From a virus: a stretch of 64,000 bases of DNA. Shown in pieces: positions 1 through 64,000 of the stretch (its first letter is position 1; the number at the start of each line of letters is the position of its first letter). A program made the position numbers and the translations under genes. The notes below the pieces were generated by a model. It had not been told where the DNA came from, did not search any database, and saw only the letters and a list, made by a program, of their open reading frames with translations. Where the stretch lies: positions 1 through 64,000 of the IMG/VR virus record IMGVR_UViG_3300042309_002578. One strand, 5' to 3'.

Positions 1-322
1 AGCCACAAGTCAGGAGTTGTTTGATAAAGCTACCAATGCCGCTTCTTCCTTATTAGAAAGCAAATTGGAAGAGATATTGGACGCGGAAAAAAAGTGGTTT
101 CTTGAGATTGAGCAAATAAAAGTAAAGTAAAGGACAGTAAAATGGAAATTCAACCAAATGGCAAAGAAGTTTTTATATAAATGTAAATAGTCTTTGCGAC
201 CTAAGCACGTCATTAACTAACGTAACTTAGTTATTCAGTTACATCTATCAAGTCTCGCATTTGATAGATGTTGCTGGCTAATTAGTCAGATACTCATTGA
301 ACGTAAGAAAAAAGGAACAATT

Positions 323-511
323 ATGTCTAATATCACATACAAGTTTGGAGATCAAGTTCAAACAGGTGATTTCTTTCAATATGAAGTAATCGAAGATAAA
401 GGTGACACTGTAGTAGTAACACCTGCTTACGGTCATAATGTTCAATGGGGTGAAAAAGGTGGTGAAAAGTATGAGTACAAAAAAGAAGATTTAATTCCAG
501 TTATTCATTAA
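323..511 (+). CDS. small hypothetical protein
   Basis: 62-aa ORF with AAGGA RBS; flanked by hairpins and TCAGTTAC at 235-242 and 515-522. Confidence 0.6.
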   Translation: MSNITYKFGDQVQTGDFFQYEVIEDKGDTVVVTPAYGHNVQWGEKGGEKYEYKKEDLIPVIH

Positions 512-596
512 ATATCAGTTACGGGTAATTAATTTAATTTAGTTACTCGTTACTGCTAGTTAATTGCTAGTAGATAATACAAAGATAGGAGACAAA

Positions 597-782
597 ATGA
601 GAATATTTAATTTATTGGGTGTAGTAGCAATCCTTGTTATTTCCCTTGCTGTTTCCTATGTTGCTCCGACAATCGCAGCACATGATGATGATGATTTTAC
701 GGACTTTTTATTGGTTTTAGTAGGAGTCCTTACTGTTTCGGTAATCACAATCACACTCTGCTTGCTCAACAACTTACCCTGA
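597..782 (+). CDS. small two-TM membrane protein
   Basis: AGGAG RBS before ATG 597; two hydrophobic stretches separated by DDDDF. Confidence 0.55.
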   Translation: MRIFNLLGVVAILVISLAVSYVAPTIAAHDDDDFTDFLLVLVGVLTVSVITITLCLLNNLP

Positions 783-885
783 AGAGAGAAATGATTATAC
801 AAGTTAAACTGATGGTTAGAAATCGCGTCTACACAGACAAAATCAAATTCTTGATTTTTGGTTAGTCTGCGCGGGCGGAATTTGT

Positions 886-1074
886 TTGTGTAGCGGCGAT
901 TTTCAGTTACCGGGGCTTAAATGCGAGGAGGCTAAAATTAGCCGGACATATTGGAATCGGATAACAAAAGATGAAGAGGCGATCGCATACCCGACTCTAT
1001 GCAAGCTTGAAAAGGGTTTTGGTGTTAATTTTGGCGTTAATTTCAATACCATTTATGACAATTTAATTGTTTAA
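886..1074 (+). pseudogene. XRE-type HTH regulator remnant, apparently internally deleted
   Basis: CEEAKISRTYWNRI...IAYPTLCKLEKGFGV resembles a cyanobacterial XRE HTH; the first helix after LPGL appears missing. Confidence 0.4.
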
Positions 1075-1255
1075 AAATTGGACTTTATTTTCTTGACTTT
1101 ATATACGATTTGATATATATCTAATTATAGATAAATAAAAATCAAATCAACAAAATGTCAAACATAGATTATCGCTGTCCAGATGTGTCTAGACTTTGGT
1201 AATTTTGGGTAAGTTTTATAGAACGGTAAATCAAATTTCAAAATTAAGAGCAAAA

Positions 1256-1630
1256 ATGTCAACTTTAAGAATATCGAAAGAAGCTGTAGAGTACGGCGAG
1301 AATATTAGACTATTTTCAGATATATCTGAAAACTATGACATTAGGGTGAATGGGAACGGAATATTTAATTACAAGATTTCTAGCTCCCACCCAACATGGA
1401 TAGAAGTGCAAATACCAGAAAAGATTAATTTATCCGGCGAAAACATCGAAGCAAGAAATTTAATTAATGTCCAGATTGCAGACGGTTTACTTTCAGTAAA
1501 CACAGCGTCACTAATAACCACAATTAGTGATTTTGTCAAAACTAAAGGATGGAATGTAGAAGAAATTCCTGATAGATTTAGCGATCATCCTAGTAATTTA
1601 AATAACCCGACAATAACAACAATTAAGTAA
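1256..1630 (+). CDS. hypothetical protein
   Basis: ORF track; likely ATG start at 1256. Confidence 0.55.
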   Translation: MSTLRISKEAVEYGENIRLFSDISENYDIRVNGNGIFNYKISSSHPTWIEVQIPEKINLSGENIEARNLINVQIADGLLSVNTASLITTISDFVKTKGWNVEEIPDRFSDHPSNLNNPTITTIK

Positions 1631-1639
1631 GCAAAAATA

Positions 1640-1945
1640 ATGACACAAATTGATTTACATATAACCCAAAAAGGGGAATCTAGAAACAAAATTGGCAGCA
1701 AAGCCAACAAAGACCAAATATACACAGTTGGTTTTGGGAGTGCGTACATTTGCAAAGAAGATAGGGAGTCTGTTTTTGATTTTGAAATAGATTTAATAAC
1801 TTTGAAAGATGCTGAAAATCAAATCCATTTTGAGCCTAATACAAAATATTTTTTAGAGGTTTCAGCACCGCTGTGGAGCGCGACATGGGAAAGAGATGGT
1901 GATGGTGAATGGATTTGTATAAAATCTGGCGACGGATTTGCTTAA
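1640..1945 (+). CDS. hypothetical protein
   Basis: 101-aa ORF directly after previous gene. Confidence 0.6.
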   Translation: MTQIDLHITQKGESRNKIGSKANKDQIYTVGFGSAYICKEDRESVFDFEIDLITLKDAENQIHFEPNTKYFLEVSAPLWSATWERDGDGEWICIKSGDGFA

Positions 1946-2598
1946 ATTTGTCCACCATCAACACCGCTTTGAATTGGTGTAGTTAGCCTTAAAATCCGAG
2001 GGTAGCCAACGTTTACGAATCCCTCTGCGGGGGATTCGTAGATGCAGTCTAATGTTTTTCCCCTAAATCACCATCAACAGAAATTTGGTTCTTGGGGTGG
2101 CTTTATTCCACAAAATCTGGAATGCCTTAATTGAGTCTACACGAATGTCTGCTGTGCTGCTTTTACAATCAAAGTGCATTGCATCTGCATTCTCATAAGT
2201 CCAAGCAAACCCGTTTTTTTTGCATTATATCTTTAGCGTCTTTCCATTCTTCAATATCCAAGGACGCGCCCCTTTGATGGTCAGACTTGCCAGGATAGGC
2301 AACAAGATTCTTTATTAATCCCCTTTATTTTTGCGAATACAGCATCGCTTGAGCAATTACAGACCTGTAGGCACTATTTATAGTAATCGGCTTACCGTAG
2401 GCAGATATAGCAGCAGACAAAGCTTTTTTTGGTTGATGGCTGACAATACGGAAAAAGCCCATCACCAGAGTTAATTTTTAAATCCTCAAAATTAACCAAA
2501 GAATTTGGTGCTAACTCATTTAATTGCTGAAATAGCTGTAAATCAAGCCCACGCGCTTGCATTGTGTTGCCAGTTAGCAAATCCTTAACTTTTGTCAT
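1942..2598 (-). pseudogene. M15-type peptidase / peptidoglycan-binding endolysin pseudogene
   Basis: Manual translation gives INSAYRS..AQ, PGKSDHQRGASLDI (SxHxxGxxxD), DAMHFD and VDGDLGEKT (PG-binding); broken by a frameshift near 2424-2430, an in-frame TAA near 2325, and truncation. Confidence 0.8.
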
Positions 2599-2711
2599 AA
2601 TATTTTTTGGTAAAATAAAAATCAAAAAACGGCTGGATGGGGGAAACAGCCGTAATATTCATATAAAACAATTTGAATTTATCTTAATCCCAAATTAAAA
2701 AAATGTCAACA

Positions 2712-3575
2712 CTATTCACTGTCTTCTGTTGATCTATTTCGCATTTCTAGAGCCTGTGCAGCAATATTATCAACATCTACTGTGCTGTCAGATTCTTCAT
2801 CGTTATCAACATCAGGAGCTACACCCACCTCTTTGTAATACTCGTCTTCTATAACCATATTAAAAGCATTTTGTATTTTTTCTGACATCGCCATCTCCGA
2901 TTCTTTGATGGCATTTATAATTCTTGGCACTATTTCGTATGGAATTATCTTTGCAGCGACTAAAGAATTGAGAGCGATAGCAATGTCGCCCATTCCAGGC
3001 TCAAACACATGATACCCTTTACGTCGCAACAAGTCTTTAGCCCAAATGTCGTCACCGACAGCCTCCCTAGTTAACTTTGTAGAAACTTCCATAAAAGTTG
3101 CTGCATCTCTAAACCCCCATCTAGAAGGTTCTATAATTATTGTTTTGCCGTCTTGTTCGGCCGTGGACCGAACAATTGGCTGTTTTAGCATTTGCTCGGC
3201 TTTATCAAGTAAAGTTCTGCTACTGTTTAAAATCCTGTCCCTGTGTTCTTCCCAATGTAGCAACATCGCTTCTTCGCGTTGATTGAGCTTATGCCTTAGC
3301 CATTCTTCTTTTCTTTTTTGCCAATTAAATTTTAAACTCCATGTCTGAATTGTTGACATAGCTTTTGTTGGTGGCAAAGATTCGCCAGGTTTTGTGTTGG
3401 CATAAATTCTTTGCAACTCAGAGTTGTTGCAATTGTAATAAATGTAATCCGTAAAAGCTATGTATGCCCTCAAGCTTTCCTCTTTCATCCTTGGGCATAC
3501 AGACTCAATAGCAGCAAATGATACTTCTTTATTTGGTTTTGTGGACATTTTAAAAAGAAAAAATATACTATACAT
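2712..3575 (-). CDS. putative terminase small subunit / HTH protein
   Basis: ES.RAYIAF...TIQTWSLKFNW..R pattern; position downstream of ParB-MTase fusion is typical of phage packaging modules. Confidence 0.5.
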   Translation of the reverse strand: MYSIFFLFKMSTKPNKEVSFAAIESVCPRMKEESLRAYIAFTDYIYYNCNNSELQRIYANTKPGESLPPTKAMSTIQTWSLKFNWQKRKEEWLRHKLNQREEAMLLHWEEHRDRILNSSRTLLDKAEQMLKQPIVRSTAEQDGKTIIIEPSRWGFRDAATFMEVSTKLTREAVGDDIWAKDLLRRKGYHVFEPGMGDIAIALNSLVAAKIIPYEIVPRIINAIKESEMAMSEKIQNAFNMVIEDEYYKEVGVAPDVDNDEESDSTVDVDNIAAQALEMRNRSTEDSE

Positions 3576-3632
3576 CCAAGTTAAAAGTATAATATATTTT
3601 TTGTCAAATATTTAATTTTAGACAACAAAACT

Positions 3633-5051
3633 CTAAAATCCCAATTGATCCTCAGATATTTCTTCTGATGCAGAACCGTCACCAATATCAACACCATCTC
3701 TAATAATTTTGATTTTTCCTCCGTTGAAATTTTCCCATCTGGTGGCGATAACATTGGCGAAACGCTCGTCCAATTCTGTCGTGTAGCAAACTCTATTAAG
3801 CTCATCGCAAGCAATTAGTGTTGTACCGCTTCCGCCAAACAAATCAAGAACTAAATCGCCTATCTGACTAGAATTTTCTAGGAAATATTTAACCAGTGGT
3901 GTTGGCTTTTGTGTTGGATGCACATATCCATCGGTGTCACAATTTTTCTTATCTAAATGAGTTGTTGCACATTCAACAATAGTTGTCTGTTTTCTGTCTC
4001 CGTGCCATATATGCGCTGCACCTTCTTTCCATCCATAAAGTATCGGCTCGTGTTTCCACTGATAGTCAGCGCGTCCCATAATCATAGATGTTTTCATCCA
4101 AATTAAGCATGATTGCAATTTCCAGGGTTGGGCAACAAAAGCATTCCTAAAATGATGACCCATAGTGTCTGCATGACATATATATATTGGTCCTCCTTCA
4201 ATCATACATCTGTCTATAGATGCGTAGACTTTATCTAAGAATTTGCGAAATTCTACATCCGACATACTGTCGTTTTTGATTTTCCCAAGCGGAGCATTTA
4301 TTTGTCTTTCTGTTAATTCTCCACCACGAGATTCTGGGTCATAATCAACGTTGTATGGTGGATCTGTAAAACACATTGCGGCCTTATTCCCATTCATCAA
4401 AAGAGCGATATTTTTTCTGTTTGTACAGTCACCGCAGACTAATCTGTGTTCACCCATAAGAACCAAATCGCCAAGCTTGACCCTAATTTGAACAGCATCT
4501 GCCGCAGGTGCTTCATCTTCATCGCCATCTCCATCTCCTTCGCCATTCCCGTCGCCATCTCCATCTCCTTCGCTATTGTCGTCATCATTTTTATAGTTGA
4601 CACTATCTGGGTTTTTGGACGCGATCGCTATTAGTTCATCAAGTTCGTCTGGCGTGTAAGGTAGCGCGTTACCAAAGGTTTCTGGCTGGATGTTTTTAAT
4701 TTCAGCTAAAAGCACAGCCTCCTTTTCTTTGTCTGGTTTACCCCTCGTTTGGTTCATCACAATTGTCAGCCTTTTGGCATCTATGTCGCTTATGCCGTAT
4801 AAAATATTGGCGACAATAACGCCATCTTGAGACATTTCCATATAACGATGCTCCCCATCAATTATTTGATAAGCATCATTAATAGTGGGGTGTGGACGGA
4901 CCAAGACTTCAAGAACCTGCCCAAAGTCATCAAGCGATTCTTGAATTGCCTCTTGTTGCCTGTCGGTCGTTTCGTTTGGATTCCAAGGATTTGGGTGAAC
5001 TTTATTGACTGGTATTTTTACGCCATACTCAATGTTTGTAATTTTTTGCAT
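3633..5051 (-). CDS. ParB-N domain fused to N6/N4 DNA methyltransferase
   Basis: HPNPWNPN and IIDGEHR (ParB); FTDPPYN, HPTQKP and VLDLFGGSGTT (beta-class MTase); acidic GD linker. Confidence 0.92.
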   Translation of the reverse strand: MQKITNIEYGVKIPVNKVHPNPWNPNETTDRQQEAIQESLDDFGQVLEVLVRPHPTINDAYQIIDGEHRYMEMSQDGVIVANILYGISDIDAKRLTIVMNQTRGKPDKEKEAVLLAEIKNIQPETFGNALPYTPDELDELIAIASKNPDSVNYKNDDDNSEGDGDGDGNGEGDGDGDEDEAPAADAVQIRVKLGDLVLMGEHRLVCGDCTNRKNIALLMNGNKAAMCFTDPPYNVDYDPESRGGELTERQINAPLGKIKNDSMSDVEFRKFLDKVYASIDRCMIEGGPIYICHADTMGHHFRNAFVAQPWKLQSCLIWMKTSMIMGRADYQWKHEPILYGWKEGAAHIWHGDRKQTTIVECATTHLDKKNCDTDGYVHPTQKPTPLVKYFLENSSQIGDLVLDLFGGSGTTLIACDELNRVCYTTELDERFANVIATRWENFNGGKIKIIRDGVDIGDGSASEEISEDQLGF

Positions 5052-5122
5052 CTTATTTTTCTAATACAAGGACTAAAACAAAATTATAATTGATATTAGT
5101 AAGATTTATCACGAGATTAATT

Positions 5123-5602
5123 ATGAATGCTAATGTTTTTAGTCAAGACTACAACCCAGACGAGGATGGGTATATTACTGTAACCACAGAAAAAGGAGTT
5201 AACGACATAGCTGCAAAAGTTTTCCCTGGCGAAAATGTAACAAGGTTTAAAGAGATTGTTGACTTAAACCCAGATGAATATGGAGAAGATTATTTTGGTA
5301 AAGCAGAGCTAAAATTAGACCAAAAACCAAAGCGGATAAAAATCCCATTTGAAAGAGAAATACTAAAATTTGCACGACCACTGTTTGACAAAACAAGTAC
5401 AAAAATATCAGGAGCAAAAGATTTGCTGGTAAAGCTTGACAGTATCCCAGCATTAAGAGGTTTTTCAAGAGAAGCAATAGAAAGTCTTACTACTGCTACT
5501 TCTGATCTTTATAGCCCATCTCTTCTGAGTGATACAGCAGGTATATACGAAGACCAAGAATTACCAAGATTAATCCCTTGGCTGCTTTCTGGCAAGCAAT
5601 AA
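5123..5602 (+). CDS. hypothetical protein, possibly LysM-like tail protein
   Basis: GVNDIAAKVF...FKEIVDLNP resembles a LysM/tail X fold. Confidence 0.4.
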   Translation: MNANVFSQDYNPDEDGYITVTTEKGVNDIAAKVFPGENVTRFKEIVDLNPDEYGEDYFGKAELKLDQKPKRIKIPFEREILKFARPLFDKTSTKISGAKDLLVKLDSIPALRGFSREAIESLTTATSDLYSPSLLSDTAGIYEDQELPRLIPWLLSGKQ

Positions 5603-5611
5603 TTTTTTTAT

Positions 5612-5661
5612 AAAAAAGTAATATCCTCAAAAAATTCTGTTTTTTGAGGATATTACTTTTT
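5612..5661. terminator. long inverted repeat, bidirectional terminator
   Basis: AAAAAGTAATATCCTCAAAAAA...TTTTTTGAGGATATTACTTTTT between convergent genes. Confidence 0.8.
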
Positions 5662-5690
5662 GTCAGTGCTTTATTGGCAAAATAATGTAC

Positions 5691-6161
5691 TTATTTTTCT
5701 TCTAAGTGTGGGAAAAGATGCCATTTATCTTTTATTTCAACTCTTAAATTTGAAAAATGAATAATGGCAGCAACAGCGATCGCAGTGCCAAGAGCTTTTT
5801 TCTGGTCTTCATTTAAACTTTTTTCTATTTTAATACCAAGGAGATATTCAATAATTGGCTTAAAAACAAAAAAACAAAAATCGTCAAAAATGTTTTTTCT
5901 TTTTTTCATATAAGCAAATGTTGTCTCCCAATCTAGCTCCTCATTTGTAATGTTGTCAGGGATTGAAGAAACAAATATTCCTTGGACGAGGATATTTTCT
6001 GGGTTTGTTTTAACTAAGTTTTTAATCAAAGTTTTGGCTAAAAGGGTTAAATAGTTTGAAGATCCAGATGAAGACTCGGCTTCCTCTAAAATCTTACTTA
6101 CAACACCTTGTAAGGAAGGTGTGAGTTCGTTGTACATCTTGATGATTGTTGTTGTTTGCAT
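5691..6161 (-). CDS. hypothetical protein
   Basis: 156-aa ORF with A/C-rich leader. Confidence 0.65.
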   Translation of the reverse strand: MQTTTIIKMYNELTPSLQGVVSKILEEAESSSGSSNYLTLLAKTLIKNLVKTNPENILVQGIFVSSIPDNITNEELDWETTFAYMKKRKNIFDDFCFFVFKPIIEYLLGIKIEKSLNEDQKKALGTAIAVAAIIHFSNLRVEIKDKWHLFPHLEEK

Positions 6162-6263
6162 TTTGTTGTTTTTGTTTTGTTATCTTCTTTCAAGATATTA
6201 ACACAATATTAATTTAATGTCAACCAATATTGAATTAATGTCTGACTTTACAAATTGACACTC

Positions 6264-7037
6264 TCATGGCTGAATCCACCAAAAGGATCTAAAGGTCAGA
6301 TTCACTCGCTGCCCAATAATCTTTTTTGTTTTCGGTAGTGAGTGTAAATGTGTCCGTTGGCAACCTTCTTTCATAATCAACAAAGACCCATGTTCTAACC
6401 ACAAACTTTCAGTCTGCCTACTCTCTTTTTCCATAAAACTAAATTTGCGAATAGCACCAAAAGAAACTGATGCGATCGCCGGATCTACACCCATCCGGCT
6501 GTCATCATCGCTGTGCCAACCAATACTACTGTTCCCGTCGTTGTAAAGGTTGCCAAACACGATGTTAAATTTGTAGTCAAATACCTCCATTATTTTGCTT
6601 CGCAAAGATAAAAGTGGTGGATTCCATGTCTTTGCTCTCATCTCAATGTTTGCGTATTTGTATGATGTATCTGTATCACCATAAAGACACTCTTTTCTTG
6701 GTACATCAATCATTTTTTGATTAATGTACATTTGATTTTGTCGCCAATCTAAATCAACAAACTCCATGAAAAAATTGGTTGCCGTATTAGTATCTAAAAA
6801 ATCTGGATAGTAGATGTAATGCGGGTGTTCGACCACGTTGCTTAAACTAAATAAAGAAAGTTGTAGTGACATATTTTTTAGGCAATATTCCTGACAATTA
6901 ATTGCATCGCACTCAATTGAAAACTCGACAATACTCTTTGCTTGTCTCAAACAATCTTCTTTGTCTTCTGACTGACAGGAATCATATTTTTTACCACCTT
7001 TGAAAACTTTAGAATGGTAAAAATTGCCATATTGCAA
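6264..7037 (-). CDS. alkB: AlkB-family 2OG-Fe(II) dioxygenase
   Basis: NLYNDGNSSIGWHSDD, IASVSFG, HSLPK, RVNLTFR; real start may be ATG at 6872. Confidence 0.92.
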   Translation of the reverse strand: MQYGNFYHSKVFKGGKKYDSCQSEDKEDCLRQAKSIVEFSIECDAINCQEYCLKNMSLQLSLFSLSNVVEHPHYIYYPDFLDTNTATNFFMEFVDLDWRQNQMYINQKMIDVPRKECLYGDTDTSYKYANIEMRAKTWNPPLLSLRSKIMEVFDYKFNIVFGNLYNDGNSSIGWHSDDDSRMGVDPAIASVSFGAIRKFSFMEKESRQTESLWLEHGSLLIMKEGCQRTHLHSLPKTKKIIGQRVNLTFRSFWWIQP

Positions 7038-7133
7038 TATGACAACTCGATTAGATAATCTTGGTAAATGAAAGTTTCCGTTTCCATAGTTTTATAAAAT
7101 TAATTAGGGCATTTGAGTAATGTCCAATTACCA

Positions 7134-7325
7134 CTAAACCAAATTAAATTTTTTACGACTATCCAGAAGTAAGTCGTTTTTTATTTTCCATATTCTTTCG
7201 GCGCACAGCCAGCCGTCTTTCGTGGCTGTGTCTTCTGGTGGACAATTGACACTTTGGTAAAATAAATCAATGCCGTCATTGAATTGTTTTAAATGTTTAC
7301 CAGAACTAACTTTATTTGTCGCCAC
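7134..7325 (-). CDS. small hypothetical protein
   Basis: 63-aa ORF. Confidence 0.45.
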   Translation of the reverse strand: MATNKVSSGKHLKQFNDGIDLFYQSVNCPPEDTATKDGWLCAERIWKIKNDLLLDSRKKFNLV

Positions 7326-7689
7326 AGCAACATTTTTTGGTTTGTTTAAGACTTTTCGCAGAATGTTTATTCAAAGCACTGTAATTCTCCTAATTTAATT
7401 TTTCCCTACATCAATATTATATCACACTAAATTAATATTGCAACAATATTGACTTAATATTTTGCTTGTGGTAAAATAAAGACATGAAAAGCGGGTGAGC
7501 AAAAATGCCAATACAAGAATTTGATTGCAGTGTTGTTTATAGGGGTAGAAATTTCTATGTTCAAGAAAATTTGCGACCCCTTGGGTATAATTGGGAAAAG
7601 TTCAGCTACCAAAAGAAAATATTCTGTTTTTGAGTGTAATGAGTTTTAAATAATTATGTTAAGATATTGTTATCTTAACAAATAACAAA

Positions 7690-8130
7690 ATGAACAACAC
7701 AATACACGAAACCAGAGAAACACTCGAATTAAAATCACAACAAATTGTAGAACAAGGAGGCTTTGATAAGAATGACCTAACCTCCTTTTTTATATTCCGT
7801 TCACCCGCAGAGGTAAAGTTTGCCGAAATGCTGCGAGACGCTGGTTTTGTATTTGGCGTAAACGTAAGAATGCAGCTTCAACAACGTGACGGATCTTTTG
7901 CGTTCAGAGAGGCAGATTTTTTAATCTTTGGTGCTAAAAAAATAGTCGTTGAAATTGATGGTGCTGCATACCATCAAGACAAAGTTAAGGATGCTATACG
8001 CAACTCTTTGTTTGCTCGTAATGGCTTTGTTGTCGTAAGAATACCAGCAGGAAAACTTTATGATTCTTCTTATGCTGAAAATTGCATAAAATCAATCAAA
8101 AATTTGTCAATGAACGAGAACAGTGCATAA
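7690..8130 (+). CDS. DUF559/Vsr-like PD-(D/E)xK endonuclease
   Basis: SPAE, READFLI, VVEIDGAAYH, D..RN...GFVVVRI. Confidence 0.85.
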   Translation: MNNTIHETRETLELKSQQIVEQGGFDKNDLTSFFIFRSPAEVKFAEMLRDAGFVFGVNVRMQLQQRDGSFAFREADFLIFGAKKIVVEIDGAAYHQDKVKDAIRNSLFARNGFVVVRIPAGKLYDSSYAENCIKSIKNLSMNENSA

Positions 8131-8207
8131 AGTATTTTGTTGACTTTTGTTATCCAGTGGTATATGCTATATAAAGAAGCAAAAAACACAAGCAAAAACA
8201 AAAATAT

Positions 8208-8365
8208 ATGTCAGCACCAAAAAGCAAAGAACTCACAAGAAATGAAAAGATCAGTGCTATTCTGCAAAACTTTAAAACAGTTCCTTGGCATAACGGGCTT
8301 GAAACTCTAGATTACAGTCTTCCGCTTGAACAATGGTAATTGTTAAAGCATGATATCTCTATACA
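8208..8365 (+). pseudogene. 5' part of a small native gene interrupted by the HTH insertion
   Basis: MSAPKSKE...EQW*LLKHDISI continues in frame as HFLY* after removing 8366-8818. Confidence 0.6.
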
Positions 8366-8393
8366 GAACAAATACTAACTAAGGACGCTAACC

Positions 8394-8831
8394 ATGATCT
8401 TAAATGAACGCCAATACATGATTACTAAATCTCAGATTAAAAAATTTCAATCAGCAACAGAAAATTTGGAAAAAGATCCCCCACAAGATAATGAAAATGA
8501 AAAGTTACGACATCAATCATATTTAGCTTCACTCAATGGTGAAATAGAAGAACTATTAGAACAAGTGGAGGAATATGAAAACCTCAAATCAAGGAAAATA
8601 GATAGGTTGGAATGTAAGTCTTTAGAAGAATTACCAGAAGCACTTATTAAAGCCCGGATTTTTCGTGGTTTAACTCAGGGACAATTAGCAGAACTTTTAA
8701 ATGTGAAGGAACAACAGGTGCAGCGTGATGAGGCTAATGGATATGCTAATTCTAGTTTCACCAAGATTTTGAAAGTTAAAAGTGTTTTAGGCATTGAGGT
8801 TATCCAATGCTCTATACATTTTCTGTATTAA
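8394..8831 (+). CDS. XRE HTH antitoxin-like protein on a direct-repeat-flanked insert
   Basis: MILNERQYMITK...LIKARIFRGLTQGQLAELLNVKEQQVQRDE; CTCTATACA at 8357-8365 and 8810-8818. Confidence 0.85.
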   Translation: MILNERQYMITKSQIKKFQSATENLEKDPPQDNENEKLRHQSYLASLNGEIEELLEQVEEYENLKSRKIDRLECKSLEELPEALIKARIFRGLTQGQLAELLNVKEQQVQRDEANGYANSSFTKILKVKSVLGIEVIQCSIHFLY

Positions 8832-8859
8832 TTATCTACAATAAAATAGCTGATTATAC

Positions 8860-8893
8860 AATAATCGTGAATTAAATTTAATTCACGATTATT
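8860..8893. terminator. perfect 34-bp palindrome between convergent genes
   Basis: AATAATCGTGAATTAAA/TTTAATTCACGATTATT. Confidence 0.7.
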
Positions 8894-8895
8894 TT

Positions 8896-10467
8896 TTATC
8901 TCAACATTTGCAGAATGTTCTCGGTTTCGCTTTCTGAACTTGCGTTGGCAACACCATCGCGGATATTTTGGCGAACCCAGCCCAAAAACTGACTTGTACT
9001 ATCAATACTGTCTTTTACTCCCTTGGGAAAATTAAATAAATCCCTCTCGTATTCTGCTAACCAGGGAGAATCATACGGATGATGTACACGCTTGTTCTCG
9101 TAAGCTGTAGCCTCGACCTCCATTCTAACTTCTTTGTTTTGTTTCGGAATTATGCCAACTATCCAGGAATCAATTTTGATTATTTTTTCCCCACCATCTA
9201 AAATTATAGGTTTTCTTGCCTCTTGAATAAGGCTTGAGCCAGTAGATTTATCTTCTATCAAAATGACATCCGGCAAGAAGGAATCGTACAAACTACAGAA
9301 TGCTCTTTTGCCCTTCACATAATCAAATTTTCCAATAAAACTGTGAATTAAATAATAGTCTCGATCATAGCTTTCACCCCAGGTTGTGCAAGCCCAATTG
9401 TCGTTCTCTGTTTTGTCTTTTTGGGCTGTGTCCCAACTTTGTATAATTCTTTTTAATGCCGGTAAGTTTTTGTACCTTACAATCCATTCTGGCGAAACAA
9501 TACCACCGGAAGCAGGGACTGGTCGCTGTTGATGTCTACCTGCGAACTTGTAAGAACCAAGGACTTTTTGAGCATCTTTGACTTTTGACCAACCAAAACG
9601 CTCCTCATGTAAAAGAGTTCCTTTTTTTCTGTCAACATACCTGCCAGACATTGGGAATATAATCCGCTGGTCTTCCTCGGCTATAGTTGGTAAGCATAAG
9701 TGGGTGTATCCCCCGATTTCTGCCAACGTATGCCCTGAAATATCTTTATCGTGTAATCTTTGCATAACCGTTATAATTCCCCCTTTGTTGGGGTCATTAA
9801 GCCGCGTTCCGACGACATCATCAAACTCAGAGACAGTTCCTTCGCGCACATTGTCAGATTCCAATTCTTCGGGGTGATGAGGGTCATCAACAATAATGCG
9901 ATCGCCCCCTTCCCCAAGAACAGTTCCTCCAAACGATGAGGCAAACATTTGACCCTGGAAGTTGTTGGAAAATTCAGTTTTAAGGTTGTTGTCGCCACTT
10001 AACTCGAATTTGTGTCCCCACAAACTCTGAAACCAGTTTGATCTAATGATCGTTCTGCGCTTCAAATTATGCTTCACGCTCAATCTTGATGAGTATGACA
10101 AGCACAAATATCTAAGCGTGGGATCTGATAACCATTCCCAAACAGGAAAATTAATCGTAACAATAATGCTTTTAAGGTGTCTTGGTGCTATATTTATTAA
10201 TAATTTATTAATATGCCCTTTGTTAAAATACTCTAAGTATTCGCATATAGCCTCTTGATGCCAATTTAAATATATGTCTTTCCCTGGCTCAATTACGTGC
10301 CAAGATGCCTTAAAAAACTCATACAATGAACTTTCATAAAGAAGCTTTTTCTCTTCTGTTTGCGGGTCTTTTACGGTTTGATAATTATTTTTAATATAAA
10401 CATCACAATTCTTCTGAAGCTTGTTTAGTTGCGTAAAATGGTCAAAGTTAGGGGTTATTGTTTTCAT
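8896..10467 (-). CDS. terL: phage terminase large subunit
   Basis: INIAPRHLKS (Walker A variant), IIVDDPH (Walker B), MQRLHDKD, QSWDTA, IEDKSTG, FPKG.KDSIDSTSQ nuclease motifs. Confidence 0.95.
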   Translation of the reverse strand: MKTITPNFDHFTQLNKLQKNCDVYIKNNYQTVKDPQTEEKKLLYESSLYEFFKASWHVIEPGKDIYLNWHQEAICEYLEYFNKGHINKLLINIAPRHLKSIIVTINFPVWEWLSDPTLRYLCLSYSSRLSVKHNLKRRTIIRSNWFQSLWGHKFELSGDNNLKTEFSNNFQGQMFASSFGGTVLGEGGDRIIVDDPHHPEELESDNVREGTVSEFDDVVGTRLNDPNKGGIITVMQRLHDKDISGHTLAEIGGYTHLCLPTIAEEDQRIIFPMSGRYVDRKKGTLLHEERFGWSKVKDAQKVLGSYKFAGRHQQRPVPASGGIVSPEWIVRYKNLPALKRIIQSWDTAQKDKTENDNWACTTWGESYDRDYYLIHSFIGKFDYVKGKRAFCSLYDSFLPDVILIEDKSTGSSLIQEARKPIILDGGEKIIKIDSWIVGIIPKQNKEVRMEVEATAYENKRVHHPYDSPWLAEYERDLFNFPKGVKDSIDSTSQFLGWVRQNIRDGVANASSESETENILQMLR

Positions 10468-10508
10468 ATTTTAATGTAGTATAACGCTATTATAATAACG
10501 TTATACTA

Positions 10509-10955
10509 CATTAAAATATATGTACGTAAATTGTTTTTATTTCCGCAGGTTCATACACCAATGCTCTAGCGATAGTTAAAGCACTTGAGTCTATGGGGAT
10601 TCAATCTAAAATACCTGCGTGTGGGATTATTATTGTGTGTGAGGCTGACCAGTTAAAAACTGTTAAATCAGCTTGCCAGCTTTTTAATGCTGCTATCGAA
10701 ATTATTACAGAGAATCAGAGACTTTCTTTCCCTTCTTGCGCTTCCAGAAACCCTCTATATCTTTCCGATGCAACTATTAACCTTAGAGCAGTTTCTGGAA
10801 CTGATTTTAATGGAGGCAACAAGTCTTTAGTTGTTGGAGTTTCATAAAAATTTTCTAACTCCATATTTACTAAAGTCTGCAAGTCTTTTAAAACCAATAC
10901 ATACTCCCTAAGTCTATGTTCTTGAGGCGTTAATTGTCGCCTTGTTTTTTTTCAT
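10509..10955 (-). pseudogene. degraded hypothetical gene
   Basis: Frame of ORF 10715-10897 continues through two in-frame TGA stops; frameshift in the 5' A-run. Confidence 0.5.
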
Positions 10956-11230
10956 AATTTCTCCGCTTCTTGTACAACTATATCTTTTGTCCAAAATGTA
11001 ACGTGAGGAAGAGAATTTGCTTCTTCCATTCTCTTAGGAAGATCAGTCCTTTCGATAGCCCGTTTACTAAATAAGCTGCCATTGGGAGAAATTATCTCTA
11101 AGTATGAAGTGTCGCTAGAGCCTGTCACAAATTTGTATTTAAATTCACCATCGTGAATTTTTACTATTATTTGTTTCCCCCTTAACAATTCCGTTGTAGC
11201 ATCTTCGTGCGTAATTTGTGTTTTACTCAT
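10952..11230 (-). CDS. hypothetical protein
   Basis: ATG 11230 downstream of promoter 11262-11290. Confidence 0.6.
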   Translation of the reverse strand: MSKTQITHEDATTELLRGKQIIVKIHDGEFKYKFVTGSSDTSYLEIISPNGSLFSKRAIERTDLPKRMEEANSLPHVTFWTKDIVVQEAEKL

Positions 11231-11342
11231 TTTCGTTTTTTTGTTTTTTTCTACTGCATCTATATTGCTGTGGACAACAATAAAAGTCAAGCTGTATTTC
11301 ACAAATTAATTTATAAAATACAGCTTGACTTTTACATAAAGG

Positions 11343-11567
11343 TTAAGCCGCTTTTTTCTCTTTTACTAAACATATTACTGCCGACTTACTGCCTGTTGTG
11401 CCAGTCTGCATACAGCTTTTTTTGTCGTCCGTAATTCTCCTACAGTGGAATTTCATATCATGGAACGCAAACTGTTTGCTCCATGTAATAATGTCGCCAA
11501 CCTCTAGCTTTTCCCACACGGTGTCATAATTCTCTTGGGTTACTTTTGTGATTTTTTTGCCTACCAT
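11343..11567 (-). CDS. hypothetical protein
   Basis: ATG 11567 downstream of promoter 11600-11628. Confidence 0.6.
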   Translation of the reverse strand: MVGKKITKVTQENYDTVWEKLEVGDIITWSKQFAFHDMKFHCRRITDDKKSCMQTGTTGSKSAVICLVKEKKAA

Positions 11568-11599
11568 ATTTCTCTCTTTCTGTGTTTGTTTCTGTAAAT

Positions 11600-11628
11600 A
11601 TAATACTATGGCTAACAACAAAAGTCAA
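11600..11628 (-). promoter_or_regulatory. sigma70-type promoter of the conserved-spacer family
   Basis: TTGACT-tttgttgttagccatag-TATTAT; related copies at 11262, 22526, 38761 (-) and 42871, 44673, 47985, 54342, 57014 (+). Confidence 0.85.
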
Positions 11629-11699
11629 GTGTTTCTGAAAAATATTTTTATGTTGCGATCACGCTAAAAATTTGGTGTGCCGATATATCCACACAGGCT

Positions 11700-12040
11700 A
11701 GAAACATATTGTAATCCCCGCACAGCAAGGTTTCCGGTTTTAGTTGCATTCTCCCCAACGCCGTCCCCAAAACCACAAAACTGGCATTCGCTTCCAACCT
11801 GTCACAATGCCGCCAAAACACGAATCTTGTAACACGCCTCAAACCCGCATTCTCTCGTTGAAAAATCTGTGGCGGAGTATAACATAAAGCGTGTCAAAAG
11901 TAAAGGGAAGATACAAAGAAAAAAGGGCAGTTTCCTATAAGAAAGTGATCATCTTCCCTTTACTTTATTTTTGATTAAAATCAATATATTGTGCAAACAC
12001 ACGCCTGTATTTAAAACTCTTGTAATACGTCTGTAACACG
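11700..12040 (+). repeat. dispersed repeat module copy A (one unit plus core)
   Basis: Unit marker CATATTG at 11705; core AATCTTGTAACACGCC from 11823 closely matches 42635 and 54106. Confidence 0.9.
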
Positions 12041-12043
12041 AAA

Positions 12044-12394
12044 CTAAGAGACAGATAGCTTGAGATCGTTTTTCCTAAAATCCTTGTCCTCCCAATAAAT
12101 TTTTAATTGTTGAACACCACTTTCATCAAAGCTTCCGGTGACCTGGATTTTACTAAGGTTTGGTATTTGCGATCGCAGTGCCACCTCAACCCTCGCGGGT
12201 ATTACAGATGTAGCAGAGGTTGTATCGAAAATATAGCTTTTAGTTCCATAGGAAAGTGGTCGCATAACACGCTCATATTGTCTTGTTTCCAGTACGCTAA
12301 ATATGGCATCCTTCTCAATATCTGTTCCTGTAGAAAGCATAATTCTGCCATTTGAAACCTGTATTGGATATTTTGGTGTTGCTCTTTCTACCAT
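12044..12394 (-). CDS. GPW/gp25-like baseplate wedge protein
   Basis: AIFSVLETRQYERVMRP.SYGT. Confidence 0.85.
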   Translation of the reverse strand: MVERATPKYPIQVSNGRIMLSTGTDIEKDAIFSVLETRQYERVMRPLSYGTKSYIFDTTSATSVIPARVEVALRSQIPNLSKIQVTGSFDESGVQQLKIYWEDKDFRKNDLKLSVS

Positions 12395-12445
12395 GATAAT
12401 TTTGCGCTAAAATAATATAATAATTTTACAAATAATTTTATATTT

Positions 12446-13903
12446 ATGACACTTTTAAGCGGAAACATAGCAGATGCTGGGTCAAATCCAATAAACGGCT
12501 TTCTGAGAATTCAGCTTTTACAGCCGCTAATTTCCGGTGTTCAGTCTCCAAAAAAAGTTTCACTTCCCCTTCAGTTTGATGCCGAAATTATAAATGGAAG
12601 ATTTTCACTAGAACTTCCTGAATCCGAAACTAGAAAACAGGTTTACAGTTTTTCTATTTTTCAGAAAGCAACCACGAACTCTTTTTACTATGACAATGGT
12701 GACTTCTATGGTTACGATGGCGAGTTGCCGTATATTCTTCACGAAAACGAATATTATGTTGGATATGTTTGGACAAATGAAAGTATACATTTAAACAAGA
12801 AAACCAATACAGAAGAGGTAGAGGTAGAACCGGTTTTTTATGCTGCCATACCCAACAAGAATTCTGTTGATTTTGCAGACCTAGAAAAAACTGGATTTTG
12901 GAACGATAGAACTCCTCAAACGGCAAAGCAAGTGGCAGACATTCTTAAAAAAGATCCCGCATTTTTAGCGACAATGTTAGAAATAGTAATTCCAACATCA
13001 AACTATAGCGGGACTCAGCTATACAGAGTCGGAAATACCGTTCTTTACAATGGTTTCCGCTATGTGTGCAGAGATGATGGAATTGTTGGCATATTACCAA
13101 GCGATCGCTCAAAATGGATACCCGTTGACTTAATATTCAACGGAGGTGGAGGCCTAGTTCCTGCCACAACATCAACACTTGGTGGTGTCATTGTCGGCGA
13201 CGGGCTTGATGTTGATGCCACTGGCTTAACTGCCGTTGACATAAATTATATCCAGGACAATATTAATTTAGACATACCAATTGCCACAACATCAGCACTT
13301 GGTGGTATCATTGTCGGCGACGGGCTTGATGTTGATGCCACTGGCTTAACTGCCGTTGACATAAATTATATCCAGGACAATATTAATTTAGACATACCAA
13401 TTGCCACAACATCAGCACTTGGTGGTATCATTGTCGGTAACGGGCTTGATGTTGATGCCACTGGCTTAACTGCCGTTGACATAAATTATATCCAGGACAA
13501 TATTAATTTAGACATACCAATTGCCACAACATCAACACTTGGTGGTATCATTGTCGGCAATGATTTTACAATAAACGTATTGGGAGTTTTAAATTCTGCG
13601 CCATTTTCAATTGTAAACGTCACTCTAGTAGCGAATACGTCCATAAATTTAGGCAAAAACAATATCTTTAGAGTGAATTTAAATCTTTCTAATGCTTTCT
13701 TGACTTGCACTAATTTTGTGCAAGGTGGAAATTATATTTTTATGTTTTTTTCAGATGGTTTTGACAGAAACTTAACACTAGATCCAAATGTTTTTAAGTT
13801 TGCAAATAAATTAGTTCCAGAATTTACGATTGATGGCGTTGATATTATATCTTCGTTTGCATGCGACGACATTTTGTATTGTGCAATGAATAATGATTTC
13901 TGA
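12446..13903 (+). CDS. tail fibre-like protein with 40-aa repeats
   Basis: IATTSxLGGIIVGDGLDVDATG repeats; Y..G..V.YNG..Y carbohydrate-binding-like motif. Confidence 0.75.
   Translation: MTLLSGNIADAGSNPINGFLRIQLLQPLISGVQSPKKVSLPLQFDAEIINGRFSLELPESETRKQVYSFSIFQKATTNSFYYDNGDFYGYDGELPYILHENEYYVGYVWTNESIHLNKKTNTEEVEVEPVFYAAIPNKNSVDFADLEKTGFWNDRTPQTAKQVADILKKDPAFLATMLEIVIPTSNYSGTQLYRVGNTVLYNGFRYVCRDDGIVGILPSDRSKWIPVDLIFNGGGGLVPATTSTLGGVIVGDGLDVDATGLTAVDINYIQDNINLDIPIATTSALGGIIVGDGLDVDATGLTAVDINYIQDNINLDIPIATTSALGGIIVGNGLDVDATGLTAVDINYIQDNINLDIPIATTSTLGGIIVGNDFTINVLGVLNSAPFSIVNVTLVANTSINLGKNNIFRVNLNLSNAFLTCTNFVQGGNYIFMFFSDGFDRNLTLDPNVFKFANKLVPEFTIDGVDIISSFACDDILYCAMNNDF
13162..13558 (+). repeat. 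120-bp tandem repeat, about 3.3 copies, within the CDS
   Basis: Near-identical units start at 13162, 13282, 13402 and 13522. Confidence 0.95.
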
Positions 13904-13905
13904 TT

Positions 13906-14658
13906 ATGTTTAGACATCTTTTGTGGAAACGCCCAGATATTGGTTTCAATAAAAAACTTTATGCGCTTTTGCCCGTCCCTTCTGTATTGCAAAATCAATT
14001 ATTAGAAATTACGCCAGATGCGATGGCATTACCTCAGCTAATTCTTGGCTCACATCCATTACCAAGGATTGATGCAATTGATTCATCAATCATAGTTTTG
14101 CCAGATCCACTAAAACTACCAGCATATTTCGTAATGCCGTCACTTCTGAGTCAATTTTTAACAAAAGTAGAGGTGTGGGCGAATTTAGATGGGGAATACA
14201 AGCTTTACCACACTTCTACAGATATGATATTTAGGAGGATTTTTGGAGTAAAAGCTAATTATAGATTGGTCGGATATTTCAAGGCTGATAATTATGTAAA
14301 CCAGGAAATAAAAACAAGTCCAATTTACGAAGCTCCTTCCGATCTTGGATTCATAGGAGCGGGTGTTGTGTCTGGATTAGCTGCTGAAGCATCCATCTTT
14401 GCTGGAGTTAATTCAATCATAAATTCTGATGTTTATTTCTATACGGGAATTTCAACCCAATCCTATGAATCACCGCTGCTTGAGGCTTCAATTTTTCCAG
14501 TTGAGACTACAACGACAAATAATGATGTTTTCTTCTTTACATCTATTTCTCAAAGAGATGCGTTAGGCGAAATAGCAGAGTCCTCTAGCTTTATTAGCTC
14601 TACAACAACAACAAATAATCAGTATACTTGGTCTACAGCAGGAACAATTTTTAACTAA
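13906..14658 (+). CDS. putative virion structural protein
   Basis: Operonic within the tail block. Confidence 0.55.
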   Translation: MFRHLLWKRPDIGFNKKLYALLPVPSVLQNQLLEITPDAMALPQLILGSHPLPRIDAIDSSIIVLPDPLKLPAYFVMPSLLSQFLTKVEVWANLDGEYKLYHTSTDMIFRRIFGVKANYRLVGYFKADNYVNQEIKTSPIYEAPSDLGFIGAGVVSGLAAEASIFAGVNSIINSDVYFYTGISTQSYESPLLEASIFPVETTTTNNDVFFFTSISQRDALGEIAESSSFISSTTTTNNQYTWSTAGTIFN

Positions 14659-14664
14659 AAAATC

Positions 14665-17600
14665 ATGAAAAATAATCAAATTGTTAATTATTTTGGTGGA
14701 TTAGAAGGCGAATTTACAATAGAAATTAAAGACGCTAAAACTCTTGAGGTTCGGCAAACTATTACACAGAAAAATACAATTACTGATCGTTTCATAAATG
14801 AAGCTTATACCGCTAGACATAGTACATACGCAAATGAATACATTGGTTATGGAGGAATAATATTGCCTTGGCTAACCTCACTTAATATTTCTTTTTCCAC
14901 AGAAGCACCTGGGAATGGGAAGCGTAGTTTATTTTGGATTGGTAACTTTATTGGGACTGCGAGTACGGATACCGTTAACATTGGTCCAAAAACTAATTAT
15001 ATTGATTTCAATAATGATGGAATAGTTGAAGAAATAACAATATCACAAAGACTGGGATTTGTGGGATCTTTGTATCCCTCCAACATTGCTTTTGACCGAT
15101 TTTTCAGAACGATAGCATTAACTAACATCGCTTCAGCAATTGATCACACAGCCGCTCAAGCTAACAGTGGAACATCTGGTGCTATATGGGCTTATATAGA
15201 TATTGGCTCTAACATCCAGCAGAAAAAGAATGAAATCATTGACGTTACTTACCGAATCAGGCTTCCTAGCAGTTACTCTGGCTATAACAATGTTCCTGCT
15301 ATTTCCCAAGACATGATTTATGCCATAAATAGAGCGAATGGATTTTCGTGGAACTCAACTTTTTATACATCTATCCGCAACTTTGTTTTCCCGCTACTTT
15401 ATGGCAATTTTAAAGAGGCAAATAAGTCTTGCCTTAACTTTTTTGTATATGGGGATGGTGTACGCAAATTTAGCGATGATTCTGAGGAAGTTCATACACA
15501 GGCGTATGGTGCAGCTCGATATGATTTTGTCGCTTCAGTGCCAAATACAAAATCGGTAGGCAGATATTACACGATGATAGGGACTGGATATCAAGCAGAA
15601 CCGTCAAGAGATCGAATTGCCGGGAGAACTGTAAGTAAACTATTTGGCAGCATTAATTATCAATCTACATCCACGCCGTTCCAAAATATGTTTTCACATG
15701 GGAATAGTGCCACATTACCTTTCCAAGATAGCAACAACTTGGCTAGTGGCAGTGGAAAACCAAATATACAAGGCTCTTGGGCGGATAATTTTCCCGAACT
15801 TTACAGAATTGAGATCCTAAACTCTGGCTCTATAGGTACTGCTACTTATGTTTTTCAAAGAAGCAGAGTGACACATTTCAACGACAATGCTTTTAATTAC
15901 ATAGAACTAGCAACAATCTTTACCCACCAAAATAATCTTGCAAACGGAAAGCCTTATCCCAGATATCATGCTGGCACGGGAGAGACAACTCATGATATTG
16001 CCTACAGTAAAACTCAAATTATCAGACATGACAGTACAGGGATAAGCATAATAAATCTTGTCAATGGAGATCACCAGGATTGGGACTCCAGCACACAACC
16101 TTCCTTGCCTGTCACAGCACTTCGTCATGTGGAATTTGTTCTGGCGACTGGGAAAATATATGCGGCCTGTGACAATACCGGATTATGGGAAATAACGCCT
16201 GGAAATTCCTCAGCAGTTATTAATTTGGTCACTACAGGGTGTCGAAGTGTTAGTGCTGGATTCTCTAATATTCTGTACGCATTATTTTGGGATGGAGCAA
16301 TTTTCACCCTGCGAAATAGCCAAGACTGGAACACAAATTTAACTTTCACATTCCCTCTATCAAACCTCAACTCAAGCGACAATCGATCTCTTTGGTTTAT
16401 CACTGCCGACAAATCAGCACCCAATAGAATAGCTCTATTCGGCACTCAATCAAATAACAACGCACTTGTATGGTGGTGGACTTTATCTGGTGGTATTGCC
16501 AACGGATACGGATTTGGTGTTGCTGGAGCAACTAATACAAATGCTTTGTCGCTACGGCAAGCTTCGCCCAAATATCTCGTTTCCTCTCCTAAAGGACAAT
16601 GGTATAGCGCAAGCATCCCCACCCCTACGTGGACACACTCAGGGATACTTCTCACTTTTGGTACAACAACTAGCGAATGGATTGTCAACAATGATTTCGA
16701 TTCAAGTGGCTTGCTAGGAGATACTCCGATATTGGACGAGAATGGGTATCTCTTGTCGGGTAAATTCATTAAAGAAGGGAAAACAACTCTATTTCAGCAC
16801 CAGACAGAGGTAGACAGTAGATACAACAGTATATGGGATAGTGTTTGCTGGTTGGGCGATGGACTATTTTTTGGATCGAAAAAGGATAAAAGCGGTGACT
16901 ATATATACAAATATGGCAACGCAAACAGAATAACAGGAATTACTGGTGCAGGAATAAACACGAGCAATGTATTTAATCCCTTTGTGTGGGAGACATTCCA
17001 CTGGAATCCGGGGACTTCGTCCTGGGTGTCGGCAGATCCAACATGGAATGGCACGGCATGGGTTCAAGCTACTAGAACTGGCAAGCCGACTCATGCAGCA
17101 ACGGAAACCTTGATTGATGGACTAACTATTAATTTCACAGAATTGGGTAATTTAGGCTTTGTTTCTGGGAATTGGTACACTCAGGTGGTTTGCTTGGGTG
17201 TACTAAAAGACAATATCAACAATGTATCAATTAAAGCATCAACATACTTGCGCCCAACGGAATTAATAACGGTATCTGAAACTCTTACCATTTCTACAGC
17301 AGAACCTTATTCTGCAATAGTGAGCAAATCTTCTGCCGGTGGTTCTAACCCAGATCCTTCTTTTAGATGGCTTGATGTAGAAGTTATTCCTATCTCTGCC
17401 CAAATATCAGGCTATGGAACTCCAGCGACAGTCCGCACCAATGATGCTATTGTCCCAGCAATTAACGAAATCGTGGTGAATGGATCTACCGGAACTTTAA
17501 TCTGTAACTCTGCGGACGCTGGTAAAACAATAACCATTCCTCAGTACATGATTGTTAAAGGCGATGAACCACGAATAGCCCCAGCGCAAGCCACTTTTGC

Positions 17601-18282
17601 AAACGTCTACAGACCTGTATTGCTACTACGCCATGATACTGGGGTGATTGTTGACGCTGGGAATATTGTCACTCGTTGGAATGATCAGAGTGGATACGGA
17701 AATGACGTTGTTGCTCCCACAGGTCAAAATCCAACATCGGATGGGACTGCTTTGCGAAGAGGTCTGCCGACAATCAGGTTTACGGACAATCACAAAAGGC
17801 TTGTTTTGCCTGATTCAAGCCCAATTGACATATCTCGTGGATTTACCTGCGTTGCGGTTATTAATCGCACGAACGGAAGAGCATTTCAATACATTTTGAC
17901 GCTAGGGAATCTAGCTGTGTTTGGGTTTGTTTATAATAGTTTATTACTAGCGAATTACGGTGCGAATAACCAGCAATATAATCTATTCAAAGAATACGGA
18001 AAAAATGGGACTTGGGCTGTTGTTTCGGCAACTTTTAACCCTAATACTGGGAAAGCGTCACTAAGAGTCGACAGTGTGAATATTGGATCGGAACTACACC
18101 CTTCTTACACAGGCAGAGGCTTTGGTAATCGTGTTGGCAGCCAGGGATACCAATGTATTGGCGGAGATGGTGTAAATGATCGCACATTTATCGGGAATAT
18201 GAGTTTCTTGGCTGCCTATAATAATTACATGACTACACCAGAATTAAAAGCCGTAGAACAGGCTGCATTAGCGATCGCATAA
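14665..18282 (+). CDS. large tail/receptor-binding protein with C-terminal LamG-like domain
   Basis: 1205 aa, S/T/G/N-rich; VTRWNDQSGYGND and FIGNMSFLAAYN LamG-like motifs. Confidence 0.7.
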   Translation: MKNNQIVNYFGGLEGEFTIEIKDAKTLEVRQTITQKNTITDRFINEAYTARHSTYANEYIGYGGIILPWLTSLNISFSTEAPGNGKRSLFWIGNFIGTASTDTVNIGPKTNYIDFNNDGIVEEITISQRLGFVGSLYPSNIAFDRFFRTIALTNIASAIDHTAAQANSGTSGAIWAYIDIGSNIQQKKNEIIDVTYRIRLPSSYSGYNNVPAISQDMIYAINRANGFSWNSTFYTSIRNFVFPLLYGNFKEANKSCLNFFVYGDGVRKFSDDSEEVHTQAYGAARYDFVASVPNTKSVGRYYTMIGTGYQAEPSRDRIAGRTVSKLFGSINYQSTSTPFQNMFSHGNSATLPFQDSNNLASGSGKPNIQGSWADNFPELYRIEILNSGSIGTATYVFQRSRVTHFNDNAFNYIELATIFTHQNNLANGKPYPRYHAGTGETTHDIAYSKTQIIRHDSTGISIINLVNGDHQDWDSSTQPSLPVTALRHVEFVLATGKIYAACDNTGLWEITPGNSSAVINLVTTGCRSVSAGFSNILYALFWDGAIFTLRNSQDWNTNLTFTFPLSNLNSSDNRSLWFITADKSAPNRIALFGTQSNNNALVWWWTLSGGIANGYGFGVAGATNTNALSLRQASPKYLVSSPKGQWYSASIPTPTWTHSGILLTFGTTTSEWIVNNDFDSSGLLGDTPILDENGYLLSGKFIKEGKTTLFQHQTEVDSRYNSIWDSVCWLGDGLFFGSKKDKSGDYIYKYGNANRITGITGAGINTSNVFNPFVWETFHWNPGTSSWVSADPTWNGTAWVQATRTGKPTHAATETLIDGLTINFTELGNLGFVSGNWYTQVVCLGVLKDNINNVSIKASTYLRPTELITVSETLTISTAEPYSAIVSKSSAGGSNPDPSFRWLDVEVIPISAQISGYGTPATVRTNDAIVPAINEIVVNGSTGTLICNSADAGKTITIPQYMIVKGDEPRIAPAQATFANVYRPVLLLRHDTGVIVDAGNIVTRWNDQSGYGNDVVAPTGQNPTSDGTALRRGLPTIRFTDNHKRLVLPDSSPIDISRGFTCVAVINRTNGRAFQYILTLGNLAVFGFVYNSLLLANYGANNQQYNLFKEYGKNGTWAVVSATFNPNTGKASLRVDSVNIGSELHPSYTGRGFGNRVGSQGYQCIGGDGVNDRTFIGNMSFLAAYNNYMTTPELKAVEQAALAIA

Positions 18283-18302
18283 TCAAAAAACAGAGGAATA
18301 TT

Positions 18303-18653
18303 ATGGCTTTAGTATTAAAAGACGGCTCAAGTTTTGTTAGTTCGACCAGCAATGAATCGTACCAACAAGGATATTTGCGAATTTCGTCAATTCAATATGA
18401 TTTTGATTCAAAAACTGCGAATGTATATATCTCTGTATACACATCGAAGGAAGAGTCAGACGCTAAAATAAAGCCACCAATTGATAGTCAATTGGTGTTA
18501 GTTACTTCAGAGGAGTTTAATCTTTGGCTTGATCTTCCTGTTTTAGAATTGTCTGGAAATATTATCAGACAAGCATATCTTTATCTTATGCAAAAGCGTG
18601 GGATGTATATCGGAACTTTGCTATTTGGAGACGATTGGGAGTCGGACGAGTAA
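18303..18653 (+). CDS. tail-associated small protein (chaperone-like)
   Basis: YLRISSI...NIIRQAYLYL pattern after the fibre gene; GAGG RBS. Confidence 0.55.
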   Translation: MALVLKDGSSFVSSTSNESYQQGYLRISSIQYDFDSKTANVYISVYTSKEESDAKIKPPIDSQLVLVTSEEFNLWLDLPVLELSGNIIRQAYLYLMQKRGMYIGTLLFGDDWESDE

Positions 18654-18749
18654 AATAAAAACATTAGCTAATATGCAGTCATATTAGCTAATGTTTTTTA
18701 GTCTTTATAAGGGGAGAAAATGAAGAAAATTTTATGGTTGGCTTGCGAT

Positions 18750-18935
18750 TTAGCAGCGATGACCCCAGCTATCAGAATCTTCCCTCCATCCCAATTCTTC
18801 TAGTTTAGCCAAATCATCAGCACTTATTTTACCTGGTTCGTAAGGTGCATACCAAACTTGATCATGCGCTGCTGCAAATTCATCATCAGGATAATACTTT
18901 GCTAAAATGCTTAATCCTTCTATTATGGGATTCAT
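18750..18935 (-). CDS. small hypothetical protein
   Basis: 61 aa with GGAG RBS; IIEGLSILAKY...LEELGW. Confidence 0.65.
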   Translation of the reverse strand: MNPIIEGLSILAKYYPDDEFAAAHDQVWYAPYEPGKISADDLAKLEELGWREDSDSWGHRC

Positions 18936-19022
18936 ATTTTGTACTCCAATGTTTTTATATTTTTCTTTGGCAATTGCTTAAGTCCTGGTAAATAACGCAG
19001 AAGGCAAAATGTTCCTGCGGTG

Positions 19023-20027
19023 TCATTGCGACATTTCAGAAATAAACACTTTAAAGTCTAATTCTCCACCACCACGCTTGAGTTTAAATTCAAGATCGCT
19101 TAATCCTATTAAGCATTTCACAATCCATTCTAGTTTAATATTTTTTACCTCTTGAGATAGAAAATAGACTCTTTGTGGATTGCCTATACCAGCCTCGGTC
19201 GCAATTGATGTGTTGTCAGTTTTACCCATCAACTCTTTTACAAACAGCCACGTCCTAATCGTTGAAGCCATCGCTGCGTGCAATTTCAACGGATGTTCAT
19301 TTGCCTGAAAAAGCGCATCAATTAAAATCAACGCCTTTTGTTTTTCACCTGCTGCGATCGCACTAATGCACTTGAAAATATTACCAGATATGTCTGGCAG
19401 CATTTCCATCACGTCCGCTTTTTCTATCAACCCACCGTTTTTGTAAATAAATAGCTTTTCAAGCTCGGAAACAATGCGATAGGTGTCCGAACCTGTGACA
19501 GCCATTAGAGCGTCAATTGCGTCGCTAGATATTTTTACCTCAAGATGCTGTGCAACCTTCAAAATATGTCGCCGGATATCGTCTTCTTTCCAACTTGGTA
19601 TTATTTCATATCCAATGATTTCACCCTGCGTTTTAAGCAGTTTGACGACTTTTGTGCGCTCGTCTGGCTTGCTGTCGCACACAATTACCAATGTTGATGT
19701 TTGGGGGATTGGCAGGTATCTCTCAAACAAATCTATGTCATCAGCTTTTATCGTTTGCTTAACAATAACAACTCTATTTAGAGAACCAAATGGTGCTTCT
19801 AGCGCGGTTGTTAAACCATCCGAAATATCAGAAACCTCATTGAAGTTAAATTCCCTAAAATCAGAAACCGAATCAGAAAATGTTTTTACTTTCTTGTTTA
19901 TTAAAAACTCGTCGTTACCCCACAAAATAAAAATTTTACCACCATCTGCCCCTATATCTCGCTTTTTAGCCGGCGGTTTTTTTGCTGACTCTTTTTTCGC
20001 TTTTGGCTCTGCTGTTTTTCTGGACAT
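19023..20027 (-). CDS. holA: DNA polymerase III delta subunit
   Basis: LWGNDEF, APFGSLNRVV, SELEKLFIY, NEHPLKL, IGNPQRVYFL..EV (cyanobacterial HolA features). Confidence 0.9.
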   Translation of the reverse strand: MSRKTAEPKAKKESAKKPPAKKRDIGADGGKIFILWGNDEFLINKKVKTFSDSVSDFREFNFNEVSDISDGLTTALEAPFGSLNRVVIVKQTIKADDIDLFERYLPIPQTSTLVIVCDSKPDERTKVVKLLKTQGEIIGYEIIPSWKEDDIRRHILKVAQHLEVKISSDAIDALMAVTGSDTYRIVSELEKLFIYKNGGLIEKADVMEMLPDISGNIFKCISAIAAGEKQKALILIDALFQANEHPLKLHAAMASTIRTWLFVKELMGKTDNTSIATEAGIGNPQRVYFLSQEVKNIKLEWIVKCLIGLSDLEFKLKRGGGELDFKVFISEMSQ

Positions 20028-20029
20028 AA

Positions 20030-20224
20030 TTAAAAATACTCAATTATTTCTTGAAGTGTTTGTGTGTATTCTGCGGTGACAACAACCCTATTTTCGTCAA
20101 CAGGTCTTACCAATATCCTCTTGGGACTTTGCGCTAAGTGTTCTAAAATTTTGTTATTTGCATTTTCTGGTGTCACAACATCAGAAATTATAAGGCATAT
20201 TTCTGTCGTCTCAGTATTCTCCAT
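20030..20224 (-). CDS. small hypothetical protein
   Basis: Tightly packed between holB and holA. Confidence 0.6.
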   Translation of the reverse strand: MENTETTEICLIISDVVTPENANNKILEHLAQSPKRILVRPVDENRVVVTAEYTQTLQEIIEYF

Positions 20225-20228
20225 ATTC

Positions 20229-21122
20229 TTATGTATTCAATAGGCTTAGGTAAAGTGCCTCCAAAGTTAAGCGCGACTGCATTCCGCTTTTTAGCTTATT
20301 AATTGAGTCGTTAAAAATAGTGACAAACCCCATGTTGAAATAAGTCGTCCAAATCATGCTAACCGCGTACTCCATTAGCACGATTTGTTGACTACTAGAA
20401 AGCGCAGAAATGTCTCTTGCAATTTGTAAGCAATCAATAACTTTCGTTGGTATTGTTGAAGCGGAACAAATAATTTGTTCCGGCACTTCCTCTAGTACGG
20501 CTTTAATGGCGATCGCGTCACCATAACTGCCGTCACAAATGTTCAAGATATTATCATTGATGTCTAAAAAATTAATTTTTGCAATTTCCAGCAAATTTTC
20601 TTTTGAAAGTCTGCTGAAATTTAAAACTTGGCATCTTGAGGATATTGTGTCAGAAACCTTGCCAGAAGCAACGAGGATAAAAACCGTGTGTGCGCCTGGC
20701 TCTTCTAGGTTTTTAAGCAATGCGTTCATGCTATCTTCCTTTAGTTCTTGGCAGTCATCAATTATGACAATATTTTTGGATGGGAAACCATAATTATTGC
20801 TGATGCCCAAAGGTCTGCGAGAGATAAAACCGTCCAGATCCCTTATTTGCTCAATTCTAATAACTGGTTTTGTTCTTTTATTTAATCCTTTTTCAAAAGC
20901 CTCTTCAATAGTTAAAATTTCACCATCTTCTGTGTATGTTGGAGCAACAATATGTATGTCCGCCATTGGATTTTTTGTTAGGGTGTTGGCGAAAGATTTG
21001 GCAACTGTAAATTTACCAACACCTTTGCGCCCGGTGAATAGATATGCAGACGCAATTCTATTTTTTTTGGCAGCGTTAATTAAAAAGCTTAAATTGTCTT
21101 GATGAGATATGATTGTTTTCAT
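20229..21122 (-). CDS. holB: DNA polymerase III delta' subunit
   Basis: AYLFTGRKGVGK, IRIEQIR, NALLKNLEEPG, TISSRCQ. Confidence 0.92.
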   Translation of the reverse strand: MKTIISHQDNLSFLINAAKKNRIASAYLFTGRKGVGKFTVAKSFANTLTKNPMADIHIVAPTYTEDGEILTIEEAFEKGLNKRTKPVIRIEQIRDLDGFISRRPLGISNNYGFPSKNIVIIDDCQELKEDSMNALLKNLEEPGAHTVFILVASGKVSDTISSRCQVLNFSRLSKENLLEIAKINFLDINDNILNICDGSYGDAIAIKAVLEEVPEQIICSASTIPTKVIDCLQIARDISALSSSQQIVLMEYAVSMIWTTYFNMGFVTIFNDSINKLKSGMQSRLTLEALYLSLLNT

Positions 21123-21196
21123 AAGAACTCCTGGTAAGTGTGAAACTCAGTCACTTTAGTGCCGAGAGGGAAACGACACGCGCGGTTTTAACCGCA
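21119..21196 (+). mobile_element. IS200/IS605-like end remnant
   Basis: TCATAAGAACTCCTGGTAAGTGTGAAACTCAG...GAGAGGGAAACGACAC..GCGGTTTTAACCGC; similar to 25748 and 51415. Confidence 0.6.
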
Positions 21197-21216
21197 TTGA
21201 TAATTAGACCTGTTTC

Positions 21217-21735
21217 TTATTCCTTGCCCTTGTCGCGGGGTTCAATTACAAATACATCTTGTGGTACATCGCTCAAAAACTCCTCGATAATAGGTTTCAC
21301 ATCGCCCCATTTTAGCCCAGCTACACCGCACCCAAGGGCAGGGATAGATATTGATTTTAATTCGGGCATGGTTAGCAACACCCGTCTCAAATCCTCTAAG
21401 CCAATTTTTACAAGGTTCAATTTCCCTGCGTAATCTAGCTTATTGAATTCTTGAAATGTGCCGATTGTGGGGAGCGCGAAAATGTATTTGATGTTTGGGT
21501 TTCCTGCGGTTGGTTTCGCGGGTATTACACCGACAATCCCAGGCGCGATCGCCTTATCGGCGCACATTCTTTCGTAAACTTCGGTTTCTTTGGGAAACTT
21601 GATGGAAACAAAATATGCTATGCCTGAACCAGATATTCCCTGACAATTTACAGCGTTTACAATTGACTCAGTTTTTTCTAGGAAAAGGTCTGTACCAGCG
21701 GGTCTGTAATTAATCATTTTCTTTGTGTGTGTCAT
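21217..21735 (-). CDS. macrodomain protein (DarG/Appr-1-p processing-like)
   Basis: IVNAVNCQGISGSGIA, ISIPALGCGVAGLKW. Confidence 0.9.
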   Translation of the reverse strand: MTHTKKMINYRPAGTDLFLEKTESIVNAVNCQGISGSGIAYFVSIKFPKETEVYERMCADKAIAPGIVGVIPAKPTAGNPNIKYIFALPTIGTFQEFNKLDYAGKLNLVKIGLEDLRRVLLTMPELKSISIPALGCGVAGLKWGDVKPIIEEFLSDVPQDVFVIEPRDKGKE

Positions 21736-22010
21736 ACGTTTTTTTGTTTTTGCGTTTTTTGTTTATATAACTATATTAACTCAATATTAATATTTTGTCA
21801 AGCAATATTAAGTTAATATTTTGGTTTTTTCTTATCTAAAACAACGAAATTGTAATGCGAATAAACAGCGGAATAAAGGATTCGTCTATCTGCCCATTGA
21901 TTGCGGCGATCGCTATAGAGAACAGGTCTTCAGCGTTGTCGTGTAAATACTTCATAGATTGTTTTTATTGGCAGGGAAAATTTTTATTTGTATTCCCTGC
22001 TAATTGATAT

Positions 22011-22487
22011 TTAGATATTCGCCAGCATTTTGCCCACTGATTCGTATATATCCCATTTTGCCTGAGACATTATCGCTCTGTGTGAATTAGTTGGTCTACC
22101 TTCGCCTGGATTTAGCTCTGTTGCAGTTCTGAGGCTTTCAAAGCCGATGCGCTCGTTGGTTTTCAAGTCGTACTCTTTATACCAAATATTTTTGTGATCT
22201 AGGTCTGTCAAATCAATTTGGACGTAATAATCAGCGAACGCTCTGAGCAGGGTTTTATATATTTCTCTGCCATCAACGTCTTGGGTAACGTTTAGCCCAT
22301 TTGTTATTGCCTTTTGGGGCGTTGTTACGTATTCCCAACTAACTTTTATGTTTTCTCTTTTCGTGCCGTTTGTAATCAAAAATCTCGCAAACCAAGCCGC
22401 TTCGTCCGCTTCATTAAATGTCTTTTCAATCACTCCGCCAATTCTTACTACCGCTTTTTTGGTTTTTACTGTTGTTATAGTGGTCAT
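22011..22487 (-). CDS. hypothetical protein
   Basis: Downstream of promoter 22526-22554 and A/C-rich leader. Confidence 0.7.
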   Translation of the reverse strand: MTTITTVKTKKAVVRIGGVIEKTFNEADEAAWFARFLITNGTKRENIKVSWEYVTTPQKAITNGLNVTQDVDGREIYKTLLRAFADYYVQIDLTDLDHKNIWYKEYDLKTNERIGFESLRTATELNPGEGRPTNSHRAIMSQAKWDIYESVGKMLANI

Positions 22488-22618
22488 TGTATTTTTGTGT
22501 TTTTTGTGTTTTTGTTTATATGTCTATAATACTATGGTTAACAAAAAAAGTCAAGCGATTATTTAATAAAAATAATTTAATAATTGACAAATATAGTGTG
22601 CCGCAGTATTATAGATAT

Positions 22619-22729
22619 TAAGTTCTAGAGGTTGGGTTCAATCCCCAAGGGAGGATGGAACGCAAACACGAAATCGGAAACCCACTCGATAATCGCCCCT
22701 CGTCACAAGGTGAGACTAGCTAGGACTTA
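22619..22729 (+). ncRNA. circularly permuted tRNA-like (YrlA/Y-RNA-like) ncRNA
   Basis: TTGACA-17-TATTAT promoter at 22584-22612; 10-bp terminal stem; T-arm precedes D-arm; terminator at about 22767-22806. Confidence 0.6.
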
Positions 22730-22804
22730 TATTACCGATCTATTTTTAAAATTTTGACCTGTAAACAAAACAGCGATCGCACAGTGCTACGCGATCGCTG
22801 TTTT

Positions 22805-23728
22805 TTATGACATTAAATACATACAAGTGAAATCGTAGTTTGAAATTAAAAGCTCTCTGTTTGGGGTTATAAATTGCTTGTCCACATTATTAATTGAGTA
22901 GCGGATCTCAAATTCTTTTATATTCGCAAAACTAAATAAGTCTCTAATAGTTTTGCAATCATCACAAGTAAGAAGCCACTGATGTTGACATTTTTTCAAA
23001 TTCTCCGCCAGCAAGGCGTGGTCAAATAACAAATGTAGTAATCCGCCCTTACGCCCGTAAAGACGGCTATTTCTGTTTTTGTGGTATGGCGGATCTAAAA
23101 ATGTAAACACATCGCTGCCACCATCTAAAAGCATTTCGCTATAATCAACACAGGTAATCTGCGCTTCATTAAAAGTCCCAGACATCTGCGCTAATCGCTC
23201 GACGGACGAGTCCGTGAATCTTTTGTCAAATGCATATTGAGAATATCCGCCACACTCTATTGTTCCACTAAAAGTAGTCCTACTTAGAACAAAAAATCTA
23301 GCAGCGCGTTCCAGTGGTGTCAATTTCTCGATATCAATGAATCCGCTTTTTTGGGGATTAGAATACACCAAATCTATCCAAAGCGATCGCCCCTCTCTAT
23401 TATGTGAATCTTTTTTAATTCTGGCAACCAGATCAACAAGTGCAGGGAGATTTGATTGAACCTGTTGCCAAAAAAAATAAACCTCTTGGTTTAAATCGTT
23501 TACCCAAAATTTGTCACATTTTTGCTGCGATTTCACCTCAAGAAATACAGAACCACCACCTAAAAACGGCTCACGATATTCTTTATACTCCTTGGGGAAA
23601 CACTCTTTTAGGTACTTTATAACCCTCTGCTTTCCACCAGGATATCTTAGTGGGCTTTTTGAGCGTCTTTGATATTGAAAAAGATTTAAAACCTTTATTT
23701 TGGAATTGTCAACTTTTCGATTGTTCAT
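22805..23728 (-). CDS. D12-class DNA adenine methyltransferase
   Basis: SPLRYPGGK, YREPFLGGGSV, FLDPPY, ELLISNY. Confidence 0.92.
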   Translation of the reverse strand: MNNRKVDNSKIKVLNLFQYQRRSKSPLRYPGGKQRVIKYLKECFPKEYKEYREPFLGGGSVFLEVKSQQKCDKFWVNDLNQEVYFFWQQVQSNLPALVDLVARIKKDSHNREGRSLWIDLVYSNPQKSGFIDIEKLTPLERAARFFVLSRTTFSGTIECGGYSQYAFDKRFTDSSVERLAQMSGTFNEAQITCVDYSEMLLDGGSDVFTFLDPPYHKNRNSRLYGRKGGLLHLLFDHALLAENLKKCQHQWLLTCDDCKTIRDLFSFANIKEFEIRYSINNVDKQFITPNRELLISNYDFTCMYLMS

Positions 23729-23799
23729 ATCACAAGGTTAATTAAAAATAGGTGGCACGATGGGTGTGCCACCTAAAGAAATAAGTGTTAACAACACTA

Positions 23800-24222
23800 T
23801 TATATAACAGCTAGGCACATCTGCACAAATTTTGCCGGATTATTTTTGTGATGCTCATTAATAATTCTTGTTATAATATTTATTACCGCATCGCAAATAT
23901 CATCAAGTTCCTCTTCTACTAAAACGTCCGCTTCATCGCTAGTAATGCTGTCCTCGTCATCATTGTCATAGTAATATTTGTCAAAATCTATGTTGTAGAC
24001 AAATAAATCAGACTCTGTACAGACTGAAATACACCGATTATCAACATCTGGACTTATCTTTACGTCTGAGTTTTCTACTAGCAAAGTTTCATCATCAAAT
24101 TCATCACCAAATCCCAATTCTTGAAAATCACCAAGATACAGAAAACTAAGACTATCTTGCAGCGAGGAGGCAATTAAAAAATTCTCTGGCTTTAGCCAAT
24201 TCTTGTATATTTTCTCCATCAT
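23800..24222 (-). CDS. acidic hypothetical protein
   Basis: 140-aa ORF coupled to upstream gene. Confidence 0.65.
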   Translation of the reverse strand: MMEKIYKNWLKPENFLIASSLQDSLSFLYLGDFQELGFGDEFDDETLLVENSDVKISPDVDNRCISVCTESDLFVYNIDFDKYYYDNDDEDSITSDEADVLVEEELDDICDAVINIITRIINEHHKNNPAKFVQMCLAVI

Positions 24223-24935
24223 TATTCCGCCCCTTTTATCTGCTTATTTAAATTTATTTTATCCCCAGCATCAAAACCGTCCCTGTATGCGATCGCGGAA
24301 GCAGTATCTTTTATTTGTGGTTTGTTTTTCCTGCCTTTTTTTACTTTTTTACTTTCTAAATAAACCTCAATCTCAGCAGTATTTTTTTTGTGCAACGAAG
24401 ATACTACAATTGCAGAGACACTACAGTCGGGTCCAGAGTGTATACCGTTTTCTTCTTGTTGTTTTAATTCTTCTTGTAATCGTTGAGATATTCTAACTGC
24501 ACACCCAAGCATGAAATTTGTTTTGTATGTATGAGATTTGTCTACCGAAAGTCTAGCAAGCCTCTCTATTTCATTTCTTAGATAGGAATACAATATTTCG
24601 GCAACAATAGAGTTTGCTGGTTTACCAACAAAAAAAACACACTTTCTTTTTTCACCCAAAGGTTTAACGATTGGTACACAAAAATTTGATGACGCGATCG
24701 CAAACAGCAGTGCTTTCTTCCACATTGGGATATTCCCAAATGTCTCAACTTTATGTTCAATTACATTATTATCTTCGTTGTCAATATCAGAAAACGATAT
24801 GTTATGAAAAACTAAAAGTTCTTGGGCTTTTAAAGCTGCGTGAAGAGCCTCATTTTCATTTGGTGATTGTGAAAGCTTTAGTAACCTTTTAATTCTTGCT
24901 ACAATTTTGGATTTGTCTTGATTTGTTGTTGTCAT
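24222..24935 (-). CDS. DUF2786-domain protein
   Basis: IKRLLKLSQSPNENEA..A..KAQEL. Confidence 0.85.
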   Translation of the reverse strand: MTTTNQDKSKIVARIKRLLKLSQSPNENEALHAALKAQELLVFHNISFSDIDNEDNNVIEHKVETFGNIPMWKKALLFAIASSNFCVPIVKPLGEKRKCVFFVGKPANSIVAEILYSYLRNEIERLARLSVDKSHTYKTNFMLGCAVRISQRLQEELKQQEENGIHSGPDCSVSAIVVSSLHKKNTAEIEVYLESKKVKKGRKNKPQIKDTASAIAYRDGFDAGDKINLNKQIKGAE

Positions 24936-25067
24936 TTTTTGTGTTTTTTGTGTTTTCTGTCTTTCACAATATTAACTCAAAGTTGATAATAAAGTCAAGC
25001 TTTTATTTCATCAACTGCGCTCATATTTCTCTACATATCTGTAATAGGTTTAACGCCCAAATCTTCA

Positions 25068-25751
25068 TCAAGAACCAATTTTGCCAAGTATATTTATTTC
25101 CCAGTCCCTAATATTTACTGGGGTTAGTAAATCCTTGATCGTTACCATCAAAGCTGCTTGCACTTGCTTGTGAAAATCGCCAGCTAAATTATTGACATTT
25201 TCAACATTATCAAAATACCAAGTCCTGAAAGCCACAAACTCTACTTGACATTCATTCAAAAACTTGTCAGCCAGTTCTTTTGGTAGCTCAATGTCTGCAT
25301 CCACATAAATTTCTAAATTGTTTGATATTAGCCAAGATTTTAGATATTCTAATTCTTCAGGTGTGTTCTTCCAGCCATATTTAGGAAAAACTATTTTATT
25401 GTTTTCTTTGCACCAAGCATTGAATCTTTCCTCAAACTCATATCCAATTACTTTGCTCTCTTGATAGAGTTTTTTTCTAGTTTCGCTATCAACCCAGCAC
25501 TTAAACGGATAGCTTTCATGATGTGGGAACACCGCTAATGCTACCGATTCTAATGGTGTTGATAAACAATAAACAGCCAAATCTTTATATTCATCTCTTT
25601 TCTCTGGAGAATCCCCAAACCTGCGATACAAATAAGCAAATGCTTCACCATAATTTAAGTTGCGGTTATAGGCGATCGCTGCTGTGATATCTTCGGGAAT
25701 TTCTGGCGAATAATATGTTTGATTCTCGTCAAATTTGAAAAATGTTGTCAT
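25068..25751 (-). CDS. hypothetical protein
   Basis: 227-aa ORF; start codon abuts an IS-end remnant. Confidence 0.7.
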   Translation of the reverse strand: MTTFFKFDENQTYYSPEIPEDITAAIAYNRNLNYGEAFAYLYRRFGDSPEKRDEYKDLAVYCLSTPLESVALAVFPHHESYPFKCWVDSETRKKLYQESKVIGYEFEERFNAWCKENNKIVFPKYGWKNTPEELEYLKSWLISNNLEIYVDADIELPKELADKFLNECQVEFVAFRTWYFDNVENVNNLAGDFHKQVQAALMVTIKDLLTPVNIRDWEINILGKIGS

Positions 25752-25846
25752 AAGACCTCGCGGTAAGTGGGAAATTCAAACACTTTAGTGTTGAGAGGGA
25801 AGCGACACAGTAACTCAGTCCTTTTAGGGCTGAGTTACTGTGTCGC
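25748..25846 (+). mobile_element. IS200/IS605-like end remnant with hairpin
   Basis: TCATAAGACCTCGCGGTAAGTGGGAAA...GAGAGGGAAGCGACAC followed by the GACACAGTAACTCAG..CTGAGTTACTGTGTC hairpin. Confidence 0.55.
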
Positions 25847-26189
25847 CACAATCCAGTATATTTATTGGCAAATCTATTCTTAAATCTGAGATGTACTTTG
25901 GCGAGACAAAGGCCATCACCATTCGCAAATGGCTTGTTAGGTAGAAGCAATCAAGTTCAGCTTGCAGCCTTTCCCAGCACTGGGTAATATTAGTCCGAAA
26001 CTCGCCTATTGACAATTGTGTCGAAGTCTTAATAGATAGATTTTCGGCGGACGACAAATTTACAAATACTCCCACAACATCCCCGTAGAAAGTAGGCAAG
26101 ATGATAATGTTGCCAAGTTGAACCTGTCTTCTGAATTTAGGCAGACTATTCCTGATTTCTGATAACGGTATTGTCTTAATTTTCTGCAT
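25824..26189 (-). CDS. tandem Phd/YefM-like domain protein
   Basis: Two repeats: IPLSEIRNSL...ILPTFYG..VGVFV and LSIGEFRTNI...YLTSH..VMAFVS. Confidence 0.55.
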   Translation of the reverse strand: MQKIKTIPLSEIRNSLPKFRRQVQLGNIIILPTFYGDVVGVFVNLSSAENLSIKTSTQLSIGEFRTNITQCWERLQAELDCFYLTSHLRMVMAFVSPKYISDLRIDLPINILDCGDTVTQP

Positions 26190-26399
26190 AATACTATTTT
26201 CTTTTGTCTCTAACAGTATAGCATTGTTTTACATATTGTCAAAAAGTTGTGTCGGGGTGTTCGCTCGTCGTTGGCGCATAATTTGACGGCTTTATAGTTT
26301 ACCCAACTTGGGGGCGATCGCCTCACACACCCCAAAACTGGGGCGATAGCTTCACGGAACGATGGTTTTGTACTACATGATTGGCGACAGCTATTTATC

Positions 26400-26545
26400 A
26401 AAAAAATAAAATAAAGTTGGGAAGATGATCACTTTCTTATAGGAAACTGCCCTTTTTTCTTTGCATCTTCCCTTTACTTTTGACACGCCTTATGTTATAA
26501 TCCGCCACAGATTTTTTAACGAGAGAATAGGGGTTTCAGCCTCTT
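26400..26545 (-). repeat. dispersed repeat module copy B (core only, inverted), just downstream of rep
   Basis: Reverse complement of the core at about 54125-54255. Confidence 0.9.
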
Positions 26546-26731
26546 ATGTGCGACTAGTCTAAAACTACAAATGTATTACATTGCTTTTGCTTGTGCCTAA
26601 ACAAGCACACAAAATGAAAAAATCGAGGTTTTTGCTATAATTCTGCCAAAAATTCCCACCAAAATAGACACAGACGTTAAATCTGTGTCTATTTTGGTTA
26701 GTTTTGCCAGCGGTTGATCAATATCAACCGC

Positions 26732-29700
26732 TTAAGCAATTGGGACTTTTTCGTTCTCTATTATCGTCACTTTCTCGTCAGGCTTCGCTAGATTTTTGTT
26801 ACCCCAGGTAATGATATCTTTCAGATAGTTCGCTGATGTCGTGCCGTAGAAGCTGTTGGGTATGGAAACTAGTGCAGAAACTACCGCTGGCATTGATTGT
26901 TGGAGTATGGCGTAAATGCTGTATTGATCTTGCCATACCACCTCTAAAGCCTTAAATACCTCGTATGGATAAGTGTATTTGTAGTCTTTGTCCGGCTCTT
27001 TTGCGGGTTCAACCTCTAGGTTGAACACCGTCGCTCCCTTCTCAATAATTGTGTCGGGTATTGTTTGTACTTTGATATCGCTATACTTGACCTTGAGGCA
27101 ATCTTGGCAAGCTTGGTGATATGGGCTGAAAGATTGCAGATCAATCGAGTATTTAAATCCGCTTGATTTCTTGGATTTGACTTTTAGCCCCAGCCATTGA
27201 ATAATTTTTATGATTTGTTTTGTGGCTGCCGATGCGGGGTTTTTTGATTTTGCTGTTTTCTTGATTGGGAATTGCTTACCAAAAATTTCTAAATTTTTGT
27301 TGAAAAATATCAAGAAATCAAATACTTTTTGTGCTACTGGGTCATTGCTTTTATTAATAAATTTTGTGCCATTAAAATCATCAAACCATTCATTTTTTAC
27401 ATACCAATTGTTATCTGGATTTAAAAACCAAGAGATGTTGCTTTCCTGTAAGAGCCTGATTTGTGTATATTGATTGTTTACATCAAATGTCACGCTTTCG
27501 TATTTGTTGCTAAATATTGCATAGGAAACGTTGTTTTTATGTCTATTCAATTCATACTTCATCAAGGCATCTTGGTTGTTGAAGAGGTAGAATCTATTTT
27601 GCCCTCTTAAAAATGCCCTGTCGCCATATTTTACGTGATAGACAAAATCTGCATCCCATATAGATTTGTCTGTAATACCTGGAACTATGAAGTTGATGCC
27701 AGTTTTCTCAAGATTGTATCTTGTCGCGCTTGATATATTTATTTTTGCCGATTCCAGATCATATTGTTTGGAGTCTAGCACCTCTGCTTGTGCTATATTT
27801 GCGGATTCTTCTTTTTTGAAATTATCAGAAGCCTCTTTATTGAGTTCTGTAGCTTGCTTGGACTCTAAAAGTGCTACCTCTAAAATTTTATGTCCAGAGC
27901 TTTTTAGAATGTTTAACAAGCACCCGCGAGGTTCACTTTTCTCATATTTAATTTTTAAAATTAAATCGGAGCATAATGTTGAGTGAATCTCTTCAAAAGT
28001 GCTTGTTTCAACAACTTTTTTTGAAGCTTCAACAAGCATTTGTACTTCGTTGATTGGTGTCCCTTGAAGTTCAGCATCCTTTCGCATCTGAATTAAGTAT
28101 GCTTTTTGTTGCGTCAGGAATATGTTTCTATACTCTTTGGTTGAGCATCCTGTGTACTCGTAGTCTGTACCCATTGGGTGTGGGTACAGCCAAACTGTTC
28201 GTGGGCATTCTGGGTCACGCAATCGAGCGATCATTTGCGATTGTCCAAATGTACCAATTACGTTAAAGAATAGGCAGTATTGGTGAGTGAAGTAGTTAGG
28301 TATGCGTTTGTGGATAGAGATGTCTATCCCTGCCTCTGCTGTTGGGGTGTAAATCAGGTATTCGAGTTTGTATTTTTCAATAAACCCGTCTACATCTTTG
28401 ATGAAGTTTTGCACCGATGACTCTGGATCGGCAGCGCATAAAAGCCAGTTTTCCCTGTAGCTGATGCTGTTTACAACAAGCCCGAATCTTCCCTGGTCTT
28501 TTAGCCTTTGGTTTAGGGACATTGATTGGTTTAAGCTATCTGTTGCAATACAGATATTACCAATTGAGTTGTTGATTGCATTTAGAACAGGTGAGCGATC
28601 GCGCACCTTTATTTTAATTTTCTCGCCGTTTTCACTCGTGCCAGCGTTTATTTCTTCTTGGGTGTAATAGTCGCTGGCTATGTCGTCGTAAGATCCATTA
28701 ACAAAAGTGATATCAAACTTTCTTCCTTGAAAGTTATTTTTGTATTTGATTATTTTTTTCTCTGGCGCGAGTTGATGTACATAGTCAGCAAGGCTGTCTG
28801 TTAAGTGACCATCCATGAAGATTGCGGCAGCACATTTTTTAAGAGATTCCTTGAAAAATTCAAGCAGCCTAACTCTGCCTTTCTCTAGGCTTTTCTTGGT
28901 CATCATCTCCTGTATCGTGCTGAACGACTCATCCACGATTATGATTTTGCCGTCAAGATTTGGTAGGGAAACCTTGTGTAAAGAGTCAATGCAGAATGCC
29001 ATGCCCTGGAAAACTTGTGTGTCATTTTGGTATTTGAAGCCGCTTTCGTTCCCGTGTGAGCATTCAATGCCTCTTTTTTTGCACTGTTCGATGAATTGCT
29101 CACAAAGGGAATTTCTGAAGGTGACGTAGAGGAATGGCGCATCCATTTCTTTGAGCATTTCTAAAGCCCACCAAGTTTTCCCTGTCCCTAATCCAGAATT
29201 AATTGTGTAGATGCTGTTTGCCTCTATTTTGCGATCAATGCTTACGTATGGATCGTTGAACTCATGGGTTGGTGTGTACTCAATTCTGCGCTTCCAGGTA
29301 TTGAATTTTTTCTTGTCAGATATGTCAAAGTTTACGGCATTGTTTTCTGCCGTATTTTTTCCTTTTTGTTCTTCATGGCAAGATGATTCACTCTCATCAT
29401 CTTGCCTTGGGGTAAAATTTCTGTCTTCCTCAAATTCTGATCCGAATGCAAAATCGTCAATAATTGATTGATCAAATACTGGCAATTCAATGTTGTCTGG
29501 TTTTTCCGCAGCAAAGATTGGTTTTTTTCTTTGGGTGAGGTTTTTGTAATTTTCCCACCATTTCGCCTTGTTTTTTGTTCCGTTTACGCCATCTATAAGT
29601 TCCTGTAGGCTTTCTCTTGCCTCTGATTCTTTTACAAAATTAGTTTTAAAATCTTTTTTGGGTCTTTTGGCGATAATTTCTTCTGAATACGCCAAATCTA

Positions 29701-30913
29701 TCCATTGATCCCATGTTAGATATTGGATTTTTTCAAAGTCTGGCTTACTGTGACCAAATCCTGGATGGAATCCGTCAAGCTCGTCAATGTCAGAAAATTG
29801 TGGACCACTTTGTAAAAATTTGCTTTCAGTTTTCGCAATTTGACCCCACCATGCGATTTTAAAGTCAATCCCCTCATTCTCAAGTAATTGTCTGACCCGA
29901 TTGTAGATCGTGATCACATTAGAATTTATAATCGCCCCTGCATCAGCATACAAAACAACATTTCTTGTGTTAAAGTAGTTGATAGCTGCAAAAAGTTGTT
30001 CTGGTGAGGAGTACCACGATCCGCCAGGAGAACCTACAATGGCCTGCTCAAATCTGTATGCTGCTATATCTGGCTTTAATACACCTTCTGCCAGATATAG
30101 CATTTCAACATCTTTAAGGTTGTGCGGATTTGCGATATGAAGAGGTTTTTCACCATTCTCTGGTAAATGTATGCTTGGATAAAACAGACGCTTATTTTCA
30201 GCGCCTGTTTTAAGTGTTTGTGGGTATCCCGACCATAGGTACTTGCCGAAGTCTTCGCCACTTTTATTTTTGTCTTTCTGTGTTTCGGTATTGCGAATTT
30301 GAAATGCGACGATGTTTTGATCTAGGTCGCGTACAGGAAGGAGAATCCCCCTCCCGCCATAATTTATTACCGTTTCTCCCAGGTAGTTTACAAAAATACC
30401 AGGAGTTTTTGGGGATATAGATGGATCTACGGCTTCAAATTTGCCAACCGATCTGTATCCATTGATTTCTATTTGTTCGTGTAAAAAACCTCTTGTTCCG
30501 TTTAGGTGTCCTTTATGTATGTCACTTATGCTCATTGATTTGAGCATTTTTGCGTACTCAATGTGCCTCTGTTTTGGGCTTAATTGTTGTGAAATTCTGT
30601 TTTTATGATATTCCTCAGCAAGAAATGCTTCTTTTTCTGCTACTTCTCGCGCTTTTTGGCGTTCCTCTTGGGAGATTGTTGGAATATATTCTTCTGTGTT
30701 TTTGTATTGATTTTGTTCGCCATCAATATCTATCGGACTATACATATAGAAGCCGATGGATGAAAGACCGAGATTTTTGTAGTTTGGTAGCTCAATATTT
30801 TCTCTGCAGTGATATTGGATTACTTGCGAAAGTGAATCGCTTAAAGTGGAGCAGCGTTTTTTTCTTCCGTTGCATATTGGGCAGTTTTTGCCGATGCTAG
30901 TAAAGTTCCCCAT
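26732..30913 (-). CDS. CyRepA1-like plasmid replication primase-helicase
   Basis: N-terminal CPICNG..C Zn finger; LAEGVLKPDIAA and YADAG (DUF3854/Toprim-like); SGLGTGKT, IIVDE, YTPTAEAGIDI and QMIARLR helicase motifs. Confidence 0.85.
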   Translation of the reverse strand: MGNFTSIGKNCPICNGRKKRCSTLSDSLSQVIQYHCRENIELPNYKNLGLSSIGFYMYSPIDIDGEQNQYKNTEEYIPTISQEERQKAREVAEKEAFLAEEYHKNRISQQLSPKQRHIEYAKMLKSMSISDIHKGHLNGTRGFLHEQIEINGYRSVGKFEAVDPSISPKTPGIFVNYLGETVINYGGRGILLPVRDLDQNIVAFQIRNTETQKDKNKSGEDFGKYLWSGYPQTLKTGAENKRLFYPSIHLPENGEKPLHIANPHNLKDVEMLYLAEGVLKPDIAAYRFEQAIVGSPGGSWYSSPEQLFAAINYFNTRNVVLYADAGAIINSNVITIYNRVRQLLENEGIDFKIAWWGQIAKTESKFLQSGPQFSDIDELDGFHPGFGHSKPDFEKIQYLTWDQWIDLAYSEEIIAKRPKKDFKTNFVKESEARESLQELIDGVNGTKNKAKWWENYKNLTQRKKPIFAAEKPDNIELPVFDQSIIDDFAFGSEFEEDRNFTPRQDDESESSCHEEQKGKNTAENNAVNFDISDKKKFNTWKRRIEYTPTHEFNDPYVSIDRKIEANSIYTINSGLGTGKTWWALEMLKEMDAPFLYVTFRNSLCEQFIEQCKKRGIECSHGNESGFKYQNDTQVFQGMAFCIDSLHKVSLPNLDGKIIIVDESFSTIQEMMTKKSLEKGRVRLLEFFKESLKKCAAAIFMDGHLTDSLADYVHQLAPEKKIIKYKNNFQGRKFDITFVNGSYDDIASDYYTQEEINAGTSENGEKIKIKVRDRSPVLNAINNSIGNICIATDSLNQSMSLNQRLKDQGRFGLVVNSISYRENWLLCAADPESSVQNFIKDVDGFIEKYKLEYLIYTPTAEAGIDISIHKRIPNYFTHQYCLFFNVIGTFGQSQMIARLRDPECPRTVWLYPHPMGTDYEYTGCSTKEYRNIFLTQQKAYLIQMRKDAELQGTPINEVQMLVEASKKVVETSTFEEIHSTLCSDLILKIKYEKSEPRGCLLNILKSSGHKILEVALLESKQATELNKEASDNFKKEESANIAQAEVLDSKQYDLESAKINISSATRYNLEKTGINFIVPGITDKSIWDADFVYHVKYGDRAFLRGQNRFYLFNNQDALMKYELNRHKNNVSYAIFSNKYESVTFDVNNQYTQIRLLQESNISWFLNPDNNWYVKNEWFDDFNGTKFINKSNDPVAQKVFDFLIFFNKNLEIFGKQFPIKKTAKSKNPASAATKQIIKIIQWLGLKVKSKKSSGFKYSIDLQSFSPYHQACQDCLKVKYSDIKVQTIPDTIIEKGATVFNLEVEPAKEPDKDYKYTYPYEVFKALEVVWQDQYSIYAILQQSMPAVVSALVSIPNSFYGTTSANYLKDIITWGNKNLAKPDEKVTIIENEKVPIA

Positions 30914-31272
30914 ATTTTTCTACTTTTTTTGTGCTTTGTGTTTTTTGATGTTTGTAGCGTTTAGCAAAATTTAATAATGGTGATGAGATTTACTGATGGT
31001 GTGTAGTTGTGCTTTTCATGTTTGTTTCTTTTTTTTGTGTTTTTGCTTTGAATGTTCTGCTGTATAAAACCATATTCATGTTTATTTTATATAACAACTC
31101 TATTAAACCACACTTTTGGGCAAAATAGTCAATGTAATACAATGATTACAAAGTAATTTTTTGAAATTGTTTTATAGGCGGGCTTCAGCGATTACCGATA
31201 TTAACTTGATATATATGCTATTATTATTATTGACTAAAACAATATCGCATTAATGTTGCGAACTCTATCAGT

Positions 31273-31656
31273 ATGCCAAGAAAGAAAAAGTTAGGCGTGG
31301 GCAAGGTTTCTAAATCGCGTATAATTTCAAACGTTGCAAAAAATACGAAACTACCTCAAACTACAGTTAAGCTAGTTTTTGATGAAATTTTTAGTGCATT
31401 TATTGCGGAGTTGTCCGCAGGAAATACAGTTACTATTCATGGGTTTGGAAGTTTTGATCATAAATTTACCGAGGGTAAAGTCTGTAAAAATCCAAAAACC
31501 CAAGAGAAAGTTAATGTCCCTCAAAAAATAGTCCCATATTTCGCTCCTGGCCGCAATTTGTCGGCTGCTTTTGAGGAAAATAGGGAGATTTTACTATCAC
31601 TTTTAGCATCTAAGCCAGATTCATACAAACAAGACGAAGAACTAGAGCTTAATTAA
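31273..31656 (+). CDS. hup: HU/IHF-family DNA-binding protein
   Basis: VTIHGFGSF, KNPKTQEKVNVP, PYFAPG. Confidence 0.92.
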   Translation: MPRKKKLGVGKVSKSRIISNVAKNTKLPQTTVKLVFDEIFSAFIAELSAGNTVTIHGFGSFDHKFTEGKVCKNPKTQEKVNVPQKIVPYFAPGRNLSAAFEENREILLSLLASKPDSYKQDEELELN

Positions 31657-31742
31657 GAATAGCTAATGTCAACGTTTGAAGATAAAATTAACAAAACAAA
31701 ATATTCTACACAGCCCAGACAAAGGCACTGTGTAGAATAGCT

Positions 31743-33293
31743 TTAAATCATTACAATTAGTTTCTCTTTTGCTCTTGTCATGCAGGTATATATCAATTCC
31801 TGTAGTGTCGAGCCATCGCTACATTTGACGATATCTGGGAGTAAAGCGTAAGCAGACTTCCATCCACTTCCTTGGGCAGTGTGAATTGTGGAAGCGTAGG
31901 TATATGTGAGGGCTGACAACTCGCCCTTGTCCCAATTTATGAACATATCCCTATGTCTGGCTATATCCCTTTTCAAAGCCGTTTTTATTGGGCTGTATTC
32001 AACGTGGAGATATTCTGATATCTGCTGCCTGAGAACCTCTAAGTCGCCGTTAAAGTTTTTCATGCTTGAGTCATCCAAGCAGTATCCCTGGTACGACATA
32101 GGGATAATATGCCCATGAACAGTAACATCGTACCACTCCATGCTTAGAAACCAAGCATTGTAATCATTGTGAACCGTCTTGTACGCTTCCGTTATTTTTG
32201 CTTCGGTACTGTTGTGAACGCGCACAACGCGCTTGCCTTCTAGTTTATCCCACTCATTGATGGCTTTTTTAAATATGATGTAGATACCGTTTTCGTATTG
32301 GGGTATTTCGACTATTGGTGCATTTACCCCAGCATAACTAAGATTGTGTTTTCTCAATCCTGATTCGTAGTGAACAAAATTATTTACAAACTTAACACCC
32401 TTGTTTGTGAATGCCAAAGCTCTTGCACTTGGTGTCTCGTTGTTGGAAAATTCGTCAACAAGCATATTAAGCCATTTGTCTCTGTTGCATACAATCAAAT
32501 TCTCCCCATCCGCAAATGGTATGGGATTTACAAATGTCTTGCTCTTCCGCAATGCTTCGACATACTCACCTATTACGCCTGTGTAACGCATTGCTTTAGT
32601 TAAGAAGACTGCACGCTTAACTTCAAAGAATATTGGTGACTTCTCGCTTGATTCTACAGGTTTTAGTTGGCTGCGATCGCACGAAATTATCATTGGTGGG
32701 CAGTCGGGGATGTTGTTCAGGTATGACCATTGCGTTGGGTTGATCATTGACCCCTCGTCCGCGAGGACAATATCGTTTTCTTGAATCTTGCGTTTGCGGT
32801 TGTCAAAGAAAAATTCGTCCTCGCCCATGTCATCAAGGGCTGTTTTAAGACCTAGCTGGGACTGTAGTGTTGAGATTTTCAAATCCCACATCGCATTTTC
32901 AACCGCGAGGTCTATCAGGACACGCTTCGCTTTGTGCGTTGGTGCTGTGGCAGCAATTACACACTTTTTTATATTCGTAAGTTCTCTTACGAAGGTCATT
33001 ATGATCGTTGATTTTCCAGCCCCAGGAACGCCTTCAAGCCTAATTGATCTGTCTCGGACAGGGACTTCTCTGGGGATAACCATTGCCTGGATAGCCCAGT
33101 TCACAAGAACCTCTACCGCAGATGTTTGCTCTTTTGTTAGGAGCATACCATTAGGGCTAACAAGTCTTTCTACTGGAGAAGTGTATTTTGGTAGGCTAAA
33201 ATCTGATTCGCTTAACTCAGCAATTGAGTTTGGTAATATAGTCATTGTTTTTGTTTGTGTTTTGGTTTTTGTGTTTATCGTGCAAACGCACAA
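31743..33293 (-). CDS. Dda/RecD-like SF1B helicase
   Basis: GVPGAGKS, TAPTHKA, ADEGSM, QLKPV, YASTIHTAQGS, YTCMTRA; likely start 33245. Confidence 0.9.
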   Translation of the reverse strand: MCVCTINTKTKTQTKTMTILPNSIAELSESDFSLPKYTSPVERLVSPNGMLLTKEQTSAVEVLVNWAIQAMVIPREVPVRDRSIRLEGVPGAGKSTIIMTFVRELTNIKKCVIAATAPTHKAKRVLIDLAVENAMWDLKISTLQSQLGLKTALDDMGEDEFFFDNRKRKIQENDIVLADEGSMINPTQWSYLNNIPDCPPMIISCDRSQLKPVESSEKSPIFFEVKRAVFLTKAMRYTGVIGEYVEALRKSKTFVNPIPFADGENLIVCNRDKWLNMLVDEFSNNETPSARALAFTNKGVKFVNNFVHYESGLRKHNLSYAGVNAPIVEIPQYENGIYIIFKKAINEWDKLEGKRVVRVHNSTEAKITEAYKTVHNDYNAWFLSMEWYDVTVHGHIIPMSYQGYCLDDSSMKNFNGDLEVLRQQISEYLHVEYSPIKTALKRDIARHRDMFINWDKGELSALTYTYASTIHTAQGSGWKSAYALLPDIVKCSDGSTLQELIYTCMTRAKEKLIVMI

Positions 33294-33457
33294 TTTTATA
33301 TCTAAAAATCCTGCTGTGGTTATAGCTTTCTTGGTGGATTATTGATATAGTTAATTAAAGCCAGATGTCAGTAAGTTTGTTTTGCTGTATTTGTGTTTTT
33401 TGTGTTTTTTTAGTGCCAGGGTTATACAACATAACCTTGGCACTTTTGGTTTAGCCT

Positions 33458-34528
33458 TTAGTATGGAGGCATATCAGCATCGCTTACTTCAATTTTTGCT
33501 GTTACTTGTGTGCCAGCCATGTATGCAGATGCTGGGACTTTCGGTCGCCCAGATGTTGCAGTACCAAACTCTTCGACATCATCTAAGATGTCTAGATTTG
33601 TTGATCCTATTTTCGGAGTGTATTGCTCGTACTTATTGTGGATCGCAATTATAAGCTTTGATAGCTCGGTTTTGCCTTTGATTAGATTCTGCCCCAATTT
33701 TTCTGGGGTAGGGACTTCATATCTTGAAAAGTCGCACACATCCTTGACGTTTGGTGGCGTACCCGCTGGTTTGCTAGTAATTGTCGGCGCAAAGATGCCG
33801 TGTGCGTACCAGATTGAGTTCATTTTCTTGGGTTTCTTTTCGCCACGAAGTTGGGCGTAGGCAAGTTCTAGTTCGGCTATAAAGCCTTTCTCAAGCTTCA
33901 GTTCTCTGTCGTATGATCTGTAAGAGACCCCAAACCTCGTTCCCCCTGCGCCACCTAATTTTATTTTTAAGGGCATTGGTAAGGCTTCTTCGGATTCTGG
34001 ATCAAATTCGTCACCCTCTGGGATTGAATGAAGCAATTCGTTGTTCTTGCCGAGTATTAGAATGAATGCTTCAGTGAAAGTCTTGTGAAGCAGGTTGTTG
34101 TACACCTTTTCATCAAATTTTCCAACAGTCCGCTTGGTACTTTTGTCAAGCACAAAGACTGGTGTTTTCTTTACTATAACAAAGCGCGGTTTCCGAGTCA
34201 TCCAGAGTTTTTCTGATCCACTAGTGAACTTATAGTCCACTTCTTCCCAGCCATTCTCTGTTAGGCTCGTGCTCGTCAATCCAACCTTTTCTGCGTTGTC
34301 TAGCCGTATTGCAAGTCCGTATGGTTGAAGTCTTGAATTGCCTTCTTCGTCTGAGATAGGCATAGATGGGTTTATTAGTTGAGCAAAGGGATGACCTTCA
34401 TTTCTCTTACTCTCGAATGATTCGTCAAATCCAAATTCATTTTCTGCTGCTGCTGTGTTTATTGCTGTATTTGAGGCAACCATATTTTTTGTGCGTTTTT
34501 TGAGTTTTGTTTTTGTGTGTGTCTCCAC
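33458..34528 (-). CDS. DUF5895-like protein of cyanobacterial plasmids
   Basis: PFAQLINP, GLAI..NAEKVG, PLKIKLGG, HGIFAP; acidic tail ending MPPY; likely start 34483. Confidence 0.6.
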   Translation of the reverse strand: METHTKTKLKKRTKNMVASNTAINTAAAENEFGFDESFESKRNEGHPFAQLINPSMPISDEEGNSRLQPYGLAIRLDNAEKVGLTSTSLTENGWEEVDYKFTSGSEKLWMTRKPRFVIVKKTPVFVLDKSTKRTVGKFDEKVYNNLLHKTFTEAFILILGKNNELLHSIPEGDEFDPESEEALPMPLKIKLGGAGGTRFGVSYRSYDRELKLEKGFIAELELAYAQLRGEKKPKKMNSIWYAHGIFAPTITSKPAGTPPNVKDVCDFSRYEVPTPEKLGQNLIKGKTELSKLIIAIHNKYEQYTPKIGSTNLDILDDVEEFGTATSGRPKVPASAYMAGTQVTAKIEVSDADMPPY

Positions 34529-34625
34529 ATTTCTATAATAGCAGCAATATTTGGATTTGGCAAGATAAATAAACTAATAACATATATTTTATACGGCAAA
34601 ATATATGTTATTATATAAATAATGT

Positions 34626-35471
34626 TTATATATTAATGTTTGGCATAAAAGACCTCCTAACAATTTCGATCATTTTTTCTCCTGGTATTTCCATCTCTCG
34701 TGAGAGGATGACAACGGTCGCAATATGTGGATCAGACCCAGACAACAAATTAAAAGCGAGAGCTTTAGCTTTTGACTCCTCTTCGTATCCTGAAATTTTC
34801 ATAATTTCAGAAAGTAGGTGATCATGTCCATGTCTTTTTATGTATCTGTTAACTACATCGCGCAGCTTTAATCCAGATTCTTTTATTGGATATTCTATTG
34901 GATCAGTTTCATGCGGATTGTTTATTCTTTCGGCTTCATTTTTTTTGGATTCAGCGATCGCCTCTTTAGCCATATTCAGAATTTGATCGAAAGTGTAATC
35001 TTTTGTAAAATTACTTAATATTTTAATGGCTTTCTCATTTGCCGTTCTGTGTCTTGTTTTAACACTGCTGTCACCACTATGTAAAACGCGATTAATAACA
35101 TCCCTGTTTAGTCCTTTCTTCCCAAGAAAGTCGCCAGTTAATGCCGCAAAATCATCAAGGGTTAAACCTTTTGCCTCACTTGGCGGGACAGTTGTTCTCC
35201 CATATTTTTTTTCTTGCCTAATTCCCGACCATTTTTTCGCAAAAGTTTGATATTTAATTTCTACCTCACTATCTTTAAGATCGGGATAAGCTCCTTCTAT
35301 CCTTTTTTCTGGAAAATGTGGATCATTAATAATTTGTGAAATTGTCGTAGCTATTTTTGTTTTGTGGTTTTTTTTCCGCAATAATTCACTCCACTCTTCT
35401 GTAAGTAATTCGTCTTTTGCCTCTTCGCTTTGTACCTCTTCGCTTTGTTCTGTTTCAGCATCTGTTAGCAT
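34626..35471 (-). CDS. hypothetical protein, possible regulator
   Basis: 281 aa with GGAG RBS. Confidence 0.7.
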   Translation of the reverse strand: MLTDAETEQSEEVQSEEAKDELLTEEWSELLRKKNHKTKIATTISQIINDPHFPEKRIEGAYPDLKDSEVEIKYQTFAKKWSGIRQEKKYGRTTVPPSEAKGLTLDDFAALTGDFLGKKGLNRDVINRVLHSGDSSVKTRHRTANEKAIKILSNFTKDYTFDQILNMAKEAIAESKKNEAERINNPHETDPIEYPIKESGLKLRDVVNRYIKRHGHDHLLSEIMKISGYEEESKAKALAFNLLSGSDPHIATVVILSREMEIPGEKMIEIVRRSFMPNINI

Positions 35472-35622
35472 TATTTTCTCCTTTGGTCGTATAATTGAGC
35501 TACAAAATAATATTATTACATTTTTATAGAAGATTCACTATATATTTTTCAAAAAATATATAGTGAATCTTCGCTTTGGTTTTTGAAGTCCTTAAAAATA
35601 AATTTTCAATTTTACAATATAA

Positions 35623-37410
35623 TTGTTTGATAACCATTTTTCAATTCCAATGACAGACACAAAAAATGCTACAAGAGTTTCGCCAGAAATTCAATCCCTG
35701 CTTGACTCTCAGTACGTTGCCCCAACAGGCAGAATTAAAGATTTTATTTTAAATCCAGAGTATAAAACTAACGCCCCTAGTTGTATGCTTCGTGTTTGGG
35801 ACAAAAAAATAGGTCTAGGCGCGATGGTAAGTGCAATATCATATTACATCCGCAAAGGTGCAGGAGTTAAAATTCAGTTTGGTGCTGAAAAGGTTGTGTT
35901 TTGGGAAGCTGTCCCTATAGTTTGGAATTTTTACTGTGATCCAAGCCATCCAGACATTGATAAAATGTCTCAAGAGAACAAGGAGGTATATGTAGATAAG
36001 CAAAAATGGGGAGAAATTTTAGAGAAGCAAAATATGTCTTCCGACAAAAATGTTGCAATTATTTTTGTCGGTGACGATATGGATTCAATTGAGGGTAGTT
36101 GGAGATCTTTTATTGATGCAGCCTTGCTAGGCAAACAAATATTTTTGGATTTGTCTGCAATTAGACAGGCTGGGGAGCAGACCTCTACCAAAACTGTCAG
36201 CACGGGTATTTTTGGGCTTGGCAGCACAGACACAGGGTTTATAGAAATATATCGGTGGCTGGCTAAATGTATTGAGAGTGGCGACGTTGGTAGCGTTTTA
36301 CAGCTTTTAAATGGTATCTGTAAAGTTCTAGCTCGTGGTGGGACGACAAAAAAACGGGGCGGGATTGTAACAACCGCGATGGATTACACAAATCCAGATA
36401 TTGAAGAGTATTTAAATTATCCATTAAGCAAAATTTTGGGCGGAAGTAAAAAAGGTCTCCGATACTCTTCGGAGATATTTTCAAACACCAAATTGGTGAA
36501 CTTGGTGATAGAAAAAGTTAACAACGAGTCCTTGATGCTAGAAAAAATAAAAGCACCTGGTCTGTATGCCAATGTCTGTATGGGTATTTATTTAGAAGAT
36601 AAGGCTTCTTGTTTGGTGTCCCCAGTAAATGCTGGGCAAATTGAAAAGCCCGAAGATTTGCCAGAGGCATTATGTGCCGTTGTCAAGTTGCTTGCTTTAA
36701 TTCACTATTCTTGGCGAGATGCTGTTAATGCAAACCCAGAATTATATCTGCCGGCAAACGAGGACAGGCAGATTGCTGTTGGTTGGTTAGGTTGGGCTAA
36801 TTTCCTAAGAAGGCAGGGCGTAACCTATCTAGAGTGCGCCAACAGCATGAGAGCGTTAAGATTGAATGATACTATCAAATATCTTGATAATGGTGGCAGC
36901 TATAAGGGAGTAGAAATTGCGTCATGGCTTAAAACTGCTTATGAAAAGGGGGCTGAGATAGGCGGAGAATTTAATTTAGAAAGAATTTATAGTATTGAAC
37001 CAAACCAGCGTGTCTATTTGGATTACAAGGATATTGATGGGTTTACAACTTGCAGAAATATAAATCCACCATACTCTCGCACACAAGTTCGTGCATCAGA
37101 AGTATACGGAGATGCAATTACAGAGCATGGAGATGTTGAGGTTATGTCCGAGGTTGGGCATGATACTATTCAGCTTTTGTGGGAGGAATTTCAACTTCTC
37201 GCTGAATACACTGGACTGGCTCATGCGGGTAGTTTTGATATTCACCGTAGAATAGACAAAGACTGGTTTGAGGATTTTACATTGCGATCGCCATTGCCAA
37301 CAACATACTATCAAATGGCAGATAGTGTAAATCAGGAGTATTTAAATAAGGGTATTGCAATGACAGCCCAATGCGAAGAGGAAATTTGTATGGTTTGCGG
37401 CGAAGGCTAA
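35623..37410 (+). CDS. nrdA: minimal class I ribonucleotide reductase alpha subunit (cyanophage P60-like)
   Basis: APTGR, SC, DSIEGSW, ANVC, SCL..VNAG, DRQIAVG, SPLPTTYY; C-terminal CxxxxCxxC. Confidence 0.8.
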   Translation: MFDNHFSIPMTDTKNATRVSPEIQSLLDSQYVAPTGRIKDFILNPEYKTNAPSCMLRVWDKKIGLGAMVSAISYYIRKGAGVKIQFGAEKVVFWEAVPIVWNFYCDPSHPDIDKMSQENKEVYVDKQKWGEILEKQNMSSDKNVAIIFVGDDMDSIEGSWRSFIDAALLGKQIFLDLSAIRQAGEQTSTKTVSTGIFGLGSTDTGFIEIYRWLAKCIESGDVGSVLQLLNGICKVLARGGTTKKRGGIVTTAMDYTNPDIEEYLNYPLSKILGGSKKGLRYSSEIFSNTKLVNLVIEKVNNESLMLEKIKAPGLYANVCMGIYLEDKASCLVSPVNAGQIEKPEDLPEALCAVVKLLALIHYSWRDAVNANPELYLPANEDRQIAVGWLGWANFLRRQGVTYLECANSMRALRLNDTIKYLDNGGSYKGVEIASWLKTAYEKGAEIGGEFNLERIYSIEPNQRVYLDYKDIDGFTTCRNINPPYSRTQVRASEVYGDAITEHGDVEVMSEVGHDTIQLLWEEFQLLAEYTGLAHAGSFDIHRRIDKDWFEDFTLRSPLPTTYYQMADSVNQEYLNKGIAMTAQCEEEICMVCGEG

Positions 37411-37443
37411 TTATTTTTTAAACACGAAACTCACGGATACAAA

Positions 37444-38238
37444 ATGATGAATTTAACTCAGCAAAAGAATAGTGTAAGTTTACAAAATCTGTATGATTTT
37501 AAATGCAAGGAAAATGGGTCACCGCACTTCTGGACACCGCAAGAACTCGACGCGCACGAATATACCTTTGGTGGTGATTTTGGAATCTCTGAAACAATTT
37601 CTAGGGTGCTATCTTTGGCAGACGTACTAGAAGTTGAGGTTGGTGCATATATTGGTGAATTTATCAGGAAGCTTGATGAAAAAACCACGGACGGAATTGT
37701 TGGGAAACTTCTCAAGGCATTTATAAAAGATGAGGCGGTTCACGCACATCAAATTAAATACGCTTTACAAACATATCCGGTGTCCGATTGGCATCGGAAT
37801 GAGGCTGCACTAATTAATGAAGAGTGGAAAAGCGCGGGAGGGCATCCTTTGCAAAAGTCATCAACTTTAGAGGTTGGCGTGTTCCTTGGCTGTTCGCTGC
37901 CAATACTTCTGCGGCTGGGCGGACATTCCTTGTTGTGGGTTAGCGAAATGATTGCAAAGGATGAATTTTTGCACGTTGCTGGTGGCAGGGGAATTTTAAA
38001 TAAGCTTAATTATGGTGCAGTTGATAATTTGATCAGGTTACAGCGCAAAACTGTCGCCTATATCACGGAAAAACTGAATATTCCCTCTCAGCATTTTGGC
38101 TTTGAGGTAAACACTGATTGGTTTCTTCAGCAGTCCAATGAGTTGATTGTTAGTGGTAGCTCTGCGCCACTAACAAGATGGACTGATATCTCGATTTATC
38201 GGGCAAAATTTGAAAACAGCAACAAGTTTATGTATTAA
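37444..38238 (+). CDS. nrdB: ferritin-like RNR beta subunit
   Basis: LEVEV, DEAVH, LEVGVF and DEFLH metal ligands. Confidence 0.8.
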   Translation: MMNLTQQKNSVSLQNLYDFKCKENGSPHFWTPQELDAHEYTFGGDFGISETISRVLSLADVLEVEVGAYIGEFIRKLDEKTTDGIVGKLLKAFIKDEAVHAHQIKYALQTYPVSDWHRNEAALINEEWKSAGGHPLQKSSTLEVGVFLGCSLPILLRLGGHSLLWVSEMIAKDEFLHVAGGRGILNKLNYGAVDNLIRLQRKTVAYITEKLNIPSQHFGFEVNTDWFLQQSNELIVSGSSAPLTRWTDISIYRAKFENSNKFMY

Positions 38239-38305
38239 ATTAATTATTTGATGATTTGGCATTATTTTCAAATCATCAAATAATTAATTTGTTAAGGCTT
38301 TGGAT

Positions 38306-38626
38306 TTAGTTGTCACGCGTTGCCAATTCTTCAAAACTCAAAACTTCTGGACAGTTAGCAACATCCGTTAATGTTCGCAATCTTTTTCCAATAATAGAAA
38401 GCATTGTTAGTTTTTGAGCAATAGATTTGTTTCGCAGATCGCGTCTAGCAATGTGAAAGTCAATATTTAGTATTTCATTAATTGAAGCCTCTGTGCTTGA
38501 ACTAATTGTTTTTAGGTCAGCGATTCTGTTTAGTGCGTCTTGCTGACTTGTGGCGTTTAGTTTCATGTAAAGCTGCGCCAATTTATCTGATTCAGTTTCA
38601 CATTCAAAAGGTTCTTGTGAATTCAT
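38306..38626 (-). CDS. hypothetical protein
   Basis: AAGGA RBS; downstream of promoter 38761-38789. Confidence 0.6.
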   Translation of the reverse strand: MNSQEPFECETESDKLAQLYMKLNATSQQDALNRIADLKTISSSTEASINEILNIDFHIARRDLRNKSIAQKLTMLSIIGKRLRTLTDVANCPEVLSFEELATRDN

Positions 38627-38955
38627 TTTTTTGTCCTTTTATCGTTATTTAGTAAAGCTCACTTCCATTTTTAATTTGTTGTGAGGCTTCATAATCTGGA
38701 ACTCCTTGCGTCCAGAAAACCATAAAATCTCGCACGTTTTGTTTTTGATTTCCTTGCTCTATAATACTGTGGTCAACAAATAAAGTCAAGCGACTGGGAA
38801 AATAAAATAATAAAATTGTTCGCAGATTTAAATATATAATATAAATAATTCCCCGTGAATTTACAAATCTCAATATTGGATTAATGTCAGGAGTTTTGGT
38901 ATGTTGGAATCTACATCAAGACTTTTGGCATTTTTTAAATCAAAAATAAAATTAT

Positions 38956-39807
38956 ATGCAAAGACCAACCGCAAATTACTGGAGCGCGATCGCAGATTTA
39001 ATAAAACTTTTACCATATATTCGTGAGCTTGTAACGCGGTCACACGCTATACAGGTGGCAACAGTTACAGACAATCAAGATCCTGCAAATGATCGCCGGA
39101 TAAGGGTTTCAACGGAAGCTATGGGTGGACAAGGACAAAGCTATTGGATTCAAGCTGGGCGCAGTACAAGTTACAGCGACGAGCCAATACCACCGATAGG
39201 AACAACGGTTCTAGTTTGTTTTGTGGAGGGCAATTCGAGTGACGGTTTTTTGCTGAGGACTTTGGCGAACAATAAAAACCCAGCAGACTTATCGCAAACA
39301 AGCCCAGTAAATGATAATACCCAAGAAATACCCGGAGACGAGCGACGGTTGATTGCTGGTGATTGTAAAATTGGGGTTGGCGGAGACAAAGACATAATAG
39401 TGGAGGGGGATTTTACAATTAAATGTAATGGCGAAAAAATAGTTATTAATGCTCCGCAAGGAGATATAGAAGTTGTCTCTTCAGGCGGAGGCAATATCAA
39501 AATTGATGGCAGCTTTAATGTTGATATCAAAACAAAAAAAACAATCAACATAACAGGGAATGAAAAGATTACATTGTCGCAAGGTGGCGCGACTTTTATC
39601 GCAGCGAATGGATATTGGGAAATTAAAAACGCTTCAGGACAGCGATTTAGATTTGGGGGTTCAAATGGTGGTGTCATGGAGCTTGATTTAAATGGATCAA
39701 ACATGAATTTGATAAACGCAACAGATATACAAATTAATGGGAAAAGTATTGCTACTATTGGAGCTACAGATAGTCATGGAGACACAATAGTTAGCCGAGG
39801 ATGGTAA
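38956..39807 (+). CDS. baseplate spike (gpV/VgrG OB-fold) protein
   Basis: ATVTDNQDP...RIRV, PPIGTTVLVCFVEGN, beta-helix repeats, C-terminal DSHGD. Confidence 0.85.
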   Translation: MQRPTANYWSAIADLIKLLPYIRELVTRSHAIQVATVTDNQDPANDRRIRVSTEAMGGQGQSYWIQAGRSTSYSDEPIPPIGTTVLVCFVEGNSSDGFLLRTLANNKNPADLSQTSPVNDNTQEIPGDERRLIAGDCKIGVGGDKDIIVEGDFTIKCNGEKIVINAPQGDIEVVSSGGGNIKIDGSFNVDIKTKKTINITGNEKITLSQGGATFIAANGYWEIKNASGQRFRFGGSNGGVMELDLNGSNMNLINATDIQINGKSIATIGATDSHGDTIVSRGW

Positions 39808-40004
39808 GATGTGGTATAATATTTGCAGCACCAATTTACTACCTAAAAACGCTAGATGCAAATATCAAGCGTTTTTTTTGTTTTCGCCACCAAATATAAA
39901 TATAATATTGATGCGATATTGATGTTTTTGTTGACAATATTGCTTCAATATGTTACAGTTGTTGTAGAAAACAAGAATAAAAACAAACACAAAAAACACA
40001 AAAA

Positions 40005-41882
40005 ATGATACCAGTAGTGCAAAAAAGTATCCGAGAACTTTCTGAAGAAGAGATAATATCAGACTTGAGATATTATCAAAAAGACTTGTATTTAGGCGTT
40101 AGAGACCAATTTAAGTCTGGAAAAAAATCTGTGATTGTTCAGCTTGCCACAGGTGGCGGTAAAGGCAAAATAATCGCCAAAATAATTACAAAAGCGTGGT
40201 TAAGTGGGTCAAAGATATTATTCCTGTCACATAGAGGCGAGATAATCAAACAGATCCGCCAACATTTAATTACGGCTGGTATAGATAAAAGTGATATCGG
40301 GGTTATTCAAGGACCAAATAGCGGGACTTGGCCATTCACACCATTCAGACCGATTCAAGTTTCTATGATTCAGTCCGTCGCCCAAAATTGGGAACAATGG
40401 AAAGCGGACAGGCTACCATTTAACTTTCAGCTAATTATTATTGATGAATGCCACTTGGCAACCTCAAACAGTTTTGTAGACTTGTTTGCAAACTTGCCAA
40501 AAGCTTACAAGATAGGTTTCACGGCCACACCTGAACCCCCTTATGGAAAAACCTTCAAGGGAATATTTGACACTATTTTATGTGGGGTTTCCCATGCAGA
40601 ATTAATAACTAAAGGGTTTCTGCCAGAAATCGTTTATTATGCGACAACACCTCCCGATCTTGAGGATGTGCCAGTCTATAACGGTGATTATGTTGCAGAA
40701 AAGCTGCAAAACAAGATCAACACCAAGGAACTGCGAGGCGAACTCGTGGCTACATGGGTTAAGCGGGTTAGGAACCCGTACGGGAATCTGCCGACGATTG
40801 TGTTTGCCGGTGGCGTTATCCACTCCAAGGAGATAGCTGCCGAATACAACCAGGCTGGTATCCCTGCGGTTCATATTGATGGCAAAATGCGCCAACCAGA
40901 GCGTAAAGAGGCTCTGCGTAAATTTATCTCTGGTGAGGCACACATATTGTGCAACTGTGACGTTCTCACCGAGGGGTTCGATCTCGAAACATACTGCGAG
41001 ATTTTAGAACTACCTTCAATATCGGTGGGTTGTGTGCAATTAGCATCACCAACAAAACGGATCACAAAAGCCAACCAAAGACGGGGACGAGCAAGGGGTG
41101 TCAAGATAAGTGGCACTAAAAAAGCCATATATTTGGATCACGCAGGAATTATAGATGAACATGGTATGCCTGACGATCCACACCTCTGGACATTGGACGG
41201 GATTAAGAAAGCAAAACCCACCAGCAAGCGATGCCCAGAGGGTGAGAAAGACATTAACGGTGCTTGGGGCTGTGGACGGGCTGATATTCCCAAACTAGAA
41301 GAATACTGCCCACACTGTGGCTTTGAGTTTGATTTATCGAAGCCTGAACCAGAGCCAAAGAAGGGTGGGAGCGATCGCAAAAAAGTTAGACAGAACAAGA
41401 AAATTGAGCTTCAGTTAATTGAGACAAGTTTGAGTGAGAGATTTATAAATCTCATTCAGGAAAGCAGAAATTATCAATGGGCGTTTGAGCAGCTTGGTAA
41501 TTTTTCCCCAGACTACGAAGAGTTGTATTGGGCGTGTAAAAAATGCACCACTAAAGAAGGTAAGCCGTTTAAAGTGACTGCGGCATTTATTCAATGGGTG
41601 CGGGGACAGAAGATTGAGAAGGGTTACCGCTGGACACCAAGTGAAGATCACTTGTTTTATATTATGGGTTTTTTGTTGGAACACAACGAACGCCCTGGCA
41701 ATACTTTCAAAGCGTGGGTTGGGCAAAACCGGAAAATAAACACAGAATGTTTTAGAAATATATCAGAGGCATACGAGTTATGCGCCAAGGTTGCCGAATT
41801 TTGTGGGTATAGTCAACGCTGGGTAACAGACGAAGTTGATAGGTTGACAGCGGTAAATAACGACGAGTATTTCATAGGGTAA
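40005..41882 (+). CDS. SF2 DEAD/DEAH helicase (RadD/YejH-like) with Zn finger
   Basis: LATGGGKG, IIDECH, TATP, LTEGFD, QRRGR, CPHCG. Confidence 0.92.
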   Translation: MIPVVQKSIRELSEEEIISDLRYYQKDLYLGVRDQFKSGKKSVIVQLATGGGKGKIIAKIITKAWLSGSKILFLSHRGEIIKQIRQHLITAGIDKSDIGVIQGPNSGTWPFTPFRPIQVSMIQSVAQNWEQWKADRLPFNFQLIIIDECHLATSNSFVDLFANLPKAYKIGFTATPEPPYGKTFKGIFDTILCGVSHAELITKGFLPEIVYYATTPPDLEDVPVYNGDYVAEKLQNKINTKELRGELVATWVKRVRNPYGNLPTIVFAGGVIHSKEIAAEYNQAGIPAVHIDGKMRQPERKEALRKFISGEAHILCNCDVLTEGFDLETYCEILELPSISVGCVQLASPTKRITKANQRRGRARGVKISGTKKAIYLDHAGIIDEHGMPDDPHLWTLDGIKKAKPTSKRCPEGEKDINGAWGCGRADIPKLEEYCPHCGFEFDLSKPEPEPKKGGSDRKKVRQNKKIELQLIETSLSERFINLIQESRNYQWAFEQLGNFSPDYEELYWACKKCTTKEGKPFKVTAAFIQWVRGQKIEKGYRWTPSEDHLFYIMGFLLEHNERPGNTFKAWVGQNRKINTECFRNISEAYELCAKVAEFCGYSQRWVTDEVDRLTAVNNDEYFIG

Positions 41883-41965
41883 ACCAATCAATCAAGTAAT
41901 GCAGTAAAAGCTTAATTACTGCATTAAAAAATAAAACAAGGGTTGACTTTTGTTGTTAGCCGTAG

Positions 41966-42946
41966 ATTTGTACTCACACCACGTCAACGCCCAGCACCAT
42001 CGGTAAAAAAGCCCGACGGATGCCACCCTTGGCGACAAAAACATATTGTAATCCCCGCACAGCAAGGGTTTCGTGTTTTTGGCAATATTCCCCCGCAGCC
42101 GTCCCCCAAGCCGCAAACCAACCATTTGCACCAACGCCCTAACAACGCCCGTGCCACCAGCTAAAAACCTAAAATCTGCCCAGTCTTGGCGATAAAAACA
42201 TATTGCAATATCCGCACAGCAAGGGTTTTGTGTTTTTAGCGATCGCTCCCCCGCAGCCGTCCCCCAAGCCGCAAACCAACCATTTGCACCAATGCCCTAA
42301 CAACGCCCGTGCCACCAGCTAAAAACCTAAAATCTGTCCAGCCTTGGCGACAAAAAACATATTGCAATATCCGCACAGCAAGGGTTTTGTGTTTTTAGCG
42401 ATCGCTCCCCCGCAGCCGTCCTCAAAGTCATAAACCAACCATTTGCACCAACACCCTGACAACGCCCGTGCCACCAGCTAAAAACCTAAAATCTGTCCAG
42501 CCTTGGCGACAAAAAACATATTGCAATATCCGCACAGCAAGGGTTTTGTGTTTTGGCAATATTCCCCCGCAGCCGTCTCCAAACCGGCAAAACAGACATT
42601 CGTTCTCAGCCTGGACTAACGTCGATAAAATCAAAATCTTGTAACACGCCTCAAACCCGCATTCTCTCGTTAAAAAATCTGTGGCGGATTATAACATAAG
42701 GTGTGTCAAAAGTAAAGGGAAGATACAAAGAAAAAAGGGCAGTTTCCTATAAGAAAGTGATCATCTTCCCAATTTTATTTTTGATTAAAATCAAAAAATT
42801 ATGCAAGTACGCACCTATATCCAAAATTTCTGTAATACGTTTGTAATATAAAAATAAATCAAAAATGCGCTTGACTTTATTTGTTAACCATAGTAATATA
42901 TATTCAGTAAAGAAAAACAAAATACAAAACAAGCGAGAAAAAGATG
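41966..42946 (+). repeat. dispersed repeat module copy C (half unit, four units, core, promoter and RBS)
   Basis: CATATTG at 42042, 42199, 42358 and 42517; core from 42635. Confidence 0.95.
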
Positions 42947-43162
42947 ACTAAGCCATTTGCAAATCTGGAAACCACCGAAAAGAACCACACTGCCGAGTAT
43001 GGAATCCGAATTAAATCTATAGTAATGTGGGAAATAAGGACGGAAATTTTGTTTGTGTATGTAGCTGGAGTTGCAGAACCAGTAGCTTTTTATGTTAACG
43101 AGTCTGTCGAGCTAATAGCCGAACTTAGGAAACAAAGCGAAGACTTTAGACCTCAAAAGTAG
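42944..43162 (+). CDS. small hypothetical protein
   Basis: Downstream of promoter 42871-42899. Confidence 0.65.
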   Translation: MTKPFANLETTEKNHTAEYGIRIKSIVMWEIRTEILFVYVAGVAEPVAFYVNESVELIAELRKQSEDFRPQK

Positions 43163-43553
43163 GCAGCAATTAAGCAATACAATAACTAATGAGTTACTGT
43201 ATTGCTTACTAAACAAAGAGATAAATACTCAAACCAAAAAACAAACAAAAATGGAACTAATTTCAATCAAAAGAAAAAGCCCAACTAATGATTTTGTTTC
43301 CGATTTATTAGACTGCTTGAATGGCTACACGCCATTTACATTTTATGCTGCTAATGATCAATGCGTTAAGCAAGGAATGAATCAGCTTGGTTTCCAGAAT
43401 TTATTAAAGAGAGCAATTCCGTTTTTGTTCCATACGAAGCTGGGACTGGCAAGTATGACGATTTCTTCTGGTCTGATTGGAAATAAAAACAGCGGTTAAA
43501 TTTATTTTTTAGCCGTAGCATTGCACAAACATAATAAAAACCCCAAACCAAAA

Positions 43554-44000
43554 ATGAAACTAACAAAGCTAACAGCCTACGAATTGAGAGAATTAATAAG
43601 TCTTTTTGATTCCCTAGAAAGACATCCCGAAAACAAGAATACTGTAACCACAGGAGAGCATTTGCTTGAAAAAATAATTAAAAACACGCCATCTTTCGAC
43701 ATTCATGTTACTGACAACAATAAAGTGATACAAAATTATGACACCCTGCTTTGGGTGTACGAGGTTTTATTAACTAAAAACCCCTATTGTTACAGTCCAA
43801 TTTTTAATAGCATTTGTGATTCTGATCAATCAGTTCCTTTGTCGGTAATATACGATGATAGTAAGTTATTTAACTATCTGCGCTACTATCCAGAATATTT
43901 GAGCGAACTAAGAAAAGTTCAAAAAAATATTCACAAGCACGGCATACCCATTCATTTCATAGGAGATGAATCTATAGAATTTTATCTGAAAAACAGATAA
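43554..44000 (+). CDS. hypothetical protein
   Basis: ATG 43554 after an A/C-rich leader. Confidence 0.6.
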   Translation: MKLTKLTAYELRELISLFDSLERHPENKNTVTTGEHLLEKIIKNTPSFDIHVTDNNKVIQNYDTLLWVYEVLLTKNPYCYSPIFNSICDSDQSVPLSVIYDDSKLFNYLRYYPEYLSELRKVQKNIHKHGIPIHFIGDESIEFYLKNR

Positions 44001-44149
44001 AATAAAGTTTGGTTTAAAACATAAAATAATCAACTATCACACGCTACTTTTGTGTTTATAGTTGACAAACTTTAAACACAAAAAACAAGCAAAATGAAAT
44101 TATCAAAACAACAAACAAAGCTGCATTCACAGGCAGAAGTTGGGGTTTT

Positions 44150-44746
44150 TTGTCGGTAGAACATATTGCAATCTAGCCACAGCAAGGCTTTTGTGTTTTA
44201 GCGATATTTCCCCCGCAGCCGCACCAAAATTATAAAACGAGCATTTGTACTCACACCACGTCAACGCCCAGCACCATCGGCAAAAAAGCCCGACGGATGC
44301 CCAGTCTTGTTACAAAAACATATTGTAATCCCCACATAACAAGGCTTCTGTCTTTGGGTCGGCTGCGGGGAGACATTCCCAAAATCATAAAGCGGATATT
44401 CGTTCCCAGTTTTGGATAATGCCCCATAAAACTAAAATCTTGTAACACGCCTCAAACCCCTATTTTACTGTTAAAAATTTGGGGCGGATTATATCATAGT
44501 GAGCGTACCAAAGTCAAGGGAAGATGTGAAATAAAAATGGCATTTCCTTAAAGAAACAATGCACATCTTCCCAAATATTTTTTCCTTTTTTATAAAAATA
44601 TTATGCAAGTACGCACCTAGATAAAAAACCTGTAATACGCCTGTAATATACAAAATGATTTTCAAATACCGCTTGACTTTATTTGTTAACCACAGTATTA
44701 TAAGTGAAGTAGAAAAAACAAAACACAAAACAAGCGAGAAAAAATG
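44150..44746 (+). repeat. dispersed repeat module copy D (two units plus divergent core)
   Basis: CATATTG at 44162 and 44319; core from 44436. Confidence 0.9.
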
Positions 44747-45133
44747 ACAATCAATAAATACTATTTTAATAGACAGCGAGTTGAATCCGCGTTGGCGGAT
44801 CTTGAACGGAATAAAAACCTCAAACTAGAGCAAGCCCGATTAAATGGGTGGGAAGTGGAGGTTTTGTCCAAGTGTGGACTGACGACTTGGAGGAAGAAGT
44901 TTGGGTTCTTCGTCCTGTCACAAGACATGGTTGGGCAAAAAGGATTGTCCACGTTCGACATTCCAGATCGAACGTGGGTGATCAACACGAATTTCAGGGA
45001 TCTATCTGATCTAGAAAGAGATGGATGGATTTCATCGGAAAAAGAAGCTGCGCTTCAATCTGCACTTCTTAGACCAGCAAGACGAACCACCTATCAATCT
45101 GCACTTCTTAGACCAGCAAGACGAACCACCTAG
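44744..45133 (+). CDS. hypothetical protein with a 39-bp terminal duplication
   Basis: Downstream of promoter 44673; 45055-45093 is repeated at 45094-45132. Confidence 0.65.
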   Translation: MTINKYYFNRQRVESALADLERNKNLKLEQARLNGWEVEVLSKCGLTTWRKKFGFFVLSQDMVGQKGLSTFDIPDRTWVINTNFRDLSDLERDGWISSEKEAALQSALLRPARRTTYQSALLRPARRTT

Positions 45134-45557
45134 TTCAGAAAGACTCGTTGTTACGACGGGTCTTTTTTTGTGCTTATAGGCGATCGCCTATAAGCACCCC
45201 ACGTGACGAATTAAAAATGTACTTTAGAGATGCATTTAGAGGGTATTGCTTCCAAGAGAGCCTTTTTTCAAATTTAGAGGAACGCCCTATTTTTTATGAA
45301 ACGCTACCAAAAAAGAAACATTTTTTGAAACCTTGGTAAGCATCGCACTTTTAGCCGCATAATAAAAAACAATCTATTGAAGCTAGAAGCACACAAAGTT
45401 TAACCCCAAGCTAAAATAATTTTTATCCGCAAAACAGCCTTGTAGAATTTAGTAATTTCTTTTTAAAATTGGTAAAATATTTTAAAAAATGACTTGCTTT
45501 TATTTCTAAAAAATAGTATATTATATATAGACAATAAAACATTAAAAACGCAAAACA

Positions 45558-46286
45558 ATGGCAACTAAAACCGCAAAAACAAATCCGCTCTGGGAGCAAA
45601 TCTACACCAGACAAGAAGGTATTGATTTAGGACTGGACCCGGATAATCTAGAATTTTTAGTTAAAAGAATTGCTGAAGAAATCCAGCAAAATGTAGATCC
45701 TGAATTTGTTGTTACAGGTAATGTGGTTCTCACTCAGTGCGGGAAATCTGAAATTGCTTTTACCACGACACAACAAGGGTTTCGTGTTTTTAAAAAGTAT
45801 GTTTTTGAGCTTTCAATCCCATCGTTTACAACAGATGGCGATGTTACAGTTACTATTTCCCCAGAAGAAAAACTTCCCTGCGGAAGACTGTTGACAGATT
45901 ACATCGACAAGGGCGCAGACAAAAAGCGGAAAGTTAAAACGATCAAGATTGCATTAGGCAGGGGCGAGAAAGTGATCGCATCCGCAATCTATAAATATTT
46001 CCCCGAATACGCTGACCTCTATGACGAGTCAAAAACCGAAAGAGATAGAGTTTGGGCAAAAATTGAGAAAGTAAAATCGGTGATTGAGTCCTTGGCAATT
46101 GCAGCCAACGCGGATGTTTCTGGCGACGGGATGTCATTTGAAATTGACACTGAAAACGCCATGAGAAAAGGGTCTGTCAACGTTGTCTCAACTGAAACTG
46201 GACAGTTCAAGTTGGAGTTCTTCACGGACAAACCCGACGATCTATCAAGAGCGATCGCGTTTTTAACTGGTAATACCTTAGAGTAA
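45558..46286 (+). CDS. hypothetical protein
   Basis: 242 aa with upstream promoter and downstream hairpin 46291-46333. Confidence 0.75.
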   Translation: MATKTAKTNPLWEQIYTRQEGIDLGLDPDNLEFLVKRIAEEIQQNVDPEFVVTGNVVLTQCGKSEIAFTTTQQGFRVFKKYVFELSIPSFTTDGDVTVTISPEEKLPCGRLLTDYIDKGADKKRKVKTIKIALGRGEKVIASAIYKYFPEYADLYDESKTERDRVWAKIEKVKSVIESLAIAANADVSGDGMSFEIDTENAMRKGSVNVVSTETGQFKLEFFTDKPDDLSRAIAFLTGNTLE

Positions 46287-46420
46287 AAACGCCTCAATAA
46301 TAGTAAAACGTATCATCGTGCTATTATTGAGGCACTACTTTGCAATTGGTAAATAATGACACTTATTAAAAACGGATGTCATTATTTTTTTACTATAAAA
46401 TAAAATTTGTTGGTGAGAAT

Positions 46421-46813
46421 ATGGACAACACAAAATACAGTCAGTTACTGGCAGAGAGTGCGCCCCAAGTAATCGAAACCGAGGAAGAATACGAAAGGCT
46501 ACTAAAAATAGCCGAGAGACTTGTATTCAAAAATGATTTAACACCCGAAGAAAGGGCGTTAAGCAAGTTAGTAGTTTTTCTTGTTGAGGATTATGAGACA
46601 AAAAACTATCCAATGGACGACGAATCAACTCCCCAAGCAATCCTAAAGCACATCATGGATTCTAGTGGGAATAGTCAAGCAGATTTGGCGAGAATCACTG
46701 GTTCTAGCAGTGGAGTAATTTCAGAAATATTAAGCGGTAAGCGCGACATCTCCAAAAAACAAGCAAAGGCTCTGTCCGCACACTTTAAGGTTGATCCTAG
46801 TCTGTTTATCTAG
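46421..46813 (+). CDS. HigA-like HTH antitoxin
   Basis: PQVIETEEEYE, LVEDYE, QADLA...SSSGVISEILSGKR.ISK.QAKAL...F.V.PSLFI. Confidence 0.88.
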   Translation: MDNTKYSQLLAESAPQVIETEEEYERLLKIAERLVFKNDLTPEERALSKLVVFLVEDYETKNYPMDDESTPQAILKHIMDSSGNSQADLARITGSSSGVISEILSGKRDISKKQAKALSAHFKVDPSLFI

Positions 46814-46905
46814 CATACCAGACTCTGCTTTTATATAAGAATCATTAAAATTTCACAATATACATGATATATTAAATTATCAAACATTAATGTAGGGTAA
46901 ATATT

Positions 46906-47340
46906 GTGAAACGAGAAACAACAAATGCGCGAGGGAGCAAAAAGCAGGAACACTTTAAATATAGCGAGAATTGGCACTCGAAGGTAAAGCACACAACTAA
47001 AATGCAGCCGCTTTGCACTAATAACCCTTTTCATGGGGATGCACAGATAGTTCACCATCTCCATTACAGGCGATCGCTATTAAGGAGAACGCTGGGGTTG
47101 TTGCTGCTGAACTTGCCAGTGAAATCAATTTCTGGTTTTGAGATTCCAGGGTTTGATATTGTTCCCATTTGCAAAGAGTGTCATCAAAATAGTTATGGAA
47201 CTAGCAAAAGCCGCAGGTCATTGCATTATCATAAAATCTGGATACAGCGCGGGGGAATTGATAATCATCAACATTGGTTTACTGCTTGGCGATTAAGAAT
47301 AAATTATCTTATTCTGTTTTTGTGGGGGATTGTATTTTGA
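46906..47340 (+). CDS. HNH-like nuclease
   Basis: C...IVHHLHY...IVPICKECH. Confidence 0.6.
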   Translation: MKRETTNARGSKKQEHFKYSENWHSKVKHTTKMQPLCTNNPFHGDAQIVHHLHYRRSLLRRTLGLLLLNLPVKSISGFEIPGFDIVPICKECHQNSYGTSKSRRSLHYHKIWIQRGGIDNHQHWFTAWRLRINYLILFLWGIVF

Positions 47341-47406
47341 TGCAAATATAGAATTAGATGCATACTATTAAAATTAAGGCGAGATAGTTAATTTAATTGT
47401 TCATGT

Positions 47407-47916
47407 ATGTCAACTCCAAATTTTCAAATCAAAGGCGAAGACGGCAAAAATTACTGGATATCCCGCAGCGTAGCGGTGGTGGTTATCCCATTGTTTAAGT
47501 GCGAAGGGTTGACCTATGTGCCACTCGGTAAACGCTCAAAAGAATTAAATTTATATCCAGAACACTGGGGTATTCCTTGCGGTTTTCTAGATTGGGGCGA
47601 GTCTGCTTATGAAGCTGCTGAAAGAGAGGTTCTTGAGGAATTAGGCATAAAATTGTCTGATTTTTGTTTCAATAGAAATCCTCAGCCAGATGCGGTTATG
47701 TCTGACCCCAATCCGAGCGAAAACGAGACGGTATCGCTGCGATTTATTGTTAATTGCAAGGTAGAAGAACTCCCAGAACTAAAAACTAGCTCTGAGGTCA
47801 CAGAAGTTAAGTGGATGGAAGTAACTAGGAATGGATGGAAGCAGGAAAAACTCGCGTTTAATCACACCGATATTATTGACTGGGCTTTGTGCCGCAGCCA
47901 TATTGATGGCTTCTAA
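47407..47916 (+). CDS. Nudix hydrolase
   Basis: GFLDWGESAYEAAEREVLEELG Nudix box. Confidence 0.93.
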   Translation: MSTPNFQIKGEDGKNYWISRSVAVVVIPLFKCEGLTYVPLGKRSKELNLYPEHWGIPCGFLDWGESAYEAAEREVLEELGIKLSDFCFNRNPQPDAVMSDPNPSENETVSLRFIVNCKVEELPELKTSSEVTEVKWMEVTRNGWKQEKLAFNHTDIIDWALCRSHIDGF

Positions 47917-48046
47917 AAATTTGATTTAGCCGTGAATCTGTGGATTTAGCTTAAAGATCCACAGAAAAAATTAAAAAAATGTAGTTGACTTTCTTTGTTA
48001 ACCATAGTATTATACAAGAATAAAGAAAAAACAAAAATCAACTAAC

Positions 48047-48298
48047 ATGGCAGACATTAAAAAACTAAAACCAGGACAGCTTGTTTACAGCGTCGAAACT
48101 CAAAAACTTGGAAACACTGAATTAAGTATTCGCGCATTATACAGAGTCAGGATATTAGAAGTCAACCTTGAAATAGGTTTCGTGATAGCATCCTGGAACA
48201 GTAATCCTCGACAAAAATTCTACGAAACCAGCATCAAAAAATGGAAAACAGAAAGACCAGAACCAAAAAAGAAGGTTATGGGACTGGATAGTTATTAG
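48047..48298 (+). CDS. small hypothetical protein
   Basis: Downstream of promoter 47985-48013. Confidence 0.65.
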   Translation: MADIKKLKPGQLVYSVETQKLGNTELSIRALYRVRILEVNLEIGFVIASWNSNPRQKFYETSIKKWKTERPEPKKKVMGLDSY

Positions 48299-48663
48299 TC
48301 TGCAAAGCCAATGGTTCACTATAAAAAATCAACAAGAAGGAGAAAACAAAAGGGCTAAAATTGTAAGAACGGAATTTGTGTCTGTTTGGGGTAGAGATGA
48401 GGAAGTCCTAGTTTCTGAATTGCCACCCCAAACCCAAGAGGCTATAAAGCGGTCTGACGACTTTTGGACACAGATGAATACCTTAGAAGAAGCCGGAGAC
48501 ACTGAGGGGATTCACAACCTTTGTGAATCACATTCTGCTAATCAGTAAACTTTTTTTTTGATGGTTTTTAGTCTTCAAGACTTGGGGATTTCTCAGATGT
48601 CCCAAACATAAGTCAGACATACAGAACTTTAGTGATTAAATTTATGTGCAAATAACAAAAAAT

Positions 48664-49248
48664 ATGAACACAAAAACAGAAATCAAAAATCAAAGATGGA
48701 TTGATTTTTCTTTGAGAATGGCTAAAACCTGTTATCGCCACTCACAAAGACCGTCCTTAGAGTGGATAATTAGCAGCATCAACGCTGTTTTTGAAACCAT
48801 CCACGATGACTTGAGCCTCTACGAATCCTGGGATAATGTTTTGCCATATTCCCCGAACGATAAAATATACACATGGAAGAGGTATAACAAAGATAAGCCA
48901 GAATACCCCGTTTATCTCTCCACAGTATTGAGTGAATGTATTGAGCAGGACATATATTGGAGTCCATACGAACACGCCAACAGAAGCCAGAAAAAGGTTA
49001 TAGATAAATACGGAGACTCTATGAGCGAGGAGGAGTATGACAGCCTCAAAGAAAGGATAGTGTCGGATTGGTCAAGTCCAGTTCATTGTTGCATAAGAGC
49101 GGGGATAGATGCAGCAAAAGGTGGTAGCTTTGGTGTTATTGGGTTTACATTTAGAAACATTCTAGATATGTATCCAGAGGGCTTGCCTGATTGGATAAAA
49201 GAAAATTTAGTAGAGGGGTTAAAACCCAAGGATTTTATTCTTTTGTAA
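48664..49248 (+). CDS. hypothetical protein
   Basis: About 194 aa; CCIRAGID motif. Confidence 0.7.
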   Translation: MNTKTEIKNQRWIDFSLRMAKTCYRHSQRPSLEWIISSINAVFETIHDDLSLYESWDNVLPYSPNDKIYTWKRYNKDKPEYPVYLSTVLSECIEQDIYWSPYEHANRSQKKVIDKYGDSMSEEEYDSLKERIVSDWSSPVHCCIRAGIDAAKGGSFGVIGFTFRNILDMYPEGLPDWIKENLVEGLKPKDFILL

Positions 49249-49336
49249 TTTACATCAATCAACGCAGTTTATATTTGCTATATTTTTATGTAAATACCCG
49301 CTATATTTAATTAAATGTAGCGCGTATTTACATTGA

Positions 49337-49616
49337 CTAAATATACCATTCAATAGGCTCGTATCCTATTTTGCTAACGATATCAAATGAGTTTTTGTTG
49401 ATTACTACCCAAGGCAGATTCAGTATTTCACAATCCTCGGTATATCGCTATTCTCCTTGTGCGCGATCGCTTTCTGGAATAATCTTCTTGGCTAATGAAG
49501 TGCCGTAAATGCACTCTAGCTTCTCTCGAAGATAGCTTTCGTTGTAGCCAAAAAATACTAGGTTTTGCCCACAATGAATATTGGCTTTCGTGAAGTCAAT
49601 ACCTTGGTCTAGGGTT
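49337..49616 (-). pseudogene. 3' part of a native gene split by the 1.7-kb insertion
   Basis: TLDQGIDFTKANIHCG...QGE*RYTEDC...EWYI* is in frame with 51288-51391. Confidence 0.7.
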
Positions 49617-49620
49617 ATCT

Positions 49621-49932
49621 TATGATCTTGAGGTTGATGAGTGGGATAACTTTGCTTTAGCTGCTGGTATCATTGTTCATAATTCTAAAGACATCTGTGA
49701 TGCAGTAGCGGTGGTAGCCTGGCACTTAATGAGCGACTTAAGCGCAGCTATACCTGGCACAGCTATAAGAACTGAGAGTAGAGAGGCTAGAATGAGTCCA
49801 GGTGATGCTAACTCTGATATAGCTTTTGGAGGAGCTGGGCGTGAACTAGCTGCACAGATAAAGACAGCTTATAAAGGCTGGGGTACTAGTAGAAATGATG
49901 GTGGAAGCTGGAGTGGAGATGATTACTTCTAG
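49621..49932 (+). pseudogene. C-terminal fragment of an intein-containing terminase large subunit
   Basis: YDLEVDEWDNFALAAGIIVHN/S intein end followed by SKDICDAVA nuclease motif. Confidence 0.75.
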
Positions 49933-50108
49933 TCTAGTTTTAGGGTGTTTAAGTCCCCTCTAACTGATCCACGTCGTATGAACTTTCTCACAACAATATT
50001 GTCTTTGTTAGTTTCCAAGAACTCTGCCAGGTAGTCAATATCAATTCTGGCAACGCTACCATCTTTGAGATGTACAGTTCCTTTAATGGTTTCTTCTTGT
50101 TCTTGCAT
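49929..50108 (-). CDS. small hypothetical protein (59 aa)
   Basis: MQEQEETIKGTVHLKDG...; translated by hand. Confidence 0.5.
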   Translation of the reverse strand: MQEQEETIKGTVHLKDGSVARIDIDYLAEFLETNKDNIVVRKFIRRGSVRGDLNTLKLD

Positions 50109-50130
50109 TAATACCAGCCTAGGTTTAAAA

Positions 50131-50204
50131 CTCCCCCGGCACGACTCGAACGTGCGGCATCGAAATTAACAGTTTCGCGCTCTAACCAACTGAGCTACAG
50201 GGGA
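50131..50204 (-). tRNA. tRNA-Asn(GTT)
   Basis: Cloverleaf: TCCCCTG/CGGGGGA, CGAAA-CTGTTAA-TTTCG, GCACG-TTCGAGT-CGTGC. Confidence 0.93.
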
Positions 50205-50225
50205 ATGACTTCTAGCTAACTAGAA

Positions 50226-50296
50226 CGAGGCTAGGGAGGATCGAACTCCCAACTTAAGATCGACAATCTTAGGGTTTACCATTAACCTATAGCCCC
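50226..50296 (-). tRNA. tRNA-Asp(GTC)
   Basis: GGGGCTA/TAGCCTC, TAAGA-TTGTCGA-TCTTA, GGGAG-TTCGATC-CTCCC. Confidence 0.9.
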
Positions 50297-50480
50297 TGTG
50301 CTTTCCCTTACACCACAAAGGATGCTAACGTTAAACTCCTAGTTGTTCAGGCATTGCTGCTAGGGTGAGAAAACTACCGGGCTTTATTCTGTTCACAGCT
50401 TTGCCATTCTGTGTCTACATTGGCTGCTGGCATGGAGCCACACAACTTCAGTGTAGTGCTGTTTTTCGTTATACGAGAAG

Positions 50481-50552
50481 TATCCCTGGAGAGGATCGAA
50501 CTCTCTTTGCTAGGATGAAAACCTAGTGAACTACCCAATGTTCGACAGGGAC
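50481..50552 (-). tRNA. tRNA-Glu(TTC)
   Basis: GTCCCTG/CAGGGAT, CTAGG-TTTTCAT-CCTAG, GAGAG-TTCGATC-CTCTC. Confidence 0.9.
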
Positions 50553-50609
50553 TTGTTGGCAGTAGAGAGAAGGTCAAGTGTATACCCTCTCGCTCCCTCC
50601 ACTAAAACT

Positions 50610-50638
50610 AGTGTAGCACAACTTTAACGAACTGTCAA
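50610..50638 (-). promoter_or_regulatory. promoter of the tRNA cluster
   Basis: TTGACA-17-TACACT on the minus strand. Confidence 0.65.
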
Positions 50639-50716
50639 CTTGATTGAGAAAGTTTTAGACTAGCTTTGCCCCAACTAGCCTAAAACGTATAACCTTCAAG
50701 GAGCATTTATGGGCAA

Positions 50717-50815
50717 TTAGTAGGGTTAGGAGTCGAACCTAACTTTCCTTGTGCCACCGCACTGTTCACGTCTAAACAGCACTAGACAAGAGCGTCTCCG
50801 ATCTGCCACCTACCA
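50717..50815 (-). tRNA. tRNA-like gene with a 26-nt anticodon-loop insertion (His-GTG or Thr-AGT)
   Basis: TGGTAGG/CCTACTA acceptor; CTTGT/ACAAG stem with a 33-nt loop; GTTAGG-TTCGACT-CCTAAC T arm. Confidence 0.6.
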
Positions 50816-50927
50816 ACCAGCTTACCTTTATACTGGGCGCATATACTCTCAGCGCGGACTATCCGTTCTGCTTAAAGCAAGGCGTTTTGCGGTCCCTTAG
50901 TCTTATTATAACTTAGTTGTTAAAAAC

Positions 50928-51287
50928 CTACCAACCTTGCATTTCTACTAGTTCCATACACAGGTCATTAATCTTGTTTTGGTTAGGGTGGTGGGGCAGT
51001 GTTGATTGCTCGTACACTACAATCATCTGGGCAAGCAGGTCTTCTGACAGTTGTTTTAGTTCCTCATAGGAGTAGTCGCCTTTTAAGATAGCCTTTAACT
51101 CAGCAGCATCACCAGCCAGGTTTCTGTCAACCAAGACTCCCTTACCCTGCAGAATCTCTACACCACCTTTTAACAATCTAATGCAGTGCATTCCGTGTTT
51201 AAGATCATAGCCAGCCAGCCGCTCCATACCAGCCCTAGCAGGGTTTCTATTCTTCTGCCAGGATAGATAAGCATTCCATTCTCTTAA
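50928..51287 (-). pseudogene. C-terminal fragment of a Pol-beta-superfamily (RlaP/Nuc-transf-like) nucleotidyltransferase
   Basis: NRNPARAGME..GYDLKHGMHCIRLL; N-terminus lost at the junction. Confidence 0.75.
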
Positions 51288-51391
51288 AGGGTTCTTGCCC
51301 TGACTTCGTTTGCCCAAAGGGCGAAATCATATCTGACAAGCGTATACTTTCCGAGAGTCCCCCGGTAGGTTTTTGTGTCTTGTACTGACAA
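51288..51391 (-). pseudogene. 5' part of the native gene split by the insertion
   Basis: (L/M)SVQDTKTYRGTLGKYTLVRYDFALWANEVRART. Confidence 0.65.
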
Positions 51392-51414
51392 CTTAATTGT
51401 AACACAATATTGAA

Positions 51415-51490
51415 GGCGAATCAATTCGCCCGTGTGCGTTTTCCCCTTCGGTCTGAAGACGCGAAGCTCCCAACGCTACCGCTTTCCTCT
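51415..51490 (-). mobile_element. IS200/IS605-like end remnant
   Basis: GGTAGCGTTGGGAGCTTCGCGTCTTCAGACCGAAGGGGAAAACGCACAC then hairpin GGCGAATTGATTCGCC; same layout as 21119. Confidence 0.5.
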
Positions 51491-51644
51491 TGGCGGACAA
51501 TCGCCACTAATTAAAACCAATATATTGTTTTTGTGTATCTAATATTTATTTAATATTGAATCAATATCACAAACAGGGCAAAAATAATGGTGAAATTTTT
51601 CACCATTATCAAAGTGTCTCTAGATTCTTAACTACCACCGACTA

Positions 51645-52142
51645 TTATAACAGCAAACTTTTAATTCTTGCCATCATTGCGCGATCGCATGAGTTTAGTT
51701 TACAGTCTGCAACTTTGCTTAGAAAAATATCATCTTCACCCCAGTTGTCGTAAATAATTTTATCGACAATCAGGACTAAATTAATGTCGTTTGAAATAAT
51801 CATATTGATTAGTTTCAGGTTGATTGAGTTGTTGCCAAGAACTAAAAAACCTTGTTTTAAATAACATTGTTCTCGAAGTGAAGCACTTGCCGAAGATATT
51901 CTTCTCCATGAGATTCCCGTTAAATATTCTAATTCATCTAAGGCGGTTTGGTATTTTTTATTGTTACCGCTTGGCGTTACATTATATACTCTTTTTAAAA
52001 TATATCTTGTTGGCGGTTTTTTCCCTTTTGAGTTTTTGTACTCAAGAATATTTTGCTCAATCAGAGCCTTTGCTGTTGTCTCGTTGTATTGTCCATTGAT
52101 AAACAATGTCTGAATTTTCCCAGCCTGTGTGGATCTTTTCAT
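51645..52142 (-). CDS. hypothetical protein
   Basis: 165-aa basic ORF. Confidence 0.6.
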   Translation of the reverse strand: MKRSTQAGKIQTLFINGQYNETTAKALIEQNILEYKNSKGKKPPTRYILKRVYNVTPSGNNKKYQTALDELEYLTGISWRRISSASASLREQCYLKQGFLVLGNNSINLKLINMIISNDINLVLIVDKIIYDNWGEDDIFLSKVADCKLNSCDRAMMARIKSLLL

Positions 52143-52604
52143 AAAAATTCTAAATAGATTAAACTGTGTTCAAAATATATTGTATATCATTCTGTTGCTA
52201 TTTATTTTAAAAAAATATTTTTTTTCTGGATAATTCTATAAATTAAAAATCAGTTGCGACACATCAAAAAGCATAAATTATATTTTATGGCTCGCGTCTA
52301 CATTTATTGTTGTGAGTTGCTGCAAATATTCGCAAAAGCGCACAACTCGCAAGCAACATATTTTATTTTGCGAAACGGCACAAATTTTGTGTCCATGTTT
52401 TTATTTTTTTGCACTTGGACTTTCAATTAAGATGCGCGATTCCAATTTTAGCAATATTTAATCAATATAAATACCATATTGATTTTACAAAATCAATATG
52501 GTAAAATCATGGAACAAAGTAGACTTTTGTACTTAGACGACGGACAAGAAGTTTATGTATAAAAAGCAAAACAAGACACAGTAAAAACACAATACAAAAA
52601 TACA

Positions 52605-53441
52605 ATGATAAAGCCATACAAATTGCCACAGGATTATATAAAATGGGCGAACTTTTTAGACCACTCAGACAAAATATCATTGTTGTCCGCACAAAAACCT
52701 TGCGATTTAACAAATGACATAAATGTTGGTAAAAACCTTGCTTACTTGTATGAAAAATGGTTTATCGGTTATCCAGTTTATTGTGTGCGCCGATCGCTAA
52801 TTGAAGAGATGTTAGAAACTGATGTTGGTGATAATATTTCGCTGTTTAAAAACATTGACTTGGGCGTACCAACGTATTTGCTATGTTTCCCAGAATCCAC
52901 AATAAAATCACCAGTGGGGAACGGATTTATTGACTATTTAATAGTTGATATAGTCGAAAATGATGTCAAGAACAGCGAAAACAACGAATACAAGTATTTA
53001 ATTTTTTGGGGGTGCTTCGACTCAAATAACACATTACTTTTTTCTGGTAAGGGCATCAGGTGGGATGGAACTATAAAGCGATCGCCATTTATTCTGTCAG
53101 GACTTGAAAAGGATGCAGCGTTTTTAGTTAGAAATATTGTTTTGCAGTCAATATTATTGTTGCAATATTATCCAGAGATCCAGCAAGAAATGAAAAGCCC
53201 GACACAATCAAGGGGATTTGGTATGGCAAAACCATCAGAATATAGATTTCCAAGATGGTTAGGCAACGAAAAAACCAACAACAGGATAACCGAGAGGGGA
53301 GAAGGACAAAAGGAAACGGCAAAAAAATCAAAGCACTATCGTTCGCATCATTGGAGATTGCAGCCCTGTGGGGAAGGAAGAAAAGATATTAAGCCAGTTC
53401 GAGTTAGAGGAGCGTGGGTCAATCCAGACTTTGAAGGTTAG
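52605..53441 (+). CDS. hypothetical phage protein
   Basis: C-terminal HYRSHHWRLQPCGEGRK motif. Confidence 0.75.
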   Translation: MIKPYKLPQDYIKWANFLDHSDKISLLSAQKPCDLTNDINVGKNLAYLYEKWFIGYPVYCVRRSLIEEMLETDVGDNISLFKNIDLGVPTYLLCFPESTIKSPVGNGFIDYLIVDIVENDVKNSENNEYKYLIFWGCFDSNNTLLFSGKGIRWDGTIKRSPFILSGLEKDAAFLVRNIVLQSILLLQYYPEIQQEMKSPTQSRGFGMAKPSEYRFPRWLGNEKTNNRITERGEGQKETAKKSKHYRSHHWRLQPCGEGRKDIKPVRVRGAWVNPDFEG

Positions 53442-53511
53442 TAATAAGCAAGAATTACAAGCAGCACCATAAATTAATTTTATGGTGCTGCTTGTTTATG
53501 TCTTTTGGGAG

Positions 53512-54375
53512 AAAAACATATTGTAATCCCCGCACAGCAAGGGTTTTGTGTTTTGGTAATATTTCCCCCGCAGCCGACCCAAAACTATAAACCAAACATT
53601 TGCACCAACACCCTAACAACGCCCCGTGTCATCGGCTAGAAAACCTAAAATCTGCTCAACTTTGGTGGTAAAAACATATTGCAATCCCCGCACAGTAATG
53701 GTTTCAGCTTTTGGTAATATTTCCCGCAGCCGTCCCCCACAACCCAAACATTTGTACCAACGCCCTAACAACGCCCGTGCCACCGGCTTAAAAACCTAAA
53801 ATCTGTCCAGCCTTGGCGACAAAAAACATATTGCAATATCCGCACAGCAAGGGTTTTGTGTTTTTAGCGATCGCTCCCCGCAGCCGTCCCCCCCAAGCCG
53901 CAAACCAACCATTTGCACCAACGCCCTACTAACGCCCGTGCCACCGGACATAAAACCTAAAATCTGTCCAGCCTTGGCGATAAAAACATATTGCAATCTC
54001 CGCACAGCAAGGGTTTTGTGTTTTTAGCGATCGCTCCCCGCAGCCGTCTCCAAACCGGCAAAACAGACATTCGTTCCCAGCCTGGGCTAACGCCGATAAA
54101 ATCCCAATCTTGTAACACGCCTCAAACCCGCATTCTCTCGTTAAAAAATCTGTGGCGGATTATAACATAAGGTGTGTCAAAAGTAAAGGGAAGATGCAAA
54201 GAAAAAAGGGCATTTTCCTATAAGAAAGTGATCATCTTCCCAATTTTATTTTTGATTAAAATCAAAAAATTATGCAAGTACGCACCTATGTCTAAAATTC
54301 TTGTAATACGTCTGTAATACAAAAATAAATTAAAAATGCGCTTTACTTTATTGGTTGTCCGCAGTAATATATATT
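53512..54375 (+). repeat. dispersed repeat module copy E (four units, core, promoter)
   Basis: CATATTG at 53517, 53675, 53827 and 53987; core from 54106. Confidence 0.95.
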
Positions 54376-54401
54376 TAAGTAGAGAAAAGAAGAGGTTAGT
54401 A

Positions 54402-54653
54402 ATGAAATCAGAAATAGAAAGGTGGTTTATTGGAACTTACGGAAAAGATAATCACAAGTATTACATGGTCAATAATTATGAAAACATTGATATATCCACT
54501 GAAGACGGTGATATTGAGCTAACATTGCCTAAAGACTTTCCAGTTAAGCATATACCAACGATTGTGAATGCTCATCTTAATGCTATTGAGTGCGGAATAG
54601 CTATAGGCAAAAAAATCCAAATAGATCACATCTCAAAGGTTTTGTTCGGATAA
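54402..54653 (+). CDS. small hypothetical protein
   Basis: GAGG RBS; downstream of promoter 54342. Confidence 0.6.
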   Translation: MKSEIERWFIGTYGKDNHKYYMVNNYENIDISTEDGDIELTLPKDFPVKHIPTIVNAHLNAIECGIAIGKKIQIDHISKVLFG

Positions 54654-54781
54654 ATACCAAAACTATAGTTAATAATTTTCGCTTGTTTTTGAAATATTAC
54701 AACAAACCCTATTGTGCTTTGTCTGTAAACAATGTATAATATATGAATCTGCAAAAACTATAAAAACACGCGAAAATACAA

Positions 54782-56602
54782 ATGTCAAACTCTAAAAGCA
54801 TTCAGACAACATTACCATTATTTGATTTAGCTTCAGAAACACAAAATGAGATTCCTGTTGTTGTTTCTGCTAAAGCCCCTGACCATAGGTTATTACATCT
54901 TTATCGGCTAAACTCTGGAACAGAAAATGTATCAACATATAGCGACAAATTTTGGCAGTTGCTAAACAATAGGGGTATTACTAATAAAGAACAATTTTAT
55001 TTGTTCGCTGATCCAGAAAAAACTCAGGTTGATAACCCCGAATTGCATTTTAAGGACTTAGCTACAGCAAAGGAATTAATCATAAACGCGATAAATAACA
55101 AAGAGAAGATTGCTATTGTCGGTGACTATGATGCGGATGGAATGACATCAACAGCACTTTTAATTAGGACATTTAGGAACTTAAATGCAGATATTAGTTA
55201 TCAAATCCCAGATCGCATAACTGAAGGTTACGCCATCAATCCGGCTATTGTTGAGAAATTGGCATTGGATGGAGTAAAACTGATTATCACGGTAGACAAC
55301 GGCATAACCTCTGTAACATCTGCCGACAAGTGCAAAGAACTGGGTGTAAAACTAATAATCACCGACCACCACGAAATTCCAGAAATTTTACCAAATGCCG
55401 ATGCGATCTTAAATCCTAGATTGCTGCCAGAGGATTCAATATATGAAAATTTAGCGGGTGTTGGTGTGGCATATATTCTGGCAGCAGCAGTTGCATTGGA
55501 TTTAGGAAAAAAGGATTTTATCGTTCAAGCAATCACCCTGGCCGCACTTGGCACTATTGCCGATATGGCCACATTGACTGGGATAAATCGTCGGTGGGTG
55601 CGGCGAGGGATGAAAAACATAGGTAATTGTGGTATCCCAGGCGTTGCGGCTCTAATTGCCCAGTCTCAAATCAGAAACAGTAATTCAGTCTCGACCGCTG
55701 ATATTGGTTTTAAAATCGCCCCAATGATCAATGCCATTGGTAGGATTGGCGATCCTAAAATTATTGTGGAATTACTAACCACGGACGATCCGCAAATTGC
55801 TAAGGAGTTGGCAATTAAGTGCGCGGCTTGCAACTATGAACGACAGATGTTGTCAAAAAGTACAACAGAACAGGCGATCGCCCAAGTTGAATTTAAATTC
55901 AAGCAAGCCTTAAAACAGGATAAAGTGCTTTTTCTGATTGCTGAAAATTGGCATCCTGGTGTTGTGGGACTGGTTGCTTCTAAGTTGGTCGAGAATTACG
56001 GTGTGCCAGCATTTGTGGGTGTGATAGTGGAAAAAGACGGGCAGAAACAGATAAAATTTTCTGCCAGAGGGATACCAGAATTTCCCGTTGGGGATGCAAT
56101 GAGAGCCAACAGCGATTTATTTATAAAATTTGGCGGACACCCACTCGCCGGTGGTGGTTCATTAAATTTTGACAACTATGATGCTTTGCGACAAGGATTA
56201 ATAAATTTTGCCAATGGGTGCATCAGAGAGGAAGACGTGAAACCTCTTTACAGGGTAGATACAGAGATAAACTTTGCAGAAATACCCCAGATTTTTGTCG
56301 AAAGCAAAATACTCGCACCTGTTGGCATTGGCAACCCTGAGCCTGTATTTTTAGCTAAAAATGTCAAGGTTGTCAAGCAAGAGTTAATGGGGAGAGATAA
56401 AACGCACGCCAGTATTACACTGTCCCAGGTTGTTGATGGTATATACCACGAAATCAGGTGCGTTGCGTGGAGCTATGCACGATATTTTCCGCTTCCAGAA
56501 ATGTTGGATGTTGTTTTTAAACTTGACGACAATTCTTACATGGGAAAAACCACAATCCAGCCACAAATTATTAGCCATTCAATATCAAAAAGTAGCTTAT
56601 AA
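54782..56602 (+). CDS. recJ: single-stranded DNA exonuclease RecJ
   Basis: GDYDADG, ITVDNG, ITDHH, LGTIAD, FGGHPLAGG. Confidence 0.95.
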   Translation: MSNSKSIQTTLPLFDLASETQNEIPVVVSAKAPDHRLLHLYRLNSGTENVSTYSDKFWQLLNNRGITNKEQFYLFADPEKTQVDNPELHFKDLATAKELIINAINNKEKIAIVGDYDADGMTSTALLIRTFRNLNADISYQIPDRITEGYAINPAIVEKLALDGVKLIITVDNGITSVTSADKCKELGVKLIITDHHEIPEILPNADAILNPRLLPEDSIYENLAGVGVAYILAAAVALDLGKKDFIVQAITLAALGTIADMATLTGINRRWVRRGMKNIGNCGIPGVAALIAQSQIRNSNSVSTADIGFKIAPMINAIGRIGDPKIIVELLTTDDPQIAKELAIKCAACNYERQMLSKSTTEQAIAQVEFKFKQALKQDKVLFLIAENWHPGVVGLVASKLVENYGVPAFVGVIVEKDGQKQIKFSARGIPEFPVGDAMRANSDLFIKFGGHPLAGGGSLNFDNYDALRQGLINFANGCIREEDVKPLYRVDTEINFAEIPQIFVESKILAPVGIGNPEPVFLAKNVKVVKQELMGRDKTHASITLSQVVDGIYHEIRCVAWSYARYFPLPEMLDVVFKLDDNSYMGKTTIQPQIISHSISKSSL

Positions 56603-56707
56603 TTTTAAGTATTGAGATAAATTTGATAGGTATGAGAAAAAATTAGTTCTCATACCTATTTTTTAATTTGACATTGACGGCATTTTTTAGGGATTATCTC
56701 GTCGGAT

Positions 56708-56941
56708 TTAAGATTTTGCTTCCCAGTGGACACAGCCAAATAATTCCCCCATCCAAGGTGGTGCAGCGAACCCATCACTATCTTCATAAAATAATTCTTC
56801 ACCAGAACAATTATTTGGCAAATTTCTGTCGGTGTTGTTATATTTTATTTTTGGATTACCACACGTAGCAAATCTGACATTATTAGACTCTATTGCGCTT
56901 TCACTTTCCCAATAATTACATTTAGAGCAAGTTTGATTCAT
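56708..56941 (-). CDS. small Cys-rich protein
   Basis: TCSKCNYW...C...FGCVHWE. Confidence 0.6.
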   Translation of the reverse strand: MNQTCSKCNYWESESAIESNNVRFATCGNPKIKYNNTDRNLPNNCSGEELFYEDSDGFAAPPWMGELFGCVHWEAKS

Positions 56942-57077
56942 GTCAAAATAAGTCTCATGAAATTAATATGTATATTATAAGATTTATGATTATAAAATAA
57001 CCAAAAATAATGCTTGACTTTATTTGTTAATCATAGTAATATTAATGTATAGAAAACAAACACAAAAACACCAAACA

Positions 57078-57338
57078 ATGACAACTACAAAAACCCAGAA
57101 AACGCTAAATGTTTGCGAGTTGATTGATCTAGCAAAAAATAAGAACATAAAGGGTGTTATTCACAAAGAGGTTGATAGCTGTCATACCATTTTAGATATT
57201 AAACCTTAGATTGTGACATTTCAATACGAAGATGAGGTGTATAGCATTACCTTTATAGACCAGAAATTAAGATGGTTGGCGAAGATTCAGATGGAAAAAA
57301 GGAATTTTTTAGTGTTGACGGTGAATTTGCAGAACTAT
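57078..57338 (+). pseudogene. native gene interrupted by the TPR insert
   Basis: In-frame TAG at 57207 and a frameshift; ...DGEFAEL plausibly continues as WQRQLNSQGEY...KQ* at 58363-58437. Confidence 0.5.
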
Positions 57339-57372
57339 TAATAACAATTTTATTAAAAAATCCTCTAAAATT

Positions 57373-58353
57373 ATGCCTCTTAAACTCACTGATTGGGATC
57401 AAGATTTACCAATAAAGAAAGATGAAGAATACCAAGCCTTTATTCGTACACTTCAGTTTACAGACGGCTTTAGTATATTATTTGTGCGTTGTTCTCCTGC
57501 TGAAGGTGAACAATTAATTAGTCAAGTGAAAGCAGATATTCATGATCAAAATATAGAAGTTATCAAATTAGATAAAGATGTGACGAATTTATATGCAATA
57601 GTTGATAAATTGCCTAACAAAAACAATATCAATATATTATTTATTACAGGCTTAGAGTCTTCATTCTATAAATACGAAGAAGCCAAAACTTTAGCAGGTT
57701 GGAATAGTCGACAAACTCATCATTATAGTTGGGAAAGTGTACCACCGTTTTTAATTAATATCAACCAACAACGAGAACGGTTTAGAGATAGTTTTAATAT
57801 TTGTTTTGTATTTTTATTACCGCAGTTTGCAATTAAATATTTTATTCACCGCGCCCCCGATTTCTTTGATTGGCGTTCTGGTTTATTTGATTTTCTTTTA
57901 GATTCAAAAACTCTAGAACAAGAAGCTACAAGGATTATTCAAGAAGGAGCTTATGAGAAATATGCAAATTTAACCAATGAAGAAACAAATCAGAAAATCT
58001 TAGAAATTATAGATATTATTGAACATGAAATAGATAATGAACAAAAAGCTGAATTATTTTTTGAATTAGGTTATTTGCAAAGAGTTAGAAAAAATTATGA
58101 AGAAGCCATATCTTCCTACGACAAAGCTGTGGAATTTAAACCTGATTATCACCAAGCTTGGTACAGCCGGGGCATTTCCCTAGATGATTTAGGCAGGTAT
58201 GAAGAAGCCATATCTTCCTACGACAAAGCTGTGGAATTTAAACCTGATTTACACGAAGCTTGGTACAACCGGGGCATTTCCCTAGATGATTTAGGCAGGT
58301 ATGAAGAAGCCATATCTTCCTACGACAAAGCTGTGGAATTTAAACCTGATTAA
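57373..58353 (+). CDS. host-like TPR-repeat protein, truncated
   Basis: APDFFDWRSG motif plus YEEAISSYDKAVEFKPD repeats (102 bp); ends at a TTA>TAA change. Confidence 0.85.
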   Translation: MPLKLTDWDQDLPIKKDEEYQAFIRTLQFTDGFSILFVRCSPAEGEQLISQVKADIHDQNIEVIKLDKDVTNLYAIVDKLPNKNNINILFITGLESSFYKYEEAKTLAGWNSRQTHHYSWESVPPFLININQQRERFRDSFNICFVFLLPQFAIKYFIHRAPDFFDWRSGLFDFLLDSKTLEQEATRIIQEGAYEKYANLTNEETNQKILEIIDIIEHEIDNEQKAELFFELGYLQRVRKNYEEAISSYDKAVEFKPDYHQAWYSRGISLDDLGRYEEAISSYDKAVEFKPDLHEAWYNRGISLDDLGRYEEAISSYDKAVEFKPD

Positions 58354-58514
58354 CACGAAGCTTGGCAAAGACAATTAAATAGCCAAGGCGAATATGCAGC
58401 ACAACAGGTGATAAACAAGCTGCAACAAAAACAATAATCGCGCTTTTTAATAATATTTAGCCAAGATAGTGCTATTATTATATCACACAATCATTCATTT
58501 ACATAGAGAATAAA

Positions 58515-58736
58515 ATGGAAACCGAAGAGAAGCAGTATTACATAGAGAATAAAATGGAAACCGAAGAGAGGCAGTATGGTCGCGTAACAGTTGATGATGT
58601 TAGTGACACTATTTTACTTTTAAAGAGATTGAGTAATCAACATGGGATATCACTTGATCAAACAATTGCGATCGCAGCCCTCCTGGAACAAGCTAGATCC
58701 AATGATATAGCGATCGCCACAACTATTGATCAATAA
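58515..58736 (+). CDS. small hypothetical protein with a 39-bp start duplication
   Basis: 58499-58537 is repeated at 58538-58576. Confidence 0.5.
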   Translation: METEEKQYYIENKMETEERQYGRVTVDDVSDTILLLKRLSNQHGISLDQTIAIAALLEQARSNDIAIATTIDQ

Positions 58737-59169
58737 GCTTTCACCAAACAACAACACTAAATAATGGAAGGTAAAAACATGAGTTTAACCACAGAAGAAA
58801 ATACGGTATACCAATCTTTGAAAGACTCCTTGTGTGTGTAAGGTGGGTTTTTAGTTTTACATAACACAGCGGGAGAAAGCTACGAACTGAATATGTTGTG
58901 CAGCAGAAACTTTATGGAGTCAGCTAAGGTTTAGATGTCAAAGAAGATAACCATATTGTCTTGTCTTTGCAAAAAGTAAAATCATATTTTAGCAAAAAAG
59001 GATTGAAAATATAGCGTCGGCTAAAGTTGTCGCTGATGCTGCTAAAAACCGATTGATAAAGGTGTCGTAAAAATATTTAGCCAAAGTAGTAACTTTTATC
59101 TAAATATTTTTACGATGTAGATTGCGCCCCAGATAATATTGTGATAATATTTGTATATCTAAATAAATA

Positions 59170-59757
59170 TTGTGTGAGGGAAAAGTGCAAAAAAACAAAA
59201 AATCGAAATGGTGTCCAAAACCAGTATATGTTACTAAATATTATTCTCTGGAGACGCTAATACAAGAGAATAAGTGCTTAGATAATGACATCGCCGACTT
59301 GGTAACAGAAGATGTAGTCAAAGACGTTAATGAAATTATTGCTGCCCAAGTAGAAAATACGTTTGGGACTAATAAATTAAGGGTTGGCGACTTAATAATG
59401 GATAAATCTTTGTCGCCATCTGAAAGGGAAGATGGGTGCGTTTTATTATTAAAATGCCATCTTGGCGATGAATTTGTTTTCCTGGAGTCTTTAACGTTTC
59501 CAGAAATATATCTGAAAGACGGGGAAATAAACGTAACTTTAGTTGACTCGACTAAAAAATATATTATTGGTAAAAGACTGAATGACGGTAATGTAGGCTT
59601 TTCTAGGCTTGAATTTCAGAAGCCGCATGACAGGATATTTTGTTTGCGATTAACAAGCAACAGAGGGATTCTAATTAAAGTCCCAGTAAAATTTTGGTTC
59701 ATAACAGCACAAGGAGACACAAATGCTTGCAACAATAGATCAACAAACATCTACTGA
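59170..59757 (+). CDS. hypothetical protein
   Basis: 195-aa ORF. Confidence 0.65.
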   Translation: MCEGKVQKNKKSKWCPKPVYVTKYYSLETLIQENKCLDNDIADLVTEDVVKDVNEIIAAQVENTFGTNKLRVGDLIMDKSLSPSEREDGCVLLLKCHLGDEFVFLESLTFPEIYLKDGEINVTLVDSTKKYIIGKRLNDGNVGFSRLEFQKPHDRIFCLRLTSNRGILIKVPVKFWFITAQGDTNACNNRSTNIY

Positions 59758-59925
59758 TTCTATAAATTTCTCAGTTCCTAGTTTGGGCAAATTTCAAAAC
59801 TCAGGAATACGATCACTACACCAAAATTCGGTATTGGCGACGATGTTGCTATTAAGCAGGAAACAAATATTTTCTCACAGTCACCAATTATAGACAAAAC
59901 ATCGAGTAGTGATATCGAGTAGTGA

Positions 59926-60624
59926 TTATGTTGCGGATTCTCCAATTATCTGATCAATTTTATTACAATAATCTAAATAATCAAAGCTTTTTCCGCCTAT
60001 GAAATATTTAATATTATTGAATAATCTAAATCCATTTCCCGTTTTCTCAATAAGCAAAAAACCGTACTCGTTTGTACAATAAAATGAGTATCCTGTAGTT
60101 CCGCGCTTCTCTAGAAAGACCAAACATACTTTCCCGTCTTGAATTTTGTTGTATGAAGCAATCTTCTCCCTCCTTTGAGCAAGACGATTAATTTCTTCTG
60201 AGACAAAGGCAAAACTTAATTCATTGTTGGATTCGTTAACGCTTCCAATATTTTTTTCAGCTGCAATCCACAATGTGAAGGAATCCGCTTTAATGAGTTC
60301 ATTGTGAAAATGCGGATTATCTAGGAAAAACAAACTAACCCTATCAATATCGGATTCAGCAAGCATAGCCCGCATATATTCCTTGATTTTAGCCTCTTGA
60401 TCTGGGTTAAATGTTGGGCGATTCTTTCTATCCGATTGTATTTTTTCAGCTATCTGCTTTAAGTAAGGTATAATGCCATTCTTTACGACATGATTAATAT
60501 AAGCAAACAAGATTGTAGCTACAACTGGAAACAGCAAGTCTACGACAACCTCTAACCCTTGTTCGTAAATATGTCGCTGTAAACTTTGGAGTGGTGAAGG
60601 TTGATCCGTTCTTTGGTTGTCCAT
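59926..60624 (-). CDS. single-TM hypothetical protein
   Basis: N-terminal hydrophobic segment followed by a soluble domain. Confidence 0.65.
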   Translation of the reverse strand: MDNQRTDQPSPLQSLQRHIYEQGLEVVVDLLFPVVATILFAYINHVVKNGIIPYLKQIAEKIQSDRKNRPTFNPDQEAKIKEYMRAMLAESDIDRVSLFFLDNPHFHNELIKADSFTLWIAAEKNIGSVNESNNELSFAFVSEEINRLAQRREKIASYNKIQDGKVCLVFLEKRGTTGYSFYCTNEYGFLLIEKTGNGFRLFNNIKYFIGGKSFDYLDYCNKIDQIIGESAT

Positions 60625-61281
60625 AGAAATTGAAACGGATAAGTAGGATTTAAGGTTAGGTAAAAGTGATCGCCAGCGATGTTGCGATCACTAAAGTTAA
60701 GAGTGTATCTGTGATAATTCTATTATAGCAATTTTATCGGCTTATGTGTTTGTTGCCGCGAAAATCCCTGTTGATTTGCGGTTTAGCTCCACATAACAAA
60801 ATAACCATTGGATTGATCCAATGGTTATTAGGCAAAAGTTAATATCTGTTTCACCGGGTAATGGGCATGGGCATTTTAGAGAATAGAGGTTGTGCGGGCT
60901 TTTCCCCTCAACACTTTTCTCCACATCCTGGCTGTCAATCTCGATTAAATTCAGCTTGAATACGAGATTGATAACAGGTATCAGGAGAATTTGATCAAAT
61001 TAAAGGAGGAACGCGAGGATCTTCTTAACGCCAGAAATAAGAAACTAAAGATTTTGGCAGAGGCTAAAAAGCGTGGTGAAACTGTTACGCCGGATGATGC
61101 TGGCGTGGATTACTATATTAGTTGCCATGAAGAAGAATTGCTAAGTAAAAAAGAGTGGGAAGAGAGCAAAAATATAAGATAATCATTTTGTATTTTTTGC
61201 CACTAAAAACACAATATCTGTGCTAAGATATAGATGTTATGGATACCAAGAGTAATACCACTTGGCGTTACTCTATTTTAA

Positions 61282-61354
61282 GCAGGATTGGCCGAGAGGT
61301 TAAGGCAACAAACTCATAATTTGTGGTAGACAGGTTCGATTCCTGTATCCTGTA
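61282..61354 (+). tRNA. tRNA with CAT anticodon (likely Ile2, otherwise Met)
   Basis: GCAGGAT/ATCCTGT, ACAAA-CTCATAA-TTTGT, ACAGG-TTCGATT-CCTGT. Confidence 0.9.
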
Positions 61355-61511
61355 TTTCTAAAAATATTGACGATAAAAATCAGATTTTTATCGTCAATAT
61401 TTTTTGTATTTATTTTTGGAAATATCATGTTTTTTGCACAATATCACCAAAAATCGTATATAATAACATTAATATTGAGAGTATATTGTAAGTATTTTGG
61501 AGAGAAGTGCA

Positions 61512-63530
61512 ATGGTCAAGGTATCCATAGAGGACAGAATTTCTGGCAGCGAAAGCAACGCGCTCAAAGCGATGTCTTTGATGCCCTATGATTTAAAATT
61601 TTCCATCATAGTTGGATTATCAACATTAAGTCTTGTTGGGGCAATTATGTCTCATAAAGGAACTGCTGTTTCTACCACAAACTATATATTTTGTGGTAAG
61701 CAGATTGTTAACAAAAAAAATAGAGAAATTAAAACTTTCTGCGACAAATGGAAAAAGCCTTATGTTTTTAACGCTGAATTAACATCGGCAAAACTTCCAA
61801 AGGGAGCGAAAATAATTGAAGATACCCCAGCCACGTCCCCGCTACAGGGCTGGATTACCCTTGGTTCGGGACTAATGTTCGCTGGCGTTGCTGTGCTATC
61901 GAATAGCATAGCTGAGGACAGAAGAATTACAGACCCTCACAGACGAATTGGTGAAATGCGAGACTATGAATTGTCTCGCGGTGTTGCTGCCATTCAAGTC
62001 AAAGAAAAATCACAAGCACTCACCCAGGAAGTATTTACCGGTAGCGCGAACTCGCAGAATGTTTTGCCACCAGTTTCAGAGCAAGTCAACTTAAGCAGCG
62101 AAGAGGTGATCAGAAGACTATTTAGTTTATTTTCAAACAGAAAACTTGATGCTCAATACTATGGTTCTGTAAATGCACCAAGCTTCAATCGCATTAAAAT
62201 TGGCATTGGAAATGGCACAAAATATAGCGTTCTTGACAAGCTATCTAAGGATATTAAAATTGCCTGTGCATTGCGGATTGATCCGTTAATTTCTGCCCAG
62301 ACTGGCTATGTGGCCATAGATATTGCTAAATCTTCAGCAGATAGACGAATAATTCACTACGAAGATTATTCTCTGAAAATGGACAGAGAAAGGCTAACAT
62401 TTGCGATTGGGGTAGATATTGAATGCAAGCTTGTCGAGGTTGATATGTCTTCGCCAGACAGTGTTTGTCCAAGTTTTTTGATTGGCGGAACACCAAGATG
62501 TGGAAAATCTCAGCTTGTTATGAGCTTTGTAATATCCGTGATGGATCGATTTACACCAGAGCAAGTTCAATTTATAATTATTGACCCCAAGCAAGTAGAT
62601 TTTAGAATCTTTGAAAATTTGGCGTGGGTAAAAGAATATAAGTGCTTTGCCGAAGATGCAATAGAAGTTTTGAATGACTTACTCGAAGAATCTCAAGACA
62701 GATATTCAAAATTTGCCAAAGTCGGCGCACGAAATTTGGCAGAATATCAAGATATGGGATATAAAATGCCTCGGCTGGTTGTGATTTATGACGAGTACGC
62801 CGACCATGTTGGCGACAAGGAAAACAAAGCGACACTTGAGAAGGTGTTGCCCAGGATTGCAGCGATCGCATCAGCAGCAGGGATTCATTTAGTATTCTCA
62901 ACTCAACGCCCAGATAAGGATGTTGTGACCCCATTGATTAGATCAAACCTGCCCGGAAGGATAGCCCTCAGAACAAAAACAGCCGCCGATGGTGCAATTA
63001 TTATGGGTCGGGAATGTGCTGCGAATTATTTGCTTGGGCGTGGCGACTTGATTTACGATTCCCCAGAGGATGGATATGTTCGGTTGCAGTCACTTTTTGT
63101 TGGTGATATCAACAAAGTTAAGGAAATTGTTGCTGGACTTTCTGAAAAATACCCCAATAAAAATATTTTTTCAAGAACAAAAATTGCCGAAAAAATAGAC
63201 AGAGAAAAAGTGTATAACTCAAATGATATTATTGCCAGAACTAAAGCGGCTATGACAAATAAATCTCGAATAGGTGAGGGACTTTTAACAGTTACACAAG
63301 CGCAAACGGAGGAAGAGGTTTTAGTTGTCATCAGGCTGGCTTTACTAGAGGAGCAAAACCATGTTCTTTTGGTAATTAAATTGTGGGGAAATTTAAGTGA
63401 TTATCCGCCAGGAAATGCTAAATGTTTGATGGAGAAATATAGCAATTTACTGAAAGACTGCATAGTTGAAATAGAAAAACAAGGGTTTTCAAAATCAAAT
63501 AATTGGGGTTTTTCTGTAGAAAACATATAA
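61512..63530 (+). CDS. ftsK: FtsK/SpoIIIE-family DNA translocase
   Basis: Two N-terminal TMs; LIGGTPRCGKS, IIDPK, VIYDEYAD, GIHLVFSTQRP, LLGRGD. Confidence 0.9.
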   Translation: MVKVSIEDRISGSESNALKAMSLMPYDLKFSIIVGLSTLSLVGAIMSHKGTAVSTTNYIFCGKQIVNKKNREIKTFCDKWKKPYVFNAELTSAKLPKGAKIIEDTPATSPLQGWITLGSGLMFAGVAVLSNSIAEDRRITDPHRRIGEMRDYELSRGVAAIQVKEKSQALTQEVFTGSANSQNVLPPVSEQVNLSSEEVIRRLFSLFSNRKLDAQYYGSVNAPSFNRIKIGIGNGTKYSVLDKLSKDIKIACALRIDPLISAQTGYVAIDIAKSSADRRIIHYEDYSLKMDRERLTFAIGVDIECKLVEVDMSSPDSVCPSFLIGGTPRCGKSQLVMSFVISVMDRFTPEQVQFIIIDPKQVDFRIFENLAWVKEYKCFAEDAIEVLNDLLEESQDRYSKFAKVGARNLAEYQDMGYKMPRLVVIYDEYADHVGDKENKATLEKVLPRIAAIASAAGIHLVFSTQRPDKDVVTPLIRSNLPGRIALRTKTAADGAIIMGRECAANYLLGRGDLIYDSPEDGYVRLQSLFVGDINKVKEIVAGLSEKYPNKNIFSRTKIAEKIDREKVYNSNDIIARTKAAMTNKSRIGEGLLTVTQAQTEEEVLVVIRLALLEEQNHVLLVIKLWGNLSDYPPGNAKCLMEKYSNLLKDCIVEIEKQGFSKSNNWGFSVENI

Positions 63531-63623
63531 AAAGTTTCACCAAAAATATTGACTTTTTATATGTTTTTGGGTATTATATATACAGAAAAATAAAACACCA
63601 AATTCAATCAAAAAAGAAGCAAA

Positions 63624-63962
63624 ATGGATACAAGTCAAAAAAGAAGCAAAATGGATACAAGATCGCAGCTAAAAAAAGACGTTTCTGGCTTCATAAAAGA
63701 AGTTGTAGGAGTTGATGACCAAGACTTTAGAGATAAAGTCTTGGATGTAATCTGGAATTGTCCATTCGATGGTTATGACATAACTGGCGAGGAAAACAAA
63801 AACATCAAAGACTTAAACGAGGAGTACATAAAACAGATTCCTAAAGAAGAACACAAGAGTTTTATTCCTCGACTAAAAATTCTTCACCCTAGGTACTACC
63901 TAACTCTAAGAATTTTTGTGAGAAGGTTTGAGGCAATAGTCAAAAATGAATTAAAACATTAA
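63624..63962 (+). CDS. hypothetical protein with a 27-bp start duplication
   Basis: 63608-63634 is repeated at 63635-63661; promoter at 63549. Confidence 0.6.
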   Translation: MDTSQKRSKMDTRSQLKKDVSGFIKEVVGVDDQDFRDKVLDVIWNCPFDGYDITGEENKNIKDLNEEYIKQIPKEEHKSFIPRLKILHPRYYLTLRIFVRRFEAIVKNELKH

Positions 63963-64000
63963 TTGTGTCACACAGCAATGATAGTATAGCTAACGACTAT

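Follow-up and report, generated by a model that had tools for sequence, protein, structure and literature searches.

Gene remnants and RNA genes at the locus

The window, as we call the whole stretch of 64,000 nucleotides that was analysed, comes from a 138-kb record of a large freshwater cyanophage in which about 17% of the genome is missing. The locus considered here comprises a terminase tail, a tRNA cluster and the remnant of a nucleotidyltransferase (NTase) gene, with further gene remnants on its left and a 209-bp repeat on its right (Table 1). Four C-terminal gene remnants lie within 2 kb around this block, and the stretch is present in 20 runs from 16 studies. A first-pass annotation had described the segment as a fragment of another phage, inserted into a native gene between two copies of AGGGTT.

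Table 1. Features of the locus in window coordinates (L092 and L093, loci of donor-type cyanophages; P0010, P0131 and P0132, homologous proteins).
Feature	Position	Strand	Remarks
Remnant B, C-terminal half of a small protein	49340..49447	-	Matches residues 41-78 of the 78-aa P0132, 63-65% identity
Remnant A, DUF7421-like gene, last 55 codons and TAG stop	49448..49615	-	Residues 115-169 of the 169-aa P0131, 84-85% identity
Left breakpoint, 5 nt matching neither side	49616..49620	.	Bridged by contigs in 4/4 runs
3' fragment of a foreign large-terminase gene	49621..49932	+	86% identical to L092 (nucleotides)
ORF, 59 codons	49929..50108	-	No family match
tRNA-Asn(GTT)	50130-50205	-	ARAGORN and Rfam RF00005
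tRNA-Asp(GTC)	50226-50296	-	ARAGORN and Rfam RF00005
Conserved spacer, ~180 nt	50297-50479	-	Between tRNA-Asp and tRNA-Glu
tRNA-Glu(TTC)	50480-50552	-	ARAGORN and Rfam RF00005
Promoter-like site TTGACA-17-TACACT with TG	50638-50610	-	Upstream of tRNA-Glu; conserved in L093
tRNA-like element	50717-50815	-	ARAGORN requires the intron option; conserved in both L092 and L093
RlaP/PF10127-type NTase, C-terminal ~120 codons	50928..51293	-	Cut at ~residue 243 of 362 (P0010)
Deletion joint, with GGGTT present both in the NTase and at the repeat's left end	51289..51293	.	5-bp microhomology
209-bp repeat	51289..51497	-	98.6% identical to genome positions 96133-96341, same orientation
Promoter-like site TTGATT-17-TACAAT with TG, within the repeat	51424-51396	-	9/12 positions

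Both remnants on the left flank are read from the minus strand. In the DUF7421-like gene only the C-terminal half of the family (GIDFT..EKLECIYG) is recognised, the conserved N-terminal half (GNHAFIEF..C) being found nowhere in the record, and against an HMM profile of 27 homologues this flank scored 69.1 bits over profile positions 59-116 of 130. The TAG at 49448-49450, previously ascribed to decay after insertion, is the natural stop of this gene, as it coincides exactly with the end of P0131. The small-protein remnant next to it has no in-frame start codon.

From 49621 the plus strand opens, as had been proposed, in the middle of an intein-containing terminase gene. The fragment encodes the last 21 intein residues (ending in HN and followed by Ser+1), a C-extein of 81 residues and the stop codon. 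The encoded sequence shares 94% identity with the intein-bearing large terminases P0003 (738 aa) and P0002 (1452 aa), both of which match terminase PHROGs (phrog_17415 / phrog_2 type), and it aligns with residues 637-738 of P0003, while its intein end matches positions 136-155 of the 155 in PF14890 and thereby represents the C-terminal splicing block of an intein-bearing terminase. The complete ATPase and nuclease domains are absent from the 138-kb record, where residues 637-738 are all that was found. No in-frame start codon precedes 49711, and the phage has its own large terminase at 8896-10467 of the record, which is intact, intein-free, of another family and unrelated to the fragment; for these reasons a split-intein or trans-splicing reading was rejected. 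As read from its sequence, the tail is an untranslated passenger. The intein reported for the cyanophage vB_AphaS-CL131 is located in dCTP deaminase and hence has no relevance for this terminase (PMC6293099).

The genes for tRNA-Asn, -Asp and -Glu, a tRNA-like gene and their promoter were all recovered as listed by the first-pass annotation (ARAGORN; Rfam for the three tRNAs). Against RF00005 the three tRNAs scored 65.9, 64.4 and 55.4 bits (gathering score 29); their cloverleafs are supported by two independent programs, and they qualify as tRNA genes. The tRNA-like element displays compensatory changes in six of its 32 predicted pairs when compared with L092 and L093. Neither terminal inverted repeats at the segment ends nor a recombinase among the family matches of the internal ORFs were detected, which agrees with the earlier description.

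Comparison with donor-type cyanophages

A large part of the block has counterparts in another group of cyanophages. Window positions 49620-49976, 50321-50480 and 50640-50890 are collinear with L092 at 86%, 84% and 82% nucleotide identity, respectively, and positions 50557-50716 match L093 at 83%; the homology to L092 stops near 50890. Positions 49977-50320 have no match in L092 or L093, nor does the stretch of the 59-codon ORF, at about the position of which L092 carries a tRNA-Pro gene. In both loci a full terminase gene is followed by convergent, minus-strand tRNA genes, nine of them in L093 (Pro, Asn, Asp, Ser, Ser, Arg, Glu, Trp, and Tyr). Asn, Asp, the spacer and Glu stand in the window in the same order as in L093. 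The tRNA genes themselves share only 44/76, 44/71 and 51/73 identical positions with those of L093, which indicates that the true donor is not in hand and that the cluster has been remodelled.

Beyond the block the two groups have little in common. Four donor-type records, two of which are 91-94% complete, gave no match to the major capsid protein or the terminase of the window phage or to P0131, and for the NTase just one of the four gave a match, partial and at 31%. When the genome outside the block was compared with ten donor-type loci, only a 150-bp transposase-like stretch proved to be similar. The conserved order and the 82-86% identity to L092 and L093, combined with the lack of a capsid or terminase match, mark part of the supposed cargo as foreign: on sequence evidence the stretch 49621-~50890 (the terL 3' end and the tRNA cluster, ~1.3 kb) is derived from another, unrelated cyanophage lineage. 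For this stretch the earlier attribution to another phage holds; the right end of the segment is a deletion joint. As the gene is full in the donor type and a fragment here, the transfer would have been directed from the donor type to the window phage.

The left junction is spanned by contigs in all four metagenome runs, which come from four studies. At the left end, AGGGTT is part of the coding sequence of the left-flank gene (Thr-Leu), 4-5 nt beyond the breakpoint on its outer side, and is missing from the corresponding position in the donor type. Searches with the flank proteins, RecJ and P0131 did not reveal any close relative in which the site is empty: viral_contigs contains no relatives of the flank proteins encoded at 48646-49248 and 51645-52142, the sole relative of RecJ shows 31% identity, and the relatives of P0131 show only 41-50%, with no further shared sequence detected.

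The right-hand joint and the rival explanations

On the minus strand, 50928-51317 corresponds to the last third of an NTase (positions 234-332 of the 351 in phrog_388) with homology to the C-terminal part of RlaP / PF10127. From LREW to its end the remnant is identical to P0010, a 362-aa full-length NTase from other samples that includes the N-terminal catalytic domain; in the record this catalytic nucleotidyltransferase domain is absent, and only residues ~243-362 were found. P0010 and the other members of its cluster are encoded on contigs of 132-210 kb. In each of four independent runs the contig with the block extends beyond 51293 by 682-2680 letters, every time with the same sequence, which differs from that of the window and is absent from this record; there the NTase frame stays open and agrees with P0010. 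The undeleted variant was followed in the consensus for only 30 letters, and the deletion size and the collinearity given here are estimates. The joint of the NTase with the repeat occurs on none of the contigs listed from these runs, which we do not take as evidence of its absence; its support comes from the record itself and from five contigs with a truncated 99-aa ORF (NCBI and JGI sources), whose independence is uncertain. We read the right “junction” as the joint of a deletion at the 5-bp microhomology GGGTT and not as a capture boundary, the NTase being full-length in most of the population and present here as a deletion variant. The segment was thus correctly said to end within an NTase gene, of which a C-terminal fragment is left, and incorrectly said to have been captured up to that point. 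Searches of other collections yielded little: the 30-letter run-on consensus was found neither in viral_contigs nor in metagenome_contigs, a 37-mer from the NTase end of the window was not found in metagenome_contigs, P0010 retrieved only host homologues from genome_contigs (identity of 80% or less), and among 389 genomes from the family to which G001 belongs the NTase matches were of only ~73%.

The left boundary of the repeat coincides with this joint. The genome contains two copies only, and in the second the same frame is read and then stops after two codons. A promoter-like site is present, no terminator-like site or convincing stem-loop was found on the promoter strand, and with its two copies the repeat does not qualify as a PeSL-type regulatory cassette. 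A search of viral_contigs for an exact copy of a 34-mer taken from the repeat found none. Since the repeat stands upstream of two 5'-truncated genes (the NTase and, at copy 2, a thymidylate kinase), a group I intron was considered, and it was dropped on the evidence of Rfam (nothing above chance in either copy), of folding (z-scores of -1.4 and -1.9) and of exons (no thymidylate kinase P-loop exon anywhere in the record).

The first-pass annotation assumed that a single donor fragment of 1677 bp was captured at a staggered break in one native gene with duplication of AGGGTT. The hexamer is indeed present at 49611-49616 and 51288-51293, excision of 49613-51289 does join the two minus-strand frames into an open one, and there is a faint local likeness between DFALWANE of the right flank and EFxGLMNE of the DUF7421-like family. 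However, the joined frame scores the same 69.1 bits against the family profile as the left flank alone, the right flank scores -2.2 bits at best in any frame, and the family's nearly invariant H, F, G and C have no aligned counterparts. The comparison with homologues shows that the two flanks do not belong to a single gene, the right one being the repeat, whose second copy runs so soon into a stop; moreover, in all four runs the segment continues into the NTase instead of the right flank. The hexamer itself is locally common, with 38 occurrences in the window (29 +/- 5 in shuffled sequence) and five plus-strand copies within 49611-51293, and two random points share a 6-mer by chance in 8% of cases within +/-10 bp and in 1.3% within +/-5 bp. 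With the left copy outside a breakpoint at which the donor type lacks it, and the right one representing GGGTT at the later joint, the two copies amount to coincidence and deletion microhomology and not to a target-site duplication, so that a single capture of this kind appears extremely improbable.

The right joint at 51289-51293 may alternatively be an artefact of assembly or binning, the real genome carrying the full NTase. Such an origin would agree with the entry of the contigs into full-length NTase sequence in all four runs and with the location of the repeat, in the same runs, on 300-bp contigs of its own that continue into the flank of copy 2, repeats being classic places for mis-joins. 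A k-mer assembler, however, does not join sequences on a 5-bp overlap alone; the exact 99-aa ORF recurs on five contigs from two sources and would be produced neither by the full gene nor by a fragment at a contig end; and the joint resembles a deletion at microhomology, with CAGGGC..AACCC on both partners, which makes an artefact unlikely. We give even less credit to the suggestion that the terminase tail and the tRNA block are vertical leftovers of a former L092-type packaging module that was later replaced. The location of the block in a region rich in C-terminal remnants would suit this suggestion, yet 82-86% DNA identity within the block, when, elsewhere, the comparison with the ten loci shows nothing but the transposase-like stretch to be similar and four whole donor-type records give no capsid or terminase match, fits a recent transfer.

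History of the locus and known systems

We regard the locus as a case of ordinary phage mosaicism and not as an insertion into a single gene flanked by a target-site duplication: it is a real mosaic joint with a deletion variant beside it. Probably, this mosaic joint resulted from two separate events, neither of which involved a transposon. In the course of a mixed infection, non-homologous recombination would have imported ~1.3 kb from the unrelated cyanophage lineage, with the left crossover in the terminase intein, 21 codons short of its end, and with simultaneous removal of the front of a resident small gene. The functional gain from this event would be the tRNA cluster (Asn, Asp, Glu, and the tRNA-like RNA) along with a conserved promoter of its own; the tRNAs are the sole plausibly useful content of the segment, which may have been maintained by selection for them. 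A later deletion would have extended from ~codon 243 of the NTase to GGGTT inside the promoter-bearing repeat, with an estimated loss of at least ~2.7 kb. It would have left 209 bp of the repeat, whose true length is predicted to be 300 bp or more, and placed its promoter ~100 nt upstream of the NTase remnant and the tRNAs.

The spacer and the tRNA-like element are conserved at 82-84% in unrelated cyanophages, and the tRNA genes around them have been swapped. It is conceivable, if doubtful, that both are new structured RNAs which travel with phage tRNA clusters and act here with the adjacent RlaP-type RNA-repair NTase as a tRNA-mimic or repair module. If so, the block would have been kept for more than three tRNAs.

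The locus shares with transposon or IS insertions the short identical direct repeats near both ends of a foreign-looking segment. It differs from them by the absence of a transposase and of inverted repeats, by the displacement of the repeats from the true breakpoints, by flanks that do not form one gene, and by a right end created by a later deletion. This calls for caution, because short direct repeats and a “restored” reading frame can mimic a target-site duplication if a flank is a repeat and a boundary is a later deletion. PeSL-type cassettes combine a strong sigma-70-like promoter with a terminator stem-loop and border variable genes in many copies. With them the locus has in common a repeated, promoter-bearing, non-coding unit that borders a variable segment at an indel joint. 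Unlike them, it has two copies and no convincing terminator stem-loop on the promoter strand, the phage is not T4-like, and the joint was formed by 5-bp microhomology at the edge of the cassette and not by cassette-cassette recombination.

The deletion beside the block resembles S-PM2d, described as a spontaneous deletion variant of the flexible region of a cyanophage, in that non-essential genes are deleted in a variant which exists alongside the full form in the phage population (PMC4503421). That variant was reported to have been followed in culture with its fitness measured, whereas ours was deduced from one record and five contigs set against the contigs of four runs. The locus reveals no new mobility mechanism; its value lies in a cleanly resolved example of a large cyanophage gaining a tRNA cluster from an unrelated phage, with one breakpoint falling within intein-coding sequence and a natural deletion polymorphism lying alongside. 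Phage mosaicism is attributed to recombination, either illegitimate or relaxed (homeologous), among phages that infect the same cell (PMC2327257, PMC3945230). Compared with the general cases described there, our locus is distinguished by the position of the breakpoint in the intein-coding stretch and by the tRNA cluster as cargo, and the recombination pathway we propose is a presumed one. It agrees with them in the sharp non-homologous joint formed without site-specific machinery, in the gene fragments left at this joint, and in the participation of unrelated phages that share hosts.

The flanks and the left breakpoint

The first-pass annotation had described a foreign fragment inserted into one native gene between two copies of AGGGTT (49611-49616 and 51288-51293). 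Both copies are present, excision of 49613-51289 joins the two frames it cited, and neither inverted repeats at the segment ends nor a recombinase was found. However, the flanks do not belong to one gene: the left one is the tail of a DUF7421-like gene and the right one is a repeat. A full HMMER search over 1.84 billion representatives gave 37 relatives of the left flank, the best of which (P0131, 169 aa, 84% identity) aligns by its very end, residues 114-169, to window 49618-49451. Since this C-terminal end reaches up to the TAG at 49448-49450, that codon is the natural stop of the gene and not a sign of decay. In the family, a conserved N-terminal half (..FY..A...GNHAFIEF.GLMNEYIK.C..) precedes the portion present here. 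With a profile built from 27 members, the left flank scores 69.1 bits (profile positions 59-116) and the joined frame an identical 69.1 bits for the domain, while the right flank and copy 2 of its repeat (genome 96133-96341) give nothing above -2.2 bits in any frame. Because joining adds no score and the right flank has no match to the family, the single-gene reading was abandoned; this is the outcome that the first-pass annotation had itself named as refuting it.

Immediately after the TAG comes another remnant, which corresponds to the C-terminal half of the small protein P0132 (78 aa). Four C-terminal gene remnants (P0132-like, P0131-like, terminase and nucleotidyltransferase, NTase) lie within 2 kb (window 49340-51293), and their N-terminal parts are absent from the whole record.

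P0131 homology reaches 49615, and homology to L092, a cyanophage locus of the donor type, begins at 49620/49621, so that five bases (49616-49620) are assignable to neither side. This junction is real and not a chimeric assembly, since contigs bridge it in all four metagenome runs examined, from four studies. The left AGGGT(T) encodes Thr-Leu codons of the flank gene, and the L092 sequence at its position is unrelated. The window holds 38 copies of AGGGTT against 29 +/- 5 in shuffles, five of them on the plus strand between 49611 and 51293, and two points drawn at random have a common 6-mer within +/-10 bp in 8% of cases. The proposed 6-bp target-site duplication does not hold, as the left copy is coding sequence, the donor type lacks it and the right copy falls at a deletion joint.

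Terminase tail, tRNA cluster and their donor type

The plus strand from 49621 reads ...YDLEVDEWDNFALAAGIIVHN followed by S..., which is the end of an intein, then 81 extein residues and a stop. The C-terminal ends of P0003 (738 aa) and of P0002 (1452 aa) match this tail at 94% identity, which bears out the earlier view that the cargo begins inside an intein-containing terminase; both proteins match terminase-large-subunit PHROGs and carry an Intein_splicing domain, P0002 also LAGLIDADG and HNH. A terminase-alignment search found ten viral loci, including L092 (terminase 91% identical; record of 196,877 bp, 94% complete). DNA matches to L092 and to a second such locus, L093, support the origin of part of the cargo in another phage, but the right end of the cargo is not a capture boundary, because the NTase gene continues beyond it. 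Outside the block, the sole further similarity found between this genome and the ten loci is a 150-bp transposase-like stretch. In the four whole donor-type records searched, neither the capsid protein and terminase of this phage nor P0131 has a match, and the NTase has a 31% partial match at most. As the donor type has the full terminase gene and only its last 103 codons occur here, we infer that this phage received the block from a donor-type lineage. The terminase tail lacks a start codon and is a passenger.

L092 also contains, at 16333-18085, a pair of ORFs of 423 and 133 aa, which we presume to be IS200/IS605-like (TnpB-like and TnpA-like, respectively); genome 70067-70216 matches a 50-codon stretch of the 133-aa ORF at 70% identity.

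ARAGORN and Rfam (55-66 bits) agree on the three tRNAs reported previously. In both L092 and L093, minus-strand tRNAs follow the terminase gene, the order in L093 being Pro, Asn, Asp, Ser, Ser, Arg, Glu, Trp, Tyr, after which come the shared promoter region and the tRNA-like element. The window has a shortened form of this arrangement (Asn, Asp, spacer, Glu, promoter, tRNA-like). Its tRNA genes are about 58-70% identical to those of L093, which represents the donor type and not the exact donor, whereas the intergenic scaffolds are 83-95% identical (window 50130-50552 against L093 12425-13354); this suggests exchange of tRNA genes inside a conserved frame. The spacer is conserved although the neighbouring tRNA genes differ, shows compensatory changes at 2 of 42 predicted pairs and may be a structured RNA. 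The tRNA-like element, reported by ARAGORN as "His with a 26-nt intron" solely under the intron option, has no Rfam match; 6 of its 32 pairs are compensatory, three of them in a T-arm-like stem. The useful cargo is most likely the tRNA set, presumably transcribed from the TTGACA-17-TACACT promoter upstream, the sequence of which is conserved in the donor type.

Features of the locus and of the phage record (window positions unless marked)
Feature	Position	Strand	Remarks
Native large terminase	8896-10467	-	intact, intein-free; phrog_38, E 5e-80
Collinear DNA match to L092	49620-49976; 50321-50480; 50640-50890		86%; 84%; 82%
DNA match to L093	50557-50716		83%
Spacer between tRNA-Glu and tRNA-Asp	50297-50479	-	~180 nt; 84% kept in L092, partly in L093
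tRNA-like element	50717-50815	-	conserved in L092 and L093
NTase C-terminal third	50928-51317	-	phrog_388 positions 234-332 of 351
~158-bp repeat blocks	41966-42950; 44150-44750; 53500-54390; genome 72300-72880, 80670-81870, 115800-116250

The right joint and the 209-bp repeat

The phrog_388 match agrees with the annotated NTase fragment, C-terminal third only, which has homologues in 217 phage records (tblastn). In 4 of 4 runs the contig carrying the left flank and the block bypasses the repeat at 51293 and extends 682 to 2680 letters further in one common sequence. On the minus strand this run-on reads ..RLLQKSQGYH before NPLREW; the full-length NTase P0010 (362 aa; cluster of 21 members, contigs up to 210,902 bp) likewise has ..RLLQKSQGYHNALREW.. 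there and is otherwise identical to the window fragment. Neither the run-on nor the N-terminal 240 residues of the NTase were found in this record. Comparison of the minus-strand end of the repeat (..CAGGGCAAGAACCC) with the NTase gene (..CAGGGCTACCACAACCC) places the joint within a common AACCC (GGGTT on the plus strand), and by its sequence the joint is identified as a later microhomology deletion, not a duplication.

An assembly artefact at this joint, in keeping with the contigs that bypass it, is unlikely: an exact 99-aa ORF, which only the truncated arrangement can produce, is recorded on five contigs from two source databases. A real deletion variant is therefore rated above the artefact and is the probable explanation. 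Such a deletion would have removed the NTase catalytic domain and moved a second promoter near the tRNAs.

The repeat (window 51289-51497) is 98.6% identical to copy 2 in the same orientation, and its left edge is exactly the right junction of the first-pass annotation, the frame of which (..ANEVRART) continues in copy 2 for two codons before a stop. Its minus strand carries a promoter-like TTGATT-17-TACAAT with TG ahead (second hexamer TATAAT in copy 2); no Rfam family matches it. Three runs contain a 300-bp contig joining 205 bp of the repeat unbroken to 95 bp of the copy 2 left flank, and the right end of the repeat forks to both right flanks in run contigs. These contigs suggest that, before the deletion, the two copies had 300 bp or more in common (an approximate minimum), the 209 bp being the leftover of the deletion. 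It is at the far end of this 95-bp stretch (genome ~96038) that thymidylate kinase homology sets in (Pfam profile position 12, P-loop missing).

The thymidylate kinase gene itself (genome 95466-96062; L002:837-1430, minus strand) lies directly downstream of copy 2 and lacks its P-loop start; no P-loop exon for it occurs anywhere in the record.

The phage and its likeness to known systems

The record, of which the window covers bases 1-64000, is linear, 138,383 bp long and 83% complete by the CheckV estimate. Its structural genes are of myovirus type (Mu-type portal, protease, scaffold, major head protein, sheath, baseplate), and for replication it has DNA polymerase III alpha, clamp-loader subunits, helicases and RecJ of its own. 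The phage is abundant in nature: the stretch 48800-52200 is present in 20 freshwater and lake metagenome runs from 16 studies (at least 92% of sampled words). A large family of ~158-bp repeats, dispersed and tandem, 70-92% identical, fills several of its intergenic blocks. Among the tail genes, a 533-aa protein (genome 126156-127757) carries at its C-terminus an ADP-ribosyltransferase domain (PF03496, E 5e-10). An exact 85-bp tandem duplication at the extreme end of the record (genome 138215-138383) may be an assembly-end effect or a piece of a terminal repeat.

The locus represents classic phage mosaicism, probably through non-homologous recombination. Its repeat resembles the PeSL-type promoter cassettes, but lacks their defining features (PMC2839356). 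The deletion is of like kind to that in cyanophage S-PM2d (PMC4503421).
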